Source: Escherichia coli (GTDB taxonomy: Bacteria > Pseudomonadota > Gammaproteobacteria > Enterobacterales > Enterobacteriaceae). Taken from it: a stretch of 206 bases of DNA. Of the stretch, positions 1 through 206 are shown in pieces. The stretch lies in NCBI RefSeq assembly GCF_003334405.1, contig NZ_QOWM01000079.1. The stretch is one strand, 5' to 3'. Positions within the stretch are counted from its first letter, which is position 1; the number at the start of each line of letters is the position of its first letter. The notes under the pieces were generated by a model. It saw only the letters and a program-made list of their open reading frames with translations. It searched no databases and was not told the DNA's origin. A program made the translations under genes and the position numbers.

Positions 1-26
1 CGGCGTGAACGCCTTATCCGGCCTAC
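1..26 (+). repeat. Y-type REP, 5'-truncated by window edge (CGGCGTGAACGCCTTATCCGGCCTAC)
   Basis: Identical to the 3' 26 nt of the full Y REP at 86-119 except for A8 versus G101 in the loop; ends in the characteristic GGCCTAC tail. Confidence 0.8.
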
Positions 27-43
27 GAATGGCGCAAGAATCT

Positions 44-72
44 GTAGGCCTGATAAGCGTAGCGCATCAGGC
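44..72 (-). repeat. Z-type REP (Z2-like), inverted relative to the Y REPs
   Basis: Reverse complement of 44-72 is GCCTGATGCGCTACGCTTATCAGGCCTAC. Imperfect palindrome: 48-54 GCCTGAT pairs with 66-72 ATCAGGC; inner GCG 57-59 pairs with CGC 63-65; AA bulge at 55-56; loop TAG 60-62. Same GCCTAC tail as the Y REP but read on the opposite strand. Confidence 0.75.
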
Positions 73-85
73 ATTTGCCACCACT

Positions 86-119
86 GCCGGATGCGGCGTG
101 GACGCCTTATCCGGCCTAC
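86..119 (+). repeat. Y-type REP, complete (GCCGGATGCGGCGTGGACGCCTTATCCGGCCTAC)
   Basis: Imperfect palindrome: 86-92 GCCGGAT pairs with 109-115 ATCCGGC; 95-98 GGCG pairs with 103-106 CGCC; loop TGGA 99-102; internal mismatch GC/TT at 93-94 versus 107-108. Matches the E. coli REP consensus as I recall it. Confidence 0.85.
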
Positions 120-136
120 GAGTGGCGCGAGAATCT

Positions 137-165
137 GTAGGCCTGATAAGCGTAGCGCATCAGGC
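137..165 (-). repeat. Z-type REP (Z2-like), inverted, second copy
   Basis: Identical in sequence to 44-72 and offset by exactly 93 bp. Confidence 0.75.
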
Positions 166-178
166 ATTTGTCACCATT

Positions 179-206
179 GCCGGATGCGGCGTGAACGCCT
201 TATCCG
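179..206 (+). repeat. Y-type REP, 3'-truncated by window edge (GCCGGATGCGGCGTGAACGCCTTATCCG)
   Basis: Begins with GCCGGATGCGGCGTG exactly as at 86-100 and continues with the AACGCCTTATCCG seen at 8-20; runs off the window end. Confidence 0.8.

Follow-up and report, generated by a model that had tools for sequence, protein, structure and literature searches.

The stretch of Escherichia coli DNA analysed here (206 nt, hereafter the window) raises the question of what kind of element it belongs to and what that element does between the genes that flank it. The window was found to match E. coli K-12 339858-340063 exactly. There it lies between yahG and yahI, two genes on the same strand that are separated by 421 bp, and the REP element at yahH has been named REP23 (PMC4765031 and PMC11551758). 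Because the K-12 match is exact, the identification as REP23 is not plausibly refutable: REP23 of K-12 and the window are the same element, and the window covers 2.2 of its 3.9 units. The reading as a whole, in which the window is the interior of the catalogued REP23, a non-coding Y/Z1 array in the yahG-yahI gap of the yahDEFG-IJ cluster, with the origin and the function proposed below, is considered highly probable. REP23 is an already known, ordinary element, which is annotated in K-12 as an EcoCyc/GenBank repeat and discussed in print, and as a discovery it matters little, REP/BIME arrays, their copy-number variation among strains and their effects on mRNA having been studied since the 1980s.

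Architecture and folding of the array

The layout of the array was obtained by mapping against REP consensus sequences. The repeated unit of 93 nt consists of a Y REP, a 17-nt linker, an inverted Z REP and a 13-nt linker. Window positions 1-206 were resolved by Tandem Repeats Finder into 2.2 copies with a period of 93 (94% matches, score 377), and two 93-nt copies at 95% identity, together with a third partial copy at 187-206, were obtained by a repeat search. The initial annotation had described an enterobacterial REP/BIME tandem array that contains no unique sequence, begins and ends with truncated Y REPs and continues past both edges, and all of this was borne out: the 2.2 copies of the 93-nt unit and the mapping to REP consensus sequences fit such an array, 1-206 is accounted for by REPs and linkers, both edge elements were mapped as truncated Y REPs, and the array in the K-12 locus (L002, 4758-5115) spans window positions -100 to 257, with 101 nt beyond the left edge and 51 nt beyond the right one. 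When the region was extended and the units were counted, as had been advised, 3.9 units were found in K-12, made up of four Y and four Z palindromes (eight in all) in strict +/- alternation of REP orientation. The flanking genes, which had been placed outside the window, were identified as yahG and yahI, and the expected placement within an operon, 3' of a stop codon, agrees with the position of the array between these two co-directional genes. The distance from the yahG stop to the first REP is 13 nt in the K-12 allele, and REP23 fills most of the 421-bp gap.

The left end of the window (1-26, + strand) is formed by the 3' 26 of the 34 nt of the second of the four K-12 Y REPs, with no mismatch to the Y consensus; the 8 nt missing from its 5' end (GCCGGATG) fall outside the left edge, and the full REP is located at L002 4851-4884 (window -7 to 26). 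It is followed by the 17-nt tail-to-tail linker GAATGGCGCAAGAATCT (27-43), which carries no IHF site, and by a short 29-nt Z REP of the Z1 type (44-72, - strand, 0 mismatches), which is inverted and is read on the + strand as 5' GTAG plus the palindrome. The 13-nt head-to-head linker ATTTGCCACCACT (73-85) then leads to the complete third Y REP of K-12 (86-119, + strand), which has 1 mismatch to the Y consensus and bears in its loop (GTGGAC) an A>G change peculiar to this unit. The second 17-nt tail-to-tail linker GAGTGGCGCGAGAATCT (120-136), the second inverted short Z REP of the Z1 type (137-165, - strand, 0 mismatches) and the 13-nt head-to-head linker ATTTGTCACCATT (166-178), which is the commonest 13-nt linker of REP23, are followed by the first 28 of the 34 nt of the fourth K-12 Y REP (179-206, + strand; L002 5037-5070, window 179-212), the last 6 nt of which (GCCTAC) lie right of the window. 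Overall, the linkers were about 3-fold more variable than the palindromes.

By definition, a REP palindrome has at its base the conserved tetranucleotide GTAG, which reads CTAC when the opposite strand is taken (PMC3333891). GTAG/CTAC was borne by or adjoined all five palindromes of the window, with CCTAC at 22-26 and 115-119 and GTAGG at 44-48 and 137-141. Both Y and Z are imperfect palindromes of the 30-40-nt kind with stem-loop folding, and a two-base stem mismatch was read from the sequence of each (GC opposite TT in Y, AA opposite GC in Z), at which an internal loop appears in the predicted folds. The array occupies an extragenic position, after the end of yahG and before the beginning of yahI, the overlapping yahH CDS failing the coding tests described below. 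Matches to the window sequence occurred in 5425 of 5426 E. coli genomes, at a median of at least 19 places in each, and 39 Y-type units were found in about 330 kb of MG1655.

As RNA, the Y hairpin (86-119) was calculated to fold at -21.3 kcal/mol on the + strand and -19.5 kcal/mol on the - strand, and the Z hairpin (44-72) at -11.5 and -13.2 kcal/mol, respectively. The whole gap folded at -194.5 kcal/mol, compared with -154.7 +/- 5.9 kcal/mol for shuffles (z = -6.7 for the sense strand and -7.2 for the antisense strand). Across 22 distinct K-12 copies, the Y-type stems were paired in 233 of 242 cells (96%), versus 29-43% when the partner column was slid, and in strain NRG857C two Y stem pairs had both of their partners changed together. 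Variable columns made up 14/30 in linkers and 14/63 in REPs (Fisher p = 0.028).

Assignment to a BIME class

The array had been called BIME-2-like in the initial annotation. The tandem alternating architecture implied by this label holds, but the Z is the 29-nt short form (Z1) and not the 36-nt Z2. Against the definition of BIME-2, REP23 was thus found to contain the Y with the 29-nt Z in place of Z2, while its multiple tandem alternating copies and the variation in its length from strain to strain (0-5 units) are those of a BIME-2. The definition of BIME-2 also names short linkers (S, and s/l/r) in place of the long L linker; the 13-nt and 17-nt linkers of REP23 are homologous to those of REP325, with 9/13 identical positions for ATTTGTCACCATT and 11/17 for the linker at 27-43, as counted by hand. 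In a survey of MG1655, the short Z was otherwise found in single Y-L(IHF)-Z pairs, i.e., the BIME-1 arrangement, and because it sits in this architecture it was assigned to Z1; all other sampled tandem arrays (the rayT flanks, fre-fadA, rhaD-rhaA and REP325) use the 36-nt Z2. A provisional Z2 label for the short Z was dropped, since REP325 and the rayT flanks, which are Y/Z2 in the papers, carry the 36-nt Z. A printed consensus for Y, Z1 and Z2 was looked for and not found in Ton-Hoang 2012, Nunvar 2010, Messing 2012, Tobes 2006, Harris 2026 and Hsu 2006.

BIME-1 elements (RIB/RIP) share with REP23 the combination of Y and short Z placed tail to tail, and the palindromes of four MG1655 BIME-1 loci matched at 0-1 mismatches. 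They consist of a single pair, whereas REP23 repeats the pair in tandem, with as many as 5 units, yet one unit is present in about 44% of the sampled E. coli. They are also joined by a long L linker with an IHF site, conserved over 34-35 nt and containing AAATTCAATAAATTGCA, whereas the linker of REP23 is 17 nt long. When the IHF site WATCAANNNNTTR was searched across the REP23 unit, the best match was 11/13 (2 mismatches); in genuine BIME-1 linkers the corresponding sequence, AAATTCAATAAATTG, departs from the same site by 1 mismatch. Sequences similar to the BIME-1 flanks gtgcgcgttgttcat and aatcttacgcttgtc border REP23 at the 23-nt left junction of the B2-type alleles (..GTGCGCGTTGTctct), which separates the array from the yahG stop, and at the right flank (AGTCTGGCGTTGGTC).

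Any other combination of Y, Z1, Z2 and linker motifs, usually in multiple copies, is termed an atypical BIME (PMC3333891, PMC1187871), and this definition fits REP23 by exclusion (Y plus Z1, short linkers, tandem). REP23 is therefore most aptly classed as an atypical BIME of the Y/Z1 tandem kind, whose linkers resemble those of BIME-2 and which lacks an IHF site. Before an array is labelled BIME-2, its Z palindrome itself needs to be examined, and the usage of Z1 and Z2 is inconsistent in the literature.

The yahH reading frame

The whole window (1-206, + strand) is the interior of the annotated CDS yahH (b0322; "protein YahH" in PGAP), which was judged spurious. Repeats lying inside a long conserved ORF had been named in the initial annotation as a finding that would speak against its reading. 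A CDS is indeed annotated across the array, yet it is unconserved, because yahH is missing at 0-1 units, is read in EHEC in a frame other than that of K-12 and shows no codon-position bias. That yahH is a real protein-coding gene, by which the array would be translated to a repeat protein and would have roles as DNA, RNA and protein (the "triple function" that Neuhaus et al. 2016 proposed for the yahH locus), is regarded as extremely improbable, although a CDS has been annotated as b0322 in the MG1655 genome and placed by PGAP in many genomes. Two + strand frames are stop-free through the array, but the period of 93 nt equals 31 codons, two of the three + frames are open, and an open frame therefore stays open at any copy number; the frame terminates wherever the linker is 16 nt. 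Ribosome footprints were reported over the 465-nt EHEC ORF X002 (RPKM 56, coverage 0.61; PMC4765031), but they were mapped by Bowtie default settings to a sequence that is repeated five times locally and occurs at about 19-39 places per genome, and no mass-spectrometry peptide is listed for X002.

Over most of their length, the frame read as b0322 in K-12 (AGCGVNALSGLRMAQESVGLISVAHQAF) is not the one read as X002 in EHEC (MRRERLIRPTNGARICRPDKRSASGICHHC), and no CDS is annotated in the 0-unit and 1-unit strains inspected. Variable sites were distributed 9/9/10 over the codon positions in both frames, and no model above cut-off was returned by an NCBIfam search of both open frames, SidA reaching 32.5 bits versus a cut-off of 35 over a 13-residue stretch. 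A conserved frame and product with a codon-position bias of substitutions, as expected of a protein-coding sequence, was not found for yahH. What is conserved is the palindromes rather than the codons, and yahH over REP23 is almost certainly not a real gene. PGAP still carries the yahH CDS into thousands of genomes; it should preferably be regarded as an artefact of annotation, produced by a repeat with a period that is by chance divisible by three.

Copy number and probable role of REP23

Among E. coli strains, REP23 was found with 0, 1, 2, 3, 4 and 5 units, which correspond to yahG-yahI gap classes of 95, 142/152, 246, 329, 421/432 and 514 bp, respectively; the strain-variable copy number anticipated in the initial annotation was thus found at this locus. 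In the gap sample (60 E. coli rows, with the unit number taken from the gap length unless the locus sequence was inspected), about 12% had 0 units and about 44% had one unit, together about 56%. With 0 or 1 unit in so many strains, a large array can be dispensed with. With regard to its origin, REP23 would belong to the REP/BIME family recognised by the host RAYT transposase via the GTAG tetranucleotide and the stem mismatch, the RAYT requirements having been described (PMC3333891); rayT is present in K-12. Units would be gained or lost through recombination or slippage between the near-identical repeats.

By analogy with REP325, the likely role of REP23 is that of an intercistronic RNA hairpin array by which the upstream mRNA is stabilised and read-through is attenuated. 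No sigma-70-like promoter and no intrinsic-terminator-like site were detected when the sense strand of the gap was scanned, and the array is therefore probably transcribed within the yah mRNA. The stable hairpins would block 3'-to-5' exonucleases, by which the upstream yahDEFG message would be stabilised, and would promote partial, Rho-assisted termination, by which read-through into yahIJ would be reduced; the unit count would serve as a dial, set differently from strain to strain, for the ratio of upstream to downstream expression. Liang and Deutscher are said to have reported in 2015 that a REP within about 15 nt or less of a stop codon impedes terminating ribosomes, and because the 13 nt between the yahG stop and the first hairpin in K-12 fall within this limit, that hairpin would also be expected to impede them; the 23-nt spacer of the B2-type alleles weighs against this effect.

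REP325 (BIME-2, yjdM-yjdN; naRNA1-6, RF02564) resembles REP23 in its tandem alternation of Y and inverted Z with 13/17-nt linkers, in its location between co-directional genes and in its start 14 nt past the yjdM stop (13 nt past the yahG stop for REP23). It differs in having a 36-nt Z2, a period of 100 and 6 units, versus a 29-nt Z1, a period of 93 and 4 units for REP23 in K-12, and the two arrays stand in opposite orientations relative to operon transcription. REP325 is reported to stabilise the upstream mRNA and to cause partly Rho-dependent attenuation, and across the genome the ratio of upstream to downstream expression is raised in tandem gene pairs that contain REPs; the authors also stress that REPs act in a context-dependent way and that mRNA half-lives are not uniformly changed (bioRxiv 10.64898/2026.03.23.713779). 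The Z hairpin of REP23 is the weaker one (-11.5 to -13.2 kcal/mol versus about -20 kcal/mol for Y), and because of this and of the orientation opposite to that of REP325, the barrier strength of REP23 may differ.

Other roles of the array were weighed against this one. The Rfam model RF02564 (naRNA4) matched the - strand of the window, antisense to the yah operon, at 47-116 (72.4 bits versus a gathering score of 59.5) and at 140-206 (66.6 bits, cut by the window edge; 78 bits when complete in L002); scores on the + strand were 52.7 and 42.6 bits, under the gathering score, and only weak microRNA noise (E > 0.1) was obtained from other Rfam families in the window. Many REPs were reported to be transcribed, and naRNA4 from REP325 to bind HU (Qian et al. 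2015, PMC4550694); it is nevertheless very unlikely that REP23 units are naRNA4-like RNAs, i.e., that they are transcribed and cut to two-hairpin RNAs which bind HU and condense the chromosome via REP-REP contacts. The above-threshold matches are on the antisense strand, for which the lone promoter-like site found is a predicted one inside yahI (L002 5232-5205). True REP325 units score 95-111 bits on the model, versus 72-78 bits for REP23, the second hairpin of which is 7 nt shorter than the model and is Z1 rather than Z2. No nucleoid compaction by REP325/naRNA4 and no HU-dependent REP-REP contacts were observed in a preprint (bioRxiv 10.64898/2026.03.23.713779) from a group that includes Adhya, the senior author of the 2015 naRNA4 paper, and the Rfam match at REP23 is therefore taken to reflect mainly the shared REP sequence. 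It also appears unlikely that REP23 is a high-affinity binding and cleavage site of DNA gyrase (and a binding site of Pol I), which would serve as a supercoiling buffer in the yah operon independently of repeat transcription. Tandem Y/Z arrays have been reported as strong gyrase binders, BIME-2 more so than BIME-1 (summaries in PMC2817692 and PMC1475751), and REP23 has the tandem architecture and linkers resembling those of BIME-2, but the affinity figures come from Y/Z2 arrays while REP23 is Y/Z1, and the common 0-unit and 1-unit alleles argue against such a site. A gyrase-site role would be compatible with the mRNA-stabilising and attenuating one.

A GC-rich palindromic element was found at the orthologous yahG-yahI site in every genus examined. 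In other genera the palindromic repeats at this site differ from Y/Z1 units, and we take them to be Klebsiella/Kluyvera species-specific units and BoxC-like repeats. Such repeats, which take up the orthologous gap both outside Escherichia and in E. coli strains with 0 units, are GC-rich palindromes just after the yahG stop like REP23; unlike REP23, they are unrelated in sequence, occur as single copies or pairs and form no 93-nt array. In the comparison across species, loci with gaps of about 1.69 kb and yahG-like tails ending in WRDRYC(Q) were set aside; by tail and gap size, they appear to belong to a paralogous allG/ylbE-type cluster. The different repeat families in different genera are what a permissive landing pad between genes would be expected to hold, and together with the free variation in presence and copy number (0-5 units in E. 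coli), the linkers drifting faster than the palindromes, and a sloppy duplication in E. albertii that carried along the 3' end of yahG, they speak for selfish or neutral repeat DNA without host function at a site that tolerates insertion and amplification of RAYT-mobilised palindromes. This explanation is possible but doubtful: a stable GC-rich hairpin stands directly after the yahG stop in every genus examined and is kept even where there is no evident multi-copy repeat (C. amalonaticus, Raoultella and Enterobacter), which suggests that a structured element is useful there, and the genome-wide biased expression of REP-containing tandem pairs also argues against neutral DNA. Rather speculatively, the yahG-yahI junction may be selected for some stable hairpin array and not for a particular sequence, with the 0-5 units as a mutable rheostat of the yahDEFG:yahIJ ratio; unrelated palindromic families (Y/Z1 BIME in Escherichia, Klebsiella/Kluyvera-type, BoxC-like and, elsewhere, simple GC hairpins) fill the same site, and if this reading were true, unit number in E. 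coli would be a heritable and quickly mutable setting. With its 0-5 units, the locus provides a clean natural allelic series on which the terminator/stabiliser model of REP325 can be tested.

Layout of the window and of the complete array in K-12

A tandem period of 93 nt was detected across the 206 nt (2.2 copies, 94% matches, score 377 by TRF), and a second repeat search of the window returned two full copies at 95% identity together with a third, partial one. Each 93-nt unit contains two imperfect palindromes in opposed orientations. Palindromes were mapped with REP consensus sequences, and the mapping was backed by perfect or near-perfect matches in the window and at other E. coli loci. 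The resulting layout was a Y REP without its first 8 nt (window 1-26), a 17-nt linker (27-43), an inverted short Z REP (44-72), a 13-nt linker (73-85), a complete Y REP (86-119), a 17-nt linker (120-136), a further inverted short Z REP (137-165), a 13-nt linker (166-178) and a Y REP without its last 6 nt (179-206). Therefore, the initial annotation, in which the window was described as wholly repeat with 2.2 units and an incomplete Y REP at each edge, was accurate.

Among the matches listed by megablast for 5,426 complete E. coli genomes, exact full-length matches were located at a single locus and in K-12-like chromosomes only (K-12 coordinates 339858-340063, beneath a CDS annotated as 'yahH'). 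Partial matches were found in 5,425 of the 5,426 genomes, at a median of at least 19 places per genome, as is expected of REP sequences. In MG1655, the window lies in a 421-bp gap between the yahG stop codon (339741-339743) and the yahI start (340165), and both genes are on the plus strand in the yahD-yahJ cluster. The whole array (positions 4758-5115 of L002, the fetched MG1655 region) is composed of four Y REPs and four inverted Z REPs (3.9 units); 13 nt separate it from the yahG stop and 50 nt from the yahI ATG. It thus exceeds the window by 101 nt on the left and 51 nt on the right, in agreement with the earlier expectation of continuation past both edges, and its flanking genes proved to be co-directional. 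The final tail-to-tail linker in K-12 (L002 5071-5086, window 213-228) is 16 nt instead of 17 nt (GAGTGGCGCGAGAATT), a form shared with the single-unit alleles and, in the O157-type allele, with unit 4.

The element is REP23, which has already been catalogued as 'yahH (filled with REP23 sites)' by Moore et al. 2024 (PMC11551758) and 'the REP23 containing gene yahH' by Neuhaus et al. 2016 (PMC4765031). The yahG-REP23-yahI locus was also detected on plasmid records (120 places with the flank query), e.g. the 242-kb record of XL1-Blue (NZ_CP132549.1). This copy is presumably on the F' episome, the bearer of a lac-proximal chromosomal segment.

Type of the Z palindrome and BIME class

BIME-1 is defined as one Y and one Z1 in single copy with a long L linker often carrying an IHF site, BIME-2 as Y and Z2 with short linkers in many tandem copies, and atypical BIMEs as the remaining combinations, which are multi-copy as well (PMC3333891, PMC1187871). 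An assignment of the short Z to Z2 was rejected: Z is 36 nt in the MG1655 sequence both of REP325 (the array between yjdM and yjdN), termed Y/Z2 by Qian 2015 (PMC4550694) and Harris 2026 (bioRxiv 10.64898/2026.03.23.713779), and of the rayT flanks, termed Y/Z2 and 'BIME-2 on both sides' by Nunvar 2010 (PMC2817692) and Ton-Hoang 2012 (PMC3333891). The MG1655 REPtron palindromes were labelled z1 by Messing 2012 (PMC3479197, Figure 1 legend) but z2 by the two latter studies; their sequence supports the assignment to z2, the 36-nt form. Because of this conflicting label, and because no printed Y/Z1/Z2 consensus sequences were found in the cited REP/BIME literature, about 330 kb of MG1655 were surveyed. 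Single Y-(34/35 nt)-Z pairs were located at 4080020, 4108571, 4127952 and 4137789, with a conserved linker including an IHF-like core (AAATTCAATAAATTGCA) and with the short 29-nt Z in all four. The tandem arrays other than REP23 in this sample, namely the rayT flanks, fre-fadA (6 units), rhaD-rhaA (9) and REP325 (12), all contain the 36-nt Z. Therefore, the short Z was assigned as Z1 and the long one as Z2, and REP23 is the only Z1-based tandem array within the ~330-kb sample.

The linkers of REP23 and REP325 are homologous (9/13 identical for the 13-nt linker and 11/17 for the 17-nt one), and no IHF-like site was found in REP23 (best match 11/13). REP23 is BIME-2-like by architecture and is best fitted by 'atypical BIME'. 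The initial annotation was thus largely right, and its "BIME-2-like" holds for the tandem architecture, but REP23 is no strict BIME-2, since it carries the 29-nt Z1 in place of Z2. Other Y/Z2 arrays have linkers of 7/15 nt (rhaD-rhaA, MG1655 4094316-4094717) and 14/14 nt (fre-fadA, 4027322-4027602), so that the 13/17-nt plan common to REP23 and REP325 is a shared sub-type and no general BIME-2 property. In the ppc-argE gap (4153413-4153692), a cluster of irregular layout (Y+ 89 nt Y+ 23 nt Z- 30 nt Y+) departs from strict alternation.

The Rfam naRNA4 model (RF02564, built from REP325) scored above its gathering threshold in REP23 on the minus strand only, i.e. antisense relative to the yah operon. 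The second hairpin was aligned with a 7-nt deletion, and the scores were 72-78 bits versus 95-111 bits for true REP325 units.

Variation of the yahG-yahI gap among strains and species

Gap length was estimated from the match span of a chimeric query (the last 300 nt of yahG joined to the first 300 nt of yahI), which matched in 5,049 genomes. Sixty rows spread down the ranking were taken and the 57 complete ones were classed; the class proportions are approximate since the sample was rank-stratified, not random. Mapping of one fetched representative per class gave 0 units for gaps of 94/95 bp (7 rows), 1 unit for 142 bp (16 rows) and 152/153 bp (9 rows), 2 units for 246 bp (1 row), 3 units for 329 bp (3 rows), 4 units for 421/422 bp (17 rows) and 432 bp (1 row), and 5 units for 514 bp (3 rows). 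The predicted strain-to-strain variation in copy number was thereby confirmed, at 0-5 units. The allele with 5 units is that of the O157 type, for which Neuhaus et al. (PMC4765031) described 'five blocks'.

The left junction, from the yahG stop to the first Y REP, has two forms, of 13 nt (cctacatgttcat; L002 4745-4757) and 23 nt (cctgcaaagtgcgcgttgtctct; 601-623 of the E. coli loci L005, L006 and L008). The latter is similar to the sequence that borders BIME-1 elements on the left (gtgcgcgttgttcat), a likeness that hints at growth of the array from a BIME-1-like unit, with loss of the IHF core from the linker. The 0-unit allele of strain Z142-2 (95-bp gap, L003 601-695) is not merely empty, and a different hairpin (cccttctcccttctggggagagggg) replaces the REP array. 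This hairpin resembles the BoxC-like repeats at the same site in Kluyvera and K. spallanzanii.

For other species, one genome each was scanned with a degenerate pattern of the YahG C-terminus and the yahG-yahI gaps were extracted. Y/Z1 units were present in E. albertii, E. whittamii, Escherichia sp. E1V33 and two 'Pseudocitrobacter' records (P. faecalis DSM 27453, L022, and an uncultured Pseudocitrobacter MAG, L027). Both of the latter have YahG tail and YahI N-terminal residues identical to those of E. coli, which could reflect horizontal transfer, close relationship or a mislabelled record; long Z2 and short Z1 are mixed in the L022 gap. In E. albertii NBRC 107761 (L020, 315-nt gap downstream from the match to the pattern at 4190-4212, minus strand), a duplicate of the yahG end (its last ~45 nt, tttgagaaagccattcttggctggtgcgagcgttacggcgtttga) and the 23-nt left junction stand ahead of the second Y/Z1 unit. 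Amplification here involves about 162 nt with the gene end included, not the 93-nt unit. No E. coli-type REP was found in the gaps (79-195 bp) of Kluyvera, Klebsiella, Raoultella, Enterobacter and Citrobacter amalonaticus, each of which has another GC-rich palindrome directly past the yahG stop (L023, L038, L046, L048, L055, L057, L059 and others). These palindromes belong to unrelated families between genera, some gaps containing paired GTAGCCCGGG...CCCGGGCTAC units and others ccctctccc/gggagaggg hairpins, as in the E. coli 0-unit allele. Conservation across genera is confined to the ~37 nt ahead of the yahI ATG (cataaccccatcaccctctgtagcggacataacaac).

Coding status of yahH and proposed role of the array

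The evidence says that yahH is not a gene. Long ORFs arise automatically, because the period of 93 nt is a whole number of codons (31) and the unit is free of stops in two of its three plus-strand frames. The products of K-12 b0322 (..AGCGVNALSGLRMAQESVGLISVAHQAF..) and EHEC 'X002/yahH' (MRRERLIRPTNGARICRPDKRSASGICHHC..) are in different frames over most of their length. The frame is ended or shifted at every occurrence of the 16-nt linker, and the b0322 frame is ended by the 1-nt loss in the last K-12 tail-to-tail linker (L002 5071-5086). PGAP ORFs over the array differ from strain to strain, and the gaps of the fetched 0-unit and 1-unit strains have no PGAP CDS. The 28 variable columns among 20 units from seven strains are distributed over codon positions as 9/9/10 in either frame, with about 3-fold enrichment in linkers (14/30 versus 14/63 in palindromes, Fisher p = 0.028). 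Concerted changes on the two sides of the Y stem were seen at two pairs in strain NRG857C (GCG..CGC to ACA..TGT). No NCBIfam model matched the yahH frames above cut-off, and the X002 footprints were obtained by Bowtie default mapping on multi-copy sequence, with no mass-spectrometry peptide reported (PMC4765031).

The array is strongly structured on either strand (z = -6.7 and -7.2), with predicted hairpin energies of about -20 kcal/mol for Y and -12 kcal/mol for Z1; in an alternative fold, neighbouring palindromes pair across the linker (about -38 kcal/mol for each pair). The REP-associated transposase gene rayT is present in K-12. Neither a promoter-like nor an intrinsic-terminator-like site was found on the sense strand of the gap, and the array would be co-transcribed with yahG. 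REP325, which has the same plan and also lies between tandem genes, is reported to stabilise the upstream message and to cause partly Rho-dependent attenuation downstream (bioRxiv 10.64898/2026.03.23.713779). By analogy, REP23 RNA would shield the upstream message from 3' exonucleases and, through partial Rho-dependent attenuation, lower read-through into the downstream gene, with a strength that the unit number would set. In the K-12 allele, the first hairpin is 13 nt from the stop codon, and terminating ribosomes may also be hindered, an effect of such hairpins reportedly described by Liang and Deutscher in 2015.

Gyrase binding by the array, a candidate role at the DNA level, is compatible with this RNA-level role. 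A purely selfish or neutral array is considered less likely.

Follow-up and report, generated by a model that had tools for sequence, protein, structure and literature searches.

What makes two adjacent copies of a tandem repeat in Escherichia coli differ only by transitions, and only outside the stems of the palindromes that they carry? The question is raised by a stretch of 206 nt, referred to here as the window, in which a 93-bp unit with two REPs is repeated with five differences between its first and second copy. An earlier note on this DNA had taken the pattern to fit either structural constraint on the palindromes or an alternation of unit variants within a longer array. Our main reading, to which we assign a probability of about 0.8, is that the window comprises units 2 to 4 of a BIME-2 array that has four units in E. 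coli K-12 and separates yahG from yahI (REP23, lying under the doubtful open reading frame [ORF] yahH), that the differences between its units are ordinary ones, and that the REP core changes more slowly. The literature already covers the element and its architecture, the variation in its linkers and copy number, and the unit differences of this locus: yahH was equated with REP23 by Neuhaus et al. 2016 (PMC4765031), whose Fig. 4 shows the O157:H7 array as five near-identical blocks with the single-nucleotide differences marked.

The window matches E. coli chromosomes at yahH with 100% identity over 206 nt, in hundreds of chromosomes. In both J53 and MG1655, it follows the yahG stop codon and precedes the start of yahI, with all of them on the same strand. 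The whole K-12 array measures 360 bp (L001, 2399-2758) and holds 3.9 units of 93 bp, the last of its four units having no spacer; the window runs from the end part of unit 2 through all of unit 3 into the first part of unit 4. Run on the window itself, TRF reports a single array with a period of 93, 2.2 copies, 94% matches, and 0 indels. No REP repeat features are annotated in this stretch of the MG1655 RefSeq record, and no promoter-like or intrinsic-terminator-like sites were found within the array.

Each 93-bp unit consists, in this order, of a Y REP (GCCGGATGCGGCGTGAACGCCTTATCCGGC), CTAC, a 17-nt linker, GTAG, a Z2 REP (GCCTGATAAGCGTAGCGCATCAGGC), and a 13-nt spacer; the linker joins the tails of Y and Z2 (tail-to-tail), and the spacer joins their heads (head-to-head). 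The GTAG-led (REP) strand of the Y REP is the minus strand. Along the window, these elements are arranged as follows.

1-22, minus strand: Y REP of K-12 unit 2, a 30-nt imperfect palindrome of which only the 3' 22 nt fall within the window; loop TGAA at 6-9, site 8 = A
23-26, plus strand: CTAC of the Y REP of K-12 unit 2 (definition from PMC3333891)
27-43, no strand: tail-to-tail linker (S motif of BIME-2), 17 nt, GAATGGCGCAAGAATCT; sites 29 = A and 36 = A
44-47, plus strand: GTAG tetranucleotide of the Z2 REP
48-72, plus strand: Z2 REP, 25-nt imperfect palindrome GCCTGATAAGCGTAGCGCATCAGGC, identical in both copies
73-85, no strand: head-to-head spacer, 13 nt, ATTTGCCACCACT; sites 78 = C and 84 = C
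86-115, minus strand: complete Y REP (K-12 unit 3); loop TGGA at 99-102, site 101 = G
116-119, plus strand: CTAC of the Y REP of K-12 unit 3
120-136, no strand: second copy of the tail-to-tail linker, GAGTGGCGCGAGAATCT; sites 122 = G and 129 = G
137-140, plus strand: GTAG of the Z2 REP, second copy
141-165, plus strand: Z2 REP, second copy
166-178, no strand: second copy of the head-to-head spacer, ATTTGTCACCATT; sites 171 = T and 177 = T
179-206, minus strand: Y REP of K-12 unit 4, with 2 nt missing at the window end; loop TGAA at 192-195, 194 = A

BIME-2 elements are defined by y and z2 REPs in inverted orientation, joined by a short S linker and arranged in tandem, with well-conserved REPs and with linkers and strain copy numbers that vary (Ton-Hoang et al. 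2012, PMC3333891). Because the window fits this definition in its tandem units and in its REP architecture with GTAG/CTAC and a stem bulge, we assign it to BIME-2, a likeness drawn from the description rather than from consensus sequences of the S, s, l, and r motifs; nothing substantial differs. Y and Z2 REPs alternate in inverted orientation, each an imperfect palindrome whose stem has a mismatch bulge and, on the 5' side of its foot, a GTAG; the linker and spacer are short, as opposed to the long L motif of BIME-1; the units stand in tandem, and their number varies among strains (3.9 in K-12 and 0 to 5 in 14 others); and the array is extragenic, overlapping only with the doubtful ORF yahH.

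The REP hairpins were annotated by anchoring on GTAG/CTAC, in place of folding energy alone. Annotation by the lowest folding energy was tried and rejected: in many arrays, it pairs the arms of neighboring REPs across the linker or spacer and thus yields wrong classes. Folds of the whole window at the minimum free energy (MFE) consist of long nested Y-by-Z pairings (z = -5.2), which bring out a strong self-complementarity and do not delimit the REP units. A side observation from these folds is that pairing of the 3' arm of one REP with the 5' arm of its neighbor, across the linker or spacer, is favored over the individual REP hairpins, both in the window (1-206) and in the arrays L025, L049, L053, L071, L080, L091, and L100; in energetic terms, other cruciform or RNA conformations can therefore compete in BIME arrays.

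Compared position by position, copy 1 (1-93) and copy 2 (94-186) show exactly the five mismatches described before, 8/101 (A/G), 29/122 (A/G), 36/129 (A/G), 78/171 (C/T), and 84/177 (C/T), and all five are transitions. The first occupies the third position in the apical loop of the Y REP (TGAA at 6-9 vs TGGA at 99-102); sites 29/122 and 36/129 fall into the tail-to-tail linker (27-43 and 120-136), and sites 78/171 and 84/177 into the head-to-head spacer (73-85 and 166-178). No REP stem contains a difference, and the positions of stem, bulge, and GTAG/CTAC are identical in both copies. The third copy, of which 20 nt are present, departs from copy 2 solely at 101/194 (G/A), so that 194 is A as in copy 1. 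In all these respects the earlier description was accurate.

Does this placement mean anything? With 40-44 of the 93 unit positions paired, the probability that none of five differences falls into a stem is 0.037-0.055. It becomes 0.14-0.18 if the linker pair and the spacer pair each count as one linked haplotype (three events), a linkage that the orthologues suggest for both pairs, and 0.24 is expected under the empirical class rates. The avoidance of stems in the window alone is hence a real pattern that does not exceed chance. Although these figures would allow the five differences to be a meaningless chance placement, they do so for the window taken by itself; in the larger samples described below the bias is highly significant, and the placement in the window therefore follows a general rule rather than being a fluke. 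We regard the chance reading as practically negligible. The caution originally voiced about the transitions, that five events make the bias statistically weak, holds as well: at the transition fraction of 0.62-0.67 seen in comparable arrays, five transitions out of five have a probability of 0.09-0.13, that is, about 0.1.

The second proposal of the earlier note, alternating units of the type A-B-A-B, is contradicted by the complete K-12 array. From unit 1 to unit 4, the loop variant reads A, A, G, A, the linker variants read AA, AA, GG, GG, and the spacer variants read TT, CC, TT, the last unit being without a spacer. The same emerges from all 11 arrays with at least four full units, including those of K-12 and O157:H7, in which the mean differences at lag 2 equal those at lag 1. 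The A at position 194 matches copy 1 simply because the G in the loop is a singleton of unit 3.

For a view across strains, the orthologous region was taken from 14 further strains, which were picked across the similarity ranking and not at random, and 31 units were aligned. The size of the array ranges from 5 units in O157:H7 over 3, 2, or 1 in other strains to 0 in 21AH057, and the array of strain RMDEC465 is interrupted by IS621. Linker columns 38 and 45 (window 29/122 and 36/129) vary in many of the units and strains, with the G in column 38 and both A and G in column 45 recurring in other units or strains. The spacer pair 87C and 93C (window 78 and 84) recurs jointly in THO-006 and CU42ET-1, and the loop G (column 17) is private to K-12 unit 3 among the sampled orthologues. 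Judged from this distribution, four of the five differences are older polymorphisms shared among units and strains, and the fifth, the change from A to G in the loop, arose privately in unit 3 of the K-12 lineage. The four linker and spacer variants would have been re-assorted among units by unequal recombination or slippage, a process that would also change the copy number. One array fits this picture closely: fusing units 2 and 3 of the K-12 array between loop and linker yields the 3-unit array of fS25a, as would be expected from a single unequal exchange.

The orthologous region also holds several observations of its own. In 21AH057, the site (L015, 338-426) holds a segment of about 58 nt with a hairpin formed by CCCTTCTCCC and GGGGAGAGGG, which looks like a different small repeat and is possibly boxC-like; the locus is therefore occupied by different elements in different strains. 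In unit 3 of RMDEC465 (L016, about 1190-1210), IS621, a member of the IS110 family, sits precisely at the junction of GTAG and the Z2 REP stem, before the first base of the latter, with GAATCTGTAG on one side of the insertion and ATACTGTT on the other; read on the other strand, the site is ATCAGGC^CTAC. This insertion point presumably agrees with the REP target preference that has been reported for IS621. In the last unit of E. coli 042 (L005, about 520-530), the last Z2 REP is preceded by CTAG instead of GTAG, and this REP would therefore be without the tetranucleotide that TnpA(REP) requires. Finally, the distance from the yahG stop codon to the first Y REP comes in two forms, one of 13 nt (CCTACATGTTCAT) in K-12-type strains (L001, 2387-2400) and one of 23 nt (CCTGCAAAGTGCGCGTTGTCTCT) in other strains (338-360 in L005, L006, L009, L011, and L012).

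When the events in the orthologues are counted as variable columns, without a phylogeny, 9 of 44 stem columns, 0 of 4 bulge columns, and 1 of 8 GTAG/CTAC columns vary, as do 2 of 7 columns in the loops, 8 of 17 in the linker, and 6 of 13 in the spacer. Grouped into stem, bulge, and tetranucleotide on the one hand and loop, linker, and spacer on the other, this amounts to 10/56 vs 16/37 variable columns (p = 0.01). The stem changes comprise one unit with a double compensatory change (GGCG/CGCC to GACA/TGTC, in THO-006 unit 1), two changes that lead to G.T, and three that break a pair.

A larger and independent sample came from species-representative genomes, which were scanned for the tail-to-tail REP junction. 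The scan returned 120 loci in Escherichia, Citrobacter, Pseudocitrobacter, Kosakonia, and others; in at least one unit, the search pattern required CCTAC and 14 fixed nucleotides of the Z-type REP. TRF delivered 21 arrays of two-REP units with periods of 84-118 nt, the units of which were mapped on their consensus. Variable columns within arrays were then counted for each class of position.

Stems: 55 variable columns of 953 (5.8%)
Stem bulges: 9 variable columns of 119 (7.6%)
GTAG/CTAC: 11 variable columns of 164 (6.7%)
Apical loops: 24 variable columns of 151 (15.9%)
Tail-to-tail linkers: 69 variable columns of 327 (21.1%)
Head-to-head spacers: 44 variable columns of 283 (15.5%)

Stems vary far less than all other classes taken together (odds ratio 0.35, p = 1e-11, Fisher test on the 21 arrays) and about 3-fold less than loops, linkers, and spacers (5.8% vs 18.0%, p = 2e-15). 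The difference persists when the counts are limited to the stems of the Y REPs, which the search pattern leaves unconstrained (6.8% variable, p = 3e-8). Bulge and tetranucleotide likewise vary less than loop, linker, and spacer (p = 4e-6), and loops show no difference from linkers and spacers (15.9% vs 18.5%, p = 0.48). The constraint thus extends beyond pairing alone: the unpaired bulge and GTAG/CTAC are as conserved as the stems, and the apical loop is as free as the linkers.

Pairing as such has also left its mark. Among 53 distinct Y REPs, 5 of the 12 stem pairs vary on both sides, with 18 covariation cells vs 2.8 after shuffling and 0 of 500 shuffles reaching as high a value; 97% of the cells are paired, compared to 34-44% when the partners are slid. 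This constraint is partial, given that pair-breaking substitutions make up about half (27 of 61) of the unit-level stem cases.

The ratio of transitions to transversions in the 21 paralogous arrays is an ordinary 2:1 (146:73), and that of the orthologues is 20:9, which leaves nothing of a special transition bias. Stems are mildly enriched in transitions (44:11, vs 102:62 elsewhere; p = 0.02), which fits a tolerance of G.T-type mismatches. A strand-specific form of this constraint, in which G.T would be tolerated on one strand, was considered and rejected, as the counts on the GTAG-led and the CTAC strand are 17:17. The earlier note had named as its own refutation a larger set of units with substitutions spread evenly over stems and linkers and a normal transition/transversion ratio. 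The ratio did turn out normal, and with it the transition bias is refuted; the distribution over stems and linkers is uneven, and the constraint on the palindromes survives, backed by the 3-fold lower variability of stems, by the covariation in Y stems, and by the trend in the orthologues. That proposal is therefore partly supported, being right in general and not demonstrated by the window alone.

On these counts, the five differences lie outside the stems because the REP core, that is, the stem, the 2-nt bulge, and GTAG, changes about three times more slowly than loop, linker, and spacer. We infer as the cause selection on a folded single-stranded hairpin that needs to be recognized by a protein. 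The first candidate for this protein would be the REP-associated tyrosine transposase TnpA(REP). This enzyme binds single-stranded REPs, and both GTAG and the unpaired mismatch in the stem are required for binding and cleavage (PMC3333891). In SELEX experiments, the loop sequences of y, z1, and z2 were unselected, and the unpaired state of the bulge and contacts with the lower stem mattered (PMC8266576). The variability profile matches these determinants point for point, which makes a folded hairpin recognized by a protein the best explanation, and at this locus, too, such selection is the cause that we would propose. Further constraints are possible. DNA gyrase may act at the Y REPs of BIME-2: it cleaves y REPs in a subset of these elements in vivo, with a preference for loops and noncomplementary regions (PMC6379681); the supplement text of that study does not mention yahG/H/I or REP23. 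The hairpins might also act at the RNA level in the yahG-yahI transcript. REPs located at most 15 nt from a stop codon stall ribosomes, as cited in PMC12306157, and in K-12-type strains 13 nt separate the yahG stop from the beginning of the first Y stem. Of the two forms of this distance, only the 13-nt one places the REP inside the 15 nt reported for the stalling of terminating ribosomes.

An alternative explanation does without selection. Here, the REP core would be overwritten by gene conversion from the hundreds of REP copies in the genome, or by template switching within the palindrome, and the linkers, having no donors, would drift. REPs are indeed numerous, and at E < 1e-5 the window has a median of 19 matches per genome; the unit variants of this locus have clearly been re-assorted among units and strains; TnpA(REP) catalyzes strand exchange between BIMEs in vitro (PMC3333891); and the absence of a strand asymmetry in stem transitions (G.T vs A.C) singles out no single folded strand. 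However, the apical loops, which are 3-5 nt long and lie inside the presumed conversion tract, vary like linkers, the 2-nt bulge, which template switching should erase by making the palindrome perfect, is conserved to the same degree as the stems, and compensatory double changes do occur. While the counts cannot fully separate selection from homogenization or palindrome-templated repair, we consider this alternative unlikely, and selection on the recognized hairpin remains our preferred explanation for the slow REP core.

It is tempting to go one step further and to read the within-array profile, including its lack of a strand asymmetry, as the population-level footprint of continuing recognition by TnpA(REP). 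Selection would then maintain the arrays for being processed and propagated, not for a host function at each locus, and cleavage by TnpA(REP) near CTAC, instead of homologous slippage, would shuffle their variants. The enzyme cleaves at CT dinucleotides in inverted REPs and linkers and recombines BIMEs in vitro (PMC3333891). We regard this scenario as possible but doubtful.

A different kind of constraint would apply if the array was a coding sequence. The window is traversed by the following annotated frame.

2-205, plus strand: reading frame of the annotated ORF yahH (b0322), open through the array

The array would in this case encode a protein with 31-residue repeats, and the differences between units would reflect constraint at the protein level. 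Frame 2 of the plus strand is open across the window, yahH is annotated in RefSeq, and ribosome footprints over the O157:H7 ORF have been reported, with translation proposed (PMC4765031). That the frame stays open across the array is explained by the period, which equals 31 codons. Against a protein, all five differences are nonsynonymous (N/D, M/V, Q/R, A/V, and T/I), a second plus-strand frame is open as well, strains have 0 to 5 units and 1-nt linker indels, with one strain lacking a REP array, and the annotated ORFs vary among strains in start, length, and frame. Moreover, the period is a multiple of 3 in 7 of the 21 comparable arrays, as many as chance would give, and the conservation profile tracks the anatomy of the hairpins rather than codon positions. 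A protein-coding gene would be expected to keep its frame and protein sequence in orthologues, and neither is conserved here. As far as the sequences can tell, yahH is probably not a constrained coding sequence, and we hold the coding explanation to be highly improbable. The annotation itself is unsettled: yahH (L001, 2436-2732) has 321 nt in MG1655 and 297 nt in J53, with different starts, and in other strains differing "hypothetical protein" ORFs are annotated over these repeats.

A second annotation arises from Rfam, in which the family naRNA4 (RF02564) matches the window twice.

47-116, minus strand: naRNA4 (RF02564) match, comprising Y hairpin, head-to-head spacer, and Z2 hairpin; 72.4 bits vs a gathering score of 59.5
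140-206, minus strand: second naRNA4 (RF02564) match; 66.6 bits vs a gathering score of 59.5

Only on the minus strand do the scores reach the gathering threshold of the family; the plus-strand matches stay under it, with 52.7 and 42.6 bits. RF02564 was built on the BIME array REP325 (PMC4550694). Since the matching strand is antisense to yahG-yahI, the match reflects the BIME architecture common to both arrays and does not argue for an RNA gene. By the same token, annotation with Rfam would probably call naRNA4 at many BIME-2 arrays, whatever their transcription.

Beyond the textbook view of conserved REP hairpins, drifting linkers and loops in BIME-2, and copy numbers that vary among strains, the locus matters little. 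A modest addition is the quantitative profile of variability per class in 21 arrays, which is in line with the determinants of TnpA(REP) (GTAG, bulge, and stem, and not the loop). The locus is also a reminder for annotation, as both the ORF yahH and the antisense Rfam matches are by-products of the repeat structure.

Among known systems, two invite comparison. The first is REP325, located between yjdM and yjdN, which is alike in build, with a tandem unit of about 100 bp composed of Y, spacer, Z, and linker, and in which the units likewise differ mostly in spacer, linker, and loops. The GTAG-led Y hairpin of REP325 lies on the strand transcribed from the upstream gene, whereas its counterpart in the array studied here is antisense to yahG-yahI. 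REP325 also has a longer second REP, with 32 nt (GCCTGATGCGACGCTTGCGCGTCTTATCAGGC) vs the 25 nt of the Z2 REP. HU binding and effects on the nucleoid have been shown for REP325 only. In MG1655, REP325 (L137, 9743-10399) has six units, which were left out of the 21-array counts; as an exception, its REP nearest yjdM differs in the loop-adjacent part of the stem and is preceded by TAAG, not GTAG. The second system is the REPtron, in which REPs serve as substrates of the tyrosine transposase TnpA(REP)/RAYT and which is related to the subterminal hairpins of IS200/IS605. The REPs of the window share with it the GTAG at the stem foot and the 2-nt mismatch in the stem, both of which TnpA(REP) needs, and the profile within arrays, with GTAG, bulge, and stem conserved and the loop free, mirrors the results of SELEX and mutational analysis (PMC3333891, PMC8266576). 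The array between yahG and yahI differs in that it is not adjacent to tnpA(REP).

Follow-up and report, generated by a model that had tools for sequence, protein, structure and literature searches.

The yahG-yahI intercistronic region of Escherichia coli contains REP sequences whose tails are complementary to those of their neighbors, which raises the question of whether these tails form a structure in their own right or simply follow from the way in which the REPs are arranged. In a preliminary description of the stretch of DNA analyzed here (206 nt, hereafter “the window”), the motifs GGCCTAC and GTAGGCC were noted to face each other twice across a 17-bp linker, and each unit was proposed to fold either as two separate REP hairpins or as a tail-tail stem that encloses the linker. 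Such a stem was thought to provide a compound structure that blocks 3′-to-5′ exonucleases in a transcript and to favor cruciform or slipped structures in DNA.

The window is 100% identical to E. coli K-12-type genomes, where it lies at approximately 339,858–340,063. It is flanked by yahG and yahI and overlain by the annotated ORF “yahH,” and the neighboring genes, yahG and yahI included, are all on its + strand. The window is made up of 2.2 copies of a 93-bp tandem unit, with 95% identity between the two unit copies inside it, and the full array at the K-12 locus (positions 2899–3258 of our locus record L001) comprises 3.9 copies of 93 bp with 96% matches. Each unit consists of a Y REP (35 nt), a tail-to-tail linker (17 nt, or 16 nt in the last K-12 unit), a Z2 REP (30 nt), and a head-to-head linker (11 nt). 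The K-12 array alternates four Y and four Z2 copies in opposite orientations. All four Z2 copies and three of the four Y copies match their consensus without edits, and the fourth Y copy carries one substitution. The units had thus been correctly recognized as Y and Z REPs, with the Z type being Z2.

Read along the + strand, the window opens with the 3′ part of the second of the four Y copies of the locus (positions 1–26), which is cut by the window start, lies in “iREP” orientation, and ends in CTAC. The full form of this copy is TGCCGGATGCGGCGTGAACGCCTTATCCGGCCTAC (L001 2992–3026, + strand), and it takes the form of a hairpin when aligned to the Rfam naRNA4 model. Its tail, GGCCTAC, occupies positions 20–26, and the structure of the equivalent full copy at 85–119 places GGC (20–22) at the base of the Y REP’s own stem. 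The first tail-to-tail linker (27–43; GAATGGCGCAAGAATCT) is unstructured and locus-specific, based on folding and on comparison of linkers. It leads into a Z2 REP in “REP” orientation (44–73, + strand), in which the 5′ GTAG (44–47) is free and the stem pairs 48–54 with 66–72, starting with GCC at 48–50. Beyond an 11-nt head-to-head linker (74–84; TTTGCCACCAC), which is placed and sized like the short “S” linker of BIME-2, lies a complete Y REP (85–119, + strand). Its stem is formed by 86–93/108–115 and 95–98/103–106, with a G93·T108 wobble and C94/T107 unpaired, and it ends in the second GGCCTAC tail (113–119, + strand). The second tail-to-tail linker (120–136; GAGTGGCGCGAGAATCT) has two substitutions relative to 27–43 and is followed by a complete Z2 REP (137–166, + strand) with GTAG at 137–140 and a stem of 141–147/159–165 and 150–152/156–158. 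After a second head-to-head linker (167–177; TTTGTCACCAT), the window end cuts the next Y REP, of which the 5′ part is included (178–206, + strand).

REPs are defined as imperfect palindromes with a stem mismatch and a conserved GTAG located 5′ of the hairpin foot, and BIME-2 elements as y and z2 REPs that alternate in inverse orientation with a short linker S between them (PMC3333891). Their tail side is marked by an s, l, or r motif. The repeats in the window are imperfect palindromes of 30–40 nt with mismatched stems (a G·T wobble and unpaired C/T in Y, and an AA bulge in Z2), and they carry GTAG/CTAC at 23–26, 44–47, 116–119, and 137–140. Y and Z2 alternate in inverted orientation, the tandem copies are conserved within the locus, and their number varies between strains. 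We found no difference between this array and the BIME-2 elements of E. coli, which share with it the alternating inverted Y and Z2 REPs, the short head-to-head linker, the tail-to-tail flanking motif, the conserved tandem copies, the extragenic location, and the variable copy number, the linkers being likened by place in the unit and, for the head-to-head one, by length. Both ends of the window lie within the BIME-2 array that EcoCyc names “REP23,” in the intercistronic region between yahG and yahI of E. coli K-12. This element had already been annotated, since yahH appears as “filled with REP23 sites” in a review devoted to the y-ome of E. coli (PMC11551758). REP/BIME arrays, their GTAG tails, and the long hairpins of inverted REP pairs have been known for decades, and as a discovery the feature matters little.

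The Rfam family naRNA4 (RF02564) matches the − strand of the window with 72.4 and 66.6 bits (gathering score 59.5), and the + strand with 52.7 and 42.6 bits, below threshold. The matches on the − strand cover a Z2-S-Y head-to-head pair aligned as two hairpins (47–116) and a second, truncated copy (140–206); in the full locus, the − strand scores 78, 78, and 72.4 bits. naRNA4, whose Rfam model is built on another BIME-2 array, REP325, contains the same Y-S-Z2 head-to-head pair, modeled as two separate hairpins, but it comes from a different locus, and the best-scoring strand of the array is antisense to the yah genes. In effect, the Rfam model detects any BIME-2 unit. naRNA4 is described as a transcribed RNA that binds HU and condenses the nucleoid, a function that is disputed: the nucleoid condensation attributed to it (PMC4550694) was not reproduced in another study, where compaction was not measurably affected (bioRxiv 10.64898/2026.03.23.713779). 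Matches of the window to microRNA families in Rfam (E-values of 0.15–9.8) fall far below the thresholds and represent generic-hairpin noise.

The complementary tails are located exactly where they had been described, with GGCCTAC at 20–26 the reverse complement of GTAGGCC at 44–50, and GGCCTAC at 113–119 that of GTAGGCC at 137–143. The window contains five perfect 7-mer inverted repeats with spacers of 3–30 nt, compared to a mean of 0.45 in 500 dinucleotide shuffles, and the fraction of shuffles reaching five was 0.004, which rules out a chance origin. The relevant null is, however, not chance but the obligatory complementarity of two homologous inverted repeats. Because Y and Z2 are homologous imperfect palindromes that share the same GTAG and the same GCC stem base and are set tail to tail, they present CTAC...GTAG and are near-complementary as whole units; placed in this way in opposite orientation, they must read GGCCTAC-linker-GTAGGCC. 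Thus, the tail complementarity is an automatic by-product of the arrangement and not a separate feature.

The 7-bp description of the tails is also too narrow. Complementarity across the linker amounts to 13 of 14 bp (13–26 with 44–57 and 106–119 with 137–150), with C19·T51 (C112·T144) as the lone mismatch, and beyond these 14 bp an imperfect complementarity runs through the whole of Y and Z2. Only GGC/GCC (20–22/48–50), among the seven tail pairs, belongs to the REPs’ own stems. CTAC/GTAG (23–26/44–47) is located outside both hairpins, and its four pairs are able to form alongside both of them. As for the motif itself, binding and cleavage by TnpA_REP need both GTAG and the stem mismatch (PMC3333891), and in the crystal structure of the TnpA_REP complex GTAG is unpaired and splayed over the protein surface (PMC3479197). 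The conservation of GTAG is thus explained by base-specific recognition by the REP-associated transposase (TnpA_REP/RAYT), and not by pairing with the neighboring REP.

We folded natural units and the whole intergenic region, as the 206-nt window cuts two Y copies and its truncated ends pair artificially. Energies were computed with RNA parameters for the + strand unless stated otherwise. Alone, the Y hairpin has an energy of −21.3 kcal/mol (−20.9 on the − strand) and the Z2 hairpin of −12.9 kcal/mol (−13.2 on the − strand), compared to −12.1 kcal/mol for the 7-bp tail stem and −19.4 kcal/mol for the extended 14-bp stem. On its own, then, the 7-bp stem loses to the Y and Z2 hairpins, and the proposed choice between two hairpins and a tail stem does not hold as formulated, since the REP hairpins leave room for four of the seven tail pairs. 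The real alternative is full zippering through both REPs. For the Y-linker-Z2 unit, the fully zipped Y×Z2 long hairpin reaches −39.2 kcal/mol versus −37.8 kcal/mol for three side-by-side local hairpins, and −36.2 versus −36.0 kcal/mol on the − strand. It is the minimum-free-energy structure of the isolated unit on both strands with both RNA and DNA parameters, and structures containing local hairpins only make up 4–8% of the equilibrium ensemble (span-limited ensembles). Inter-REP pairing over the linker is therefore a competitive alternative when both strands are folded, as had been proposed, although the competitor is the whole-REP duplex and not the 7-bp stem. The linker was rightly said to lack a palindrome, with CTAC-linker-GTAG folding at merely −2.1 kcal/mol on the + strand and −0.4 kcal/mol on the − strand.

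Natural Y-Z2 tail-to-tail doublets of Enterobacteriaceae, of which we folded 104 distinct ones, showed the same preference. Most of them (RNA parameters) adopt the long hairpin as their minimum-free-energy fold, the median energy gained by unrestricted over local-only folding is approximately 3 kcal/mol, and the local-only ensemble has a median share of about 0.1–0.2%. The ensemble fraction with the pair 116–140 (0.92–1.00, and 0.999 for + strand RNA) was discarded as a measure of competition because this pair is compatible with both REP hairpins. Overall, the original observation is confirmed, and the interpretation placed on it is partly supported, on thermodynamic grounds only.

In the context of the whole array (L001 2860–3310), the predicted ensemble is dominated by head-to-head pairing of each Z2 with the Y of the following unit across the 11-nt linker, together with nested long-range Y×Z2 pairs, and tail-to-tail pairing is minor. 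In a series of growing transcripts, the minimum-energy fold flips among local, tail-to-tail, and head-to-head states as each arm appears. The array is, as modeled, a degenerate folding landscape with many near-isoenergetic folds. A single strand could adopt separate REP hairpins with or without the 4-bp CTAC/GTAG mini-helix, tail-to-tail or head-to-head long hairpins, or nested combinations of these, and if the RNA or single-stranded DNA equilibrates, inter-REP pairing would be predicted to dominate. The direct path between the local and long-hairpin states has a barrier of 14–16 kcal/mol (findpath, an upper bound from a heuristic direct path and not a folding simulation). With ordinary helix-nucleation rates, such a barrier would make refolding take many minutes to hours, longer than typical bacterial mRNA lifetimes, and hairpins formed 5′ to 3′ during transcription should therefore persist. 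The individual REP hairpins are the folds expected to form first during transcription, and we infer a kinetic preference for these local hairpins.

Comparative data provide a view of which folds have been maintained. We scanned one genome per species for the pattern ACGCCTTATCC-N(20–45)-TGATAAGCG, in which the inner arms are fixed and the tails, linker, and outer arms are free, and obtained 141 matches at 120 loci (1.07 Mb). Both tails are consensus in 91 of the 141 matches. The deviations are nearly all one-sided, with same-position compensation in just two cases (CTGC/GCAG), and the four tail changes seen at alleles and orthologues of the yahG-yahI locus are all one-sided. There is thus no clear case of compensatory change in the tails among the 141 matches or among the alleles and orthologues of the locus. 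Tail-to-tail linkers range from 6 to 31 nt across loci without a preferred value, and they lengthen the tail helix by at least two pairs in only 7 of 106 cases. Linkers similar to GAATGGCGCAAGAATCT were found only at orthologous yahG-yahI loci, in Escherichia albertii, E. whittamii, Escherichia sp. E1V33, and an Escherichia-like MAG contig, and the linker was rejected as a genome-wide motif on this basis.

The REP stems behave differently from the tails. In 315 of 321 REPs, the base by which Y and Z2 differ forms a pair with its own arm; in the free arms, it is G in all 48 Y copies and A in 115 of 121 Z2 copies, which means that a mismatch is conserved in any Y×Z2 duplex. In addition, the Y variant of allele L008, GCGACATGAATGTC, shows two compensatory changes within the stem of the REP. 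Each of the 36 head-to-head doublets sampled joins one Y-type and one Z-type REP; that the tail-to-tail doublets are heterotypic follows from the pattern used to find them. These patterns support the view that the folds visibly maintained by evolution are the individual REP hairpins and not the tail stem.

Overall, the feature is very probably best explained as the middle of a BIME-2 array in which the tail complementarity is a by-product and the individual REP hairpins are the maintained folds. One alternative is that the tail-to-tail stem in the yah transcript is the compound structure specifically responsible for blocking 3′-5′ exonucleases. REPs are documented stabilizers of mRNA (bioRxiv 10.64898/2026.03.23.713779; PMC12306157), and the inter-REP hairpin is competitive on the + strand. 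However, the 3′ arm of Z2 is the 3′ strand of the duplex in the Z2 hairpin and the long hairpin alike, so that an exonuclease would face the same strand in either conformer and no distinct functional consequence is predicted. The tails show no clear compensatory evolution, head-to-head and nested pairs outcompete tail-to-tail pairing in the array, and the barrier of 14–16 kcal/mol implies refolding that would be slower than the lifetime of a typical mRNA. Moreover, REP325-derived constructs give transcript ladders whose bands are inferred to hold approximately two, three, or four hairpins (bioRxiv 10.64898/2026.03.23.713779), and the presence of a three-hairpin species argues that single REP hairpins act as the units in vivo. 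We consider this reading of the RNA very unlikely. It is also improbable, if slightly less so, that the array owes its instability to cruciforms or slipped structures that the tail-to-tail inverted repeat induces in DNA. The array is indeed polymorphic in copy number, with 4, 3, 2, 1, or 0 units among strains, and a cruciform of REP325 in supercoiled DNA has been asserted (PMC4550694). But the loci with four, three, and one units span 641, 548, and 362 bp, which are differences of whole 93-bp repeats, and unequal recombination or slippage between direct repeats is sufficient to produce them without cruciform or slipped structures of the kind proposed. By a crude nearest-neighbor estimate, the tail-to-tail unit is also the costliest to extrude (1.01 kcal/mol/bp, versus 0.84–0.89 for single REPs and 0.94 for head-to-head pairs). 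A 17-bp central spacer would also disfavor cruciform extrusion. Recombination of BIME fragments by TnpA_REP, observed in vitro, would be another sufficient cause (PMC3333891).

A third possibility is that the Y-linker-Z2 doublet is a real evolutionary or replicative unit comparable to a REPIN. In this view, a long hairpin would arise in the single-stranded DNA of the replication fork and serve as the form that the REP transposase copies, excises, or recombines, and the complementarity would be kept for that purpose. REPINs are published as REP doublets that form hairpins and have been reported for E. coli K-12; like the array, they consist of two inverted REPs and a spacer with a predicted single long hairpin in single-stranded DNA or RNA, they also occur in tandem clusters, and their partners co-vary (Bertels and Rainey, 2011; PMC3116915). 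With DNA parameters, both strands of the isolated unit have the long hairpin as their minimum-free-energy fold, as do most natural doublets when RNA parameters are used. Alleles of the locus differ by 4, 3, 2, or 1 Y-linker-Z2 units, and those with a single unit are tail-to-tail doublets, with a 16-nt linker that resembles that of the last K-12 unit. Partners are also matched for a 1-nt indel, GATG(G)CG in the outer arm of Y and CGC(C)ATC in the outer arm of Z2. Within genomes that contain both variants, tail-to-tail partners share the indel state in 25 of 29 cases with identical copies collapsed, versus 17.0 expected (P = 0.0004), and a second count gave 30 of 36 versus 21.8 expected (P = 0.0008), whereas head-to-head partners showed no association (5 of 10 versus 5.0 expected, in one genome). 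This concordance and the unit-wise polymorphism suggest, as a lead only, that evolution acts on the tail-to-tail doublet as a whole, which is what has been proposed for REPINs. On the other hand, the concordance test rests on four or five genomes, with loci ascertained by the Y-to-Z2 pattern and paralogous copies that are non-independent, and REP subfamilies or the amplification of whole units could give the same signal. In contrast to REPINs, the two REPs of the array differ in type, which gives a long hairpin with conserved mismatches, and spacers of the array type have neither a conserved length nor compensatory pairing in our sample: the Y×Z2 mismatch is retained, and linkers of such varied length rarely extend the helix. 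The REP-free allele L007 is a sequence replacement and not a clean empty site. Furthermore, TnpA_REP acts as a monomer on one REP with GTAG unpaired, and binding to iREP was not detected (PMC3479197), which fits a separate hairpin and not a zipped doublet. We regard this REPIN-like reading as possible but rather unlikely, and favor the reading of the tails as a by-product of an ordinary BIME-2 array.

What the array does on the yah transcript may be gauged from other REPs that are located between co-oriented genes, such as those of malE-malF and REP325 in yjdMN, which act as mRNA stabilizers and 3′UTR regulators and for which a block to 3′-5′ exonucleases and attenuation of read-through are expected. 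The REP325 array, which closely resembles the one studied here, stabilizes the upstream mRNA and attenuates the downstream gene approximately ten-fold, in a partly Rho-dependent manner (bioRxiv 10.64898/2026.03.23.713779). By analogy, we infer that the array on the yah transcript most likely functions as a series of hairpin roadblocks to 3′-5′ exonucleases and as a leaky, partly Rho-dependent attenuator. No site resembling an intrinsic (Rho-independent) terminator, in which a T run follows a G+C-rich hairpin, was detected on either strand of L001 2600–3500. The TGA of yahG is separated from the first Y REP by 12 nt in K-12, whereas alleles L004, L006, and L017 have 22 nt at this point. A REP within 15 nt of a stop codon is reported to stall terminating ribosomes, according to the account of Liang et al. 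(2015) given in PMC12306157. At 12 nt, the K-12 array lies within the limit of <16 nt for REPs that down-regulate translation, and such an effect is a candidate one judging from the spacing. At the DNA level, BIME-2 elements are described as sites of high-affinity binding and cleavage by DNA gyrase (Espeli and Boccard, 1997, as cited in PMC1475751), and E. coli K-12 carries tnpA_REP (PMC3333891). The array may, by the same kind of analogy, be both a RAYT substrate and a gyrase site, and recombination or slippage would add or remove its 93-bp direct repeats.

The complementary tails, as a by-product, and the element that carries them were both known before, and the value of the analysis is in part corrective. 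The “alternative hairpin” is a phenomenon of whole REPs and one of many near-degenerate folds of the array, and mapping of transcript 3′ ends, which had been proposed as a test, is unable to separate the conformers because they share the 3′ arm of Z2. Beyond this, we tentatively raise the idea, with the odds at present against it, that gain, loss, and co-evolution in enterobacterial BIME-2 may act on the tail-to-tail doublet and not on the head-to-head “BIME” pair. Such a doublet would correspond in E. coli to a REPIN, with the long hairpin in single-stranded DNA keeping its REPs matched. The co-variation of partners could help to decide which unit of E. coli REPs replicates.

Among the loci recovered by the one-genome-per-species scan (L009-L128), in which the search pattern was anchored on the inner arms of Y and Z2, the one-nucleotide indel variant of the outer arm (GATG(G)CG in Y, CGC(C)ATC in Z2) is common to both partners of tail-to-tail REP pairs far above the level expected by chance within a genome. 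Head-to-head REP partners in the same set of loci show no excess sharing of this variant. This pattern suggests that the tail-to-tail doublet is an evolutionary unit.

The inner-arm pattern also matched contigs from bins or assemblies labeled as Oscillospiraceae, Bacteroidales, Lachnospiraceae, Spirochaetales, Bathyarchaeota and Micromonospora (L016, L036, L057, L076, L078, L118, L119, L123, and L126). At least three of these (L016, L036, and L126) carry intact REP doublets and likely reflect enterobacterial contamination or mis-binning; the remaining off-taxon matches may have arisen by chance. In a contig of a metagenome-assembled genome labeled “Pseudocitrobacter” (L060), the yahG and yahI products share ∼98–99% protein identity with those of E. 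coli.

The yahG-yahI locus itself occurs in several allelic forms. The linker of the last unit in K-12 (L001 3213-3228) is 16 nt long with GAGAATT at its end, and the single-unit alleles of other strains (L005 and L006) likewise have a 16-nt linker ending in GAGAATT. The terminal unit may be ancestral, and the internal units with 17-nt linkers may be later expansions. In another allele, a Y variant (TGCCGGATGCGACATGAATGTCTTATCCGGCCTAC; L008 190-224) has its upper stem changed from GGCG/CGCC to GACA/TGTC, two compensatory changes that keep the REP’s own hairpin. One E. coli lineage has a REP-free site (L007 178-272), which is occupied by an unrelated segment of ∼50 nt containing the palindrome CCCTTCTCCC...GGGGAGAGGG; this segment presumably resembles the “box C” repeat. 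The E. albertii locus (L017, about 3830-4185) contains an 80-nt stretch between its two Y-linker-Z2 units that is a repeat of the yahG 3′ end, and the register of this duplicated unit differs from that of the 93-bp unit of E. coli.

The annotated gene yahH (L001 2936-3232; window 1-206, plus strand) is simply a reading frame across the REP array. Its product has a repeat period of 31 residues (MAQESVGLISVAHQAFVTIAGCGVNALSGLR...), and its annotation varies by strain, from protein to pseudogene, “hypothetical” or none. When both strands of this unrelated locus were scored with the Rfam naRNA4 model, its Z2-S-Y units (window 47-116 and 140-206) all exceeded the gathering threshold on the minus strand. 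Thus, the naRNA4 family detects BIME-2 elements in general and does not act as a model of a specific sRNA gene.

At the 5′ edge of the array, CCTAC lies directly 3′ of the yahG stop codon and is complementary to GTAGG of the first Z2. The flanking GTTCA pairs with TGAAC of the first Y loop region to form an additional hairpin (L001 2887-2917; -21.4 kcal/mol) that competes with the fold of the first Y REP.

The yahG stop codon and the first REP are separated by 12 nt in K-12 (L001 2884-2899), which falls inside the range of 15 nt from the stop codon reported for REP-induced ribosome stalling (PMC12306157). In other E. coli lineages and in E. albertii (L004, L006, and L017), a different spacer of 22 nt occupies this position. 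Given this difference, any effect of the REPs on the upstream gene may therefore vary among strains.

Follow-up and report, generated by a model that had tools for sequence, protein, structure and literature searches.

The hairpin at positions 48–72 of the 206-nt stretch of Escherichia coli DNA analyzed in this study (referred to as the window) is an ordinary REP stem-loop, which may protect or truncate the message of the upstream gene and is not a true terminator. By analogy with other REPs, we consider it reasonably probable that this Z1-type stem-loop contributes to a larger element, the REP23/yahH array, which acts between the genes yahG and yahI as a barrier to exonucleases and as a partial attenuator. 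The short T-run behind the hairpin consists of the first bases of a 13-nt linker between repeat units and is not the driver of any transcript end. The identity and anatomy of the array, the orientation of the neighboring genes, the variation in unit number and the poor quality of the tail were observed directly. Both the hairpin and the array were already known: stabilizer and attenuator roles of REPs and BIMEs are long established, and the locus is in print as REP23, a BIME in the putative yahDEFGIJ operon (Neuhaus et al. 2016).

The window corresponds to positions 339858–340063 of E. coli MG1655, lies under yahH and is 100% identical to many E. coli chromosomes. It had matches in 5425 of 5426 complete E. 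coli genomes, at a median of 19 places per genome. In K-12, 421 nt separate the stop of yahG (339743) from the start of yahI (340165). Both genes belong to the co-directional series yahD-E-F-G-(H)-I-J and lie on the + strand. The original prediction had tied a transcript end at the hairpin to an upstream gene that is read from left to right, which is the case for yahG. Location of both flanking genes on the − strand had been named as an observation that would speak against such an end. As neither gene is on that strand, this objection does not apply.

Tandem Repeats Finder resolved 3.9 copies of a 93-nt unit, which nearly fill the yahG–yahI gap; the window alone comprises 2.2 copies with 95% identity. 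According to motif dissection of the + strand, the K-12 array is a fourfold succession of a Y REP, a spacer, an inverted Z REP and a linker, with eight REPs in total (four Y and four Z1). The parts of the 93-nt unit are the Y REP read from head to tail (GCCGGATGCGGCGTGAACGCCTTATCCGGCCTAC), a spacer of 16–17 nt (GAATGGCGCAAGAATCT), the inverted Z REP (GTAGGCCTGATAAGCGTAGCGCATCAGGC) and a closing 13-nt linker that reads either ATTTGTCACCATT or ATTTGCCACCACT. The window opens on the + strand with the 3′ part of a Y REP (1–26, ending in CCTAC), which begins 8 nt before the window (window positions −7 to 26; 2993–3026 of the K-12 locus L001). A 17-nt S-like tail-to-tail spacer from Y to Z (27–43) leads to the first Z1-type REP, which is 29 nt long and inverted (44–72, − strand). 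The full Z REP unit exceeds the originally noted span, as it comprises GTAG at 44–47 in addition to the stem-loop at 48–72. It is followed by the first head-to-head linker (73–85, with TTT at 74–76), which is found between units only. The next unit starts with a complete Y REP on the + strand (86–119; stem-loop at 86–115 and CTAC at 116–119, as placed by folding and dissection) and continues with the S-like tail-to-tail spacer GAGTGGCGCGAGAATCT (120–136), a second Z1-type REP identical to the first one (137–165, − strand; GTAG at 137–140, stem-loop at 141–165) and the second head-to-head inter-unit linker (166–178). The 5′ part of a further Y REP (179–206, + strand; L001 3179–3212) is cut by the window end.

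Two features of the K-12 array lie just outside the window. On its 3′ side, the fourth spacer (L001 3213–3228) carries a 1-nt deletion (GAGTGGCGCGAGAATT as opposed to ...GAATCT), which breaks the 93-nt register and closes the yahH frame; several other alleles end with a unit that has this 16-nt spacer form. Upstream, in the region of the yahG stop codon (L001 2884–2900, MG1655 about 339741–339757), the first Y REP stem of the K-12-type allele begins 13 nt after the stop (TGA CCTACATGTTCAT GCCGG). REPs within 15 nt of a stop codon have been reported to stall terminating ribosomes and to lower translation (Liang et al. 2015, via RepRanger 2025). As the distance from the yahG stop to the first Y stem is 13 nt in K-12-type but 23 nt in UTI89-type alleles, such ribosome stalling, if real, would be allele-specific.

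The hairpin at 48–72 has the sequence GCCTGATAAGCGTAGCGCATCAGGC, and the same 25-mer was read at 141–165. Both copies are directly followed by ATTTG (73–77 and 166–170), as originally noted. Folded as + strand RNA, the segment closes a 3-nt loop with an inner stem of 3 bp, which an AA bulge separates from an outer stem of 7 bp. The free energy is −11.5 kcal/mol (z = −3.2), a stability that none of 200 dinucleotide-shuffled sequences reached. Together with the GTAG foot, this fold confirmed the Z-type REP hairpin that had been proposed for 48–72. The − strand of the segment showed a comparable stability (−12.4 kcal/mol), and the Y stem-loop at 86–115 was far more stable (−21.3 kcal/mol). Because of its recurrence with the 93-nt period, the near-universal matches in E. 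coli and the wide occurrence of its 21-nt core, we conclude that 48–72 is a real hairpin far beyond chance. When the whole window is folded to minimum energy, the arms pair between different copies and not hairpin by hairpin. Hence, local formation of the hairpins is a kinetic (co-transcriptional) expectation.

REPs are defined as imperfect palindromes of 20–40 nt whose stem contains a mismatch or a bulge and is preceded at its foot by a conserved GTAG (Ton-Hoang 2012). Positions 44–72 agree with this definition by their GTAG at 44–47, the 7-bp and 3-bp stem segments and the AA bulge. The repetitive and intergenic nature of the unit was evident from a census, in which species-representative genomes were scanned with the 21-nt Z core and at least 120 loci were found; the sampled genomes are non-independent and mostly represent E. 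albertii, Pseudocitrobacter and Citrobacter, plus one E. coli genome. Among the matches listed, 98 of 100 scored copies flanked at least one gene on its 3′ side. The consensus of the 126 copies listed consists of Y, a 34-nt linker with the IHF-like sequence TGCAAATTCAATATATTG, Z, and then AATTTTGCGTTTGTCATCAG. In the matches listed (census loci L009–L128), the flanks of Z1 were conserved well past the palindrome, in the order GTGcGcTTTGTTcnT-Y-AAAAtcnTGCAAATTCAATATATTGCAGaaAcCtT-Z1-AATTTTGCGTTTGTCATCAGtCTCA. An exact enterobacterial Z1 core was also present on contigs of metagenome-assembled genomes labeled as Oscillospiraceae, Bacteroides and Bacteroidales (L011, L048, and L049), which are most likely mis-binned Enterobacteriaceae DNA.

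By published definition, a BIME-1 is composed of y, z1 and a long L linker with an IHF site (Ton-Hoang 2012), and REP325 is stated to be composed of Y and Z2. Since the Z unit of the yah locus (29 nt) differs from the 36-nt Z2 of REP325, and since its copies mostly occur in a Y-L(IHF-like)-Z context, we assign it to the Z1 type; this name follows from the published definitions and not from a consensus figure. The label Z2/BIME-2 was ruled out by the BIME-1 context in the census and by the distinct 36-nt Z2 of REP325. The array as a whole combines traits of different classes. It has the tandem copies (3.9 × 93 nt) and the short S spacer (16–17 nt) of a BIME-2, its Z units being Z1-type and not Z2, and it departs from BIME-1 in its tandem copies and in a 17-nt spacer without TGCAAATTCAATATATTG. 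Atypical BIMEs are chimeras of y, z1, z2, L, S, s, l, and r motifs, which are multicopy and vary in number between strains. As judged from its sequence, the array is an atypical BIME of Y, Z1 and an S-like spacer in tandem, with 0–5 units across alleles.

This architecture also bears on a role at the DNA level, in which the array would be a gyrase binding or cleavage site or a topological insulator and the hairpin a cruciform-prone DNA palindrome. The BIME-2 and atypical BIMEs that gyrase binds have the same tandem Y-S-Z arrangement, and gyrase cleavage sites are enriched in BIME-2, mostly at y units and independently of transcription (Sutormin 2019). However, the Z units of the yah array are Z1 and not Z2, only a subset of BIME-2 is cleaved and the claimed preference of cleavage is for the Y units over the Z hairpin, and no entry for yahG, yahH or yahI was found in the supplementary tables examined from the same study (Sutormin 2019). 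A gyrase-site role of the array, mainly of its Y units, is plausible, whereas we regard a function at the DNA level as an unlikely explanation of the element as a whole.

The strand on which the repeats are read matters for a further interpretation, according to which the − strand would encode a non-coding RNA that binds HU like naRNA4. The Rfam model RF02564 matched the − strand at window positions 47–116 and 140–206, with scores of 72.4 and 66.6 bits in the window and of 72–78 over the locus, which exceed the gathering score of 59.5. These matches reflect the common Y-linker-Z architecture, but the Z hairpin is 7 nt shorter here than the Z2 of the model, both flanking genes are encoded on the opposite strand, and the + strand scored 52.7, which is below the gathering score. 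Moreover, neither the window nor the gap contained a promoter-like site, the single match being on the − strand inside yahI, and the nucleoid-compaction role of HU and naRNA4 failed to reproduce (Harris 2026). Membership in naRNA4 was rejected based on the wrong strand and the Z1-type hairpin in place of Z2, and an HU-binding RNA from this locus appears extremely improbable.

All 206 positions of the window are located in the interior of the annotated + strand ORF yahH (b0322; MG1655 339769–340089 in K-12). If YahH were a real protein, the hairpins would reside inside a translated ORF. Both the K-12 annotation and PGAP list the ORF, and ribosome footprints cover it in EHEC (RPKM 56, coverage 0.61; Neuhaus 2016). 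A footprint-like signal may, however, also arise from structured RNA. Furthermore, + frames 1 and 2 are both free of stop codons across the window, and the annotations disagree on which of them is used: K-12 yahH is in frame 2 (VNALSGLRMAQES...), EHEC X002/yahH is in frame 1 (MRRERLIRPTNGARICRPDK...), and PGAP selects yet other starts. The length also varies between annotations. In alleles with two, one or no units, the ORF is frameshifted, pseudogenized or absent. The frames stay open over the array because 93 nt equal 31 codons, and yahH looks like a by-product of this repeat period. We therefore consider it highly improbable that YahH is a genuine protein.

Depending on the strain, the yahG–yahI gap carries 0, 1, 2, 3, 4 or 5 units, which are near-identical within one locus (unit classes were assigned by span, and one to two representatives per class were verified by sequence). 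The BIME-free allele was found in about 655 of the 5426 genomes (~12%), and about half of 60 evenly spaced ranking rows had the span lengths of the classes with no or one unit. The variation between 0 and 5 units and the ~12% of genomes that lack the element argue against a strongly selected role. These data raise the possibility that the array is a selfish or neutral repeat, kept in place and enlarged by RAYT (TnpA-REP) activity together with unequal recombination and not under selection for a function at this site. This scenario is in line with published copy-number variation and with the cleavage and recombination of BIMEs by TnpA-REP in vitro (Ton-Hoang 2012), and with the conservation of the Z1 flanks as parts of the repeat. 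It is, however, compatible with an incidental effect on the RNA, and the expression of tandem gene pairs with REPs between them is systematically biased. We thus regard neutrality as possible, but rather doubtful as a full account of the array.

A hairpin was also observed in the BIME-free allele (94 nt; L007 338–431, E. coli strain 755), where an 11-bp G/C-rich stem-loop (CCCUUCUCCCU-UCU-GGGGAGAGGGG) occupies the place of the REP array. Consequently, a stable stem-loop follows yahG with or without a BIME. This could hint that such a structure after yahG is useful, which would speak against a purely selfish repeat, but the z-score for the fold of the whole spacer was only −1.3. That the palindrome represents another repeat family was rejected, as each genome carries only one copy of it at megablast stringency.

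The original prediction had given weight to the T-run, which would make the hairpin a weak terminator-like structure. In such a weak intrinsic terminator, the Z1 hairpin and U74–U76 would release RNA polymerase at about position 76–80, and again at about 169–173 behind the second copy. The T-run after the first hairpin is genuine but short, with three T in the first 8 nt. Tails were scored by the TransTermHP formula (Kingsford et al. 2007; cut-off −2.5, best possible score −7.15), which yielded −2.72 for the first linker (ATTTGCCACCACT) and −2.93 for the second (ATTTGTCACCATT), with three to four T in 8 nt. These values just pass the cut-off, as does the hairpin score of about −5.8 relative to the threshold of −2, and the tail is the best among all hairpin and strand combinations of the array. 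Yet, 12% of the positions in 42.5 kb of MG1655 scored at least as well as −2.72 (8–12% over both tails), and a scan for consensus terminators returned 0 sites in the window and 0 in the whole yahG–yahI gap. The site has neither at least five U in 8 nt nor a strong tail, an A separates the stem from the U residues, and when 44–80 is folded, the GUAG foot can base-pair with U75 and U76.

The distribution of the T-run among alleles does not support a function in termination either. ATTTG is confined to the junctions between units, and it is therefore absent from one-unit alleles such as that of UTI89; it is likewise absent from BIME-free alleles. After the terminal Z, the sequence is AGTCTGG in five of six BIME-bearing alleles and AATTTGG in the O145 allele. 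In the census, T-rich flanks at the head of Z1 were over-represented, with TTT within 6 nt of the head in 63 of 123 copies listed as compared with a background of 0.068, which would fit an intrinsic terminator. This flank is common, however, because a conserved flanking motif belongs to the repeat: the yah linkers agreed with the distal part of the Z1 head-flank motif at 9 of 12 positions, and the first linker of the window at 8 of 12. Where Z1 lies between co-directional ORFs, the matches listed comprised 17 copies in the orientation with the hairpin first and then the T-run and 21 in the opposite one (binomial p = 0.63), and the frequency of the T-run was 12/17 and 12/21, respectively (Fisher p = 0.51); these tests relied on crude ORF calls and on copies that are non-independent and unevenly sampled. 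As no orientation bias relative to the neighboring ORFs was detected, the T-rich Z1 flank was rejected as a mark of terminators.

The REP325 array provides a further argument. Truncated RNAs that are insensitive to bicyclomycin are produced by REP325 fragments of two to four hairpins (Harris et al. 2026), which fits intrinsic termination at REP hairpins. Nevertheless, no T-run follows any of the 12 REP325 hairpins when they are read in the direction of transcription, and their tails score between −1.56 and −2.01. Since REP325 attenuates 8–10-fold without T-runs, a T-run is not needed for this effect. Taken together, the T-run did not hold up as a meaningful feature: it is the start of a linker with a marginal tail score, it does not occur in one-unit alleles, and REP325 works without it. 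We therefore judge it quite unlikely that the site is a weak intrinsic terminator. A related scenario, in which the T-rich motif at the head of Z1 (AATTTTGCGTTTGTCATCAG, shortened in the ATTTGTCACCAT linkers) creates leaky, orientation-specific intrinsic terminators and the array of 0–5 units is a rheostat, seems very unlikely. If it were true, each junction would add a small probability of termination, and the ratio of yahI-yahJ to yahDEFG would be set by the E. coli lineage.

In contrast to the T-run, the other part of the original prediction, that REP hairpins can give stabilized 3′ ends or partial termination, agrees with the literature on REPs (Dar & Sorek 2018) and on REP325 (Harris et al. 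2026). REPs have been described as exonuclease-resistant 3′ stem-loops that define steady-state transcript ends, and 24% of the Rho-dependent 3′ ends are located at REPs (Dar & Sorek 2018). REP325 stabilizes the upstream yjdM and attenuates yjdN about 8–10-fold; its RNA appears as a ladder of hairpin-ended species, and Rho dependence was seen for the full array only (Harris et al. 2026). Among tandem gene pairs, those containing REPs had a median log upstream/downstream ratio of 0.96 as compared with −0.09 for controls, while REP effects were context-dependent and no global effect on half-lives was observed (Harris et al. 2026).

The yah array is transcribed on the + strand in EHEC, with a transcript RPKM of 87.7 over the ORF. 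In K-12 RNA-seq, the baseMean of yahG was 147 (Harris 2026 table). The 3′-end tables of Adams 2021 contain no entry for yahF, yahG, yahH or yahI, which may just reflect low expression. No yah entry was found in the supplementary data of RepRanger either. A transcript end at a REP hairpin of this locus is plausible by analogy, and a stabilizing and attenuating action of the array, as extrapolated from REP325 and other REPs, is the most likely one. According to this proposed mechanism, + strand read-through from yahDEFG toward yahIJ would transcribe the array, and the Y hairpins (about −21 kcal/mol) together with the weaker Z1 hairpins (−11.5 kcal/mol) would stop exonucleases that proceed from 3′ to 5′. 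Products of decay or termination of the upstream message would then end at the feet of the hairpins, and the whole array would lower the read-through into yahI. The three U residues would make a marginal contribution at most. The analogy with REP325 is weakened by the opposite polarity of the yah array relative to transcription and by its spacers. As these are not C-rich, Rho loading is less likely here, and the Rho-dependent component of REP325 action may not carry over to this locus.

These results have little consequence beyond a correct annotation of the locus. The T-run should not be entered as a terminator, and yahH is best handled as an ORF created by the 31-codon period. Automated annotation with Rfam would call non-coding RNA genes here, where only antisense homology to BIMEs exists. 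In addition, the natural alleles with 0–5 units would lend themselves well to testing how the effects of REP arrays on operon polarity depend on dose.

Compared with known systems, the site at 48–76 resembles a canonical intrinsic terminator in that a G+C-rich stem-loop is followed by U residues on the sense strand. It differs by having only three U, a tail score of −2.72, no A-tract and no call in the terminator scan. REP325, which is located between yjdM and yjdN in E. coli K-12, shares with the yah array the alternating Y and Z palindromes, the short spacers and the co-directional flanking genes. Like REP325, the yah locus is a multi-hairpin array between such genes with transcription across it, the RNA in this case being from EHEC. 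The two arrays also have in common a period of about 93–100 nt, but REP325 consists of six units as opposed to four in the yah array, contains Z2 (36 nt) where the yah array has the Z1 type (29 nt), and is of the opposite polarity relative to transcription. The two arrays also differ in their transcribed spacers, which are C-rich in REP325 (C/G 2.11) but have a C/G of 0.86 in the yah array and thus lack the C-rich, G-poor composition expected for partial Rho dependence. On the transcribed strand of REP325 (L130 5743–6399, MG1655), the C-rich and G-poor spacer AAAUUCCCGCACCCUCC follows every Z2 hairpin. It is plausible that this spacer is a repeated rut-like element, which would fit the reported Rho dependence with the full array only.

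REPs that stabilize mRNA, such as those between malE and malF, are likewise intercistronic hairpins with a predicted exonuclease block (Newbury 1987, via Dar & Sorek 2018). Stabilizers of this type have one or two hairpins, in contrast to the eight of the yah array. BIME-1, also termed RIP/RIB elements, share with the yah array the Y and the short Z unit, and the flank of the terminal yah Z (AGTCTGGCGTTGGTCATAAC) agrees with the BIME-1 flank AATTTTGCGTTTGTCATCAG at 14 of 20 positions, but BIME-1 are single units with a 34-nt L linker and an IHF-like site, whereas the yah array is a tandem with a 17-nt S-like spacer. A strict BIME-2 requires Z2, whereas the yah array carries Z1-type units. Like BIME-2 and atypical BIMEs (Bachellier; Ton-Hoang 2012), however, the array is made of tandem copies with a short S spacer, its units are alike within the locus, and their number varies between strains.

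Follow-up and report, generated by a model that had tools for sequence, protein, structure and literature searches.

A Y-type palindromic unit of the REP23 array between yahG and yahI of Escherichia coli, with predicted RayT determinants and IS1397 insertions in the array's Y loops

The 34 nt at positions 86-119 of the window, by which we mean the whole 206-nt stretch of E. coli DNA that was analysed, are the third Y-type palindromic unit of the REP23 array, an identification that is already known and of textbook standing. The explanation that we consider probable is that this Y unit is part of an atypical BIME, that it carries the determinants of recognition and cleavage by RayT, that the Y loops of the array are a target of IS1397, and that RayT may remodel the units. 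The relations of the Y REP to RayT, IS1397 and IS621 have all been published; what is mildly new is the complete allelic series of REP23, together with its natural IS1397 insertions.

The Y unit and the REP23 array

The window is identical (100%) to positions 339858-340063 of MG1655, and many other strains carry the identical sequence. It is contained in the 421-bp spacer between yahG (b0321) and yahI (b0323) of E. coli K-12, two genes on the same strand with the array between them, which belong to the proposed yahDEFGIJ operon. Most of the spacer is occupied by REP23, a name already in print, which consists of four Y and four short-Z (Z1) units in 3.9 copies of a 93-nt tandem repeat, with 2.2 copies falling within the window. 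In K-12 the order is Y, 17 nt, Z1 and 13 nt, repeated four times in tandem, so that a shorter palindrome oriented the other way, GTAGGCCTGATAAGCGTAGCGCATCAGGC, separates one Y unit from the next. The 93-nt units are direct repeats with 95-100% identity, and the array opens with a Y unit 13 nt downstream of the yahG stop codon. The sequence belongs to an extragenic, high-copy family, across which the disputed ORF yahH has been drawn: the window as a query has matches in 5,425 of 5,426 complete E. coli genomes, with a per-genome median of 19 places; a 78-nt query with one Y REP matches at least 40 places, and each genome has hundreds of REP copies. The features of the window are as follows, a slash marking the cut in each cleavage motif.

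1-26, plus strand: 3' part of Y unit 2, cut by the window start; iREP orientation, ending in CTAC (the full unit in MG1655 is L001 5851-5884)
After base 23, plus strand: predicted GGCC/TAC cut in Y unit 2
27-43, no strand: 17-nt linker GAATGGCGCAAGAATCT, tail-to-tail between the CTAC and GTAG feet, without the IHF consensus
42-43, no strand: candidate linker cleavage CT, predicted by the C/T rule
44-72, plus strand: Z1 unit, short form, in REP orientation (5' GTAG); hairpin of -8.6 kcal/mol, z = -3.4
44-54, minus strand: exact IS621 target ATCAGGCCTAC, within the Z1 unit 44-72
73-85, no strand: 13-nt linker ATTTGCCACCACT, head-to-head, aligning with the 'l' linker of the Rfam naRNA4 model
86-119, minus strand: Y unit 3, the feature studied; predicted RayT recognition hairpin GTAGGCCGGATAAGGCGTCCACGCCGCATCCGGC on the minus strand, iREP on the plus strand
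98-103, no strand: loop of Y unit 3, IS1397 insertion zone; GTGGAC here, GTGAAC in the copies with insertions
109-119, plus strand: near-match ATCCGGCCTAC to the IS621 target, one mismatch, at position 4
113-119, plus strand: predicted RayT 'iREP type II' site GGCC/TAC, cut at 116/117, from the consensus of Ton-Hoang et al.
120-136, no strand: 17-nt linker GAGTGGCGCGAGAATCT, tail-to-tail
137-165, plus strand: second Z1 unit, short form; REP orientation on the plus strand, iREP on the minus strand
163/162 and 140/139, minus strand: predicted cleavage motifs in Z1 137-165, type I TGCC/TGAT and type II GGCC/TAC, respectively
137-147, minus strand: exact IS621 target in the second Z1 unit
166-178, no strand: 13-nt linker ATTTGTCACCATT, head-to-head
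179-206, plus strand: 5' part of Y unit 4, cut by the window end
47-116, minus strand: match to naRNA4, Rfam RF02564 (Y, linker and Z), antisense to the yahG-yahI operon
1-206, plus strand: interior of the yahH (b0322) ORF, an in-frame read-through of the 93-nt (31-codon) repeat

The plus strand of positions 86-119, GCCGGATGCGGCGTGGACGCCTTATCCGGCCTAC, is a 34-nt imperfect palindrome with CTAC at its 3' end, and the boundaries drawn around it by the first-pass annotation are exactly those of the Y unit. As single-stranded DNA, the plus strand folds at -11.0 kcal/mol (z = -3.3), which one of 200 shuffles equalled, and the minus strand at -12.1 kcal/mol (z = -3.8), which none of 200 did. Together with the preceding T, the unit is identical to the published Y-REP at 33 of 35 positions, both mismatches lying in the loop, and it is the Y consensus that fits rather than Z1 or Z2. 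The foot CTAC at 116-119 of the plus strand reads GTAG on the minus strand, and the stem is interrupted by a bulge of AA opposite GC, unpaired in the fold. These are the hallmarks of the Y-type unit, or REP, of BIMEs in the nomenclature of Gilson, Bachellier and Hofnung, with which the segment is one and the same thing: an imperfect palindrome of 34 nt whose foot is CTAC/GTAG and whose stem has the AA:GC bulge, likewise extragenic and opposite in orientation to the Z unit with which it alternates. This copy has a single A-to-G change in the loop (GTGGAC), which is also the sole change between unit 3 and the other three Y units of the array. A chance palindrome was considered as the primary reading and was rejected.

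The assignment of the array to a BIME class depends on its Z units and linkers. BIME-1 is described in the literature as Y + Z1, in single copy and with a long IHF-binding linker L, and BIME-2 as Y + Z2 in tandem, and the atypical BIME is a multi-copy chimera of BIME-1 and BIME-2 components. The long, 36-nt Z is named 'Z2' by Nunvar 2010, in the text of Ton-Hoang et al., and by Qian 2015 together with the 2026 preprint, and the 29-nt form of REP23 is therefore Z1; Figure 1 of Messing et al. labels the long Z of the REPtron as z1. The reverse complement of the Z1 unit at 44-72 agrees with the published short-Z sequence at 29 of 29 unit bases, while the 36-nt Z2 form is present at the REPtron and in REP325. 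REP23 thus has the tandem, short-linker layout of BIME-2 (3.9 copies of 93 nt, linkers of 17 and 13 nt) but not its Y + Z2 composition, since its Z is the short form. Conversely, its unit types fit BIME-1, but in K-12 they stand in four tandem copies instead of one, single-unit alleles being found in other strains. No match to the IHF consensus WATCAANNNNTTR was found in the 17- and 13-nt linkers with one mismatch allowed. The array accordingly combines a BIME-1 component, Z1, with a tandem short-linker layout in the style of BIME-2, and Y + Z1 units in tandem, with short linkers that lack the IHF consensus, make it an 'atypical BIME', neither BIME-1 nor BIME-2.

RayT recognition and predicted cleavage

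There is no transposase gene in the window, on which we agree with the first-pass annotation; in K-12, rayT (b0228) is located at 247637-248134, approximately 92 kb from REP23. The K-12 RayT is the crystallised TnpA_REP of PDB 4er8, with 100% identity across all 165 residues. A RAYT gene flanked by REPs that match the Y type was looked for in K-12 and found: BIMEs flank rayT on both sides, and the three Y units there differ from the Y unit of the window at two or three of 34 positions. With rayT present in the host, cognate Y flanks that close in sequence, and the recognition bases kept, the earlier proposal that 86-119 is a plausible RAYT substrate appears well founded. The resemblance is restricted to the Y half, however, since the partner units of the rayT-flanking Y units are of the long Z (Z2) form and those of REP23 are Z1. 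The gene itself was found in 3,569 of the 5,426 complete genomes, in agreement with the published presence in 74 of 110, i.e., two-thirds.

The biochemical requirements of the enzyme have been delineated by Ton-Hoang et al., who found TnpA_REP to be active on single-stranded DNA only and its binding and activity to need the 5' GTAG of the REP and the stem mismatch. Cleavage occurs at C/T in the inverted copy ('iREP'), at a type II site, GGCC/TAC, or at a type I site, TGCC/TGAT, the latter in Z units only; linkers to both sides of the hairpin that is bound are also cut, in either strand. All three iREP types were cleaved, and strand exchange was catalysed in vitro. The DNA crystallised with the enzyme by Messing et al., GTAGGACGGATAAGGCGTTTACGCCGCATCCG, is contacted in a base-specific manner at T11, C27 and G32, and the bulge formed by A12-A13 and G26-C27 is essential, while the loop is without contact.

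Apart from position 6 and loop positions 19-20, the minus strand of 86-119, GTAGGCCGGATAAGGCGTCCACGCCGCATCCGGC, has the same bases as the 4er8 DNA; T11, A12, A13, G26, C27 and G32 are all conserved, the AA and GC of the stem bulge being the same bases as A12, A13 and G26, C27 of the crystal DNA. By sequence, this supports the minus strand as a putatively competent RayT recognition hairpin. The plus strand is, with similar support, an iREP with a predicted type II site at 116/117, and this GGCC/TAC adjoins the Z1 REP at 137-165; on the minus strand, the C/T sites TGCC/TGAT and GGCC/TAC are found in the Z1 iREPs. Therein lies a correction to the claim that RAYTs recognise and cleave REP hairpins. 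Recognition of the hairpin stands, but cleavage of the recognised hairpin does not, as the E. coli TnpA_REP cuts C/T in the inverted copy or in a linker. The bound orientation would be the GTAG-footed one, minus in this case, and the plus strand of 86-119 would be in the cleavage-target orientation.

Comparison with related systems places the unit close to the REPtron BIMEs that flank rayT (B268/B269 of Ton-Hoang et al., and the 4er8 DNA). GTAG foot, bulge and contact bases are shared without change, and the CC/T motifs are present; apart from the few substitutions in Y and the different Z partner, what distinguishes this copy is its distance from rayT. The subterminal hairpins of IS200/IS605 elements and the REPINs of Pseudomonas are likewise imperfect hairpins with a 5' guide-like tetranucleotide, which are acted upon by an HUH Y1 enzyme as single-stranded DNA, and inverted REP pairs are regarded as the mobile unit. 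TnpA_REP is set apart as a monomer with only two guide bases (CT specificity), which can cut on both strands and at a distance from where it binds, and which leaves its own gene unmobilised.

The published evidence for RayT activity was obtained in vitro, with oligonucleotides or single-stranded DNA circles, the sequences assayed being close to identical with this unit, and its authors call the mechanism and frequency in vivo unknown; the 2026 preprint takes the same position on RayT in vivo and reports REP325 to be stable on plasmids. The REP numbers of strains with and without rayT are not clearly different. A mobilome preprint describes exonuclease protection for eight REP regions, among which REP23 does not figure. 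The array had been considered as REP31 or REP32 of that preprint, which is wrong; since it is REP23, the exonuclease-protection signal is inapplicable here.

Insertion elements and allelic variation across strains

As the reference for IS1397, the published CFT073 insertion was used, which was located by synteny between nlpE and yaeF and read at both ends. The 78-nt reconstructed CFT073 empty site was of no use as a query for split sites, given that each genome holds REP copies by the hundred. The 5,426 complete genomes were searched with a chimeric query composed of the yahG 3' end and both possible leading ends of IS1397, and five genomes stood at the top with 67% coverage. Each of them contains an intact IS1397 of 1,432 bp between yahG and yahI, inside the loop of a Y unit. 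In NZ_OZ039653 and NZ_CP051659, the element is joined to ...GCGGCGTGA on one side and GTGAACGCC... on the other; the insertion of NZ_CM135961 is at the same position in a different sequence background. In NZ_OZ547143, the element lies between ...GCGGCGTGAAC and GAACGCC..., and NZ_CP027550 has the same position, but in the second Y unit of a two-unit array. The five insertions represent at least four independent events, with 4-bp target duplications of GTGA or GAAC; the CFT073 copy at yaeF-nlpE has the duplication GTT in an identical Y loop.

The Y-unit loop of REP23 is therefore a real IS1397 target, used naturally as are the palindromic-unit loops in which this IS3-family element is known to insert, and the earlier claim that IS1397 targets such units is borne out for the array, albeit not in unit 3 itself. 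The insertions were found in strains with one or two units, and among them none was seen in the GTGGAC copy, i.e., in a strict ortholog of unit 3. That loop bears on RayT and IS1397 in different ways, for the protein has no loop contact in the crystal, but IS1397 inserts there, and unit 3 has GTGGAC, not GTGAAC. The rules for which unit types IS1397 accepts were taken from secondary citations and from the junctions read here. A full-length IS1397 is present in 1,708 of the 5,426 genomes, and K-12 has only a 65-nt fragment and no intact copy. All five insertions point the same way, a uniformity that falls short of significance for four events (two-sided p about 0.125). The shared orientation might reflect strand- or transcription-biased targeting.

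The natural target of the bridge-RNA-guided element IS621, ATCAGGCCTAC, comprises 11 nt with a CT core. Both Z1 units of the window contain it without mismatch on their minus strand, and it overlaps the palindrome foot including the CT core. The Y unit matches neither ATCAGGCCTAC nor ATCGGGCCTAC: its sequence, ATCCGGCCTAC, has C at target position 4, in place of the A of the natural target or the G encoded by the bridge RNA, and insertion at this Y unit is thus not confidently predicted.

The variation of the locus among strains was followed with a flank-join query, in which 300 nt from the yahG 3' end and 300 nt from the yahI 5' end were joined as unique flanks. The locus was found in 5,049 genomes; in 4,981 of these no more than 800 bp separate the two flanks, and the other 68 form a tail. 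An evenly spaced sample of 57 gave the spacer classes of about 95 nt (7), 142-153 nt (25), 246 nt (1), 329 nt (3), 421-432 nt (18) and 514 nt (3). Representative alleles, read directly, contain 0, 1, 2, 3, 4 and 5 Y + Z1 units. REP23 thus gains and loses whole 93-nt units between strains and is strongly polymorphic; a survey of related strains had been suggested at first pass, and it reveals a variable locus with 0-5 units and IS1397 interruptions, which excludes invariance.

Within the tail, one allele has a 516-aa gene and no REPs between yahG and yahI, and it was found in approximately 46 chromosomes and 107 plasmid records; the 516-aa protein had no match in Pfam or NCBIfam. Another record (H88) is a deletion reaching into yahI, and a further row (H90) is a plasmid match to yahG only. 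The tail had been considered as a source of IS insertions, but the two chromosomal records that were opened are the deletion (H88) and the allele with the 516-aa gene (H89); it was the chimeric query alone that brought out the IS1397 cases. The REP23 locus hence displays every documented kind of REP polymorphism: absence, one to five units, interruption by IS1397 and replacement by a gene.

Mechanism, competing explanations and implications

The mechanism envisaged for RayT at the array would begin with a single-stranded region, in which the enzyme would bind a GTAG-footed hairpin. It would then cut CT sites, 5' of the T, within a linker or the adjacent inverted unit, through a 5'-phosphotyrosine intermediate, and the ensuing strand transfer could lead to gain, loss or relocation of a unit. 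Given the position of the locus in K-12, 0.34 Mb and thus on the clockwise replichore, the plus strand should be the lagging-strand template. The GC skew of the plus strand, +0.044 over the 12-kb locus, is consistent with its being the leading-strand sequence and, hence, with this role as template. On the plus strand, the Z1 units would probably be bound as recognition hairpins and the Y unit at 86-119 would be cut; on the minus strand, the roles would be reversed, with Y bound and Z1 cut. Such RayT or strand-transfer events at the array must be rare, and its everyday effect is more probably one on the yahDEFG(H)IJ transcript. The changes in unit number would be accounted for equally well by ordinary slippage, or by homologous recombination, acting on the 93-nt repeats with their 95-100% identity.

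For a role at the RNA level, to which we give about an even chance, the REP hairpins would be co-transcribed with yahG, guard the mRNA upstream of them against 3' exonucleases and, in a Rho-dependent manner, cause partial attenuation of transcription into yahI; targeting by the transposase or by IS elements would be incidental, and unit number would change by slippage or recombination, for which the direct repeats are ideal substrates. The position of the array between same-strand genes of a proposed operon favours this account, as does the fold of the sense RNA (-100.3 kcal/mol, z = -5.55 against shuffles). An intrinsic terminator and a sense-strand promoter were looked for in the spacer and not found, and a spacer without an intrinsic terminator is what is expected for REPs. 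Furthermore, the 2026 preprint describes REP325 as a stabiliser and partial Rho-dependent terminator and finds that REPs between tandem genes favour expression of the upstream gene, and the 13 nt from the yahG stop to the first Y unit fall within the cited 15-nt limit for REP-mediated translational control. However, many strains have zero or one unit, which makes a strong regulatory need for four units unlikely. The RNA-level role is, moreover, compatible with the DNA being a RayT and IS1397 substrate, and it accounts for the maintenance of the array but not for its origin. As the everyday function of the array, the stabiliser and attenuator role is the likelier one; as the account of what the Y unit at 86-119 is, its identity as a Y-type REP of an atypical BIME is retained.

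An unlikely proposal is that the segment serves as a duplex protein-binding site for DNA gyrase or DNA polymerase I, i.e., as a topological element. Strong gyrase binding by BIME-2 and atypical BIMEs and binding of Pol I by REPs are described in the literature as cited, and REP23 is a multi-unit atypical BIME; however, the gyrase work named there concerns BIME-2 (Y + Z2), whereas REP23 is Y + Z1.

The proposal that the segment is protein-coding, with yahH a real repeat protein and the palindromes its by-product, appears improbable. It draws on the RefSeq annotation of b0322, on the single frame that stays open across the array owing to the 93 nt being 31 codons, and on the ribosome footprints reported by Neuhaus et al. 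on a 465-nt EHEC version (RPKM 56, coverage 0.61). Nevertheless, the ORF varies in length or vanishes with copy number, strains with zero or one unit have no equivalent, and others have 'hypothetical proteins' under various names. Each genome has hundreds of members of this DNA family at non-coding positions, and yahH was earlier withdrawn from the annotation as REP-derived, with no peptides listed.

Least probable by far is a gene for a naRNA4-like nucleoid-associated sRNA that would condense the chromosome by bridging cruciforms together with HU, the role proposed for REP325 by Qian et al. 2015. RF02564 does match three times in the full array, at 72.4-78 bits (72.4 bits for minus 47-116 in the window), where the gathering score is 59.5. 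These matches, however, are antisense to the yah operon, and the sense strand, at 52.7 bits, stays below the threshold. The Z hairpin lacks 7 nt relative to the model, and the match is one of shared REP sequence, not of a separate gene. REP325/naRNA4 has in common with REP23 the Y unit, the 13-nt 'l' linker and a tandem multi-unit array between same-strand genes; besides the shorter Z and the antisense match, REP23 differs in having 8 palindromic units to the 12 of REP325. The nucleoid-condensing role of REP325 is itself contested in the 2026 preprint, from the same laboratory. An sRNA gene (antisense match, short Z) and a protein gene (copy-number-dependent ORF) were therefore both rejected as primary readings of 86-119, and the naRNA4 match and the yahH ORF are consequences of the repeat and not independent evidence for either.

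With the segment thus read as a Y unit of an atypical BIME, the value of the result beyond correct annotation is small, but the allelic series could be used for a test of RayT function in vivo. A third of the genomes are without rayT, by two datable loss routes. That the REP23 alleles, from zero to five units, are a natural read-out of RayT activity in vivo is doubtful; if it were true, with unit changes concentrated in rayT-positive lineages and junctions at CC/TAC or at a linker CT, it would be the first in vivo evidence of a domesticated Y1 transposase remodelling BIMEs.

REP units read as genes

The same repeats of the REP23 array are read, on opposite strands, as a protein-coding gene and as a small RNA:

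Window 1–206, plus strand, and 5770–6090 of the MG1655 locus record (L001): annotated gene yahH (b0322), the REP23 array read in frame
Window 47–116, minus strand: naRNA4 (RF02564) match scoring above the Rfam gathering threshold
Window 140–206, minus strand: naRNA4 (RF02564) match scoring above the Rfam gathering threshold
L001 5812–5881, 5905–5974 and 5998–6067, minus strand: the three naRNA4 (RF02564) matches of the whole array, above the gathering threshold

The yahH product is a translation of the array, VNALSGLRMAQESVGLISVAHQAFVTIAGCG x 3.4, and this "protein" is a tandem repetition of VNALSGLRMAQESVGLISVAHQAFVTIAGCG because the 93-nt array unit equals 31 codons. As the number of units varies among strains, the ORF is altered in length, relabelled "hypothetical protein" or lost. 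The annotated yahH is simply in-frame read-through of the repeat array; nevertheless, ribosome footprints have been published for a 465-nt EHEC version (Neuhaus et al., 2016). The strand matching naRNA4 above threshold is antisense to the yah operon, whereas the sense strand of the array scores below the gathering threshold of this Rfam model. Automatic annotation of the array would yield three sRNA genes, which are in fact only REP units.

Variant Y units and alleles of the yahG–yahI spacer

In the inner stem of some Y units, GACA...TGTC replaces GGCG...CGCC, as in strain NRG 857C (NC_017634):

L018 (the NRG 857C locus) 374–407 and 560–593: Y units with a GACA...TGTC inner stem

The same inner stem occurs in the upstream unit of L009, one of the IS1397-bearing loci. 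These substitutions are paired on both sides of the stem and preserve the hairpin, which indicates that selection acts on the structure or else that a distinct subfamily of Y units is being spread by conversion.

REPs are absent from the spacer in strains PK8566 and Z142-2. In PK8566 (NZ_CP080172; L004 4312–6000), the spacer contains a 516-aa ORF that is named xanthine permease in one record and has no match in Pfam or NCBIfam. This 1.7-kb segment recurs at ≥99% identity at 46 sites on chromosomes and 107 on plasmids; therefore, a yah-like cluster is also carried by large plasmids. In strain Z142-2 (NZ_CP159698; L013 351–445), the zero-unit spacer spans 95 nt and holds a different small palindrome, CCCTTCTCCCTTCTGGGGAGAGGGG; what it has in common with the REP-bearing alleles is limited to the final ~35 nt next to yahI. 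The yah operon is decaying in strain ECCWS199 (NZ_CP032237; L005), in which yahG is interrupted by an internal stop and a deletion bordered by the array has removed the yahI 5' end.

IS1397 and IS621

All five IS1397 insertions between yahG and yahI (L008–L012) share one orientation: in each, the transposase lies antisense to yahG and the GCCGGATGCGGCG half adjoins the left end, although these events are too few for significance; the IS1397 of CFT073 yaeF–nlpE lies in reverse orientation relative to its own Y unit. A 65-nt match (97%) to the IS1397 left end, located in an unannotated region of BW25113 (NZ_CP009273, 3618884–3618948) and present in other K-12 strains and many further genomes without IS1397, may be a solo end or relic. 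The bridge-RNA recombinase IS621 also has exact targets:

Window 44–54 and 137–147, minus strand: exact 11-nt natural IS621 target ATCAGGCCTAC, one in each Z1 unit

Since both Z1 units of the window carry it, the array in K-12 has four exact IS621 sites besides four IS1397 loops.

Distance from yahG and naming of Z units

The yahG stop codon precedes the first Y unit by 13 nt (L001 5744–5758, outside the window), within the 15 nt that a cited study sets as the greatest distance at which a REP stalls ribosomes and down-regulates the gene upstream. Ton-Hoang et al. and Nunvar et al. use the name z2 for the long Z unit that flanks rayT, but Messing et al. label it z1 in their Figure 1; BIME classification drawn from these papers should rely on the sequence, not on the label.
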